A stretch of 64,000 nt of DNA, taken from the NCBI RefSeq assembly GCF_046119375.1, contig NW_027362772.1, positions 75,206,001 through 75,270,000 on the forward strand, given 5' to 3'. Source of the DNA: Phyllobates terribilis. Its lineage: Eukaryota. Every line of letters starts with the position of its first letter. The first letter of the stretch is position 1. The position numbers and the translations under genes are program-made. Positions 1 to 64,000 of this stretch are shown here, piece by piece. The notes under the pieces were generated by a model. The model was not told the DNA's origin. It saw nothing but the letters and a program-made list of their open reading frames with translations, and searched no databases.

Positions 1-1080
1 GAACCAGCCTTCATTGCCAGATCCCGCAGCCCACATAGACGTCACCTAAACTGCAGGCACCATAGAGTCGGCTAACCCGACCGCAACACGACAGGACAAC
101 GCATTGGAGGCAAAGTGACGTTGACACTACCCGGAAACAGCTGGCGTGCTGGAACCAGGCTGGGCAGGAGGGAGTACCCGTGCCAAAGACACTGCCGAGA
201 ACCAGCTGACGGTACTGGAACCCGGATGGGTAGTAGAAGGTACAAGAGCCAATGGAACTGCCGAAGACCAGCTGACGGTACTGGAACTCGGTTACTAAGC
301 AGGAGGTACCTGTGCCAGAAAGCACTACCAAGGACAAGCAGACGTTGGTGGAACTTGGATACCGAGAAGGAGGCACCTAATCCAAAGGCACTGCCGAGAA
401 CCAGCTGACGGTACTGGAACCCGGATGGGTAGCAGAAGGTACCCATGTAAAAAAAAGTTCAAGGCCGCAAGCCGGCCGCAGTTACCAAAACCCACAGTCC
501 TACCGGGGGTGCTTGTCCTATTGGCACTATGGAACCAGCCTTCATTGCCAGATCCCGCAGCCCACATAGGAGTCACCTAAACTGCAGGCACCATAGAGTC
601 GGCTAACCCGACCGCAACACGACAGGACAACGCATTGGAGGCAAAGTGACGTTGACACTACCCGGAAACAGCTGGCGTGCTGGAACCAGGCTGGGCAGGA
701 GGGAGTACCCGTGCCAAAGTCACTGCCGAGAACCAGCTGACGGTACTGGAACTCGGATGGGTAGTAGAAGGTACAAGAGCAAATTGAACTACCGAGGACC
801 AGCTGACGGTACTGGAACCCGGATGGGTAGCAGAAGGTACAAGAGCCAATGGAACTGCCGAAGACAAGCTGACGGTACTGGAACTCGGTTACTAAGCAGG
901 AGGTACCTGTGCCAGAAAGCACTACCAAGAACCAGCAGACGGTGGAACTTGGATACCGAGAAGGAGGCACCTAATCCAAAGGCACTGCCGAGAACCAGCT
1001 GACGGTACTGGAACCCGGATGGGTAGTAGAAGGTACAAGAGCAAATGGAACTACCGAGAACCAGCTGGCGGTGCTGCAAC
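1..1080. repeat. Tandem array of ~66-bp subunits organised as a ~531-bp higher-order duplication, inside hAT element A
   Basis: Core CCGAGAACCAGCTGACGGTACTGGAAC recurs at ~66-nt spacing (e.g. 192/258 and 723/789/855). Positions 1-470 recur at 532-1060, and near-identical spurious ORFs are offset by 531. Confidence 0.9.
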
Positions 1081-3727
1081 CCAGGGTAAATACTAAAAAC
1101 AGAGTGGATCCAGAGGTGTAATTGGAGCAAGTTTTAAATCAGTAGTACAGTGGATGTGGACAAAGCAGGAGAATTTGCCGGACACACAGCAGGGGAACAG
1201 CTGACGTTACTGAATCCCAATAACACTGGAGCAAGCGTTGACTGTGCAGACGGCACTTCTGAGCAGCAACTAGCGGTATTGGAGCCCAGGGTAAATACTA
1301 AAAACAGAGGAGCCAGAGGTGTATTTGGAGGAGGTTTTAAATCAGTAGTACAGTGGATGTGGACAGAGCAGGAGAAATTGCCGTCCGCACAGCAGGGGAA
1401 CAGCTGACGTTACTGAACCCCAATAACACGGCAGCAAGTGTTGACTGTGCAGACGGCACTTCCGAGCGCCAACTGGCGGTGTTGGAGCTCAGGGATAATA
1501 CTGAAAACAGAGGAGCCAGAGGTGTAATTGGAGCAACTTTAAAATCAGTAGTAGTGAGAATGTGGACAGAGCAGGAGAAATTGCCGTCCGCACAGCAGGG
1601 GAACAGCTGACGTTACTGAACCCCAATGACACGGCAGCAAGTGTTGACTGTGCAGATGGCACTTCCGAGCACCAACTGGCGGTGTTGGAGCTCAGGGATA
1701 ATACTGAAAACAGAGGAGCCAGAAGTGTATTTGGAGGAGGTTTTAAATCAGTAGTACAGTGGATGTGGACAGAGCAGGAGAAATTGCCGTCTGCACAGCA
1801 GGGGAACAGCTGACGTTACTGAACCCCAATAACACGGCAGCAAGTGTTGACTGTGCAGACGGCACTTCCGAGCGCCAACTGGCGGTGTTGGAGCTCAGGG
1901 ATAATACTGAATACAGAGGAGCCAGAGGTGTAATTGGAGCAACTTTAAAATCTGTAGTAGTGAGAATGCGGACAGAGCAGGAGAAATTGCCGTCCGCACA
2001 GCAGGGGAACAGCTGACGTTACTGAACCCCAATGACACGGCAGCAAGTGTTGACTGTGCAGACGGCACTTCCGAGCGCCAACTGGCGGTGTTGGAGCTCA
2101 GGGATAATACTGAAAACAGAGGAGCCAGAAGTGTATTTGGAGGAGGTTTTAAATCAGTAGTACAGTGGATGTGGACAGAGCAGGAGAAATTGCCGTCCGC
2201 ACAGCAGGGGAACAGCTGATGTTACTGAACCCCAATAACACGGCAGCAAGTGTTGACTGTGCAGACGGCACTTCCGAGCGCCAACTGGCGGTGTTGGAGC
2301 TCAGGGATAATACTGAAAACAGAGGAGCCAGAGGTGTAATTGGAGCAACTTTAAAATCTGTAGTAGTGAGAATGTGGACAGAGCAGGAGAAATTGCCGTC
2401 CGCACAGCAGGGGAACAGCTGACGTTACTGAACCCCAATGACACGGCAGCAAGTGTTGACTGTGCAGACGGCACTTCCGAGCGCCAACTGGCGGTGTTGG
2501 AGCTCAGGGATAATACTGAAAACAGAGGAGCCAGAGGTGTAATTAGAGCAACTTTAAAATCTGTAGTAGTGAGAATGTGGACAGAGCAGGAGAAATTGCC
2601 GTCCGCACAGCAGGGGAACAGCTGACGTTACTGAACCCCAATAACATGGCAGCAAGTGTTGACTGTGCAAACGGCACTTCCGAGCGCCAACTGGCGGTGT
2701 TGGAGTTCAGGGATAATACTGAAAACAGAGGAGCCAGAGGTGAATTTGGAGGAGGTTTTAAATCAGTAGTACAGTGGATGCGGACAGAGCAGGAGAAAGT
2801 GCCGTCCGCACAGCAGGGGAACAGCTGACGTTACTGAACCCCAATAACACGGCAGCAAGTGTTGACTGTGCAGATGGCACTTCCGAGCGCCAACTGGCGG
2901 TGTTGGAGCTCAGGGATAATACTGAAAACAGAGGAGCCAGAGGTGTAATTGGAGCAACTTTAAAATCAGTAGTAGTGAGAATGTGGACAGAGCAGGAGAA
3001 ATTGCCGTCCGCACAGCAGGGGAACAGCTGACGTTACTGAACCCCAATAACACGGCAGCAAGTGTTGACTGTGCAGACGGCACTTCCGAGCACCAACTGG
3101 CGGTGTTGGAGCTCAGGGATAATACTGAAAACAGAGGAGCCAGAGGTGTAATTGGAGCAACTTTAAAATCTGTATTAGTGAGAATGTGGACAGAGCAGGA
3201 GAAATTGCCGTCCGCACAGCAGGGGAACAGCTGACGTTACTGAACCCCAATGACATGGCAGCAAGTGTTGACTGTGCAGACGGCACTTCCGAGCACCAAC
3301 TGGCGGTGTTGGAGCTCAGGGATAATACTGAAAACAGTGGAGCCAGAGGTGTAATTGGAGCAACTTTAAAATCTGTATTAGTGAGAATGTGGACAGAGCA
3401 GGAGAAATTGCCGTCCGCACAGCAGGGGAACAGCTGACGTTACTGAACCCCAATGACATGGCAGCAAGTGTTGACTGTGCAGACGGCACTTCCGAGCGCC
3501 AACTGGCGGTGTTGGAGCTCAGGGATAATACTGAAAACAGAGGAGCCAGAGGTGTAATTGGAGCAACTTTAAAATCTGTAGTAGTGAGAATGTGGACAGA
3601 GCAGGAGAAATTGCCGTCCGCACAGCCGGGGAACAGCTGACGTTACTGAACCCCAATGACACGGCAGCAAGTGTTGACTGTGCAGACGGCACTTCCGAGC
3701 GCCAACTGGCGGTGTTGGAGCTCAGGG
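1050..3727. repeat. 203-bp tandem repeat, ~13 copies, in the 3' region of hAT element A
   Basis: Unit (...GGGAACAGCTGACGTTACTGAACCCCAAT...GGCACTTCCGAGCGCCAACTGGCGGTGTTGGAGCTCAGGG...) repeats with period 203. Repeat-derived ORFs start at 1150, 1353, 1759, 2165, 2774 etc. Confidence 0.97.
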
Positions 3728-3792
3728 ATTACAGTTGAGGTGGTAGAAACATGAACAGAACAGGAGACCTGGATACTTTTGCCAACAATTAT

Positions 3793-6700
3793 TTATTCTG
3801 GAAGAGGACTGGCAAATTCATGAGAGATCCAGGCCTTGTTCATTATGAGAAAAGTAAGCCGGTCAACGTTATCGGAGGATAGTCGCATGCGACAGTCTGT
3901 TAGTACACCACCTGCGGCACTAAAGACGCGTTCCGATAATACACTAGCAGCAGGGCAAGCTAGCACCTCCAATGCATACTGACTTAGCTCTGGCCATGTA
4001 TCTAGCTTACAGACCCAAAACTTGAAGGGAGAAGAGCCGTCTGGGAGTACACTAAGAGGGCAAGACTTGTAGTCTGTCAGCATCTGACGGAAACGTTGCC
4101 TCCTGCTGACTGGAGCCGTCTGTGATGGTGTAGACATTTGTGGCGGCGGGGACACAAAACTTTGCCACATTTCGGCCATACTGGTCTTGCCTTGTGCTGA
4201 GGCGCTGCTTCTTCTCCCTCTTTGTGCAGAGCTTCCTCCACTGCCTTGACGCACTGAGCTGCTTTGTAAAGCACTAGCAGCACTGCTCTCGGTTGGAATG
4301 GAGAACATGATGGAATGCACCAGTGCGTCTTGGTACTCCCGCATTTTACGCTCCCGGTTCAACGGTGTTATGAGGCTTTGTAAGTTGTCCCGGTAGCGAG
4401 GATCTAGGAGGGTGGACACCCAATAATCAGCCGTGTTGAGAATGTGGGCGATGCGGCGGTCGTTTCTCAGGCACTGCAGCATGAAATCAACCATGTGCTG
4501 CAGACTGCCAACTGGCCAAGAAACGCTGTCCCCTGCTTGAGGCGTGATCTCTGCCTGCTCTGCATCACCCCACCCTCGCTCTAGATACTGACTACTAGAG
4601 CATTGTGTACCTCCCTCCTCTGGACAGATGTCTTCCTCATCCATTGACTCCTCCTCATCCTCCTCACAAAGTGTCCCCTGCCTAGGCCTTTGTGAGGAAC
4701 CACGTTGCGCAGACTGTAGAGAAGCAGATGGCATTTGTGACTCCTCATCCTCCACCTCTTCCAAAACCTCGTCCCTTAGTGCTTGCAGTGTTTTTTCAAG
4801 CAGGCAGATAAGGGGGATAGTCATGCTGACTAGTGCATCATCTGCACTCGCCATCCGCGTGGAATAATCGAAGGCACGCAAAACGTGGCAAATGTCCTTC
4901 ATAGAGGCCCACTCAGTGGTGGTGAAGTGTGAACGGCGCGCACTGCGACTTGTTTGCGCCTGCTGCAGCTGGTACTCCATTACTGCTGCCTGCTGCTCAC
5001 ACAACCTCTCCAACATATGTAACGTTGAATTCCACCTGGTGGGTAGGTCACATATGATGCGATGTTCCGGAAGACGTAATCGGCGCTGCAGAGCTGCAAT
5101 GCGTGATCTTGCATTGCTGGAACGCTGCAAGTGAGCGCACTCTATGCGGACCTTGTGAAGCAGTGCATCAAGATCCGGATAGTCCCTCAAAAAACTCTGC
5201 ACGACCAAGTTGAGCACATGTGCCAGACATGGGATGTGAGTGAGGTTGCCTAGGCCCAGAGCTGCCACCAGATTTCGGCCATTGTCACACACTACCATGC
5301 CTGGCTGGAGATTCGCTGGCACAAACCACACGTTGCTCTGCTGCTTGATGGCATTCCAGAGCTCCTGCGCTGTGTGGCTTCAATTCCCCAAAGAAATTAA
5401 TTTTAATACGGCCTGTTGACGTTTGGCCACGGCTGTGCTCATATTGGTCACCATAACAGGTAACCGTTCACGGGTCGATGTGGAGGTAGACCGTGACGGC
5501 TCCTGCAGCGCTGATTCAGAGGAACTGGAGTATGAGGAGGAGTCAATGTGTACAGACTGGATTCCTGCAATCCTTGGAGTTGGCAGAACACGTACAGCGC
5601 CACTCTCAAGATCTGTACCCGGCTCCACAACATTTACCCAATGGGCAGTGAGGGAAAGGTATCGTCCCTGTCCATGCTTACTGGTCCACGCATCGGTTGT
5701 CAGGTGGACCTTGCTACTGACGGCGTTTTGTAGCGCATGTTTAATTTTTCCCTCCACATGATGTTGCAGGGCAGGGACGGCTTGCCTGCTGAAATAAAAT
5801 CGGCTGGGCACGTTGTATTGTGGGACTGCCAATGCCATAAAGTTACGGAATGTGTCAGTCTCCACCAGCCTGAATTATAGCATTTCAAGGGCCAGTAGTT
5901 TAGCAATGCCAGCATTCAGAGCCTGTGCTCGGGGGTGGTTTGCCGAGTATGGGCGCCTTTTCTCCCATGCCTGTGCTAACGATGGCTGTAGACTGGCCTG
6001 GGAGTGTGAGGATGACTGGGAAAGTGGTGCTGTGGGTGGAATTACACTGTGTCTCTGTACAACAGTGCCAGAGATTCTTCCATGGCGATCCTGTGAGGAA
6101 GCCGAACCAGCTGTGTGTGAGCTGGAGGAAGAGGCTACAACACAAGCTGAAGAGGTGGTAGGTGGCGCTGTAGGTTGGCCTAGGTCTTCAGTGTGTTTTT
6201 GTAACTCCACCACGTGCTTGGTCCGCACATGTTTCCACATATTTGTGGTATTGAGGTTGCTGACACTTTTCCCTCTTTTCACCTTCTGATTACACAGCTT
6301 GCATTTGACAAAGCAAATGTCATCTGCAACTGTGTCAAAAAAGGACCAGGCACTGCAAGTCTTGGGAGCGCCCGCTTTGGATTTTGGAAGAGCCATGCTC
6401 CTAATGGGTGCCGAAGTGGAGGCTACAGGCAACCAAGTCTGCCCCCTCCCTCTCCCTCCTATTTGGGCTGTTCGGGGAATCTCTTCCTCAGAGCTGCTCC
6501 CACAACCTTCCTGTCCCTCACGCCATGATGGGTCAAGGACCTCATCATCTACACCACCCTCTTCAAACAACTGCTTCTCCTGGGTAGTCTCGACAGCACA
6601 GTACGCACCAGAAAGTGGCACCTGAGTCTCATCATCAGATGCGTACTGAGGTGTGCTGCTGACCATAGGCACTGGCCCACCCGCCTCTTCAGATTCAGAG

Positions 6701-6886
6701 AGACAAAACGGTTGCGCATCACTGCATACTACCTCTTCTTCAAATTCTCGAATTCTGCTTGGCTGGCCCCCTCTTTCCAAGCCAAGAGATTCAGAGAACA
6801 GAAGTAGAGATGGCTCCTGTCCAGGGCTCTCTGACTGCCTGGGCAATTTGGCAGGTGGTGAAGAGACAGATGGGTGCTCTTCAGTG
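3793..6886 (-). pseudogene. hAT transposase of element A, main part (BED zinc finger, DDE core, hATC dimerisation domain), with two in-frame nonsense codons
   Basis: ORFs 5875..7068, 5380..5865 and 3793..5331 share one frame, separated by TAA (5875-5877) and TGA (5380-5382). Motifs: AWSFF..C..C..(NMWKH)..KH BED finger, HLTTDAW, VCDNGRN, CLAHVLNLVV, PTRWNST, WPEL..YALEVLACPAASVLSERVFS. Confidence 0.95.
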
Positions 6887-7395
6887 CTCAGGACTAGTGT
6901 TGAGCCACCCCCGTAGTGTTCGAGTTCGGTTCGGTTCGTCGAACACCCGTGTGTTCGCCGAACTGTTCGTCGAACTGTTCGTCGAACACCTTCGAACACC
7001 GTTAAAACCAATGGCAGGCAAACAAAAACACATAGAAACACATAGAAAACACCTTCAAAGGTGTCCAAAAGCTGACAAACTGCTCAGAAGACACAACTAA
7101 CACATGGAAAAGTGACAAGTACATATAGTCATGCGAAAAGAAAAGAGGTGGAGGAGTAAAAGGAGGGGGAGACACAGATATAGGCATGTCATGCCCTTCT
7201 AAAATCCAAAAAGTGAGAAGCCGAGACGGCCAGTCCGCTCCTGCCCGTGCCACCTCCGTGTCGCCGGGTTTGTGCCAGAGGCGCGGTGGACCCTGACGGC
7301 CAGCCCCCCTCTCCCAATACTGGTGCCTGTCCGCTGGTGGGTCGAGAGAGCCCCCCTGTGGTGGAGGCAGCTCTAAGCTTTTTAATTTAAATTGT

Positions 7396-7672
7396 CCCTC
7401 TAATTTGAATGAATACACTTTAAATCCATTTACAAGGATCTATTGGAGGGCAAGTCTCATGCCAGCAGCCGCGTAATTCCAGCTCCAGTAGCGTCCACTA
7501 AAGCTGCTGCAGTTAAAAAGCTTTTATAAGGATCGAGCTCGGCTGTCCACCGCAAGGCATCCTAGTGCCAGTCCCAGCCCCTATGCCTTGGGGTGCCTCC
7601 TGATGCTCTTCACTAAGTATCCCGTGGTCCCGAAGCATTTCCTTTGAAAAAATTAAGTGTCCAAACTACAGG
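7396..7672 (+). pseudogene. Degenerate 18S rRNA fragment (around helix 18 to the start of V4) inside hAT B
   Basis: GAATGAATACACTTTAAATCC..GGATCTATTGGAGGGCAAGTCT..TGCCAGCAGCCGCGTAATTCCAGCTCC..GCTGCAGTTAAAAAGCT..GGATCGAGCT..GTCCCAGCCCCT..GATGCTCTT..CCCGAAGC..CTTTGAAAAAATTA matches vertebrate 18S as I recall it, with many substitutions and small indels. Confidence 0.93.
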
Positions 7673-7778
7673 TGGTGTAGCTTGCTTAACAGCCGGGATA
7701 ATCCGCTGACTAGCAGACACTGCTACTAGGCACAAAGTATTTCCTGGGCTAGATGCAGTTAAAAATTTGTAAGTAGAT

Positions 7779-9595
7779 ACTCTCGTTGGATGCTGAGAAA
7801 GCATTCCATAGAGTCTCCTGGCACGCCATATATGATTCTCTTAAAAAGCTTGGGGTAGGGGTCTAGGGGACCCTTTTATAGCCAAAATCACGGCCCTGTA
7901 TCACAATACGTCACCTAGGCTGAAGATAAATGGAACTGTAGCACCGAGGGCTCGGTTGCTACAGACGTATTGCACCTCACCCAGAGGTGTGATATCTCAC
8001 TCTCAGATAAGGATGGAGTGTGGATCAGGACCCGACACCTGCATACATTACACCACATTGCCGTGGGGCAGGGCGACCAATATGCCCCTGAGATGGGCAC
8101 GACAGTCCCTGTCCCTGGCTGGAGTGGGGGGAGGGAACACTGAGGAAGGGGAACCCTGCAGTGCAGGAGCAGGGAGGAAGCAGTTCCTGGGTGCATTGAG
8201 AAGGGAGTATAAAAGGTGGGCACCATCTTAGTTCAGTGCAGAGAAGTCTGAGCAGAAGTGGCAGGGAGCAGGGGCTCTGCATGAGCTCTGCTCCGGAGGC
8301 GGGCCTAGTAACAGAGGCCCAGGCCTGCAAGAGGGAGAAGGAAGGAAGAGGAGCGGAGAAGGCTCCAGGAACGAGGAATGAAGGGATCCCAGGGGTGCGG
8401 ACGGGCGAGTCGCCACCGCACGCCCGAATCCACCTGCGTGGAGGGGTCAGGCCAAAGGGGGAGACCGGTCCCCGAACTAGTGGAGGCAGGAAACGACCCT
8501 CAGCTAGAAACCGGAGGCTCTGACATTTTATGTGGCGCAGCCCCTTGCTCCACCCGCTAGGAAGGCACCACATAGGGTCAGGGAAACTGGCGCCAAGTTT
8601 ACCAAGAGGAGGCCCGAGGCAGCCGGACAGAAGTGTTGGTAAGAAAGGCCAGACAAAGGACACACAAAGGGGGTCCTGTGAAGCGCTCCAAAGTTATCTG
8701 GGAGTTGTCTGAGCCCCTCACCTGGTGAGCACAGTACGACGTGGGCAGCCGTTACCTGCAGACGTGGTCTGGATAATAAGAACTGTGAGTAAAGGCCCTG
8801 AACTGCATCACTGACTCCGTGTCGTTACTGCTGCTGCCCTGCACCATCACCCCCATCCTCCGCATACACTGCCCTGAGGCTATACTCCTCCCGTGGGGAG
8901 TTATGCTACGCTCTGCTGCACCCACAACACCAGCCTTAGCGGTCTGCCCTGTAGCGGCGGTTCACTCTGACCGCAATCCACGGGTGGCGTAGTCGGACAT
9001 TTAAACATCAAAACCACATAAATAGTTCCGCCACTGGTTTGACCGCCCTGAGCCACGGAACCGGATCGCCGCCACGAAGACTACAACCACCAGCATCCAC
9101 CAAAAAGTGTCCGGCTCCGGGTGTCCCAAGGCCCAGGGGGTGCGTCAGAACATTTTCATCACCTTTCACAATCACCAATGGGACAAGGCAGGGATGTCCT
9201 CTGTCCCCTCTCTTATACATCCTAGTGACGGAGCACCTGCTCTCATCAATTCGCCATAACCCCAATATTAGGTGGATTGAGGTGGGAGGCACCGAGTACA
9301 AGTGCTCTCTATTTGCTGATGATGTCCTAGTATATATCACTCAATCACATATATCCATCCCTGCTGTTATGGCTGAAATAGATCACTTTGTTACATGGTA
9401 AAATTTTAAAATCAATGCAGCGAAGTCTGAGGCCCTCGATGTCTCCCTCCCTAAATCCATATAGGATTCCATCCAGTCCAACTTTCCCTTTGCCTGGCCC
9501 TCACAGGGTATCAAATACTTAGGAATTCCTATTCATAGAGACCTCTCCCATCTATGTTATCTTAATTTTGGGCCCTTTATTGAACAATTCCATAC
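7779..9595 (+). mobile_element. L1-clade LINE ORF2 reverse-transcriptase fragment (7779-7936 plus 9152-9595), truncated at both ends and split by a solo LTR
   Basis: Translation across the LTR: LSLDAEKAFHRVSW...RLKINGT|FSSPFTITNGTRQGCPLSPLLY...SLFADDVLVY...KINAAKSE...IKYLGI. No poly(A) tail. Confidence 0.9.
7937..9147 (+). mobile_element. Solo LTR (1211 bp) with 4-bp TSD, inserted in the L1 fragment
   Basis: TGTAGCACC...GGGTGCGTCA termini, GAAC on both sides (7933-7936, 9148-9151), TATAAAA at 8208-8214. The 3' ~350 bp are homologous to the LTR at 57874-58895. Confidence 0.9.
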
Positions 9596-9598
9596 AGA

Positions 9599-11160
9599 CC
9601 ACGGTTGGCAAGTTAGAACTATAAGATTCACTACGTGAACCACTGGTGTTTTGTGGAAAAGCACATGTACACCGCGTTCCAAATTATTATGCAAAAAGTG
9701 TTTAGGAGTGATAAGGGAAGAATTTGTTTGTTTGTCAGTTAAACTCATTGATGGTGATGTGTGTCAGGGCTCTTTATATCACTGTAAGCAATTGCAGACA
9801 CCTGTGCTAATTAGTTTGGCAGGTGTGTCCAATGAAAGGCAAGACTACTTAAGAAGGCTCTCTCACATTATTAAGCAGCCTACATTTTCTGCCAAAATGG
9901 GAAAGAAAAAGGATGTGTCGGCTGCTGAGAAGCAACAAATTGTGGAGTGTTTAGGTCAAGGCATGACTACAATCAACATTGTGCGATGATCAGGATGAAG
10001 TGTCTTGGCAATCAAGAAGTATGTAGCTGATTCACAGTACACACGTGTGCGTGCTGATAAGGGCAAATTGAGGACTCTTTCCTACAGGCAATTACGTCAG
10101 GTTGAAACAGCAGCGGCAAAAAAGCCTTGTCATAGCAGCAGACAAGTTTTTGAAGCTGCTTGTGCCTCCAACGTCCCCCGAACAACAAGATGCAGGGTCC
10201 TTCAGAGGTTTGCAGCTGTGCATATGCCATCCTGTCGACCTCCTCTATCCACTTCACACAAGCAGAAACGGCTCCAGTGGGCCAAACATTACATGAAGAC
10301 TGATTTCAAAACTGTTTTGTTCACGGATGAGTGCCGTGCAGCGCTCGATGGTCCAGATGAATGGAGTGGAGGATGGCTGGTTGATGGACACCCCACGCAA
10401 ACACGGCTACAGCACCAACAAGGAGGAGGTGGAGTAATGTTTTGGGCTGGAATCATGGGGAGAGAGATTGTCGGCCCCTTTAGGATCCCTGAAGGCGCTA
10501 AAGATGAACTCCATAATGTATGTGGATTTTCTCAAACAGCACTTCCTGCCATGGTTCAAGAAGAAGAACCGTGTATTTCACAGCAAGATCATTTTTCTGC
10601 ATGATAATGCACCATCTCATGCTGCACATAAAACATCTGCATCTCTGGCTGATATGGGCATAAAAGGGGACAAACTTATGGTGTGACCCCCATGCTCCCC
10701 TGACCTCTACCCCATTCAGAACCTTTGGAGCATCATTAAAAGGAGTGTCTATGATGGCGGGAGGCAGTTCACATCTAAGCAACAGCTCTGGGAGGGTATT
10801 CTGTCCTCATGCAAAACAATTGAAGCAGAAACCATCCAAAACCTGACAAATTCAATGGACGAGAGAGTTCAGAAGCTCCTTTCGAACAAGGGGTCCTATG
10901 TGAAAATGTAACATCACCTAGAATAAAGTTTTGAGTTGAAAACTGTTTGATTTCAGTTTCTAACAACCTGCTAATGCTTATAATTTCAAAAATGACCATT
11001 TTTTTGGTCTTTATTAAAATGAAAAGGTTGATCGAAAAGTTTGGGGGATCTAAGAGTGTGGCAACCCAGTAGTCATGATTACTTCGAATTCTGACAATAT
11101 GAGGGTCATGCTGCAGGTAGTGCAGCAAGAAGGCACTTATGTGTCTTGCGCATCTCGGAG
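9599..11160 (-). pseudogene. Second, diverged fragment of a B-like hAT transposase (9599-9669 plus 11045-11160), interrupted by a Tc1 element
   Basis: 9599-9669 aligns to 11820-11891 and 11045-11160 aligns to ~11980-12096. Translation LLHYLQHDPHIVRIRSNHDYWVATLLDP versus LLHYLQHDPRIVRIRNNPDYWVATLLDP in the intact ORF. Confidence 0.88.
9670..11040 (+). mobile_element. Tc1-like DD37E (TRT-type) transposon, defective, right TIR deleted; transposase remnant 9897-10911
   Basis: TA then TIR CACCGCGTTCCAAATTATTATGCAAA. Motifs LFTDECR, QGGGGVMFWAG, HDNAPSH...SPDLYPIQ with 37 residues between the second D and the E position (mutated to Q). Frameshifts and a TGA in place of W. Confidence 0.85.
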
Positions 11161-11368
11161 CCCCAAAATTATTTTCCGGGCTAGATGCAGCTAAAAATTA
11201 TTTTTAATTTTAAATCTGGTGAAGCTTATTATAGATGGCCTAATAGGATCAGTGCTGCACACTGCTACAAAGCCCAAATTATTTTCCAGTCAAGATACAG
11301 ATAAACATGATTAGTAATTTGAAAGCTTAAAACGGTTGGTAGGGTGATTTTAACCAATCATCAAGCTT

Positions 11369-14300
11369 TTACTCTCCCCAGGATGACACAGGGGTAGAAA
11401 AGTCGTTTCGGATCCATGATTTGTTCATCTTTATGAACGTGAGTCTGTCTACATTATCAGTGGAGAGCCGCGTGCGCTTATCTGTCAGCACACCACCAGC
11501 AGCGCTGAACACACGTTCAGACAGAACGCTGGCTGCGGGGCATGACAAGATCTCCAAGGCGTAAGTGGCTAGCTCCGGCCATTTATCCAGATTGGAAGCC
11601 CAAAAAGAGCAAGGGTCCAGTGACACAGTCGTGGCTTCAATGTTTACTTGGAGATACTCCTGTACCATCGTCTCTAGGCGTTGACTATGTGTCAGACTTC
11701 TTGTCTCCTGTGGCCTTGCAAAGGATGGGCTAAAAAAGTGGTGAAATGATTCCGCAAAATTGATGTTACCAGCAGATACTGTGGTTCTGTTACGGTTTGA
11801 GTGCTGAACACTTGACGGTCCCACGGTTGGCAAGTTGGAACTGTGAGATTCACTACGTGCACCACTGGTATTTTGTGGAAAAGCACATGTAAGATTCTGC
11901 AACAGTCTCTGCTGATACTCCTGCATGCGTGCATCCCTTTCTATGGCAGGAATAATTTCTGCAAATTTACTTTTGTACCGGGGATCTAACAGTGTGGCAA
12001 CCCAGTAGTCAGGATTATTTCTAATTCTCACAATTCGAGGGTCATGTTGCAGGTAGTGCAGCAAGAAGGCACTCATGTGTGTTGCGCATCCAGGAGCACC
12101 AAGTCCCTGTTGTGTTGGTGGCGAGGTAACAATCATGCTTCCTTCCTCTGTCCTCTCCCCCCAACCTCGCACAACAGAAATGTGATCAAAGTCTCCCTCA
12201 TCTGATGAGTCTTCCATCAGTTCGTCCTCCACTTCTTCCTGGGCTCCTGCACCTTCCTCACTAGTTTGGCTGCTACCATGCGCCCTGGTAAAACCATCTC
12301 CCCCACCCTCACATGCCTGCCGCCTTGGTGCTGCCGACCGTCTGGACCTTGCAGATGTTAGCCCTTCCGCATACAACTCCTCCTCCTCTACTTCCTCCAC
12401 CTCCTCTTGTGCCACCACCTGACTCCGAATTCTGTTTAACATGTGCTCCAGCATGTAAATCACCGGAATAGTCATGCTGATAATGGCATCGTCAGCACTA
12501 AACATCTTCGTCGCCATTTCAAAACTGTGCAGAAGGGTGCATAGGTCCCTGATCTGAGACCACTCCTCCAGCGTGATTTGCCCCACCTCTGAATCTCGTT
12601 GGCCCAGGCTATACGTCAGAACGTATTGCACCAGGGCTTGTCGGTGCTGCCACAGTCGCTGCAACATGTGCAGAGTTGAATTCCACCGGGTAGGCACATC
12701 GCATTTTAGCCGGTGAAGTGGCAGGCCCAACGACTTCTGTAGAGATGTAAGTCGTTGAGCTGCGGGATGCGAACGGCGGAAGTGAGCACACAGCGACCGT
12801 GCCCTCTGCAGAAGGCCATCTAGTCTGGGATAGTGGGCTAAAAATTGCTGGACAACCAGGTTCAACACGTGAGCCATACAAGGCACGTGTGTGACATTGC
12901 CCCGGCGAAGGGCCGCACCCAGGTTTGCAGCATTGTCGCACACGGCCTTCCCTGGTTTCAGGTCCAGTGGAGACAACCATTCATGAAATTGGTTCTCCAG
13001 AGCTGACCACAACTCCTCAGCTGTGTGACTCACATTTCCCAGACATTTCAATGTAAAAACCGCCTGATGACGTTGAGCCCTACTGCCAGCATAGTAAGGA
13101 GGTGTGCAGGATCCCTTCTGTGCAGTTAGAAAGCTTGTGGCATGACCAGACAGGCTTTGGGTGCAGGTGGAAGACCGAGAGGAGGTTGAGGAGGCAGAAG
13201 CAGTGGAGGAACTTTGACATAAAGAGGATTGACGCACAACTCGTGGGGACGGCAAGACTTGGACAGCAGCCCCTTGTCCTGCTGTCACCATAGTTACCCA
13301 GTGCCCAGTCAGCGACATGTAACGCCCCTGTCCATGCCTACTCGTCCAAGTGTCTGTGGTGAAATGCACCCTGTCACACACAGAGTTTCTCAAAGAAGCG
13401 GTGATGTTGTGTGCGACATGCTGGTGGAGCGCAGGCACACCTTTCTTTGAGAAGTAGTGCCGACTGGGCATCTGGTACTGGGGCACTGCGACGGACATAA
13501 GGTCTCGAAAATCCTCTGTGTCCACCAGGCGGAAAGGCAGCATTTCTGTAGCCAAGAGCTTGCAGATGGTGAAATTCAACCTCTTAGCTTTCTCATGGCT
13601 AGGAGGAAATGGTCTTTTACTTGTCCACATCTGAGGGACCGAGGGCTGGCTATTGTGCTTAGACGGGGTTGATAAGGGTGTCCCCGGCAAACTGACGGTC
13701 TGTGAGGAAGATGCAGGCGGACATGTTAGGTTGCCTTGATCCAAAGGTGGTGCTATCGATGTCGGACAGCGCTCAACACCAGCTGGTGTTACCACCTCCA
13801 AAGAAAATGATGACCTGCCAATCACGCTGGCTGTTGCGGGTAAAGAGGTGGCAGGTCTGCGCCCCAAAACAGGTGTGACTGCTGTCCCCCCAGTCACAGA
13901 GGATGAAGAGGCCGCGGATGCACAAGATATGGCAGACGGCGATTGGCCCAGCCGGCTAGACCGCATTGTAGCACACTGAGCTTCCCACTGCAACTTATGC
14001 TTCATGTCCATGTGCCGGTTCATGCATGAAGTACTCAAACTATGTATTTTTTGGCCTCTACTTAGCTTTTGCTGACAAATGTTACAGATAACACGAGTTG
14101 GGTCATCTTTATCGATCTGAAAAAATGCCCAGGCTATGCAAGGCTTAGCACCCATGCGACCTGAAGAGCCACCACGACTTGTGGTGAGAGGCAGAGTTGT
14201 GTTTGAGGATGCAGTTGTTGACGTGCTTCCAGTACTACGTCTCTGTCCAGGAAGGCGCAACCTGACCTCGTCGTCACTAGCATCTTCCTCCACCTCCTCT

Positions 14301-15049
14301 GCTGACCTCATCTCTTGGCTGACTGTGGGTTGACAGTAAGTGGGATCTCCGACCTCATCATCATCACCCTGTGCGTTATCACACCCGTCGTCCTCAGAGC
14401 CAACCTGTTCCTGCCCTGACAAAAAACTAAAGTTGTCGCTCCAATCAGGTATTTGAGTCTTATCATCGTCTTCCTCATTGTCTCCACCAACAGGAGTTAC
14501 AGTTTGGGAATGAGGGTCTACATTATGGTCAGAACCTTCTGCGTCTGGTCCTGGATCCGACTCATAAAGATTCTGGGCATCAGTGCAGATCATTTCCTCG
14601 TCTGGATTCACAGAAGCGCTGGAGTCGACCTCTGATTCCCAGGCTATAGTATGAGTAAACAGCTCTGCAGACTCAACCATCTGTTCTACCTCATACTCAG
14701 ACGGGCAGCTGGAGATTTGGGAGCTGTGAGGAAGCAAGTGCGATTTGGGTGACACCTTTGAGGACTGGAGTATTTGTGATGTTGAAGTTGATGTGGAGGA
14801 GAGCCCACTTAAAGGAGCACTTGATATCCGTTGAAGCACCTGCTGTTTTTGTGCCTCATCTGGAATTTGTAGCGATTGGCGTGGCCGTAAGAAAGGGATC
14901 TTATCACATTGTCCGCTAAAAGAAGTAGACATTTTAGTTTGGCTGGAAGATGGTCTTTCTTCTGCACCTACCCCACGGACACAACCTTTTTTCCCCTTCC
15001 CAACACGCCTATTCCCCTTTCCACCAGCAGCAGGCCTTTTTCCACTCAT
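11369..15049 (-). CDS. Intact hAT transposase (1226 aa, ZBED-like): basic N-terminus, acidic region, BED finger, RNase-H-fold DDE core, hATC domain
   Basis: Uninterrupted ORF. BED finger AWAFF...CNIC...CMNRHMDMKH. Catalytic motifs HFTTDTW, VCDNAAN, CMAH (CxxH), PTRWNST and SERVFS. C-terminal WPELATYALEILSCPAAS. Confidence 0.95.
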   Translation of the reverse strand: MSGKRPAAGGKGNRRVGKGKKGCVRGVGAEERPSSSQTKMSTSFSGQCDKIPFLRPRQSLQIPDEAQKQQVLQRISSAPLSGLSSTSTSTSQILQSSKVSPKSHLLPHSSQISSCPSEYEVEQMVESAELFTHTIAWESEVDSSASVNPDEEMICTDAQNLYESDPGPDAEGSDHNVDPHSQTVTPVGGDNEEDDDKTQIPDWSDNFSFLSGQEQVGSEDDGCDNAQGDDDEVGDPTYCQPTVSQEMRSAEEVEEDASDDEVRLRLPGQRRSTGSTSTTASSNTTLPLTTSRGGSSGRMGAKPCIAWAFFQIDKDDPTRVICNICQQKLSRGQKIHSLSTSCMNRHMDMKHKLQWEAQCATMRSSRLGQSPSAISCASAASSSSVTGGTAVTPVLGRRPATSLPATASVIGRSSFSLEVVTPAGVERCPTSIAPPLDQGNLTCPPASSSQTVSLPGTPLSTPSKHNSQPSVPQMWTSKRPFPPSHEKAKRLNFTICKLLATEMLPFRLVDTEDFRDLMSVAVPQYQMPSRHYFSKKGVPALHQHVAHNITASLRNSVCDRVHFTTDTWTSRHGQGRYMSLTGHWVTMVTAGQGAAVQVLPSPRVVRQSSLCQSSSTASASSTSSRSSTCTQSLSGHATSFLTAQKGSCTPPYYAGSRAQRHQAVFTLKCLGNVSHTAEELWSALENQFHEWLSPLDLKPGKAVCDNAANLGAALRRGNVTHVPCMAHVLNLVVQQFLAHYPRLDGLLQRARSLCAHFRRSHPAAQRLTSLQKSLGLPLHRLKCDVPTRWNSTLHMLQRLWQHRQALVQYVLTYSLGQRDSEVGQITLEEWSQIRDLCTLLHSFEMATKMFSADDAIISMTIPVIYMLEHMLNRIRSQVVAQEEVEEVEEEELYAEGLTSARSRRSAAPRRQACEGGGDGFTRAHGSSQTSEEGAGAQEEVEDELMEDSSDEGDFDHISVVRGWGERTEEGSMIVTSPPTQQGLGAPGCATHMSAFLLHYLQHDPRIVRIRNNPDYWVATLLDPRYKSKFAEIIPAIERDARMQEYQQRLLQNLTCAFPQNTSGARSESHSSNLPTVGPSSVQHSNRNRTTVSAGNINFAESFHHFFSPSFARPQETRSLTHSQRLETMVQEYLQVNIEATTVSLDPCSFWASNLDKWPELATYALEILSCPAASVLSERVFSAAGGVLTDKRTRLSTDNVDRLTFIKMNKSWIRNDFSTPVSSWGE

Positions 15050-15159
15050 TTTGGTGGTTAACTAATTCACAACTCTGGAGTTGTTTGCACAAAAAAACAA
15101 TGGATGGTAACCGAGCAGAGCTGAGTGGCCAAACTGTGGTATTAGGCCAAAACTATTGG

Positions 15160-15672
15160 CTGGGCTAGATGCAGAAAAAAATTATTTTTAATTTGCAACC
15201 TGATGGAGGTCAGTATAGATGGACTAATAGAACAAGTCCCACACGCTGCTAGAAGCCCAAATATTTTTTCAGAGATAAATGAAGAAAAAAATTATTTTTA
15301 ATTTGCAACCTGATGGAGGTCAGTATAGATGGACTAATAGACCAAGTCCCACACACTGCTAGAAGCCCAAATATTTTTTCAGAGCTAGATGCAGAAAAAA
15401 ATTATTTTTAATTTGCAACCTGATGGAGGTCAGTATAGATGGACTAATAGACCAAGTCCCACACACTGCTAGAAGCCCAAATATTTTTTCAGAGCTAGAT
15501 GCAAAAAAAAATTATTTTTAATTTGCAACCTGATGGAGGTCAGTATAGATGGACTAATAGACCAAGTCCCACACACCGCTAGAAGCCCAAATATTTTTTC
15601 AGAGCTAGATGCAGAAAAAAATTATATTCAGTTTGCAACCTGATGGAGGTCAGTATAGATGGACTAATAGAA
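15160..15672. repeat. 110-bp tandem repeat (~4.7 copies) upstream of the B transposase; single or partial copies at ~7700-7770 and ~11165-11290
   Basis: CTAGATGCAGAAAAAAATTATTTTTAATTTGCAACCTGATGGAGGTCAGTATAGATGGACTAATAG... at 15165, ~15275, 15385, 15495 and 15605. Confidence 0.93.
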
Positions 15673-16144
15673 TGATGCTATGCCCAAAAGATTTTACTTA
15701 ACTAGGTGCAGTAAAAAAATTGGTATTCTATACACAGGTGGTATATCTTGCAACACAGATAGGCTACTCCACTGACTAACACACTCTGCAATAGGCCAAA
15801 AAGGATTAGCTTTGCTAGATTCAGCCAAATGCTGTGAAAAAAACTTGCACAGCACTGGCACAGACCTGCCTGGCAAAAACTGATAGGAACTGATGTAACC
15901 TAGTCCTGAAAAGGACTCCAATTACAATTAGTCTTTACTCCCACAATCTATCTATTTAAGAGCACAGACCTGCCTGATAAAAGTCGTAGGAAATGCTGTA
16001 ACCTAGTCCTTAAAAGGACTGCAATCACAACTATTCCCTACTCCCAAGCTATCTGTATATTTGTGCGAAAATTGGCTTGAAATTAACAAGGTATAGCGCA
16101 CACAGCAACAGCGGTGCCGTCTAACACGCAGCTGCAGCAGTGAG

Positions 16145-16211
16145 AAAATGGTGGCGACGGGGAAAATGGCTTGGTCTTATAGGGCAAGGACATGTGACAT
16201 ACACTGCCAAT
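16145..16211 (-). promoter_or_regulatory. Putative Pol II promoter of the B transposase (inverted CCAAT, TATA-like, YY1-like)
   Basis: Minus strand reads ATTGG (16207-16211), TATAAGA (16176-16182), GCCATTTT (16163-16170). Same order and spacing as in element A. Confidence 0.5.
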
Positions 16212-16588
16212 CACACATGCCCTTGCTTGTGTGAAAAAAAGCACTTCGCTCCGTGTGTGCGCTGCTGATAGGCTGACAGATTGCACCTCCCCACTGCAAA
16301 TGCGGGAAAGAGAAAAAAAAATGGAGATCTTCATTGTTCCTGCAGAGATCCATCCCCTGCCCCTCCCCCCGCCCCGCTGTACACTCAAACTGCGTATTAA
16401 CATTAATTTTCATCATTACTGAGAAAAAATCCAGTTATGATTTTGGTGCACGAACAGTTATCGAACATAACCTCGAACAGCCGAATTTTTCTCAAATTGT
16501 TCGTGTTCGCCGACCGGCTCGAACACCGCCCAAAACAGCTCGAATTTGAGATTGGCGAACAGTTCGAGTAGAACAACGCTCATCTCTA

Positions 16589-16893
16589 CTCAGGACCTGA
16601 GAGGATCTGGAACTAATTGAAGTCGATGCGTTAGCTGCCATCCATCCGACAACGGCTTCAATTTGGTCCTCCCGCAGCAGTGGGGTACGGCTAGCTCCTA
16701 CAAAGCTGCGCATAAAGGACTGTTCCCTGGTAAAACTGGGCGATGCTGAGTCACTGGTGCCCGCAGCAGGCACAGAATCCCCACGTCCTCTCCCTGCAGG
16801 CACAGAATCCTCACGTCCTCTCCCTGCAGAAACTCCACGCCCACGTCCACGCCCACGCCCACGACCACATGCCTTATTCCCTGCCTTCTTCAT
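16589..16893 (-). pseudogene. N-terminal part of the element A transposase, separated from the rest by insertion of element B
   Basis: MKKAGNKACGRGRGRG...SSRSSQVLS joins in phase to VLSTEEHPSVSSP at 6894 once B and one TSD copy are removed. The reconstructed frame is 3399 nt (1132 codons plus stop). Confidence 0.9.
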
Positions 16894-17614
16894 CTTGGTA
16901 GACTGATAAAGATAGGCAGAAAAGTACTAAGGGCTTAGTGTGCTTATTCCTGAACAGCTGCTAACAGGTATAAGAAACACTAATTTTATAAAGTGTGGAC
17001 TAGACTTTAATATGAGCTAATGTGGCCTACACAACTGTAAAGTGGAGTGTTTGGTGAACTTTATTTAGGTTTTTTTGTCACAAAAAGACACTGGATGTGC
17101 CTAAAGATGTAATAACGATAGTATCACAAACTTTTTGTAGCTATTACAATGTAGGAAGGTAACCTACAATGCAATAGATGAGGCTGCAAAAAATAGGCTA
17201 ATACTAATCTGGCTGGGGCTGCAGGGCCCAATGCTGCAGAAAGGCTCCTCTAACTACTCCTGTATAGTGTGTTTGGAACCAATTTAGCTGAATACGGATG
17301 GAACCACCACACTAATAGGAGATATCAGGAAAAATTATGAATTGGCAAAAAAGGACAATGTATGAGGCAGTGACACACACTGAGTGCACTATAACCAGAC
17401 GTGGCTGAAGCACACACTACAGGGTGAGCTGCACTCACACACAGAGACCTTGCAGAAAGCGGTGAACAGCACAGAGAACTGTGCACTAGCACTGCAAGGC
17501 ACAGCGATTTATAAAGTAGCTTGGGTAAAGCAGAATAGACCAAATAGGTAGCTAAAACTGTCCCTCAGAACAACAGCATCCTATCCCTAACTGAATTCAC
17601 AGCAGAGTGAGCTC

Positions 17615-17668
17615 AAAATGGCGGCGGTGGCTTTTATAGTGCATCATGACATCATTTCAGCAGCCAAT
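17615..17668 (-). promoter_or_regulatory. Putative Pol II promoter of the A transposase (inverted CCAAT, TATA, YY1)
   Basis: Minus strand reads ATTGG (17664-17668), TATAAAA (17632-17638), GCCGCCATTTT (17615-17625, YY1 consensus). Confidence 0.55.
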
Positions 17669-20409
17669 CACAGCCATGCCATTAGTTAAGATACCTACAT
17701 ACCTAACAGGATGTGCCCACACTTCTTAGGATCCTCATTGGCTGAATAAAATAAAAATGGCTCATTGCATTATGGGAACTTCCGATTCCGGTATACGATA
17801 TTGCAAAAGTATCGGAATTAAGTATCGGAATTCCGATACCGCGAATTTCGGCCGATACCCGATATTTCAGTATCGGAATGCTCAACACTAGTTGTCAATT
17901 AAGACACACCATGTCTTATCAGATCACGCTAAAAATGCCTATTTTTACCTTCTATTGGGATGGTTGCTTTTTTCTCCTGCATGACTCTGCTTTTTTATGA
18001 TTGGTCAGCATCTCAGGGAGGAAAAAGTAACCGCCCCCAGAGAAGAATCTCTGCAATCCAACGCTGCAACTCTCATCCTGTCTCGGTGCGTTAATATTAT
18101 GAAGTGATGGGAGTGAGGAGTTCTCAGCGCAGTGAAGTCTTCCCAGATCAAGCTGAAAATGTCTGTTTTGTCTTCCTTTATGGACTTTTGCTTTTTACCA
18201 TTTTTTGAAGGTTGCCTTCTTATGAATGGGTAATGTCATAGAGGGGAAAAATGAAACGTCCCGAGAGGAGACTCTCTATTACCGCCAGTTGAAGGGTAAA
18301 TTTGAATATTGTTCACAATAAATTCAAAAGTCCATATCTCAAGAAGACTCCCATTGAGAAAAGTTGACGACCACACCCACTTGGTTAACAACACTAGATT
18401 TACATCCAGGGAATAGAAGGCCATATCTCAGGGATGGAGAGGTGCAGGAAGAAAAGAAATGCAACGCCGGATTCGGGAGACTAGTGACATTTACACTAGA
18501 TAAAGAAAATTAAGGTAAGTGATGTTATGCTTTTCTGAGGCCACAGACTCAAAAAGGCTAACTCGGACAGACTTGGTGCAAGTCACTTAGTCTGGTATGT
18601 TCCTGAGGAACCTCAGTCTTTATGTTTTAACCCCTGTACAGGGATCTGATCTTAAAACAGGGTCCACTGGATTGCTTCCATGGAAGAGCTGTTATCTAGA
18701 GGAGCGAACCAGAGGCTAGAGAATTGTTGGGTAGTCGGTTCAGAATCAGGATGTAGGGTCAAAAAGAAGTAAAGAAGGATAATAGTCAAAGAGCAAGCCA
18801 AGGTCAAAAATCAAGAATGTCCACTGGGAGAATAGCAAGGCACAAGTTACACAGAAGCAAGTCATATTATAACTGGCAGTGCACAGCAGGATTTCAGGAG
18901 CTTAAATAGCTTGCAGCCCAAATTAAAATTGTTGCCTCGTGTCACCTGCAACAAGGACGGGTAACGATACAGATGTCACAAATGACAGGTCTTTTTTTAT
19001 AAAAGGGTCTGGATTCTATTCTAATAACTAATGGTTTCTAGGGATATAATCATTCTAGCAATAAATGATGTATTATTGATCGAGATGGATTAAACTTGAT
19101 GAACCTGAGATATTTTCTATGGATGTAATAATAAAAGACATATTGCCAGAAGGATAACTGTAGACTAGGGCTGCTGCAATCTTGACATCAACATGGCTTG
19201 TATAATCATATTCTTGAGGTTTGTTAGAAAACACATAGTTCAAATACCCTACTAGGAAATAATTAACGGGAATCATTTATTCAGGACCTTCATCTAATAG
19301 ATGCAAACTTTTAATAACAAGTACATCTAGATATTGACATGGACACAGTAGTTGGAATCCAGAACCATTTCTTTCTCATCATTAAGAACAGTTTTCTTTC
19401 AAGCCTCTCAAAGGTGTCCGTTAACTAAAGTGGATCTGTATCCGAGGTGAACGGTCCCCTTTAATGGACAAATATATTTGAAGATACATCAACAGAGAAT
19501 TTCGGAGAAAAGCTATGAATCTCATCACATTTCAACCTTTACGATACTTCAAGTGCTCTATAGATAATATCACAGACTCGGAGCGAGCACCGGCTCAGAT
19601 CTACTGTCCATTGAGAGAAATGAATCATTTCTTCATTACAAGATTAAAAAAAAATAATAAATTAAATGCCATTTTACTTCAAATGGCATCTGAAGGATTT
19701 CCCGGCTTCTTCAGTTTATGATGCTTTCATAATAGTAACGGGATTAGACCTGATTAGCAGATATATATTCGTCTAGCACCTAGACTTGCAAAATGTAGCA
19801 ACATCAAACCTAGCCGGCCGTCATAACTTCAAAAATTTTATTTTATTTTTTTTTTTCTTAGAGAAGGAAATGTGTAATGGACGAGATACGAATTTCATCA
19901 CATTTACGATAGTTCACGTCCCGTAGATAACATCGTAGGCTCGGAAATGCTCCCTCAGGCCTTTGGGAAGATAATGAATAATTTCTTTATAACAGGATTT
20001 CAATGCTAAGTGAGATTTTATATCCTTCGCCTTTTCTTGATGTGATGCGGAGGCCACTTGTCATTTGCTGTGCCAATATAATCTGTAATGATCTTATAAT
20101 GTCTCTTTTACTTAAATTGGAAGCTGGTTGTTCATTATGTGCTTTATGGCTTTTTTCCCAGAATAATGTAAGAGTGAAACAAAGTAAACGGGGGACACAA
20201 AATACTGAATCTGTCTAAGTAGCCATTCAGCGGGAACTGTTTCTTTTTTGCCCATCATCCCAAGAGAGGGAATGCGACTGGGTCATTTGTGATACAGTAT
20301 GTTTGGAATAATATTTGTGCCAACAGCTAGTCCAACGGTGTACTCATTTATTTATAGTCAATAGTTGCCAAAAACAATGAAAAAAATGCTATAAAAACAC
20401 ATCAATGAC

Positions 20410-21090
20410 AAGCAAAACAATTAAAAAAAACTTTACAAGAACTCATAAGGGGCAAACAAAACAATACGAAAAGGTTCTCATAAAAAAAAACCATCAAGGG
20501 CAAGCAAAACAATACAAAAAAGTTATTACAAGAACCTATCATGAGCAAACAAAACAATAAAAAAAAGTTCTTACAAGAAACCAGCAGGGGAAAACAAAAC
20601 AATACAAAAAGGTTCTTACAAGAAACCATCAGGGGCTAACAAAACAATCCAAAAAAGTTATTTTAAAAACTAATCAGGGGGAAACAAAACAATACATAAA
20701 AGTTCTTAGAAGAAACCATCAGGAGCAAACAGAACAATACAAAAAAGTTCTAAGAAGAAACCATAAGGAGCAAACAGAACAATACAAAAAAGTTCTTAGA
20801 AGAAACCATCAGGGGAAAACAAAATAATATAAAAAAGTTCTTACAAGAAACCATCAGGGGAAAACAAAAAATCCAAAAAAAGTTCTTAGAAGAAACCATC
20901 AGGGGCAAACAAAACAATACAAAAAAGTTCTTAGAAGGAACCATCAAAGGAAAACAAAACAATACAAAAAAGTCCTTATAATAAGCCATCAGGGACAAAC
21001 AAAATAATACAAAAAAGTCCTTTCTAGAACCCATCAGGGGCAAATAAAACAATACAAAAAAGTGCTTATAAGAACCCATCCAGAGCAAAC
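20410..21090. repeat. 45-bp A-rich minisatellite, ~15 copies
   Basis: Unit AAAAAAGTTCTTAGAAGAAACCATCAGGGGCAAACAAAACAATAC at ~45-nt spacing. Confidence 0.93.
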
Positions 21091-22256
21091 ACTTAGCTTG
21101 ATGTCCTTCCCCCAAAGAGCTATACATGCATATGTCAAATGGCTGAAGTAATCATTCCTCTTCCTTAGAAGTGATATTTGTAAGATAGAATAATGGGTAT
21201 GTCAACCTTGGAGAAACATTTCACACTTTAATGAGTAGTTACAAAAGCAACTTTAGTGATCTATTCAATGGTGAACTATGAAATGTATGATCACTAAAAG
21301 TTCAGCTGCTGAGATCCCGAGATCCCAAGATCAGAAGAGCAGGGGGCCAACATTTCCTTGTGTGAATGGGGTGGTATTAAGTACTTGCAACCACCATGCC
21401 TACAGACAGTGAATAGAGCAGTGTTTGCGCATACTTAACACTAAATTCACACAGTGGACTTTGCACCCCATAATTTCATAGTTGCTGGGGGGTCTTAGTG
21501 GTCAGATCTCAAATCATACATACTGTAGCTATGGATAGGTGATATATGTTGTTTGTGGAAAATCCTCTTAAAATACGACCTTCCACCAGGTCAAAAGTGA
21601 CCACTCTGATTTTTCATTCCCGCTGGTCCTCTGAGCAATCCATTTTTAGTTCTTTATAAATTCATCATACAGTTCCAAAGATATGGTCCTTAATATTTGG
21701 TGCTAATTTTTTGTGCATGGCTCATTGGATCCTCTGGGGCGTGTCTTTACGCTTCTCTGCATCATTAGACTATAAGCAATGCCCACCTTGTAAAGACCAT
21801 AAAAAATAGTAATGGCCCATACCTCTGGAGGAAAAAAACTAGGAGTAAAAACTGATCTCTTTTGACATAATGACATGTCCTCTTTAACTAAAGAATAAAG
21901 TATAAATCTGCCTAAAAACAACAACATTGTAAAGTTCAGCCTGGGGTTCCTCGGACACACCAAAGGAAATGATTCTGAAGGCTTACCATTGTATACAGAA
22001 ATTAATACAGTTTAATAATTAATTTGAGAAACATAAGAGTTAGATCCTAATGGCAAGTGCTGCCTCCAAAGAAGTATGTCTTTCTCAAAGATTATTGTGT
22101 AAGAGCCTGGGACAGCAAGAGGATATTGTCATTGACGGGCCAATCCAATCCTGTATATAGCAAAGCTTGTTGTATATTATTTCTGAACTGTGACCTTTAT
22201 TATAGTCCTGAGCTGAACACACAATTCTGCAAACTTCAGACCTGTAGACTAGGTTT

Positions 22257-22947
22257 TGTCACTCTTCTGCCAGAAGCAAGATGAGAGGGGAGATCTGCCA
22301 CTAGGGAAAGATTAAAGGAGGGCACCCCTGACACTTGCCCTGTGCCACCCTAGGCTCCCTAACGTCCTTAGATGGGTTCTTTCACCCAGTGCAGCAATCA
22401 CGTTTCTATCCCTGTCTTACCCTGAGAACAACCCAGACTAGTGCGTAGGGAAGCAGGAACGCTAGTTCTGCTCTAACATAAATACAGACAAGGATAAAAG
22501 AAACAGCAATCACTCAATGCGCTCCAAGACTACAGAAAGGGGAAAGGGGAAGGAAAAGGTGAGGCAAACCAAATAAGAGATAAGTTAAAGGATTAAACTC
22601 AAACAAACTTCCAAGCAGTTGTCTCCAGAGACAACTCCTAGATGACCTCTCTTCACAGAGCTCACACCTCCAGCTCCAAACCAGGATATAGCAAGCTTTC
22701 ACTGGCAACTACTCAAGCTAAGAGGTGAGTACCTATACCAGAAGGGAGTGGAGAAATCAGAACAGCTGAAATAACTCAGGACGAAGAGCTCTAGGATACA
22801 AACAGAAATGTTTGACCCTTGCAACAACAGAGAAAGGGAAATCTGCACAGCTATCTGGAAGGCAAAGCAGATCCAACAAGTGCAGGTGCACATATAGCCA
22901 GACGCTACGATCTTCTGACCCCTCTCTGTCGCGGTATCCCTGAGACA
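22257..22947. mobile_element. Solo LTR (691 bp), Gypsy-type, 5-bp TSD
   Basis: TGTCAC...GAGACA termini flanked by GGTTT on both sides (22252-22256, 22948-22952). Resembles the LTR at 55817-56394. Confidence 0.8.
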
Positions 22948-23579
22948 GGTTTACATTGGTACCAAGTATTTGCACTTTGCTGGTACTACTGGAGGATACC
23001 ACCCATTAGTTACAAAGTAGAGGTACTACATGTAGATACAACTGCCATCTCTGGCTAACAACATGCACAGGGAATAATACACTTGAATGCAGTGGTGCAG
23101 ACAGCTAACATCCACTATCTTCCATCAGAATCCCATAGTGCCCTTGGCAACAGTATTACTAAATCTATTCTACCAATTGTTACTTCATCTTCTTACATCA
23201 ATACACAAGAGCCTCAATTGCTCTCCTTTTGATCCAGTTCTGCTGGCTTCTTGTCCGTCCAACCTTTTAGGATTTCTACCAGTAGAACCAAATGCTCAGT
23301 CTGACACTTATGGCCAAACAGTGGTGTAATTATCTGGGTCTGGATTGGAGTGTTTTTATTGCAACCACTTGGGATAGCACAGGCAGGTAGCATAGTCAGT
23401 GAACCGCCAGAGGTCGGTACATGGGAACAGCACTATAATATGGAGGAGGAGTAGAAAGAAGAACAGGTGAAGGAAGAAGAGGAGGAGGAATAGAAGGAGA
23501 AGGAGGAGGAGGAGGTAGAGCAGCAGCAGGACACTAATGGATGGAAGCTCAATAATCTCGCAAGGAATTAAGTGCAAGG

Positions 23580-24079
23580 CCAGGTTTAAATAAGGTGTCC
23601 AATCAAGAAACCACAGGTAGAGCCAATCCAACCACAGGGTAGATACTAGTAGCTGAAAGAGCAATTAGCTATCCGGAGCTCAATAGCTCAGAGCGAAAAG
23701 CTGTTGCATGCTGCGCAAGCATCGCTGGGTTCGAGTCCTGACAAGTGCTCAGATTACTCTCTGCAAAGTAACATCCCTTGTTGAAGTAGGTGCAAAAAGT
23801 GCCTTTCTTTCCATGGAGTACGGGTCCGGAGGGATTCCCCGTTAGGGCCAGTTTTAGAGTAGTGTGGTATGGAAACATTTGTGCGGCCATATTTCAGGAG
23901 CAAGTCCTGGACTGACTGAGGGTGTAAGGACCCAAACTCACAGCTTGATACGCGTCTATGATGCTGTCAGTAAGAGTCCTTAGACCCATGTTTGTATTAC
24001 GAGTGCACAAATGTGCCTTGACATTTTCATCTGAAACTGGTGTTGGTGTAAAACAAGGCTCAAAGGTGGGTATACCCAT
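23580..24079 (-). pseudogene. Possible decayed DIRS-type retrotransposon ORF1 (gag-like) C-terminal region
   Basis: ORFs 23894..24079 and 23669..23890 are in one frame separated by a single stop. DSIIDAYQ...*NMAA...KKGTFCTYFNKGCYF...STCQDSNPA resembles the amphibian DIRS ORF1 pattern as I recall it; not verified by search. Confidence 0.4.
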
Positions 24080-24429
24080 TAAAAGGAACCTTTCACTGAA
24101 TTTTTTTATGTAAACTGTGTACCTCCCTCAATTGCCGCTGCTCCATTGATTCTAGAATAGTTTTTTTTTTTTTTTTGGTGACCCTGAGTTCTACGACCAT
24201 GTTCCCAGGTAATAGTAATGCAAATTTTTCCTTTAACTAACGGGGCATGCACCACAGAACTTATTTGTGGGCATGGTTGTGTATTAAATGGCAGAAGCAG
24301 AGTGAAAACAGCAAATGTCCACAGAGTTTTGTGCTACACGCCCAGTTGGTTCAAGGGGATATTTGCACCATTATTTCCAGGTGGCATATCTTACGATGTG
24401 ACTGTGGAATAGAAAATGGACTTGTATAC

Positions 24430-24819
24430 TGTTCCTCAGGCTAGGGATCCCTCTCTATCTCTGTCCCCAGGTTTACCCCTGATGGTGGGGATGCCTGGGT
24501 CTCGTTCCTCACTAATCTGTTAAGTGTATGTGGAGAACACAAACAAGACAGACAGGGCAAAGCAGAAGCACAGTCATACAGAAGCAATCTCACAAGGAAA
24601 AACACTAAGGAACAAAAGTGTAGAGCCAATCAGGCAACAAAGTAACATAAAGACACCAAGGGAAAAGGAAAGATTTCACCAAACACCACTCACACCAACT
24701 TTGGAATAACCACCAGTTATTCAAGATGTGTGTACCTCTCCAGACCAGGATAGACTAACTATAGCTGGCATTACCTGCATAGCAAAGCCAGCATATATAG
24801 AAGGAGAGCAGACATGACA
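24430..24819. mobile_element. LTR-like remnant
   Basis: TG...CA termini and composition similar to the other solo LTRs. No TSD found. Confidence 0.4.
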
Positions 24820-24839
24820 GATATTATCTGCGCGACAGC

Positions 24840-24947
24840 GTGGCAAATCAGGGACGTTCGTGGGCGGAGACGATTTTTTGGTGCGAACAAGCCAGAACCA
24901 CGAACACGAACCCGAAATTGAAATGCCGAACAAATCGCTCAACACTA
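24840..24947. mobile_element. Orphan terminus of a B-family hAT element or MITE
   Basis: CGAAC-rich subterminal region ending in CGCTCAACACTA (24936-24947). Confidence 0.7.
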
Positions 24948-26010
24948 CTTGTGACAGCATAACTTTGAAACGAAGAGGCACAGAAGAAAAAAGAAAACTG
25001 TTCCAGAATCAGTGAAGTAGCACCAATTGGTGGAGGTACTCAGTTTTGATGAAAAAAATCCAATGGGAGGACCCCTTTAAGGTGTCAGATCCCGCCTAAT
25101 GAGCTTAATATTTTCTGACTTAGCTGTGTACCGTACCAGGTATATATGGCCCTGTCATTAGCAATGTTTATTGGCGCATAGCACGATATTGCTGACAAGG
25201 GTTAACCACGGGAGCATAAACATTCATATTCGCACCGTGGGTTGAATGTGGGTGTAAACCATTAAATAAATTGCACCGGGTTCATGCTTCCATTAATCTA
25301 TTGAAAGGGTTTTGTTGGCTCTGTGTGTTTCCCTTTATGTCATATGAGTCAACATCGGTAATATAGGTTGTGATATATGTGAGTCATAAAGTGGCCAGGA
25401 GCAAGACGGCTATGCTGAGTCAGCCCGAAGAGACGACCTGGGAAGAGACAGAAAAAGAGCCAATGATTTACATTTTCAGCCAAACGGTGTCTTTGGTAGC
25501 GAGTGATTTGTTACGATAACCTATGTGAATAATTTAGTAAGTGTTTTACCTCTTGTAATCTTCGTCAGGTGCCCCAGCTGTGCGTTAGCTCTCCGCGAGC
25601 CTTCCTCTTATCTCTAGCAGGCACAAGCCCAGGGAGCTTTGTATTAATTCCCCTTCTATCTTTTCATCATTCCAGTTCTTTAACAATGAGTTTGATTTCA
25701 AGTGCACATTTTAATATTCCTGTTTACGCTGTTAATTATGCAGCATTAGCTGGAAACACCTCTTTATCATAGGGAAGTCAAACTGTTTTTTTTATGACAT
25801 TAGCGGCTATTGATTAAAGCAACGGCAAAGCTTTCAGCAGAGAGACTCTCCGTAAGGCTAATTCCGCATTAAATATGATGAGATTTGTGTTATGTCCATT
25901 AAGGCACGAGCTGCAATAATTTAGGCAGGAGTTTTGTTAAAGGATAACCATTAAGCAATTCTTTGGTTAAGCTGGGAAGTCACCCTCTAGCAGAAAAAAA
26001 TAAATATATA

Positions 26011-26375
26011 CAGTATTGTGCAAAAGGTTTTAGGCAGGTGCAGAAAAAAATGCTGTAAAGCAAGAAGAAGTGCTAATAGTTTATTTGTACAAATTAAGAA
26101 AATGCAAAAGTGGACAAAAGAGAAATCTAAAATCCAATATTTTCCTGACCGCCATTTGCCTTCATCAATTATTCTATACGTAGATTTTGAAAAAACTCAT
26201 CAGGGAGGTTGTTCCAAACATCTTGGACAACTAACCACAGATCTTCAGTGGATGTCGCTTATGCAGATCATTCTATCTCTTCATGTAATCCCAAACAGAC
26301 TGGATGATGGGAGATCAGGGCTCCGTGGGGGCCGGATCATCATTTTCAGAACTCCTTGTTCTCCTTTTTGCTGAA
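26011..26375 (-). mobile_element. 3' end of a Tc1 transposon (TIR plus transposase C-terminus)
   Basis: TA then CAGTATTGTGCAAAAGGTTTTAGGCAGGTG. Minus strand encodes RPPRSPDLPIIQSVWDYMKR...LWLVVQDVWNNLP. Confidence 0.8.
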
Positions 26376-26387
26376 GATCATTCTTAA

Positions 26388-26717
26388 AGAGGTTGTCCAT
26401 GACTTTAACATTGATGACCTACCCTTTTGATAGGTCATCAATGTCTGATCGGTGGGGGTTGTGACACCTTACACCCCCGCCGATCAGCTGTTCCCAGTGC
26501 TGGCGATGGTCGGAACTGCTCAACTGCAGAGCAGTGGATGTGTAATACCTGGCCATTGCCACTATATAGTTGACAGAGCTGTGCTGTGCAGCAATGCAAC
26601 TGAACAGTTCTGGCCGGCGACATCGGGAACAGCTGATCGGTTTGGGTGCCAGGTGTGGCACCTCCACCGATGAGATATTTATGATCTATACTTAGTCCTA
26701 AGTCGTGGACAACCCCT
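26388..26717. mobile_element. TTAA-flanked palindromic MITE (T2/Kolobok-type)
   Basis: TTAA-AGAGGTTGTCCATGACTT ... AAGTCGTGGACAACCCCT-TTAA, with extended internal inverted repeats. Confidence 0.88.
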
Positions 26718-26796
26718 TTAATTACATTGGCTGTATTTTTGGCCTCGTTTTCCTGCTTCAGAATAAATTTAAAGCCAATCAGATGCCTCTAATTTC

Positions 26797-27021
26797 TTGC
26801 TTATTTTGGGAATTTAGGAGTCCAGTAGGCGGGCTTATCCAATAATTGATAGCCTTTCCTGTATGAGTATGCATACAGAGAAAGTTGTCAATCACTGAAT
26901 AGGACCAGGTGTGGTTTTACTCCATGATTGTCAGCTATTTCTATATGCATACTCATACTGGAAAGGCTGTTAATCATTGAGCAGGACCGCCTACTGGACT
27001 CCTTAACTCCCGGAATAAGCA
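26797..27021. mobile_element. Palindromic MITE core
   Basis: Arms CTTATTTTGGGAATTTAGGAGTCCAGTAGGCGG and CCGCCTACTGGACTCCTTAACTCCCGGAATAAG are reverse complements; the interior is also self-complementary. Confidence 0.75.
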
Positions 27022-27526
27022 GGGATTTACTGTATCTTATGCTTAACATTTTCCCACAATGTTGTATATCAATCTTCTCAGCTCCTCATGCTTTATTATA
27101 AGCTGCCTTTAGTTTGAGTGTTTGATGTAACATGTTCCCATTAAGGAGTTGTCTCATCAAGACCGGGCATATGGATGTTATGGAGGGAGCTCTCAATCTA
27201 AATTGAAACTGTTCATATATTACATGGTTGGCCATTTATTTAAATGCTGTATTATAGGCTACCATATTTAACAACAGTTAGAGAACCAAAATCAGGAGAA
27301 TTAAGCCACACTCCAAAGGAAAAACCCTAAATTGCCCAGGAGCCCCACTATTTGGATACTTGCAAAAACTTTGACCCATTTTCTGTCCAGTTCATGGGAT
27401 TTTCCTGGCAAAATTAGGACTATTGGAAAGTATATAATATATTTCCCCAGTATTAATCACTGCAGGGAAATATACAGCCTATGACAACTGGTTGTGAGAT
27501 GCCAAAAATGTGGCTTCAATCTATAT

Positions 27527-27760
27527 GGGCAGCAAGGTGGCTCAGTGGTTAGCACTGGTGCGTTGCAATTTTGGAGTCCCGGGTACAATTCCCACAAAGA
27601 ACAACATCTGCAAAGACTTTGCATGTTCTCCCCATGTTTGCGTGGGTTTCCTCCAGGTTCTCTGGTTCCTTCACATTTTTCAAAGGCATACGGATAGGGA
27701 ATGTAGATTGTGAGCCCCAATGGGGGCAGTGATGATGTCTGTAAAGTGCTGTAGAATAGT
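27527..27760 (+). mobile_element. tRNA-derived V-SINE
   Basis: A box GGTGGCTCAGTGGTTAGCAC and degenerate B box. V domain TGCATGTTCTCCCCATGTTTGCGTGGGTTTCCTCCAGG. L2-like tail TAGATTGTGAGC...GTAAAGTGCTG. Confidence 0.9.
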
Positions 27761-27974
27761 CTTTTTGAGATCACTCCTTTATAGCATATTTACACGTATA
27801 CAAGTTGCACCAATAATATGTCCTCCTTTGACCCCCATGTAACTAAATTCTCCTATAGGAGTCCAATATAGGTGAATTAAACAATTGAGTGGGGTATATG
27901 CAACACAGTGATCCAGGAAACAGCAGATAACACAAGAAAATTGGAGCAAAATGCTTTGACTAGTTGGCCTACAT

Positions 27975-28528
27975 TGTAAATTTTACGAATACCTATTGTG
28001 GTAGATCGCTCATTCAGCTGCACACGGAAGTAGACACAGGTATGCTGTCTCTTAAAATCTCTTGTTGGTTTATTAGAATGTGGCATAAACCAACATTGAG
28101 TCCATGAAAATAAACACAGCCCCTTGGGTAAAACGAGAAAACAAACAAAACAACATGATTACCACAACACAGTCCTTGTGCTAGCAGGGGTCCGCCTGCT
28201 CAGAGTTTAACAACTCCCCATGGTTCAGGTCAACACAGAACACACATCTCCTTTCTGGAGTATGCCTCTCCAGATACACTGAACAACTAATACCTCAGCA
28301 GGCCTTGTATTTAAACCCCAGACTACACCCTGAGGTGGAGATATGGAGAACAACCTCCTGCCCGCTCTATGGTTGTTCTCATAAAAACACGCCCTTTTAC
28401 AAAATGGTGAATTAACCCCTCTCAGCAAATAACATGCTGGAGGAAACCTAACTATTTTAATTCACTGAAGCTAATAGCCTCAGGGAAACATATCTCCCCT
28501 CCAGCACTTTACCAGTGACTTTGTCACA
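27975..28528. mobile_element. LTR-like remnant
   Basis: TG...GTCACA termini and LTR-like composition. No TSD found. Confidence 0.4.
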
Positions 28529-28751
28529 CTATAAACCCAGGGATTGTGTATTATTTATACTTCTGGTCCAACCTTAGTTTGGCACCAAGTTGTTGAAACT
28601 TTAAAAATTTCACTGACTTGTAAAATAGTAAAGTCAACCCACTGAACAACTTGATACTACGTTAAAATACACCTTATAGAGACTGTCAGTCATAGTTAAC
28701 CACCTTGTCTTGTACCTATAATTTCATGGTGCAATATCTCGGTCACTTCAA

Positions 28752-29211
28752 AGGGTTTATTCCCATCTTCAAAGATAGATACTATCACATTGTTCTTGTA
28801 AAAACAAACACTTTTGCAATTTACGGCTTATTAAAATTTTCAGCCATTCTTGAGATATTAACACTTTTTACAGATTACAGTTCGTTACCTTAGAGCCCGA
28901 CCACCTCTCCTGTCTAACTTGGGAGGATTGCACCCAAGCTGGCCGGGATCAGGAGGCAACAGCATGGTGTAGCAATCCTGGCTAGCCTAAAACAGTGCTT
29001 ACAAAGTCAATGGAAAAGACTTTGTAAGCAATGCACATGTTCTGTTTGCATTGCAGCAGTGGTCGGTCTTCAAGGCAACGAGCAGTAAATAAATGAAAAA
29101 TGTTAATATCTCAAGAATGGCTGAAAATTGTAATAAGCAGTAAATTGCAAAATTGCTTGTATTTACAAGTACTATACGACAACGCTCAATTCTGAAAATG
29201 GGAATAACCCT
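28752..29211. mobile_element. TTAA-type palindromic MITE
   Basis: AGGGTTTATTCCCAT / ATGGGAATAACCCT-TTAA. Long inverted arms (TTTCAGCCATTCTTGAGATATTAACA / TGTTAATATCTCAAGAATGGCTGAAA). Confidence 0.85.
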
Positions 29212-30169
29212 TTAAGTCAATGGTCAATGCCCCTAAAGCTTCTTTCAAAATCTGATATGCTTTATATTGTATTGGGGCAAAATGTTTAAGCACCTATTGT
29301 AACCAGGGTTTGATCGATGATCATTGCTCATTTGAGAACTCATTTACATGGACGGATTTCTGGAGAAACGAGCGCCAATCAGAAGTACTGTAAAACAAGT
29401 CAATGAGCACAGGTGACTGTATTTGGTGCCCGGGGGTATTAGTTGCAACTATCTTTGGCTATGTGTGAAATTGACTCATCTGTCTGAAGTAAACATAAAT
29501 TAGAGGACAAATCGAAAATGAAAAACCCTAATGAAATGTCAAAGTAAAGAAAAACAGATATAAATAGAAGGTTAGAACATAAAATGTTCTTGACAAACAA
29601 GCATGAAACTGAGAAAATGAGACTTTTCACGAGGTGATAATTCTGTTTAGGATGTCATCTAGGTTTTCATAATGGATAATTATATCTGATTTAAAGATAA
29701 CATTGTAGATTCACAGTAAATACCCAGCCCAACAGAATATTTCCCAAGAGGAACTTGGATTGATGATAGTCAGGTGAAATATTAGACTGAAGAAGAAGAA
29801 GTAGTGTAGATAATAGATAGTTTTTACATCTGCATGAACATAGAGTCTTTGCTGAAGGAGGATCCACATATTTCAGCCCTGAGAATATTTTCAGTTGGAA
29901 GCCAGAAGAAGCCATGATGACAGAGCAGGAACAAGGCAGGTCCATGGAGTCAGTATAGGTGCATAAAGCCAGGATTGGAATATGGAGTCGGGACAGGAGA
30001 ATGGAGCGAGGATTGGTATGTGGAGCCCACATATGTTAGGACAGGAGGATCCAGGGCAGAAAGGTAAAGCCAGGAAAGGAAAGTAGAGCTAAGACTGGTA
30101 TGTTGAGTTAGAAAAGAAAAGTGGAGCTATGACTGGAATGTAAAGTTAGTAAACAAGGATGGAGCCCAG

Positions 30170-30560
30170 ACTAGGATGAGAAGCCAAGATTTGAACCTAA
30201 AGCTAGGACTGGGGTGTGGAGCTAGGAAGGGAGGATGGAGCCAGGACTAGAATGAGAAGTCAAGGTATGAACCTAGAGTGGGGACTGGGGTGTGGAGCTA
30301 GGAAGGGAGGATGGAGCCAGAACTAGGATGAGAAATCAAGGTTTGAACCTAGAGTGAGGACTGGGGTGTGGAGCTAGGATGGGAGGATGGAGCCAGGACT
30401 AGGATGAGAAGTCAAGGTTTGAACCTAGAGCGAGGACTTGGGTGTGGAGTTAGGATGGGAGGATGGAGCCAGGACTAGGATGAGAAGTCAAGGTTTGAAC
30501 CTAGAGTGAGGACTGGGGTGTGGAGCTAGGATGGGAGGATGGAGCCAGGACTAGGATGTG
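30170..30560. repeat. 76-bp tandem repeat (~5 copies) within a larger degenerate purine-rich tract (~29900-31350)
   Basis: GAACCTA at 30193, 30269, 30345, 30421 and 30497. Confidence 0.9.
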
Positions 30561-32357
30561 GAGATGGGATAAGAGGTTGGATCTAGTACTGGGATGTGAA
30601 GCAAGTACAGGAACTCAGAGACCGGACAATGATGTAGAGCCAGGACAGAAAGGTGGTTCCTGAACTGGGATGTGTATACAAGACAGGAACATAGAACGAG
30701 GACTATGGTTTGAAGCCAGGGAAGGAAGATTGAGTTAGAAGTCGGATGTGAAGGTATGATTAGCATATGGTACCAGGACTAAAAGGTTGAACCAGGACTG
30801 GGATATGGAACAAGAAAAGGTAGGTGGATCCCAGACTGGGATGTGGAGCCAGGACATGAACGAGGAGCCAGGACAGGGACGTGAAGTTAGGACAAGAAGT
30901 TGGAGGCAGCACTGGTAATTAGAGCCAGGACAGGACAGTGCAGCCAAAATGAGGCCATGCAGCCAGTACAGAAGCTTGGATTGGGATGTGGAGCCATAAC
31001 ATGAACTTTGAGACATTACAGAAAGTTGGAGGAAGAACTGGGATATAGAGCAAAGACAAGAAGGTGTTACCAGGACTGGGATGTGGAACTAGGACAGAAA
31101 GGTTAAGATAGGACATTGGACGTGGAGCCAAGACTGATAGTTGAAGTCAGGAAAGGAAGATGTAGCTAGCACTAGGATTTAGACACAGAAAAGAAAGGGG
31201 GAACTAGGACTGCAACATGGAATCATGAGAGAAATGTAAAGTATGTAGAGGGACTGTGATTGCAGGACAAAAGCAGGGTAGAAACTCTAACCAGGAAACA
31301 GAAGAAGACCAGGAAGTGGAAATAGAAGATACCAGAAATGCCATTGAGAAGAAGACTTGGGTTAGAACCAATATCAGGAATTGTATCCAGGATAGACATC
31401 TTTGTCAGCGATCCTTGCTAGTGACATTAGTCTGCCTACGAATACCATTGACAGTGGTGTTCATAAAATATGGATACAGTATGATATATGATTATGGAAA
31501 TTTAGCACCTTGACACCTCCCTAATAATTTTTATTATCGCAGCATGAGACAGTAGACTTCTCCTTGACCCCTTTATTCGTTTTATCTCATTAAAAATATT
31601 GGTGGGATATTCCTAGGCGGTCCAATCAAAATGTCTCCAACTAATGTTCAATCATACTGTATTTCCAAAACCATAAAGCTGAATGGGATCATCAAGACCC
31701 AAAGCTGTGCTGCCCTGTTCTGCTGCTGCTATGCTCTAATGATCAGAGGGGGACAGATCTTTGAACTTCAAAGAATAAATGTTAACAAATCCCATATCCT
31801 AACATTCTTCTCACTTGAGGGAGTTGGGTGGCTGGATGGACACCGATCAGTGACGATCCAGGTATTGTATTTGTGGACATGTGAATATGGTGTGCGTTTA
31901 AACCCTTCTAGAGAAAATTATGGTTGTTTCCCTGTTTCTATAGATGACGTGTATCAGACAATGTTTCTTCGGAATTTAACATGTTATAGACCTTCAGTCA
32001 AAATTCATGATTTCTACCATTGGGTAATGATTTCAGTTTGCTTATTTTTACTTCATGTTGAGGAATACGCTTAAATTGGTCAAGATCTACTTCATTCTTT
32101 TCCTTGCCATCCACTGTACCCTCAAAGACATCAATACTTTGCCTTTTGTAGCCAGTTAAGGCAATGACCTTCTTTTATCTCTTGTTACTTTGCCCTTTTT
32201 GAATCCAATATGTTTCGTAAATTTCTATCAATGTAAGTCTCTGTGATATGAGACAAAAGTTGAAGCTGTAGGACAAAATCTGTGATGGACATGGTATTCA
32301 AGTAGACTTTAGAAAAGCTTGAATATTTTAATGATGATAAGGTAGGACATTGAATCA

Positions 32358-32387
32358 GACGTTTCAGTCTAGTAGGACTTTCATCAG
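32358..32387 (-). ncRNA. Minimal hammerhead ribozyme core, Penelope-type
   Basis: Minus strand CTGATGA-A-AGTC-CTACTA-GACT-GAAAC-GTC: catalytic boxes, stem II and a GUC triplet after a palindromic ACGT. Confidence 0.65.
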
Positions 32388-32590
32388 GGTATACATTGCT
32401 TAGAATAAGGTATATACCCAAGGGAAAATGCAGTGTCCAGCGCCAGTATTCAATGGCACAATTGAACTAGCGGTGGACCTCGCGTTCATACTGCCGTTTC
32501 TTTCCCTCACTGAACTGCCAACCTGAAAACACTTATGCTGGACACTGCATTTTTCCTTGTGCATATACCTTACTCTAAGCAATGCGTACA

Positions 32591-32620
32591 CTGATGAAGG
32601 TCTTACTAGACCGAAATGTC
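32591..32620 (+). ncRNA. Minimal hammerhead ribozyme core, Penelope-type, with a C>T change after GAAA
   Basis: CTGATGA-A-GGTCT-TACT-AGACC-GAAAT-GTC. Confidence 0.55.
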
Positions 32621-32951
32621 TGTTTAATTGTACTACCTTATCATCATTAAAATATTCAAGATTTTCTAAAGTCTACCTGAGTGCCAAGTTCTCCTTCACA
32701 TATATCAGGCTTTGGACTCTACTTGAGCACCACCAACTACCAGGAGTGCGGTAATTTGTCTTTCTGCCTTAAAATCTGTGATGAGACCTCTGTCATGTTC
32801 CAAATAATACTGTTGTCTTCTTATATGGCATAGGGGCATTTGGCCCATATTAAGCACCGGGACCCAAGTGTGATTGCTGCCATTTTATACCTTATAGTTA
32901 TGCCAAACAATGAAAGGAGACTTCTGGATGCTCTTTCCATTACTTTACGTT

Positions 32952-34452
32952 TTAGGTCAATTAGGATTACCATCATTTTTAATTTTTGCCAAATGCCAGA
33001 ATAATGAGAGATAGAGAATATTTTAAGGCATTTTTATTACTCACTACAAAGTCAAAAGTTTACATACATTTCATTACTATTTGGTACCATTGCCCTTAAA
33101 CTGAATGACTTGGGTCAAACGTTTGGGATATCCTTCCACAAGCTTCTCACAATAGTTGGTCAGAATTTGGGCCCATTCCTGACAAAACTGGTGTAACTGA
33201 TCCAGGTTTGAAGGTCGACTTGCTCGCACCAGCCTTTTCATCTTTCCCATAAATTTTCAATAGGATTGAGATCAGGGCTTTGTGATGGCCACTCCAAAAC
33301 ATTGACTTTGATATCCTTAAGCCACTTTGCTACCATTTTGGCAGTATACTTTGGGTCATTGTCCATTTGGAAGACCCATTTCCGCCCAAGCTTTAACTTC
33401 CCGGCTCATGTCTTGAGATGTTGTTTCAGTATTGCCACATAATCTTCTTTTTTCAAGATGCCATCTATTTTGTGAAGTGCACCAGTCCCTCCTGCAGCAA
33501 AGCAACCCCACAACATGATGCTGCCTCCCCCATGTTTCACAGTTGGGATGGTGTCCTTAGGCTTCCAAACTCCTCCCTTTTTCCTCCAAACGTAACGATG
33601 GTCATTATGCCCAAAAAGATCAACTTTAGTTTCCTCAGACCACAGGACATGTCTCCAAAAATTAAGGTCTTTGTTTCTGTGTGCATTTGCAAACATTAAT
33701 CTTGCTTTTTTATGTTTCCTTTGGAGTAATGACTTTTTCCTGGCAGAGTAGCCTTTCAGCCCATGTTGATACAGTACTCGTATCATTGTGGATAGAGACA
33801 CAATCTTACCAGCTTCTGCCATCATCTTAACAAGGTCTTTGCTTTTGTCCTTTGGTTGATATGCACATGTCGGACCAAAGCACGTTCATCTCTGGGACAC
33901 AGAACTCGTCTCCATCCTGAGCGGTATGATGGCTGGACATTCCAATCTTGTTTGTACTTGTGTATAATTGTTTGTACAGATGATATCTTGAAATTGTACC
34001 CAAGGATGAGCCAGACTTGTGCAAGTCCACAATTCTCTTCCTGATATCATGGCTGATTTCTTTAGACGTTCCCATGATGCTACACAAAGAAGCAGTGTGT
34101 TTCGGGTATGCATTAAAATGCATCCCCAGGTGTGCCTCTAATTAACTCAGATGTTGCCAAAAAACCTATCAGAAGCTTCCAAACACATGACATCATCATA
34201 TGGGCAGTCTAGAATTGTTTAAGCGCATAGTAATCTTAGTGTATGTAAAGTTATGATTTTGCAGTAAGTAATAAAAATGCCTTCAAACATTCTCTCTCTC
34301 TCATTATTCTGGCATTTGACAAATATTAAAAATGATGGTAATCCTAACTGACCTAAAAAGGGAAAAGTTTATTCTGATTTCATGTCAGATATTGAGAAAA
34401 ACATGCATATGTGTCTTTTTATATAGTGTATCGAAACTTCCGGTTTCAACTG
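32952..34452 (-). mobile_element. Sleeping-Beauty-like Tc1 transposon, defective; outer part of the left TIR missing
   Basis: Right terminus is the reverse complement of CAGTTGAAACCGGAAGTTT followed by TA. Long TIRs. Fragments MGTSKEISHDIRKRIVDLHKSGSSLGTISR and LWSEETKVDLFGHNDHRYVWRKKG...TVKHGGGSIMLWGCF. Confidence 0.92.
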
Positions 34453-34630
34453 TACATGTACTTGTCTCCAGCACTGATTAATATTAACCAAAAACAAATT
34501 GGGTAAATGACCTAAGGTTCTAACCCCTCCAATCAATAATTTACATGAACTATAAGTTTATGAAGTCTATGAATAGTGGCTTGGAAACATGGCACCTGAA
34601 CATTGTTACATTGGCATTCTTAAGTTATTA

Positions 34631-35556
34631 TGTTACGGGTCTAGGGGGTGGAACCTCTGTGCTACGGTGCAAGGAGGGACCCAGAGGGGCGTAACTAAGT
34701 ATCAACCCGGACCGACCCTGGTCGTACGGCGGCTAACGACTCCGTGACCAGGGAGGGACCGAGCCGAGGGACCAGATGCTACTCCGGGGGACGACCTTGT
34801 AAGGGAGCAAGTGACTCCCACGGTACAGATGGCAGGGACTCATCGGAATAGCAGGTAGGCACAGCAGGCAGGCTGGCGAGCGGAAGCCTCCAGGTAGGCT
34901 ATCAGGTAGACACAGCAATTGACAGCAGGAGTCTCTAGGAGGGCTGGCTGGTGGTCATGGCAAGTGACGGCAGGAGTCTCTAGGTGGTCACGGCAAGTGC
35001 TCCCAGGTGAGCGGGCTGGTAGGCACGGCTGGTAACAGGCAGGTAACAGGCAAGTGCTCCCAGGTGAGTGGACTGGCAGGCACAGCAGGTAACGGGCAGG
35101 TAACAGGCAAGTGCTCCCAGGTGAGAGGGCTGGCAGGCACGGCAGGTAACAGGCAGGTAACAGGCAAGTGCTCCCAGGTGAGCGGGCTGGCAGGCACGGC
35201 AGGTAACAGGCAGGTAACAGGTTGGCGGGCAAGACTGGTAGTCAGGTTAGCAGCGGGACCTGAGGGCTGAAGCAGAAGTCAGAAACACTGTGCAACAACT
35301 TTTGCTCGGGCACCTCCATTTTTTAGGAGGTGCCTTATATATGGGAGGATCCTCGGCTATTGGCCGGGGACTCCTTAGGACGGCGCGCGCGGCCCCTTTA
35401 AGAGGGAGGGAGCGCGCGCGCGCCCTAAGCACAGTGCCCGGGGAGCTGCGCGCGCCGGCAGCAGGAAGAGGAGCGCTGGAGAACGCAGAGCGGGGAGCGA
35501 GGAGATGAGTGGGACGGCGTCTCTGCCTAGCAGGGGGCTGAGATGCCGATGCTACA
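34631..35556. mobile_element. Solo LTR (926 bp), CpG-rich, with an internal 57-bp tandem repeat (4 copies)
   Basis: TGTTAC...GCTACA termini and 5-bp TSD TATTA on both sides. GCAAGTGCTCCCAGGTGAG at 34993, 35050, 35107 and 35164. Confidence 0.9.
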
Positions 35557-37156
35557 TATTATATCTGCATTATTAGTGCACGATATGGCATATTTTTTAT
35601 TTATGCACTTATTTGGGTTTTGTTGTAGAATAGCATATTTGCCATATACTAACAGACTTTTTTTGAAGTTCCTGGAAAAAGTGTAGAACTTTTGGTCTTT
35701 CAGAAGATATAACAGTCTTTGGAGAGGCTGCAAAAGCCTTTGAAATCCGCCCTGAAAACGCAATTTTAGAAGTTTTATGTTCAGTTGTTGATTTATGCGA
35801 TCACACCCTGTGATCCAGGGCATAGGCTAGTTGTAACATCTGTTCCGATTCATATCTCCTCTGTTTCTACTTTAGCCACTAGGCAGCAGTGTGCTTTTAT
35901 TGCTTGTGATGCGTGACTGCATCAGTCTCAGTCTTATTTTTTCCTGGGACTTTTGATGCTGCTTTATAAGGGAGCTGTGGGGTTAATTTTGGAATATGAT
36001 TACTCCTTCTTGAGAGCCTTAAGTGAGGCAGTCAACTATTTAAACTCCTGAAGCTCTGACTCCCACTGCGGATCAATAATGTTGCTGTCCAGGTATATAC
36101 TGCTGTGCTTCTGTTTGTTGTTCTGATTATTCCTATTCTTTGACCTCAGCTTGACTTTTAACTACCTGCTAGCTATACGATTTTTTTCCTGACATGACTT
36201 CTTGGCTTTGACGCTGCTTGACAACCCTTCCTGCTTCTAATTCACTCTTCCAGATAGCAGCCCTTATGTGGAAGCAATCCACTCGACCCCTTTGTAAGGC
36301 TGGAACCTTGTACTGTGGTTAAAGGGTAGTTGGGTGTTCCTCTGGAATCTGCCAGATGGAGTGGCTTGTGCCAATTCTTTCCGGGGTAGCCATTCTGAAC
36401 CCATAGCCTCACAGTCATGACAGTAGTCCAATGTTCTTCTACTCCCATTTCCATCTCTTCTTGTCCCTTGTCATTGAAGAGAAGGACAACTTGACCCCCT
36501 AGTTGTTCCATAAGATTCCTCCACCTCCAAAAGCCATGGAGAACCAATTTATAAACCGAAAGAATTAGGATAGATTCCTTACCTATCTATATTACAATGT
36601 AAACTATTTACATCAGTGGTTTCCAGAATTGTAGCTGTCCAGCTTATCGACATCTATCATAAGATCTAGGGAGTTGACTTTTTTTGTAATGGCTGAAGTG
36701 CCCCATGTTGCAGACTGCTGATCTACATCTATGTTAGTAAGATTTGATGAGCGTTAATGCAAGGCACACTCGTTATGTTGTCAAGGTAATTGCTGTAATT
36801 TTAGCACCGAGTTGATGCATTCATTACAGCACATGTTATGGATTTGGCAGAAGCAGGAGCATGTGCTAGGATGTCCGCTTTCTGTATGTCACTATCAAAA
36901 TTACCTTATCTGGAAGACTTTACCTGAACAACTTGATGAAAATTAAAACACAAATAAGAATTAATGGGTAGAAGATTCACTACTATGTTTATTAGAAAAA
37001 AAACGTGCAGCAATCCTCGAAAAGTAATATACAAGGACTCAGTTAAAGATCAGCACGCAACTTCCTTCTCATGTACCTGCCATGGGGCTGAAAAGTGGTA
37101 TCCACTGAGTGAGAAGAAAATCAAAGCTCACCTAACATCTCATAATTTATATTAAC

Positions 37157-37548
37157 TTGAGATGAGTGCATCGATTAGAAGACAATCAAATTTGCTTTGA
37201 ATTTCTCCAAAAATTTTGATTTGTTAGGATGTAAACATGTTGCATCACTGAAATGGCCTCAAGTAACGTCATGATGTGCCCTCTGAGATGCCATGATGTT
37301 ATGAGGACTAGTCTATGCAAGAGGTGGTATAGAGCCCAAGATAGTGACCGGACTGAAGGAAGCTGTGCGGTGTGGGAAAAGTGAGGGGCAAGGTGAGTAT
37401 TGTATGTACTAATTTTTTAACCCTACGTTTATTATGTTCTGGGTCTGGAGAGACCTCATAGCATACTAAATATCTATTGATAAATTCAATGCAAAACAAA
37501 ATTTCAAGCCAAACTGGAGTGACAAATTTTGGCAAACGCTCATCTGTA
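37157..37548. mobile_element. Non-autonomous hAT MITE with TIRs of the TAGAGATGAGCG family shared with A and B
   Basis: TTGAGATGAGTG ... CGCTCATCTGTA termini and perfect 8-bp TSD ATATTAAC (37149-37156, 37549-37556). Confidence 0.88.
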
Positions 37549-37621
37549 ATATTAACTTGTAATACGGATTAAATGCTGAAAAAAAGCCACTCACTCATAG
37601 CTATACATCTGTATATACCAG

Positions 37622-38146
37622 CAGGGCCACTATCAGGGCATTACTGCCCTTACTGGTGTATGGGGCCCGGTGAGCAGAAGCAAAGAAGAGGGGGCCCGGC
37701 TGCGCAGTCTGTGCAGAGGCAGCATAGCAGAGGCACTCTGAAGCCAAGGCTAGTTACTTTGCTTTATTAAGCCCCAGGGCCCCAGTCACTCACAGCTACA
37801 GCTACTTACATTGTATGGACGCAGCAGAGGGGGTCAGCCATCAGTGATGTCAGACGCTGCCAGCCCACCCACTCTTCCAAAGCTACCGGTGTGCTCTGGA
37901 CCCTTAGCACATTATATGCAGGAGTTGAGGGCCCGTAAGTGATTACATGTATGTATGTGATGTGGTGTTCGATGGGAACTATTACTGTGTGATTTGTAAG
38001 GACGTGGTGCAGAAGTAGAGTTTTTCCAAGAGTTGGCGGTGGTACTGGGGAAGATTCACGGGGTGGAGATGAAGCTGGGGCGGAGTCTCAAGGGGGCTTG
38101 AAAATTTAGCCAGCATTGGGCCCTGAAATTCCTGGTGGCAGCCCTG
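37622..38146. mobile_element. hAT MITE with CAGGGC termini
   Basis: CAGGGCC...GCCCTG termini and perfect 8-bp TSD TATACCAG (37614-37621, 38147-38154). Confidence 0.85.
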
Positions 38147-38712
38147 TATACCAGTACGTTATGCCTTTAAAGAAGGATACTATTTAGGTATTTAGGCAGA
38201 GAAAATCCTTTCATAGCTTCCAGTGCAGCCTGTAGTTTACTATTTGTGCTTCTGCTTACCAAACGGCTGGATGAGTCATGGCCAGAACATGGCAACAGGA
38301 GCTGCTGAGAATTAATTGAATATATATAGGGCTCAAAAAATCACTGTCCGTTACTAGTGTAATCTTTGCAATTGATCCGTTAAAAAAAGATGCCATGGTG
38401 ATGGTGTCAGTATTTGGATCTGTTTTTTGAATACCCATTAAAATCCATGGGTGAGTCAAACCCCAAAAAACGTATCAGGCTAACGGCTGCTGTAATTTTT
38501 CTTCTGTGTGGAAAAATGTTAATGTGAGCTACCACACTGATTGAAGTGGTTGTCTTATCTTCTTAAATGGGTAAAAACAAACAACTTCACAATTTATGTC
38601 TCTTTAAAAGTTCTCAAGAACAGAGGGATTTCAGATTCTTGGTGGTGGCCAGTTTCCTTGAAGAAGAGCGTCCGCTTGCAAGCTGTTTGCTATACAGAAC
38701 ACCGAATCAAGG

Positions 38713-38932
38713 GTTTGAATCCAGAAACGTTACACAATCCAATTTTATTTAGTCTACATTAGAAAACAGGAATAAAGGTAGGACATGCAGCACTTGACGC
38801 GTTTTGGACAGTAATGATTAAGAACATTTCTGTCTGAAATGCGTAAGGCATGTCCTACCTTGGTTTGTTTTATTCCTGTTTCTTAATGTAGACTAATTAA
38901 AATTGGATTGTGTCATGTTTCTGGATTCGAAC
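38713..38932. repeat. ~220-bp imperfect hairpin, possibly a Penelope-derived remnant
   Basis: GAATCCAGAAAC..ACACAATCCAATTTTA..TAGTCTACATTA..AAACAGGAATAAA..GGTAGGACATGC is mirrored on the other side. GAAACGCGT-like motifs flank the centre. Confidence 0.75.
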
Positions 38933-39126
38933 ATAGGTTCTGTGGTCGGCGTCTCTTTCCACTGAGCCACAATACATACACTTTTTCTTTTTTTGTCGGT
39001 TTGGGTAACAGGTGTTTTTTAATTAACTCTGTTTGTCTGTCCTATCACCTTTCGGGTGCAGCTTTAAATACTTTCCCTTACTGGTGTTTCCTGCTAGTGA
39101 TAGACTTTGTTGGATTCATTCATGCA

Positions 39127-40747
<1,621 letters not shown>

Positions 40748-42288
40748 TAGCTGTAGTTTGTGTTGGTTGCAGTTGTTTTGTGTGTGATTCCTTTACTCCC
40801 TAGGAGCTGCTGAGGATATTGAGGGTAAGCCACCATCGAGTGTAGGCACCTTTATGTTTTCTTAGGGTGCCAACTTCCGCGGTCAGGCAGGGACAGATCA
40901 GGGTCTGAGAGGGGCTTTTGCTGGTGTGAACAGGGATCTGTCAGGTTAAGGTATTTGTCTCCCTGGTTTGTACTTTAGCCGCATTAATGTGCTTTGGCAG
41001 TCATAACAGATTGTTTTAATGGTTCTGGTGCCAGATTACACTACTCCATTTCCCTACTGCATACAGACAATAGAAGAACTGAAAATACGTTCATGCAAAC
41101 CTAGCCTAACTTACATTCTGTGAAGTTACTTTTAGAGACTCCCACTAGAAAGTTAACCTTGCTGAGTGTCCATTATATCTGACATCACTGTAGAGGGTTC
41201 TATTGTTTGCCAAGTATAGTACTATAATTTCTGACTATAGCAAGCAGTGACTTGCCTATTCCTCCTAAAGACCATAATGGTATCTGTAACATTACAATTA
41301 CTGTTAAAAATAACTTATGTAAAGATTTGACATCAGAAGCCCCCGATTATCCCCCATGTTACATCTGCCAGGGCTTGATAATGCCTCCTTTGTCTAGCCC
41401 TTGGACCATTCCCTATACAGCAATGATAGTATAACATTATTGTCCAATTAATACCTGTAACCAGATGTACTGTTATAAATGTCATGGTTCCCCAGTGAGA
41501 TGTCATCCTGCAGGATACATAGGGATTTTGTGTGCGGAGGTAATATAACAGGATAAGCTGCATTATTACAGAGCTGTGTATCCAAAGCCTGTAGCAAACT
41601 TCAGTTCGGGTCAAAGTTTTGTCATTTTCATACATTGTGGACTATTTTGCTGCTGTTTATACCATAGCGATGAGGGTGAGTAATATGGTAATATATGCTG
41701 TAATGTCTCCGAGCAGCAAGAAACTGCCGTCAATTTATAACACAAAACACCAATAATAAAAAACAAATAAATAGCACCATTAAAGTAATGTTTTAGTAGC
41801 TAAACAAGGTCATAATTTACCCACAGGACGTAATGCACTTAATAAATCACTACTTTACAGGCTGCGGGGAGGCCTGTGCGCTGCTGCTTAGTGAGCACTT
41901 CTCTACAGTTGGTGGATAATGCGGGCACTTTACCGTGGTGAAGTAATTATTTGTTACCAATATATTACCAGGAAATCTTTTGAGGTTGCAGATATCCATT
42001 TAGTTTTTGTTGAAGTCACCTTACTACATACTTGCTTACATTTCTCACATTAATGGCTTGTTTAGCACTTTTTGAATGCATTCTCTTACGGGCAAAAAAA
42101 GCAGTATTACTACATTAACAGAAAAAATTAAATTTCTAAAATATCATTTACATTTTTATTTTTTACCTGTGCTGCTTATTTTTAAAAATCGTAGCATGTC
42201 AATTCTTTCAGTATTTTTACAGCACTTTTTTCCAATGGATGTCTAAATGACATAGCCCAAGAAAAGCATCAAAAACACATAAAAATAT

Positions 42289-42700
42289 GGGATCTAAGGG
42301 GTAAGGTTTCTCCTTGTGGAGAGTGACATGCCAGGTCTTGCACTCCAGTATGAGGAGACTTAAACGCCTTGCATTGCTCCTCTGGGAAGTTAAATATGCA
42401 AATTGTCTCTTCAGAAAGGAAAAAGATTTGAACTCTAGTGCCACCTTTTGGAAGTAGCAATCCTAAAAGTCATTATTGACCCTATTTCCAATAGGTGGCA
42501 CTAGAGTTCAAATCCTCTTCCTCTCTGAAGAGACAATTTGCATAAAAATGGGGGTAATTTAGGCAATGTTTTTTATCCAGAAAAGGATCTAAGGGGTAAC
42601 ATTTCTCCTTGTGGAGAGTGACATACCAGGCCTGGCATGTCAGAGTGAGGAGACTTATATGTCATGAATGCTCCTCTTGGAAATCAAATATTAAAATTGC
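42289..42700. mobile_element. MITE remnant: internal hairpin (~42394-42543) plus a direct duplication (42289 / 42585)
   Basis: ATGCAAATTGTCTCTTCAGA..TTTGAACTCTAGTGCCACC mirrored by GGTGGCACTAGAGTTCAAA..TCTGAAGAGACAATTTGCAT. GGATCTAAGGGGTAA..TTTCTCCTTGTGGAGAGTGACAT occurs twice. Confidence 0.7.
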
Positions 42701-42865
42701 CTATTATCCAGAAAAATAGCATAAAAAAGCTACATGTGACTGTACCCCAAGAGGGAAACAAAACCATTTTATAACATCTGTGTGCATCACCTCTATTAAG
42801 CTAATCACTGTGCTTGGCGGCTCGTGCTATCTACCTCCCCACAGCCGTTGACCTATTGGCTAATT

Positions 42866-43985
42866 TATTAATTAATAATTTCATTTATATGGCAGCTACA
42901 TATTCTGCAGCACTTTACAATTAAGCAGGGACATGTACAGACAATAAAGACATTACAAAATAACACATAGTTCAACACTTACAGGAGGAGTGAGGGCCAT
43001 GCTTGCAAGCTTACAATCTACAAAGAGATGGGTAGGACAGAATAGTTAGAACGTTCTTGTCATGTATGGTCCAGCATTACCAAGTCTTAATGGGTGCACG
43101 GAGGACGTGGAGACAGATGAATAGGAGGGACCAGATTCTGCAGAAAATTTAGAAAGAGGGAACAGGAAAGAATTAGTCAAGTAAGGTGATAGGCTTGTCT
43201 AAAGAGATGTGTTTTTAAAGCACGCTTAAAACCATGGGAGCTATGTATTTGTCGGATCTGCCAGGGTAGAGCATTCCATAAAACTTGTGCAGCACTAGAG
43301 AAGTCTTCGAGACGGAGGTGCACGGTTTAGATTATGGAGGATGTAAGTCTTACTTCAGTTGCAGAACGGAGAGCACGGGTAGGGTAGACAGAAATGAGGG
43401 AGGAGATGTAGGGTGGTGCAGAACTGTGGAGCACTTTGTGGGTGAGAGAAATAAGTTTGTATTGTATTCTGTAGCGGATGGGTAACCGGTACAATGGCTG
43501 GCACAGAGTGGAGGCGTCGGTGAAGTGGCTGGATAGAAATGACCCTGGCTGCTGCATTATTTATGGATTGCAGAGGAAAAAGTTTGGTAAGAGGGAGACC
43601 GATCAGAAGAAAGTTTGACTAGTCTAGACGAGAATGAATAAGAGCTACAGTAAGAGTTTTTGTTGTTTCAAAGGTTAGAAAAGGTCGGATTCTGGAGATG
43701 TTTTTAAGATGCAGGTGACAAAAGTGAGTGAGTGATCGGATATAAGGAATAAAGGAAATTTTTGTGTCAAATATAACCCCAAGACAGTGGGCGTGATGCT
43801 GGAGAGTTATGGTTGAACCACCCAAGCCAATTGTTATATTATGTATAAGTAGCTAAATAGAGGGAGGAAACATGAGAAGTTCAGTTTTGGAGAGATTCAG
43901 TTGCAGATAGAGGGAGGACATGATGTTAGAGACAGCAGAAAGACAATCTCTGGTATTTTGTATCAAGATGGGTGTGACAAATTGT
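42866..43985 (-). mobile_element. 5'-truncated L2 LINE (3' end of ORF2 plus 3' UTR)
   Basis: Peptides HLHLKNISRIRPFL...VALIHSRLD and LPIRYRIQYKL..LTHKVLHSSAPPYI. Tail TAGATTGTAAGCT...TGTAAAGTGCTGCAGAATATG and an AT-rich end. Confidence 0.92.
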
Positions 43986-44303
43986 GAAGTTGGCTATAAA
44001 GGCAATGCGTGAAGATGTGACGTCACCGCTGCACCCAAAACACTGAGACCCAAGCAGCGTTGGGGAGGTGGTGTTGTACATGCAGAGGGTGAGTACTTGA
44101 TATGTTTGGTATTTTAGGTATTTTAGAGCACTTTAGGCTACTTTCTTTAAAGTGGAAAAACCCTTTAAAACATTTTGTCTCTGCAATTGCAAAGGATGCG
44201 AAAGAGACAGCAACTCTAAAACATGTTGCTGTATATATTTCATATTCAATATTTTATAAAAAATATACACCATGTCATGCACTGCATCAGGGATACTTCA
44301 GAT

Positions 44304-44490
44304 TAGAGATGGTGCAAATTGATTTGCACCGTGATGCACACGATGTGACGACACTTCAGACCTGCTAATCAAAAGAAGAGCCGCGGACGCCGGGAGGTAG
44401 GACGTGGTTCGCAGGGCGCCCATCTGATGGCCACTGAATACTGACATGGCTACTGGACTAGTTCCTGCAAATCGATTCTCACCCTCTCTA
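44304..44490. mobile_element. Old hAT MITE of the TAGAGATG family
   Basis: TAGAGATGGTGCAAATTGATTTGCA / TGCAAATCGATTCTCACCCTCTCTA inverted termini. TSD is not recognisable. Confidence 0.6.
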
Positions 44491-45184
44491 ATGCCGATAC
44501 ATTGGCTTAGATGCCCCCAATATCTATTCTAATGTTAAGTCATGCAAAATGACTCTGCTTGGTACACATTTACTCCAATGGATTAATTTTGCTTTCTGTT
44601 TAGAAGTATGTAATAGTCAGCATTGTGCAATTACATCAAACAGGTTTTATTCAAATGTGTGCCCCTTGCTCTCCAATGTGCACCCATCACATCTGGCAGG
44701 TCATTTATGTATTAAGCTACATAATCTTGTATAATATACTTTTTTTTTCTTTTACATTTCCAATCTTTGTCAGTTATCAGAGGAGCACTTAGCGGTAATA
44801 GCAAACTTTAATGCAGTGACTTTTTTTTGGAGAGGTCTGCACTCATCAAATTAAGTCTCGTATTTTATTTAATATGAAGATATTAAGCTGCTAGACTGTG
44901 CCATTGATTATTAGCCTTCCTATCTGCGAGCCAATTACTAGTATTAATCGCAGCACACAGTAAAGCTGTCAGAATTATCAGACCTTATAGAGCTGAGCTC
45001 AGAAGCCAGGTAATTGCTGCAAATAATAATGAGTGGATGTGTATACCTGTTTTATCTCAGCAGACTACATTTTTTATATCATAATTTTCTCTTTTTTTTC
45101 AGATCACTTTTTCCTTTTGTCCCCTTTTTCATTTTCCCTACATGCCTTCTCTAGAAAATTGCACGTTCAACCTTTACAGGTTGC

Positions 45185-47200
45185 TCCTTTAAACAATTCC
45201 GACAAGTGTTCAACTTCCCTGCAGTGCCTCCACAGGAGAATAGAAGAATTACACATACAACCTTAAATCACTGGCAAAGGATTCTCTTTAAACAATTCCG
45301 ACAAGTGTTCAACTTCCCTGCAGTGCCTCCGCAGGAGAATAGAAAAATTACACATACAAGCTTAAATCACTGGCAAATGATTCTCTTTCAACAATTCCGA
45401 CAAGTGTTCAACTTCCCTGCAGTGCCTCCACAGGAGAAAAGAAGAATTACACATCCAAGCTGAAATCAATGGAAAAGGATTCTCTTTAAGCAATTCCGAC
45501 AAGTGCTCAACTTCCCTGCAGTGCCTCCGCAGGAGAATAGAATAATTACACATCCAAGTTGAGATCACTGGCAAGGGATTCTGTTTACAACCCTACCCTT
45601 AGTTGACTGAACAGTTTAGTTAAACATTGTCCTAGCACATTAGACTTCCGACAAGTATTCTACTTCCCTGCAGTGCCTTCATAGGAGAATAGAAGAATTA
45701 CACATGAAAGCGGAAATCACTGGCAAAGGATTCTCTTTAAACAATTCTGACAAGTGTTCTACTTCCCTGCAGTGCCTCCGCAGGAAAATAGAAGAATTAC
45801 ACATTAAAGCTGAAATCACTGGCAAGGGATTCTCTTTAAACAATTCTGACAAGTGTTCAACTTCCCTGCAGTGCCTCCGCAGGAGAATAGAATAATTACA
45901 CATCCAAGTTGAGATCACTGGCAAGGGATTCTGTTTACAACCCTACCCTTAGTTGACTGAACAGTTTAGTTAAACATTGTCCTAGCACATTAGACTTCCG
46001 ACAAGTATTCTACTTCCCTGCAGTGCCTTCATAGGAGAATAGAAGAATTACACATGAAAGCGGAAATCACTGGCAAAGGATTCTCTTTAAACAATTCTGA
46101 CAAGTGTTCTACTTCCCTGCAGTGCCTCCGCAGGAAAATAGAAGAATTACACATTAAAGCTGAAATCACTGGCAAGGGATTCTCTTTAAACAATTCTGAC
46201 AAGTGTTCAACTTCCCTGCAGTGCCTCTGCAGGAGAGTAGAAGAATTACACATCCAAGCTGAAATCACTGGAAAAGGATTCTCTTTAAATAATTCCGACA
46301 AGTTTTCTACTTCCCTGCAGTGCCTCCGCAGGAGAATAGAATAATTACACATCCAAGCTGAAATCACTGGAAAAGGATTCTCTTTAAACAATTCCGACAA
46401 GTGTTCAACTTCCCTGCAGTGCCTCTGCAGGAGAGTAGAAGAATTACACATTCAAGCTGAAATCACTGGAAAAGGATTCTCTTTAAACAATTCCGACACG
46501 TTTTCTATATCCCTGCAGTACCTCCACAGGAGAAGAGAATAATTACACATCCAAGTTGAAATCACTGGCAAGGGATTCTCTTTACAACCCTACCCTTAGT
46601 TGACTGAACAGTTTAGTTAAACATTGTACTAGCACATTAGACTTCTGACAAGTGTTCTACTTCCCTGCAGTGCCTTCATAGGAGAATAGAAGAATTACAC
46701 ATGAAAGCGGAAATCACTGGCAAAGGATTCTCTTTAAACAATTCTGACAAGTGTTCTACTTCCCTGCAGTGCCTCCGCAGGAAAATAGAAGAATTACACA
46801 TCCAAGCTGAAATCACTGGCAAGGGATTCTCTTTAAACAATTCTGACAAGTGTTCAACTTCCCTGCAGTGCCTCCGCAGGAGAGTAGAATAATTACACAT
46901 CCACGCTGAAATCACTGGAAAAGGATTCTCTTTCAACAAGTCTGACAAGTGTTCTACTTCCCTGCAGTGCCTCTGTAGGAGAGTAGATTAATTACACATA
47001 CAAGCCGAAATCACTGGAAAAGGATTCTCTTTCAACAATTCCGACAAGTGTTTTACTTCTCTGCAATGCCTCCGCAGGAGAATAGAAGAATTACACATCC
47101 AAACTGAAATCACTGGCAAAGGATTCCCTTTATAACCATTCCCTTACTTGACTTTACAGAGCACTTTAGTTAACCATTGATGTAGTACATTAGACCATAT
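45185..47200. repeat. 99-bp satellite (~19 units) with recurring variant units
   Basis: ACAATTCCGACAAGTG at 45193, 45292, 45391 etc. Extra block ACAACCCTACCCTTAGTTGACTGAACAGTTTAGTTAAACATTG at ~45587, 45937 and 46584, with a diverged copy at ~47131. Confidence 0.95.
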
Positions 47201-47500
47201 TGTAAAGATGAGAGATAAGCAACTTAATTAGTGGTGCCGTGGTCAGTTTTCCAGTTTTGTCCTTCGTGGCAACCGACATTCACTTCATAAAATGAAAGCT
47301 AACTCCCACCCTCAGACTTTGCATTATTTTCACCTTTTAGCAGGGTCCAGTGGCTCCTTGAATTTCACTCTTTCATCCTTTACAGAAATGTGGCCCTTAC
47401 TGCCAGGACCCTTGGATTCCATCTTCGGGGTAGGTGCTCCACCTAATGAACCAAGACTGTGTCCAAAAGACTAAAATAAGGAAAAAGTTAGGTCCAAATA

Positions 47501-49109
47501 CAATGGTGTGAAAAAGTGTTTGCCCCCTTCCTGATTTCTTATTCTTTTGCATGTTTGTCACACTTAAATGTTTCAGATCACAAAACAAATTTAAATATAA
47601 GACAAAGATAACACAAGTAAACACAAAATGCAGTTTTTAAATGAAGGTCTTTATAAGAAATTCAAACCTACCGGGCTCTGTGTGAAAGAGTGATTGCCCT
47701 CCACCTTAAAACATAAATTAACTGTAGTTTATCACATCTTTGGGAAGCTGAGTTCAATTTCTCTAGCCAGACACTGGCCTGATTACTGCCACACCTCTTC
47801 TCAATCAGGAAATCACTTAAATAGGACCTGCCTGACAAAGTGAAGTAGACCAAAAGATCCTCATAAACTAGACATCATGCTGCGATCTAAAGAAATTTAG
47901 GAACAAATGAAAAACAAAGCAATTGAGATCTATCAGTCTGGAAAAGGTTATAAAGCCATATTTAAAGCTTTGGGACTCCAGTGAACCACAGTGACAGCCA
48001 TTATCCACAAATGGCGAAAACATGGAACAGTGGTGAACCTTCCCTGGAGTGGTGGGCCGACCAAAATTACCCTAAGAGCGCAGTGACGACTCATCCAAGA
48101 GGTCACAAAAGACCCCACAACAACATCCAAACAACTGCAGGCCTCATTTGCCTCAGCTAAGGTCAGTGTTCATGACTCCATCATAAGAAAGAGACTGGGC
48201 AAAATGGCATGCATGGCAGAGTTCCAAGACAAAAACCTCTGCTGAGAAAAAAGAACATAAATGCTCCTCTCAGTTTTGCTAGAAAACATCTTGATGATCT
48301 CCAAGACTTTTGGGATAATACTCTGTGGACGGACTAGACAATAGTTGAACTTTTTGGAAGGTGTATGTCCCATTACATCTGGCATAGAAGTAACACAGCA
48401 TTTCAGAAAAGGAACATCATACCAACAGTAAAATATGGTGGTGGTAGTGTGATGGTCGTGGGCTGTTTTGCTGCTTTAAGACCTGGAAGACTTGCTGTGG
48501 TAAATAGAACCATGAATTCTGCTGTCTGCCAAAAAATCCTGAAGGAGAATGTCTGGCCATCTGTTTCTGACCTCAAGCTGAAACGCTTTTGGGTTATGCA
48601 GCAGGACAATGATCCAAAACACATCAGCAAGTCCACCTCTGAATGGCTTAAAAAAACAAAATTAAGACTTTGGAGTGGTCTAGTCAATGTCCTAACCTTA
48701 ATCCAATTAGGATGCTGTGGCATGACCTTAAGAAGGAGGTTCATGCTCAGAAACCTCCAATGTGGCTGAATTACAACAATTTTGCAAAGATGAGTGGCCA
48801 ACATTCCTCCAGAGCGTTGTAAAGACTCATTGTCAGTTATCGCAAACGCTTGATTGCAGTTGTTGCTACTAAGGGCCCAACCAGTTATTAGGTTTAGGGG
48901 GCAATCATTTTTCACACAGGACCCTGTAGGTTTGGATTTCTGTTTCCCTTTAATAATAAAAATCTTCTTTTAAAAACTGCATGTTGTGTTTACTTGTGTT
49001 ATCTTTGTCTAATATTTTAATTTGTTTTATGATCTGAAACATTTAAGTGTGACAAACCTGCAAAATAATAAGGAACCATGAAGGGGGCAAACACTTTTTC
49101 ACACCACTG
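47501..49109 (+). mobile_element. Full-length Frog-Prince/Txr-like Tc1 transposon with a decayed transposase (47877-48891)
   Basis: TA-CAATGGTGTGAAAAAGTGTTTGCCCCCTTCC ... GGGGGCAAACACTTTTTCACACCACTG-TA. Peptides [36 protein letters not shown]. Multiple stops and frameshifts. Confidence 0.93.
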
Positions 49110-51538
49110 TACATAGTCAGGGAAAGTGGGGTCAGAGTTAAAAGGATCAAGCAGAGTAAATAGATAGAAGAGATATCAGTTCAAAAGTCTAACCAGATAG
49201 GTCATCCAGAACTTAATCAGAGGAATGATTAGGAATGCAGCCAGATAAAAACACAGAACTACAGTCCAAATATTTAAAAGAGTATGCAATGGGTGGCATG
49301 GGTAAAAGAGCATTGGTTCGTTGACCAGTCCTTGCGTGCTGATCAGCCAGACCATCTAATAATGTCCAAAATGAAGTGTCTAAAATAGTGTCAAAAATGA
49401 AGACAGGTCATGATCAGGAACATTCGGTATGGGAGCAGGAATGGGTATGTTTGTAACAGAAAACCCTTTATAAATACTTTTATTTGTTGATGGAAACTGA
49501 AAGTAATGGTACAGAATCTATTGTCTTGGGTCTACCTTGCTGTGGTTAGTGATGAGTGAATTAAATTCAGCAGTTCTCTTAAATTCCATCATATTTATTC
49601 TATACTAATTCAATGCCTCTTATTATTGTCTAGAAGCTCTGTGTGTGGTAGCTTAGCAGGACTTAATATGAATGCCACAAACAGAACTTGCACTATCACT
49701 CCATCTAGCAAATCCCAGAGGGTGCCCTGGCCTTCATACTTTAATATCTATAAAGGGATTTCTCTGGCATTACAGAGGGAACCCTGGGTTGGGTGCATGG
49801 AGTGGCTGCTGGCAGAGAATGGTCAGAATGCCGAGTCAATATAAAAAGGTCTAAAACAGGAGCAAAATAGTCAAAAACATGGGCCATGGTCAGAAACCAG
49901 ACTAAAACTAACTGGACAGTAGCAGAAAAACAGGAGTGAACCAGGGTAAGAGAACTTTTAACTGGCAGGTAGAAGTAAGGTTTATATAGTGTGAGCCACC
50001 CCCAAGGCTCACAGATGGGAGTAAACTAGATGACCAAGTTAAGGAGTTAACGTTCAACCTCCTTGTTTGGATGGCAACTGTAGTCCAAGAATATCCACCC
50101 AAACTGCTCCACTCTCGCCCAAGGTCACCTAAGGACAGAGGCAAATGGAATGAACATAAGCATGGTATCTTTTCCACTTCTCCAATGCGCTCAATGTCTT
50201 CTTCCTTCATCTTTATTTTGCGTCTATGCTCCTGGAGCTGAGTAGGCCTCTGAAGCCATGATGTTCATTGCCCAGGACACTGACATGTTATCAAAGACTT
50301 ATCTGCGTGCAAAGACCCGGTTCAGAGTGAAGATGGCGGAAATATACATAGCGTACAATGGAGGAGTAAAGAAGAATCCAGGAGGAGCTGCACATAGGCT
50401 GCGGCAGTAGGACAGGTGAGTGGTCAAGTATAATTTTTTTCACCAACTTCCCGCCCTTAATAAATGACAGAAATGGTGGCCAGCAGGCCACCAATTTGCT
50501 GGATTTGCCCAAAAGAAATCCTGAAAAATTCAAATTCTAGATGATCAAAATTTTTGGTGTAATTGAAGGCAAATTCAATTTGCTTCGAATGGATGAATTT
50601 ATCTCTAATATATGGCAGACATTTTTACAACGTACATCAAACATTATATTGGTCCCCAAAAGTTCAGCAGAAATTTTATGGGATGACTCACTAATAACCT
50701 ACTACATCCTATTGATGACTTGTACAATGATAACGATAACATTATAAATGATAATGCACATGTTCTGTATAGATGAAGCTCGGACCTCCAGAATAATCAA
50801 ATAGTAGTCAAGGGACCCCAGCCTGATCTGTCTATGTGTTATATACAGTAGATGACTACTGGTGTAATAAGGATTCAGGATTCTTGATAATTTATTGCTT
50901 TATGTAAATATTTCCCGGCAGTCATCATTAATAAAAAGGTAAGTAATGACATTGACAGCGTAGCTAATGAAATGAAGTTTCTTTCGGATACGATGACATC
51001 CACTGGGCTGAAAGAAGGTGGAATATATTTTACCTCTCCCAAATCATACTGATACTTATAATACCAAATTTTAATTGTATGCAATATTACATTATTTCTA
51101 GGCTTTTTATGCCTTTGTTTTTACCAAAGAGCCAAGCTATGTTTTTATTCCTTGTACATAAATGGACGTAAATAAATCCCCCGATGGATTTTTCTGTCTT
51201 ACTGTAATTTGTCCATGTCATCCAGAATGATTCATGGATTTTGGTTATTAGTTTGTGTGCCTCACAGTCTCCTGTGTCTTAGGTATTTTTCCACCAGAGG
51301 AATTGGTATAATATTGCTAGGGTATTCCTGGGTGATGGAGACTGACTAATGGGACCACCAGCAGGGGTGTATCTATAGGGAGAGCAGAGGTCACGGTGAT
51401 GACAGAGGGAGTCACTTAAAGAGACTGCAAAAAAAAATATATATATATACTGTATATTTATGCTGGAGGTCTGTTTCCACCCTAGAAAAATCTCTAACAA
51501 GCAGCCTAGATTCTTTGCTGATGCATTTTATCTACATT

Positions 51539-51807
51539 CAGGCTCGGACTGGCCCATCGGAGAACAGGACAATCCTCTGGTAGGCCCCTCTGAATGAGTA
51601 CTAATGAGCAGTGCTATTACGCTTGATTCACAATTTGCAGAAAAAGGTTTCATCTAATCATTCATTAAATAAGCTATTCAAATTAATATTACATAGAAGC
51701 AAAAATAAATTTGTGTACTAGGGTCAGGTTACTTTTGCATGTGGCTGAACAGCGGGGCTCAAGAATCAATGTTACTGGTGGGCCTTTGCCAACCCAGTCT
51801 GACGCTG
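51539..51807. mobile_element. hAT MITE
   Basis: CAGGCTCGGACTGG / CCAGTCTGACGCTG termini. 8-bp TSD TCTACATT / TCTGCATT (7 of 8 match). Confidence 0.75.
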
Positions 51808-53379
51808 TCTGCATTGATACATTATATCATATACTACAGGTAGATTTTGTCTTCTGGTGGTCACGTAACATTGTTGTGTTATGTGACCACTGCACCCAGT
51901 GTCAGACAGGAAAACATTGAGCCCACCATTCATCTATACAAAATCATTGCATTAGCATGAAAAGGTTTTAGTTCAAACCAGGGCAAATTTTCGTCCGGCA
52001 CTGCATTTTATGTTATTGCCATAAGATATACATTGTTAGGATTCAACTCTGTTTGCCTGTTCATTCAGTCGATAAGTGATCGATCACATGTGATTTGAAT
52101 ACAAGTGCCAATGAACTAATCTTTCTGCTTCTTGGAATATCAATGTTAAAGCATTAAAAGAAGCAGGGAGAGAAATTAGTCGCATACGACCACAAGTATG
52201 TAAATCGCCATTGGATTTTTCCTCCACCATTGTATGAAATGGTTTCTTCATCCTTGGGATGCAAATACAATTGAAACCAGGGGTCCAATGCCATTCTGGG
52301 GTCTTATAATGGCAGTGAAGATAGGCCAGGGTCCACCAGTGGATTCTCCACTTCTCCAGTGGGCAAGTCAGATGCTGGTTGCAGCCTTTCAACATTCCAT
52401 TAGTGTGGCCACTGATTAGCATCAGAGCTCAGATGACGTAACATGACACATGACAGCCAAGGGACACAGTGCTGATATTTAAGGAACGGCGCTTGTCCAG
52501 ACGGCAAGTATACACTTTTTTTTTTATTTTATGATGGGAAATTATGCAAAATAAATCAAGTTATTTACAATAAGATACATGTGGATGGGTTTCTGAGCAA
52601 AAATGAACATGGAAAAACAAGCAAGTTTCTGATTTTAAATTCTGCTGGATATTAAATATGTTCAAAGAATATGAATTCCTTCTGGGATATTTTCATTTAC
52701 CGTACTTAAATCAAAGTATTTTGGGCAAAAAAAGCATTTTTTACATTTGGGTTTCATTAAAAAAATTGCACTTTACAAGCTGCAGAATGAGTCAACTGGG
52801 AATCCACCAGTGAGTCTCTCTGTTCTGACAAAGAGTTTGCAACTCTTGTACCTGTCTTTCTCAGAGCTTCTCTAATCTGATTTATGACAAATTTAAAGAT
52901 CAGTTCAACTTCAATAGGGTAGACACAGAGCAGTTCAGAAAAAGACAAATAAAAGAGTTCTAAACTCCCGTCAGAACAAACTCACTGATGGATTCTCAGT
53001 CAACTCATTCTGCAATCATCAATATGCAGGAAAACAGTGCAAACCCAATTACAAAAATGACTTTGAAGAGCAACCATCATTTTAATTTTTATTTCAGAAA
53101 TTATCTTCTCAGAGGCATCCACTTCTTTCTCCTACTGGACTTATCTTTTATTCTCAATAGCCTTGATGGGCTGTGTAGGTGCAGTTTCCTCTGCCCTACT
53201 GTGGGCAGAGTATATGACATCACTGCACAAGCGCCGAGCAGCATCATCCCTCTCATTTCTGGTGGCAGAGAAAAAAAGACAATAAAGGAGAAAGCTTCCG
53301 GTACGTTGGAGCCAGAATGACATCGCTCGGTTCCTGATCAGCAAGTCTCTTTACTCGCTCAGCGGTTCAGCATCCTATT

Positions 53380-54215
53380 TCTTCCACCACTGGAGCCCTG
53401 GATCTACAAATCGGTCACCACACTAGTCCCATGAGCTCAGTCCTGTTTTGGCCCATTACCTTCAACATTACAAGCTCCGGGGTTCATGACTCGCCATCCT
53501 TTCCACGGATCCTTCTCCAGAAGGCCACCATGTCTCATTTTCACTTCTTAGCCACTTCAGGATCTCGCTATCCCTGACCTTTGGGTCTCCTCTTTCTATG
53601 GATCACTCTTTAGGCAGCACTGCTCACTTAGCACTCCAAACTCAAACCCACTAACCACAGGAAGCTGTAATACTAACCCTACCCCCTGTGGGCTAATCCC
53701 AAACATTAATTCTATTTTACCCTAATGTCACTACCTATGCTACAGTCAACTATCTTTCCCTATTCTACCTATCTTATACACTATACATTTCATTACTATA
53801 CACTATAATACCTTACATTATCCAATCCTACATTACACATTACTTACATTTCCCACCCCCTATGGGCTAGTCCCAAAAGTTAATTATATTTTACCCTGTC
53901 ACTACCCATACTACAGTCAACTATCTTTCCCTATTCTACCTATCTTATACACTATGCATTACACTATAATAACTTACATTATCCCATCCTACATTTTACA
54001 TTACTAACATTTCCCACCCCCTATGGGCTAGTCCCAAAATGTAATTCTATTTTACCTTAATGTCACTATACATTACTAACATTGCTTATCTCACACTACT
54101 ACAACACAATTCACACGACGCTATACAAAAAACGCAAGACATAATACACACACAACACAATTTTAGTCTTCAGGGGTAGAAATGCGACAGCAGAGTCCAC
54201 CATCCTTACACTTAT
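53380..54215. repeat. Unclassified interspersed repeat, copy 1, with an internal ~170-bp triplication (53683-54100)
   Basis: Aligns by eye to 57250-57720. CCCCCT(G/A)TGGGCTA(A/G)TCCCAAA occurs three times. Confidence 0.6.
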
Positions 54216-55816
54216 AAAAATAAAAATCCATTTAATATCTAACACAGACGATTATTTACCACAGTAGATGAAAATGAAATCTAGAGTAGGTGCCATTGAC
54301 CAGAATGGGGTTACACGGGCGCCGTACATTATATTGTCTCCCTTATTACTTGACAGCTCTCATATTGGTTTTATTAACATCACAAGGTCTAGAAGCTGAA
54401 TATTGATCATGCATAAAAATAGCACCGCGTCTCCTTCTCCACCAAACACCCACAACCCCTTCAGGGCTCATGAAATGACAACTTCAAAAATAAAAAGTCT
54501 TCAACTTTGTATCTCTCGCAAATAAAAATGATGGAGCTGGCCGAAAGCAATGCCACCGAAGGCAGCCAAGCAAGCGATGTTTACCACCTCCTGTATTTTT
54601 TCCTTCTAACCGTGCCCATTAAAAATAAAAAAAAAAAGCGTAGGATTAAATATCCGCTGTCTTCACAGGGAACACTTATCATATCAGATGTCAGTTGGGA
54701 AAAAAATTATATCTGCCTTATAAAAAGATTTGCTGACTTGCAGAACGCCTTTTTTTTTTCACTGTCTGTTCCTCTCATCCGTCGTTGCAGCGTTTCATGG
54801 GTTAACGCCGTGCATGGTACAGAAAGGGAGTGACGGAGCAATGCATACCGGGTAAAAAAAAAAAAAAAAAAAATCAATATGTTTTTATCCAGATCAGAAT
54901 ATTAAGTGGCATTGGGGACGAGCTGTAGATTCTTCGCTCTGTCTGAGCCGTCGATCCTTCTGCGCTTCCCTGTTACATTTTCAAAGACCAACATGTGGGT
55001 TCTATTGTATCAGAGGATTTATAGCCCACAGCTATGGGGGTAGGGGGAGCTCCGAGTTTGATCTCTGTCTTTTAAATTCCTTTTTATTTTCACGACATAA
55101 GGAGAAAAAAAAAAAATCAAGCGCTGAGAGATAATCCCAAGCAGAGCCATCCGTTGTATAACGATCCTTCATAATATAGTATTATCGGAAGTACCTCTGA
55201 AATCTTGGGGAAAAAGAAGCGTCATTTATTTTTTTGGTATAAATATAAGAGACTTTGGTTGATTTAAGTGCTCATTCTCTCTCTTCTTTTGGCTGGAATG
55301 AGATCCAAAATGTACCTTAGGGTAATAAATATTATTTTCGCTTGGCTACTCAAATATTTCTGGAGAACGTCCAACGGAAAGCTTTGCCAGGATCGGCATT
55401 TTGTTACAATATTTTAGATGATGTCAGAGTTAAGTGCGAGAAGTCATTCTTCTTATCAACCATCAATGGTTTATTTATTAATGTAGACGTATTATGGTGA
55501 CAGATTGCGGAACGTTGAGCATTTTAAGAAATGTTGTCCAAATAATGTGTCATCCATTGATCCCCTCTTGGGATCATCTCTCATCTTCCAAACCTCATGC
55601 ACCAGTGTTCTCCAAGCAGGGATTCCTTAACAATGGCTAAATGAGGAAACGAGGTCTCTCCGGGTCAGAGCCTTTTCCAGCCAAGAAGAACTTGGATATT
55701 TATTGGGAGGTATCTTCTTTAAGACAACACAGAAGACTTCAGCTTTTCCACAGTTGCAAAAGCAGCCAGGCAATATGAGCGCAGTGTTATTGGAGAGAAG
55801 CAATGTCCAGCGATAG

Positions 55817-56394
55817 TGTCACGAAAGATGTAGGAAAGACTAAGTGCAACACGAAGGGAAGAGGGGAAGGGAGCCCAGGCACTAGGGAAAGGGGGAGTGG
55901 AGACCTCCTAGGCTGATCTGATATCACCCTGTCTCCCCTATCATCCCTATATTGGTTCCACACCAATCACCACAAAGGAACTTAAACCCTGTATTTCTCT
56001 AGAGATTGGCCCTGGAAAGGGAAGGGGGGTGAGCGCTAGTCAGTCCCCACTAACAACTAAAGGCAACAAGGAAGACAAACACAGGGGAAAATAGCTTAGC
56101 TTGAGCCGACTTCAGAGAGATTACACAACACATCCTCGTAGCACCAGAGAGGAAGTAAGCAGACTGCAATAGCTCCAAGCCTTCACAAGGGAACACGTGA
56201 ATATCACTGACACCTCCCTGTAGCAAACAGAAAGTATTTAAACACCCAGGCCTGGGTGTCAATTGGCAGGAGGGAGGTAGCCACTGGGACCTAGAGTGAG
56301 AAAGATCTAAGAAAGTGTCTGTAATGCGAAACGAAGAGATCTTCTGCAACCAACTGCAGGGTGACTGTCTGTCACATCTGACACACCCGTGACA
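55817..56394. mobile_element. Solo LTR (578 bp)
   Basis: TGTCACG...CGTGACA perfect terminal inverted repeat. TSD GATAG / AATAG (4 of 5 match). Confidence 0.82.
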
Positions 56395-57249
56395 AATAGT
56401 GGGTAGATATAAGCCGATCGATCCACGAAGGATCAAGTTTGAGTCAAATTTCTAGAAGTTCACAGTGTCACGAGAATTCAAACATTTTGAGATTTGATTC
56501 GTGGTTCAAAAGTAAAAATAACTTGCCCCGGTCCGCACTGCTGAAGCATCAAAGAGTGGATTCATGTCTTCTTGCGTGGCCGTGCAACCTCCTCATAATG
56601 CCCTGCAGCTATGACATCTAGCGGATTATCACATCTTGTACAGTTATAATGTGGCGTGGGGCAGTAGCCATGGGCGATGCAATTTTCTGTGGCATCCCAG
56701 CGTGTTACATGAAAGTGGAGGTCCTGGCTAGGTGTGTTGACTTGTGCTGTGAGGGCCTTACGGTCATGCAGGCCACATGTAACTGTTGCTGTGGGTTTGC
56801 CAGGACCAGATGGTTCACAGTTCAGTGAGGGAGACCACCATTCCAAAATAAACTCTTTACTAAACAGTAACTTGGTAAGGGTTATATACTGTATAAGGGA
56901 TATCGGGTACAAAGTCTTTTGGACGTTTCCGTTACAATTTGAAGCATTTTCCACACAGTTTCCTTCCTTAGGCCACGGCCCCACAAGCAGTATTTTGATA
57001 GCCAAAGCCAGGAGTGGGTGACTTGTTTCTATTATACCTTTTCTCTGATTGTTCCTCACCTGGTTTTGGCTCCCACTCCTGAGAAAAAATACGGACCGAA
57101 TACTGAACAAATACTGATAGTGGGGCCGTGGCCTTAGTAGTATACTCCAGGGATCTCAATGTTTGCTGTTTCTCACTACTTCACCAAAACCCAGCTTTAA
57201 CACTACAGTCCTGATCAACAAGTGTCATCTACTTGTTCTGCAGTTTCAC

Positions 57250-57720
57250 TTACCATTACTGTGGCCCTTGAACTCCCGCTTGGGACCTTTCACTTGTCCC
57301 ATGTACTCAGACCTGCTTAGGCCTGTCATCTTCCAGTGTTGCAAGCTCGGGGTCTCGTGGCTAGGCGTCCTTTCCTGGGACACCTCTCTGGAAGGCCACG
57401 CTGTCTCTCTGTCATGTATGCAAAGAATCTTGCTATCACTTCTCTTCGGTCTCCTCTTATTTAGGGTCACCCTCGAATGTGGCAGTGTGCACCTTGAACC
57501 TTTTGGTCCGCTCTCTAAGCACTCTGGCCCTATTTGACTTTCCATCAGGAAGTTCTCCGCTGTCTCCCACACAGCACCTCCCATTCTGGGATAGTCCCAA
57601 ACATTAACGCTAACTGTTCCTACAGTCAAACTACACATTACACATACTTCAACAACAATACTTGCTTCTTCACGGGGGAAACGTGGACAGCATGTCCATA
57701 TTCTTACACAGTGGTGGTCA
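57250..57720. repeat. Unclassified interspersed repeat, copy 2
   Basis: CACTTGTCCCATGTACTCAGACCTG...CAAGCTCGGGGTCTCGTG...CCTTTCC...GAAGGCCAC parallels 53420-53530. TAGTCCCAAACATTAA is shared. Confidence 0.55.
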
Positions 57721-57805
57721 GTACCGGGGCCATCAAAGATCAGCGGTTCCCAATGCAGCACAGTTCATACAACAAAGTTATTTTCTACCTCCAGAGTCAC
57801 TGGCT

Positions 57806-59503
57806 AAGTCTCTCTCCTGTGGAGTGTAAGCTCTTATTGTCAACGGGGTCCACTCTCTCCTGTAGAGTGTAAGTGACTCGCCCCCTGGGCCGTGGAGTAC
57901 CCAGAACCGGGCCTTCTTGTGTACGGTGCTGATGGGGGTAGTAGTGGCAACCTGGTCCCATGGCTCAGGGCAGTCAGACCAATGTTGTGGCAGTCTATTT
58001 ATAGATTTGTGAATATCTGACTACGCCACCCGTGGATTGCGGTCAGGGATAACTGCCACTGCGAGGCAGACCGCTGAGGCTGGTGTTGGTGTGCAGCACA
58101 GGGGTAGGATAACTCCCCACGGGAAGAGTGTAGCCTCAGGGCAGTGTAGGTGGATGCTGGGGGTGATAGTGCTGGCCGCAATAGTAAAAGTTCAGAGCCC
58201 GTTTCAAAACAGTTCTGGGTCTTTATTGTAGATGTTATTAATGACCCAACAGTAGTACCGGTTAGGAATGGGCCTGGGTATCTGAGAGAATTCGGGGAAC
58301 CCCACTGGTCAGGGTGAGTGTGTAGGCCTACCGTTCTCTCTATGCTCTTTCTGACTATCCCCCTCTTCGTGGTGTAATAGCCCACGTCCCTGAGCTGGCC
58401 GTGTACTTCTCGCCCGTATGGCTTGCGACTCGGGCCTTGGGTACCTTTTGCTTTCTCCTCGCTGTACTGGTCCCTCTGTGTGGCGGAGCCTCCAGGCTTC
58501 TTAGGCCAAGGGACTTGAAATCCCTCGCGGGTTGGTTCTCTGCTGCTGGGCTTATAACCCTGACAGCCTCGGACCCCAATGTCCGGTTGTGTGATTCTCT
58601 CAGCCAGGATCGGCTCTCGTCGCCTCTGTCCCTGGCTCGCAGTCTCTCCTCTGCCTCACGGACTCCTCAGCTGCTGCTGACCTGTCCCTTTTCTCTGAGA
58701 ACCCTTCTGGTCACTACAGAAGTGGGTTCTGGTCTCTCTAACCCTGCCCCAGTTCCAGCTTTTATAGGGCAGCCCACTCCCCCTACTGGCCTGGGACAGG
58801 AGGTGCTGCATGCTAATGGTCCCTAAACCAGGGAACCTCCCTCCTGCTCTCAGACACAGATTATTATTTGTGGCATCCAGGCCTGGGGTGACACATAAGC
58901 TCCTATGGTCAGTGTGGTCCTCTCTCTCTTTCTCCTGTAAAGTGTAAGCTCTTATTGTCAATGGGGTCCCCTCTCTCTCTCTTTCTCCTGTAGAGTGTAA
59001 GCTCTTATGGTCAGTGGGGTCCTCTCTCTCTCCTGTAGAATGTAAGATCTTATGGTCAGCGGGGTCCTCTCTCTCTCCTGTAGAGTGTAAGCTCTTATGG
59101 TCAGCGGGGTCCTCTCCTGTAGGGTGTAAGCTCGTATGGTCAGTGGGTTCCTCTTTCTCTTCTGTAGAGTGTAAGCTGTTATGGTCAGCGAGGTCCTTAC
59201 TCTCCTGTAGAGTGTAAGCTTTTATGGTCAGCAGGGTCCTCTCTCTTCTGTAGAGTGCAATCTCTTATGGTCAGTGGGGTCCTCTCTCTCTCTCCTGTAG
59301 AGTGTAAGCTCTTATGGTCAGCGGGGTCCTCTCTCTCCTGTAGAGTGTAATCTCTTATGGTCAGCGGGGTCCTCTCTCTCTCCTGTAGAGTGTAAGCTCT
59401 TATGGTCAGCGGGGTCCTCTCTCTCTCCTGTAGAGTGTAAGCTCTTATGGTCAGCGGGGTCCTCTCTCTCTTTCCTGTAGAGTGTAAGCTCTTATGGTCA
59501 GTG
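57806..59503. repeat. ~39-53-bp minisatellite resembling an L2/SINE 3'-tail motif, split by a solo LTR (~1.5 units before, ~13.5 after)
   Basis: Unit TAGAGTGTAAGCTCTTATGGTCAGCGGGGTCC(TC)nCTG. Confidence 0.92.
57874..58895 (-). mobile_element. Solo LTR (1022 bp), related to 7937-9147, with 4-bp TSD
   Basis: Minus strand reads TGTGTCACCCC...GGGGGCGAGTCA. TAAG on both sides (57870-57873, 58896-58899). TATAAAA on the minus strand at 58760-58766. Confidence 0.92.
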
Positions 59504-60894
59504 GGATTGCGTTTCACTCATTCTGCTCCCCCACATGTATTATTTTCCAAGTAATTACAAGCTTTCCAGCATTGAGATTTGGACAAATTTAATTGGGGAA
59601 ACATTTGGCAAAGTCGGTGAATTCGTTTTCAAAAGATCCGCTCATCACTAGTCAATGCAACTAAGTAAAAATATAATGTGATGCATGAATTATGTAATGC
59701 TTAATTGGCCCAGTAAAGATTTTTGAAGTATAAATAAATGTTGAGTTTTCAAGGAAAAGAAGAATTCCTGGTGGTAATAAGGTTCAGAATAAGGATCATG
59801 CAAACACAGGCCAACTAAATAGAAATCTGGACAACCCATGTATGATATAGGAGTAACGGAGGAAACTAGAGAAGAGCAACTTGAACTCCAGAACCTGCTC
59901 TTGACCCCAAGTCAATAGTGTTTTTCATGCAATGAAGGAACAGCCCTACAGATAAGTCCTTTCTTCATTCATTACCAATGGTCTTTGTAGCCCTCTGATG
60001 GACGTAGTGAATTAAAAGCGAGGTTTCCAAAATCTGTGATCTTGACCACATTGTACCAACTCCTGTTAATAATTAAAAGTAACTAGCTGCAATTAATCAA
60101 CTCGCACGTTGTGGACAACGATCCTTTAAGATGGAAAGTCTCATCGTGCGGAATAAATTGCTTTGTTCCTTTCTTGGTTCATGAAGTCAATCAATTCCGA
60201 ACCATGTTATTTGCCTGTCGATAGACTTGTTCAGACAGAGCAGTCCAGCTGGAAATGCCATTCTCATGTATGTAGGAACGTGACAATGAGACAACTCCTT
60301 TGTAGCTAATAATAGCTTGACTTTATCCCAAGATTAACCTTTGAATATGTTTCTAATTAGTTTTTGCTTTTAATTATTTTTTGGACAACTCATTTATCTT
60401 GAAGTGCGCACATGTATCTGGCAGGACGTTTAATCATTATTTAATCATTCCCATCATAAAGAAGTCATTATATCCTTTTGTTTCCTAATGTAGATATGAG
60501 GTTTTATAAAACTTATGGGATTTCCTACACCTACACATAAGTCATTCAAGAAATAAATAAATTACTTAAGGCAGCCTGTGGTTTCAGGATAAGCTGTCAT
60601 GAGTAGAGTACCAGCTATCTCTGAGCTAGTGAGTGGAGACTGGCTGCTATGATGTTTCCCATACACAGCGCACACAAACAAATGAAGGATTCCTGCTCTC
60701 TTGTCTCTATGTAGCACATGTTCTGCATGAACGACATTATGCACCAGTACTAAGCAGAATAGCTGGGAATACAACACAGGGGTGAGATAAAACACTCATT
60801 TGAAAGAAGCAGCATGAATCTATCTGTGTCTCTCTGCCTTTTTAGATTTTGCCTCCTCCTCCCGTTCAACTCTCCGCAGACTTCAATAAGTAGC

Positions 60895-61875
60895 TGTGAC
60901 GCTCGCAAGCCCTGCCCTGGGAAAAGATAGGGGGATACTCGGAGCCGGGTCAGATGTTGAGAGGGAATGCAGCCGTGGCCTGGACCCGTTCCGTGCCCAG
61001 GGCCGTCACATTAAAAATGATGTTAGGGCTTTCCGGGTTGAGTGATAATTTGTCGACTACGCCACCTCTGGTGTCTGGTGAAGGGGCCACCAGCGCCGCT
61101 ACAGTCCGCTGAGGCCTGGTGTCATGGCGGCTAGCGTTATTACTGCTCCCCACAGACGGAGCAAGGCCTCAGGGCAGGCAAACAGGACAAAGGGGGGTAG
61201 CAGTAGCGCGGGGAGTACGGGCACCGTGTCGCGTGGTATGGCGCGTAATGAACAGTCCGGAGGCCATAGAGATGAATTTCCAAGGCTTTACTCACAGTTC
61301 TCTCAAGCAGCGCAAGGCTTCTCCTTGCTCCTCACGGAGTCCTGCGGCCACCAGGAACGGGGGTCCGACTACCTCCGAGGAAGTCCAGTGTGAGGCAGCA
61401 TCCCTACACCAGAGTGTTCCTGCACTACAGACTTTACCCTTTCCCGTCTGTGCGTGTGTAGTAGATAGGCCAGGTCTCCCTCTGAGCTCCTCTCAGGTAT
61501 AGGGCTCGGGTGGCAATTCCTCTCCATCTGAAGCCCGGCGGGATCCTCAGGGCCTAACCGGGCTTTCCCATCCTGGACATAGAGTACGAAGTCGGGTGTC
61601 GGGGGCCGGTAAGCCTCTTGCAGCCGGAATCCCTCTGAATAGATCAGGTAGGCGAGGACAGGTGGCGTGCTCCACTCCGTCTGCATCCTCCCCGGGACCC
61701 ATTTGCTAGGGAGCCACACTCTAAAGCTCCCGGGCCTTCTTGATCCTGGTCCTTGGCCGGGTTGAGACATTCCTTGTCTGCAACCTACCTCTCGTCCCAT
61801 AGATCGGGGTACGAGGGCTGTGTCCCATGCCGGTGCAGGCCCACACAGGATCTGCGCTCCCGGAGGGAAGTCACA
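60895..61875 (-). mobile_element. Probable solo LTR, more distant relative of the same group
   Basis: TGTGAC...GTCACA termini. Shares the CGACTACGCCACC motif and CGCTGAGGC..TGGTGT at the equivalent position. No TSD found. Confidence 0.65.
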
Positions 61876-63177
61876 TCACACACAGTTCATGACAGCACAG
61901 TACGACCACTAAGAAGGTCAGTCTTCTATTGAGCAACACAGATCTAAGCAGTTTTCAGATCCAATGACAAATTAAGCAGGCATGGAGAGAAGAAGTGGCC
62001 CATAAGTGGAGAAAGAAGTTTCTCATATTTACTTTTTCTATTGTTTTAGACACACTTGAATTATTTATCTTTCCCAAGAATTGTTGGGCCTGTAAGGGTT
62101 TTCCAACCACAGACATCTACGGCATTTGCTATTAATGTCTGATTCATGGTTGTACCATCTCTGAGATATACATTCATCATAGGTGCATGGAAGCCTGGCA
62201 GTCTTTTGCCTGTCTGAAACTAAAGTAGCCTACACACAAAACTGCAGATAATCGTGGATAATTTAGAATTTTGTTTGCATTTAGATGGTAATTTTCTCCT
62301 TCCGCTGATCAATTTTGTTTAGCTTTGATCAAGGCCGGTGTCAACAATGTTGAAAAGTGGGCAGGTTTGGGCTAATTGCACCTCTCGCAGCCTACTACTG
62401 ACCAAATTGCTAGTCGAAAGGACTGTTTAGACTTCAATCACAGTTGGAATGAGCAACTGGCAAACTCCTGTCTTCATGGTGAAATTATTGGTCCAAGGCA
62501 CAAAGCCAAGCTTGGCATCAACTGTTGAGGCTGGTCATGGGAAAGCAACACTTAGGGGTTAAGATCAGCAATCTTTGGTCATTGAGAGTTGAAACCAAAA
62601 CTGCAAACATGCCCTCAGTTCCTCGCTATAAGGGAATTCTGGAAATTGTAATTTTGCTGGGGTGTCAAAGTTTTCTGATTCCTGCAATAAAGTGTATTGC
62701 GAAAACCCAAAAATTGTGAAAGAAGATGGGTTCAAAGTAGCCTATATGCATTGGAGGAAAGTTTTTTTTGAATGCGCTCATTTTCGATGGGTGATCAAAC
62801 TATTTAATGTACTGTAGATGGGGGTCTCCCGATTATACTCTGGCAGATGTTTGGGAAACAATGATTATATATGTTGAATAACAGTACCAGATTGTTGAGT
62901 TCTCAGTGATGATAAGCTGCCGACAGGGGTATTTGGTATCTTCTTTCTCCGCTCCTCCCACTAAAAACTTACATGCTTGGCTGAACCCAAAGCTTTGAGG
63001 AGTAGCTGACAACCAAATCAGAGTTTGATTGACAATTATTAAAGGTGTATATAGTCTGGAAAGGAAAAAAAGGATACGGGTACACATAGAGAATTAGAAC
63101 GGGTTGTTCCCGTTAAGAAAATCTTCGCATACTGCTTCAGTTTGTTCTAAAATACCATGTAGAAATTCAAAGACAAC

Positions 63178-63599
63178 TGTTATGTTCTGCTACCAGAGCT
63201 AAGGAAAGAGAGGAGATCTGTCCCTACGATAGAACTCAGCTTAATCCCTACGATGTAACAGGGAACCTGATCCTGCGATCAGACCTGCTAAAGTCCTAAG
63301 CTAGTCTGTACGGAGACCTATAGATGTGGGGAAGGAATCCCTACAAGTACTAAGGACTGGGAGGAATATGGGACACCTCCTAACAGAAATAGTAGCAGAC
63401 AGACGAACAAACAAAATATATAGAACATAGAGGTCAGTAGACCAAGCAAACTAACAGAGCAAGACACAGAGCACAGGCAAGCTAGAAAGTAGATATACAA
63501 TGAAGTCCAGCAAAGCCAGAAGGGCGGAGCAGGATTAAATAGGCCAACAAGGTCATGTGACCAGCAAAGGAAAAAAAACCTAAGAGCAAGGTTCTAACA
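63178..63599 (-). mobile_element. 3' LTR (422 bp) of a chromoviral Ty3/Gypsy retrotransposon, preceded by its PPT
   Basis: TGTTA...TAACA termini. Polypurine tract AGAAGGGGGGGTAC (minus strand, 63600-63613) abuts the LTR directly after the pol stop codon. Confidence 0.9.
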
Positions 63600-63611
63600 G
63601 TACCCCCCCTT

Positions 63612-64000
63612 CTAAGAGGATCCTCCGGATCCCCTAGGACCAGGCTTATCAGGAAATCTCCTGTGAAACGCTCTGATAAGTCTGGACGCGGAAACATCAT
63701 CCGACCTCACCCAAGAGTTATCCTCAGGACCGAAACCTTTCCAGGCCACAAGATACTGCAAACTACCTCTATACCGTCTAGAGTTAAGGATGCGAGAAAT
63801 TTCATATTCCCCGTCCTCCACCACCGGAGGAACAGAGGCAGAGGCGTCACAATCCGATACAACAGCTTTTTTCAACAGAGAGACATGAAATACCGGATTA
63901 ATTCTCCAGGAGGTAGGAACCTCCAACCTAACAGCAGATTGGTTGACAACCTGAAGCACCTTAAAGGGCCCTACAAACTTGGGACCCAATTTCTTTGAAG
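63612..64000 (-). CDS. C-terminus of Gypsy pol: integrase GPY/F region plus chromodomain (partial, continues beyond the window)
   Basis: KKLGPKFVGPFKV...WRINPVFHVSLLK (GPY/F). EYEISRILNSRRYRGSLQYLVAWKGFGPEDNSWV (chromodomain). Confidence 0.93.
   Translation of the reverse strand, partial: SKKLGPKFVGPFKVLQVVNQSAVRLEVPTSWRINPVFHVSLLKKAVVSDCDASASVPPVVEDGEYEISRILNSRRYRGSLQYLVAWKGFGPEDNSWVRSDDVSASRLIRAFHRRFPDKPGPRGSGGSS

What the first reader, a model, noticed from the sequence alone, without database searches (positions are those of the whole stretch)
7396..7672. 18S rRNA fragment carried inside a TIR/TSD-bounded hAT with an intact transposase
About 280 bp of 18S rDNA, including the universally conserved TGCCAGCAGCCGCG helix-18 motif and an amphibian-type V4 start, lies ~500 bp inside one end of element B, antisense to the transposase. 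If it is a fixed part of the family, a DNA transposon is dispersing rDNA-derived sequence. That could produce antisense or small RNAs against rRNA, act as homology bait, or confound 18S qPCR and metabarcoding. The fragment itself is seen in the sequence; being a heritable family component is inference.
Basis: partly seen in the sequence, partly recalled or inferred. Interest (0 to 1): 0.78.

Follow-up and report, generated by a model that had tools for sequence, protein, structure and literature searches.

The report
Frog hAT transposon carrying 18S piece
A decayed 274-base piece of the frog's own 18S ribosomal RNA gene sits as passive stowaway DNA inside a young, apparently still autonomous cut-and-paste (hAT) transposon; related copies in another poison frog carry a different scrap at the same spot, so this is an unusual cargo of a known kind of capture, not a working RNA.

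Summary
Window 7394-7667 (+) is a real fragment of eukaryotic 18S rRNA (Rfam SSU model positions 491 to about 782; 95.5 bits, E 1e-26). It starts 499 bp inside the left end of a 9.7-kb hAT element (6895-16588) with a perfect 8-bp duplication, CTCAGGAC. It lies antisense to an open 1226-aa transposase gene.

The piece is a pseudogene. The universal 530-loop is mutated and has lost one base. It has no poly(A) tail and no target duplication of its own.

It is too decayed, about 8-9% at near-invariant sites, to have been copied from working rDNA after this young copy inserted. It was therefore inherited and moved with the element.

It is not a fixed part of the family in the broad sense. Three independent copies in Ranitomeya imitator (about 87% identical) hold a reverse-transcriptase scrap in the same slot and no 18S.

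The scan has noted the same 18S-in-hAT arrangement before in at least ten other windows of this genome.

Most likely this is filler DNA captured during break repair next to the element's 110-bp repeat array. It is a known kind of event with an unusual cargo and of modest interest.

The parts
6887..6894 (.). Left copy of the 8-bp target-site duplication CTCAGGAC of hAT element B
   Evidence: Identical to 16589-16596.
6895..7220 (.). Left terminal inverted repeat (TAGTGTTGAGC...) and subterminal region of element B, with GTTCG/CGAAC motifs. This is the 3' end relative to the transposase gene.
   Evidence: Aligns at 79-89% to the ends of R. imitator copies L001, L002 and L005 up to '...CCTTCTAAAATC(C/A)A(A/G)AAAG' at about 7213-7220. 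Homology stops there.
7221..7392 (.). GC-rich filler (64.5% G+C) of unknown origin, just upstream of the 18S piece
   Evidence: No Rfam family at E<=10 apart from chance-level hits. No match in the window or in six frog loci. Composition.
7394..7667 (+). Decayed 18S rRNA gene fragment: helix 18 / 530 loop through V4 to the start of the following conserved stretch
   Evidence: Rfam SSU_rRNA_eukarya, model positions 491 to about 782, 95.5 bits, E 1.1e-26; 63 bits in the whole-window scan. About 12 substitutions and 2 one-base deletions at highly conserved consensus positions.
7668..7770 (.). One unit of the element's own 110-bp repeat, abutting the 18S piece
   Evidence: 74-82% identical to units in R. 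imitator copies and to 15734-15824 of the window. Junction alignment A2.
7771..11144 (.). Further cargo block. It holds an L1-type RT scrap (9039-9398, +), a decayed Tc1-like transposase gene (about 9650-10910, +) and two duplicated bits of B's own transposase gene (9599-9669 and 11044-11166).
   Evidence: RVT_1 E 8.3e-11. HTH_Tnp_Tc3_2 E 4e-4. Internal duplicates at 93% and 89% identity. The block is absent from R. imitator copy L001.
11145..11364 (.). Two diverged 110-bp units just downstream of the transposase stop codon
   Evidence: Repeat family D1; blastn to 15147-15673 at 75-78%.
11369..15049 (-). Open 1226-aa hAT transposase ORF
   Evidence: zf-BED E 4e-10 and Dimer_Tnp_hAT E 2e-14. 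Hermes transposase structures E 3e-19. 87.8% nucleotide identity to R. imitator L001 over its full length.
15129..15678 (.). Array of five 110-bp units upstream of the transposase start codon
   Evidence: Repeat family D1, 87-91% identity between units.
16577..16588 (.). Right terminal inverted repeat; its reverse complement reads TAGAGATGAGCG
   Evidence: Matches the left TIR at 9 of the first 12 bases.
16589..16596 (.). Right copy of the target-site duplication CTCAGGAC

Best explanation
The 18S piece is dead filler DNA. In an ancestor of this hAT lineage, a double-strand break in the element was repaired by copying from the wrong templates. The break arose either after excision or at a stalled fork in the 110-bp repeat array. 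About 170 bp of GC-rich DNA and about 274 bp of 18S sequence were copied into the gap between the 3' subterminal region and the repeat array. The new strand then re-annealed at a unit boundary, where 18S and the repeat share a short similar stretch (AAA.CAGG). The insert lies inside the TIRs and harms neither the ends nor the transposase gene, so every later cut-and-paste event has carried it along, including the one that made this copy. It decays neutrally and has no function of its own.

Shown: the anatomy, the pseudogene state, the lack of retroposition hallmarks, the different filling of the slot in R. imitator, and that the decay is older than the copy.

Inferred: the repair mechanism, and spread to many copies in this genome.
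For: (1) It is a real 18S fragment, truncated at both ends and damaged at universally conserved sites.

(2) It lies inside a complete hAT with a perfect 8-bp TSD, TIRs and an open BED + hAT-dimerisation transposase.

(3) It has no poly(A) tail and no flanking duplication of its own (sequence).

(4) Age argument. A 3681-nt ORF stays open with probability 0.26 at 1%, 0.07 at 2%, 0.001 at 5% and 0 of 3000 trials at 8% neutral substitution. The 18S piece differs from Rfam's near-invariant consensus at about 12 positions and has 2 one-base deletions over about 150 such positions. Most of that decay therefore predates this insertion.

(5) Three independent R. imitator copies keep both flanks but carry an RT scrap in the slot (RVT_1 E 8e-6). 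They are 91-94% alike there, which shows that filler in this slot is inherited within a lineage.

(6) The 3' junction lies where the 18S consensus 'UcAAAGCAGGc' and the unit tail 'GGTAAACAGGCGG' are alike.

(7) The same element holds duplicated, displaced bits of its own transposase gene. These are traces of template switching.

(8) Published precedent: filler DNA in Ac/Ds (PMC3260210), and captured host fragments with breakpoint microhomology in animal TIR elements, including a multicopy frog hAT case (PMC8277862).

(9) Earlier scan notes report the same arrangement in at least ten other windows of this genome. These are unchecked leads.
Against: No second copy from the source genome could be examined here, so inheritance within this genome rests on the age argument and on unchecked notes.

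The source of the GC-rich part is unknown.

The microhomology is short and only one junction could be judged.

Which filling of the slot is ancestral, RT or 18S, is unresolved. The outgroup copies (Anomaloglossus L004, R. variabilis L003) are truncated before the slot.

Copying from rRNA or cDNA rather than from rDNA cannot be told apart from DNA-templated capture.
Confidence: 0.75

Rival explanations
1. One-off event. Only this copy holds the 18S piece, picked up from an already old 18S pseudogene during or just before its last transposition. The family does not spread it.
For: Three R. imitator family members lack it.
Against: It needs an old, decayed donor pseudogene in addition to the capture. 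The R. imitator copies show that filling of this slot is inherited within a lineage. Earlier scan notes list the same 268-286-bp piece in hAT copies in at least ten other windows.
Confidence: 0.07
2. RNA-templated capture. The filler was copied from abundant RNA (18S rRNA here, retroelement mRNA in R. imitator) by a reverse transcriptase during break repair, not from chromosomal rDNA.
For: Both known fillings of the slot come from very abundant or RT-associated RNAs: 18S and an RT gene. An L1 RT scrap also lies in the cargo block.
Against: There is no poly(A) tail and no TSD. The GC-rich partner matches no known RNA. Nothing in the sequence distinguishes a DNA template from an RNA template.
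Confidence: 0.12
3. Functional cargo. Read antisense from the transposase transcript, the 18S piece would yield antisense or small RNAs against rRNA, tether the element to the nucleolus or rDNA, or act as recombination bait.
For: It is antisense to the transposase gene, so read-through would give antisense 18S. It is reportedly kept in many copies (notes).
Against: It is about 8-9% diverged at invariant sites, with indels. Here it lies 3.7 kb downstream of the stop codon, behind other debris. The sister lineage does without it and has an unrelated scrap in its place.
Confidence: 0.04
4. Assembly artefact: an rDNA-like read was misjoined into a repeat.
For: The region is highly repetitive, with nested transposons and arrays.
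Against: The piece is heavily diverged from real 18S, which is not what a chimeric rDNA read would look like. The flanks match the family structure seen in another species on both sides. The whole element has a perfect TSD.
Confidence: 0.02

Closest known systems
Pack-TIR elements of animals (Tan et al. 2021, PMC8277862), e.g. Pack-hAT-N8_XT of Xenopus tropicalis with a 291-bp CAPSL 5'UTR fragment in three copies
   Same: A frog hAT element with TIRs and 8-bp TSD holds a roughly 280-bp host-derived fragment. There is short microhomology at a breakpoint. The proposed origin is template switching during gap filling, followed by transposition.
   Different: The carrier here still has an open transposase ORF, so it appears autonomous. 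The reported cases are mostly single-copy and the frog example sits in a short non-autonomous element. The cargo is rDNA-derived rather than from a protein-coding gene, and it comes with other debris (L1 RT, Tc1, bits of its own gene).
Filler DNA in maize Ac/Ds derivatives (Du et al. 2011, PMC3260210; abortive gap repair, Rubin and Levy 1997, cited from my own knowledge)
   Same: These are hAT superfamily elements in which internal sequence is replaced by foreign DNA between intact ends. The filler comes from genes, retrotransposons or other transposons.
   Different: The Ds-like elements have lost the transposase and mostly do not move. Here the filler sits beside an intact gene, and the composite has moved.
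rRNA-derived repeats such as 5S-derived SINE3 and 28S-derived SINE28 (from my own knowledge, not checked here)
   Same: Ribosomal RNA sequence is dispersed through the genome by a mobile element.
   Different: Those are retroposed through RNA, and the rRNA part supplies promoter or body function. Here a DNA transposon carries an inert internal fragment.
Processed rRNA pseudogenes (LINE-mediated retroposition)
   Same: A truncated, decayed rRNA copy lying outside the rDNA array.
   Different: No poly(A) tail and no target-site duplication of its own. It is bounded by transposon sequence on both sides.

Membership tests
hAT superfamily DNA transposon (element B, 6895-16588) | 8-bp target-site duplication | tested here: met
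   CTCAGGAC at 6887-6894 and 16589-16596, identical. The R. imitator copy L001 has CCAAGGAC / CCAATGAC.
hAT superfamily DNA transposon (element B, 6895-16588) | Short terminal inverted repeats | tested here: met
   TAGTGTTGAGCC against TAGAGATGAGCG, 9 of 12. The same left TIR occurs in R. imitator copies.
hAT superfamily DNA transposon (element B, 6895-16588) | Transposase with BED zinc finger and hAT C-terminal dimerisation domain, related to Hermes | tested here: met
   PF02892 E 4.2e-10 and PF05699 E 2.1e-14. Hermes transposase chains E about 3e-19. The ORF is open over 1226 aa. Catalytic residues were not checked.
Functional eukaryotic 18S rRNA gene | Full-length (about 1.8 kb) match to the SSU model | tested here: not met
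   Only model positions 491 to about 782 of 1831 are present.
Functional eukaryotic 18S rRNA gene | Universally conserved 530-loop sequence intact | tested here: not met
   GGUGCCAGCAGCCGCGGUAAU reads CAUGCCAGCAGCCGC-GUAAU, with two substitutions and one deletion.
Pack-TIR / transduplicating DNA transposon | Host-derived non-transposon sequence between TIRs, with the whole bounded by a TSD | tested here: met
   The 18S piece at 7394-7667 lies inside 6895-16588.
Pack-TIR / transduplicating DNA transposon | Several copies with the same cargo and different TSDs (mobilised cargo) | not testable with these tools
Only unchecked scan notes and the indirect age argument bear on this.
Pack-TIR / transduplicating DNA transposon | Microhomology at capture breakpoints | tested here: inconclusive
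   At the 3' junction, 18S and the unit tail share AAA.CAGG. The 5' junction cannot be judged because the GC-rich donor is unknown.
Pack-TIR / transduplicating DNA transposon | Non-autonomous carrier (as in the published sets) | tested here: not met
   The carrier keeps an open 1226-aa transposase ORF.
LINE-retroposed rRNA pseudogene | 3' poly(A) tail and its own flanking target-site duplication | tested here: not met
   The 3' end runs straight into the 110-bp unit. The only A-run is 18S's own GAAAAAAUU. The flanks 'CCAAAAAG' and 'GGTGGTGT' are unrelated.

The most novel reading that the evidence does not exclude
The gap between the 3' subterminal region and the 110-bp repeat array of this hAT family may be a recurrent capture hotspot. 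It would be refilled independently in different poison-frog lineages with copies of abundant cellular RNAs: 18S rRNA here, retroelement RT mRNA in Ranitomeya. That would be RNA-templated break repair feeding cargo into an autonomous DNA transposon, which then spreads thousands of rRNA-like copies. A bolder form is that the antisense 18S part is used by the element or the host, for example through small RNAs.
Probability: 0.08. Interest if true: 0.65.

Novelty: new member of a known kind. Interest (0 to 1): 0.3.

Why it matters
It is a clear vertebrate example of an apparently autonomous DNA transposon carrying host-derived filler. Here the fixed sequence of 18S acts as a built-in clock for dating the capture.

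If the scan notes are right that the subfamily is abundant, 18S-like fragments outnumber true 18S genes in this genome. That matters for repeat masking, rRNA annotation and read filtering. It matters little for standard V4 amplicons, since one primer site is damaged and the other is absent.

The 18S-for-RT swap between two poison-frog lineages gives a marker for tracing the history of the hAT subfamilies. It also offers a natural case for studying how repair next to tandem arrays loads cargo into transposons.

Tried and rejected
- **Sequencing reads.** No read depth, copy number, expression or small-RNA evidence could be had, and read laying was not used.
- **Exact-product look-ups.** The transposase and ORF 7005-7418(-), which spans left end, GC-rich part and 18S start, are not on record.
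- **Exhaustive HMMER search.** The same ORF searched against 1.84 billion representatives gave only one low-complexity hit.
- **Pattern scans.** Scans for the diagnostic 18S variant in metagenome and viral contigs, and for the 18S/unit junction in metagenome contigs, found 0 matches.
- **Earlier findings.** Look-ups by sequence and by relatives came back blank.
- **Third protein search.** Not spent. One search found no Logan-derived protein above 50% identity to this transposase, so the source species is evidently not in that collection.
- **Retroposed pseudogene.** Rejected: no poly(A) tail and no TSD.
- **GC-rich 7221-7392 as rRNA.** No Rfam support. An ITS or ETS origin remains untestable.
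- **Tc1 decay as an age marker.** Rejected, because defective Tc1 copies can insert fresh.
- **Outgroup copies.** R. variabilis L003, Anomaloglossus L004 and R. imitator L006 are truncated before the slot and say nothing. The Phyllobates terribilis locus (P0003) gave no DNA.
- **Real vertebrate 18S from metagenomes.** Deliberately not fetched, to avoid handling possibly human rDNA. Divergence was therefore measured against Rfam's consensus only.

Full report
**Observation**

A scan of the whole 64-kb window against Rfam gives one hit above a gathering score. It is SSU_rRNA_eukarya at 7375-7494 on the + strand, 63 bits against a cut-off of 50, E 2e-14. When 7386-7700 is searched alone, the match rises to 95.5 bits, E 1.1e-26. 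It covers model positions 491-816. Posterior probability is high from about 7394 (just before 'AAUGA') through the 530 loop, the V4 region and the conserved 'UUGAAAAAAUUAGAGUGUUCAAAGCAGGC' stretch, which ends near 7667.

It is a pseudogene piece. Only model positions 491 to about 782 of 1831 are present. At positions that the eukaryote-wide consensus marks as highly conserved, I count about 12 substitutions and two one-base deletions. Among them, GGUGCCAGCAGCCGCGGUAAU has become CAUGCCAGCAGCCGC-GUAAU. No frog 18S reference was available from any tool. The 'amphibian-type V4' claim therefore rests only on my memory of vertebrate V4 sequences, and I leave it untested.

**The carrier**

Element B runs from 6895 to 16588.
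- It is flanked by an identical 8-bp duplication, CTCAGGAC, at 6887-6894 and 16589-16596.
- Its ends are TAGTGTTGAGC... and, in reverse complement, TAGAGATGAGC....
- On the - strand it carries an open ORF of 1226 aa (11369-15049) with a BED zinc finger and the hAT dimerisation domain. The ORF is similar to the Hermes transposase, E about 3e-19.
- It sits inside the transposase gene of another, broken hAT (3793-6894, continuing after 16597).
- Arrays of a 110-bp repeat flank the transposase gene on both sides: 11145-11364 and 15129-15678.

The 18S piece starts 499 bp inside the left end, with its sense strand opposite to the transposase gene.

From left to right, the left arm consists of:
- the TIR and subterminal region (6895-7220);
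- a GC-rich stretch of unknown origin (7221-7392);
- the 18S piece (7394-7667);
- a single 110-bp unit (7668-7770);
- a 3.4-kb block of debris (7771-11144).

The GC-rich stretch has no Rfam match and no match elsewhere. The debris block holds an L1-type reverse-transcriptase scrap (9039-9398; RVT_1 E 8e-11) and a decayed Tc1-like gene. It also holds two displaced duplicates of B's own transposase gene: 9599-9669 matches 11821-11891, and 11044-11166 matches 11980-12102.

**Is it a retroposed pseudogene?**

No. The 3' end of the piece runs straight into the 110-bp unit. There is no poly(A) tail beyond 18S's own A-run, and the sequences on either side of the GC-rich-plus-18S insert are unrelated.

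**Relatives elsewhere**

Protein searches with the transposase found its closest kin in dendrobatoid frogs. These are Ranitomeya imitator, R. variabilis, Phyllobates terribilis and Anomaloglossus baeobatrachus, mostly as exons of chimeric gene models. Six loci were fetched.

L001 of R. imitator holds a complete copy, 87.8% identical over the transposase gene, with TSD CCAAGGAC / CCAATGAC. L002 and L005, on other contigs, keep the left arm.

In all three, the left subterminal region aligns with the window up to '...CCTTCTAAAATC(C/A)A(A/G)AAAG'. The alignment resumes at the start of the 110-bp unit, 'GG(C/T)GGTGTAGCTTGC'. Between these points the R. imitator copies hold about 600 bp of a reverse-transcriptase gene fragment (RVT_1 E 8e-6). 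The copies are 91-94% alike in that fragment. None of them has any trace of 18S by Rfam or by blastn. The window in turn has no trace of that RT fragment.

The 18S piece is therefore not a fixed part of the family across frogs. It is one of two alternative fillings of the same slot, and each is apparently stable within its own lineage. The copies from R. variabilis and Anomaloglossus, and the copy in L006, are truncated before the slot, so the ancestral state is unknown.

**Was the piece inherited by this copy?**

No other copy from the source genome could be reached (see 'What I could not do' below), so I used an internal clock.

A DNA transposon copy is not under selection after insertion, so an open 3681-nt ORF means youth. 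In a simulation on this ORF, it stayed open in 26% of trials at 1% substitution, 7% at 2%, 0.1% at 5% and none of 3000 at 8%. The simulation ignored indels.

The functional 18S gene does not change at its near-invariant sites, yet the piece differs there by about 8-9% and has indels. Most of this decay must therefore predate the insertion at 6887-6894. The piece either came in with the element already decayed, or was taken from an old free pseudogene at the last moment. The second option needs an extra assumption.

This shows that the 18S piece has been moved by transposition at least once. It fits earlier notes of this scan, which report the same 268-286-bp piece in hAT copies, antisense to the transposase, in at least ten other windows of this genome. 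One note describes it together with an L1 RT fragment and a 110-bp array. Those notes are unchecked AI notes, and I use them only as leads.

**Mechanism (inferred)**

The slot lies at the edge of a tandem array. At the right-hand junction, the 18S consensus 'UcAAAGCAGGc' and the tail of the preceding unit 'GGTAAACAGGCGG' share AAA.CAGG. The window reads 'CCAAACTACAGG|TGGTGTAGC' there.

The element also contains displaced duplicates of its own gene.

These are the marks expected of break repair with template switching. Repair synthesis leaves the element, copies stretches of unrelated templates, and re-anneals at a short similarity. This has been described for filler DNA in Ac/Ds (PMC3260210). 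It has also been described for captured fragments in animal TIR elements, where 68% have microhomology at a breakpoint. In that study a Xenopus hAT with a 291-bp gene fragment is one of only four multicopy cases among 370 (PMC8277862).

Whether the template was rDNA or rRNA/cDNA cannot be told. That both known fillings are abundant or RT-linked RNAs is suggestive but weak.

**Function**

Nothing supports one.
- The piece is short and damaged at invariant sites.
- In this copy it lies 3.7 kb downstream of the stop codon, behind other debris.
- The sister lineage carries an unrelated scrap in its place.
- The common V4 forward-primer site carries a deletion, and the fragment ends (model position about 782) before the usual V4 reverse-primer site. 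Standard V4 amplicons therefore cannot arise from it. The primer positions are from my own knowledge.

Two poison-frog transposon surveys do not mention rRNA inside hAT elements (PMC11152451 and PMC6278860).

**What I could not do**

- Exact-product look-ups found nothing.
- An exhaustive HMMER search with an ORF spanning the junctions found nothing relevant.
- Pattern scans of metagenome and viral contigs found nothing.
- Findings look-ups by sequence and by relatives came back blank.
- The source species is evidently absent from the protein collections.

**Verdict**

It is a new member of a known kind of event, with an unusual cargo and a useful comparative twist.

Noticed in passing
window 1-3729: A long tandem array with a 203-bp period. 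Units are 90-95% alike, with an older, more diverged part at 1-1080. It ends just before the broken hAT A.
   Followed up: no
window 3793-6894 and 16597 onward (- strand): The host element is a second, unrelated hAT. It has BED and dimerisation domains and its ORF is broken into pieces. Element B jumped into its transposase gene. After removing B and one TSD copy, the large ORF pieces lie in one frame.
   Followed up: partly
window 9599-9669 and 11044-11166: Two bits of element B's own transposase gene (matching 11821-11891 at 93% and 11980-12102 at 89%) lie downstream of the gene in the same orientation. A decayed Tc1-like element sits between them. This is a displaced internal duplication.
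   Followed up: partly
window 8825-9147 and 57874-58187: A roughly 320-bp stretch inside B's cargo block recurs in inverted orientation 49 kb away at 76% identity. It is probably part of another dispersed repeat.
   Followed up: no
L002 35150-35461 (R. imitator): One R. imitator copy has an extra insert of about 310 bp in its left arm, flanked by 'ATAGGCA' on both sides. It looks like a small secondary insertion.
   Followed up: no
P0001, P0002, P0008, P0029 (R. imitator); P0003 (P. terribilis): Public gene models named for CCDC80, chromo-domain, WD40 or C2 proteins include exons that are 75-89% identical to this hAT transposase. They are probably chimeric annotations that swallowed transposon ORFs.
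   Followed up: no
L001 19340-19945, L002 34452-35018, L005 11219-11789: The RT scrap in the R. imitator copies has the motif '...HYLDDF...' and reads like the RT of a DIRS/Ngaro-type retroelement. That assignment is my impression only; Pfam gives just RVT_1.
   Followed up: partly
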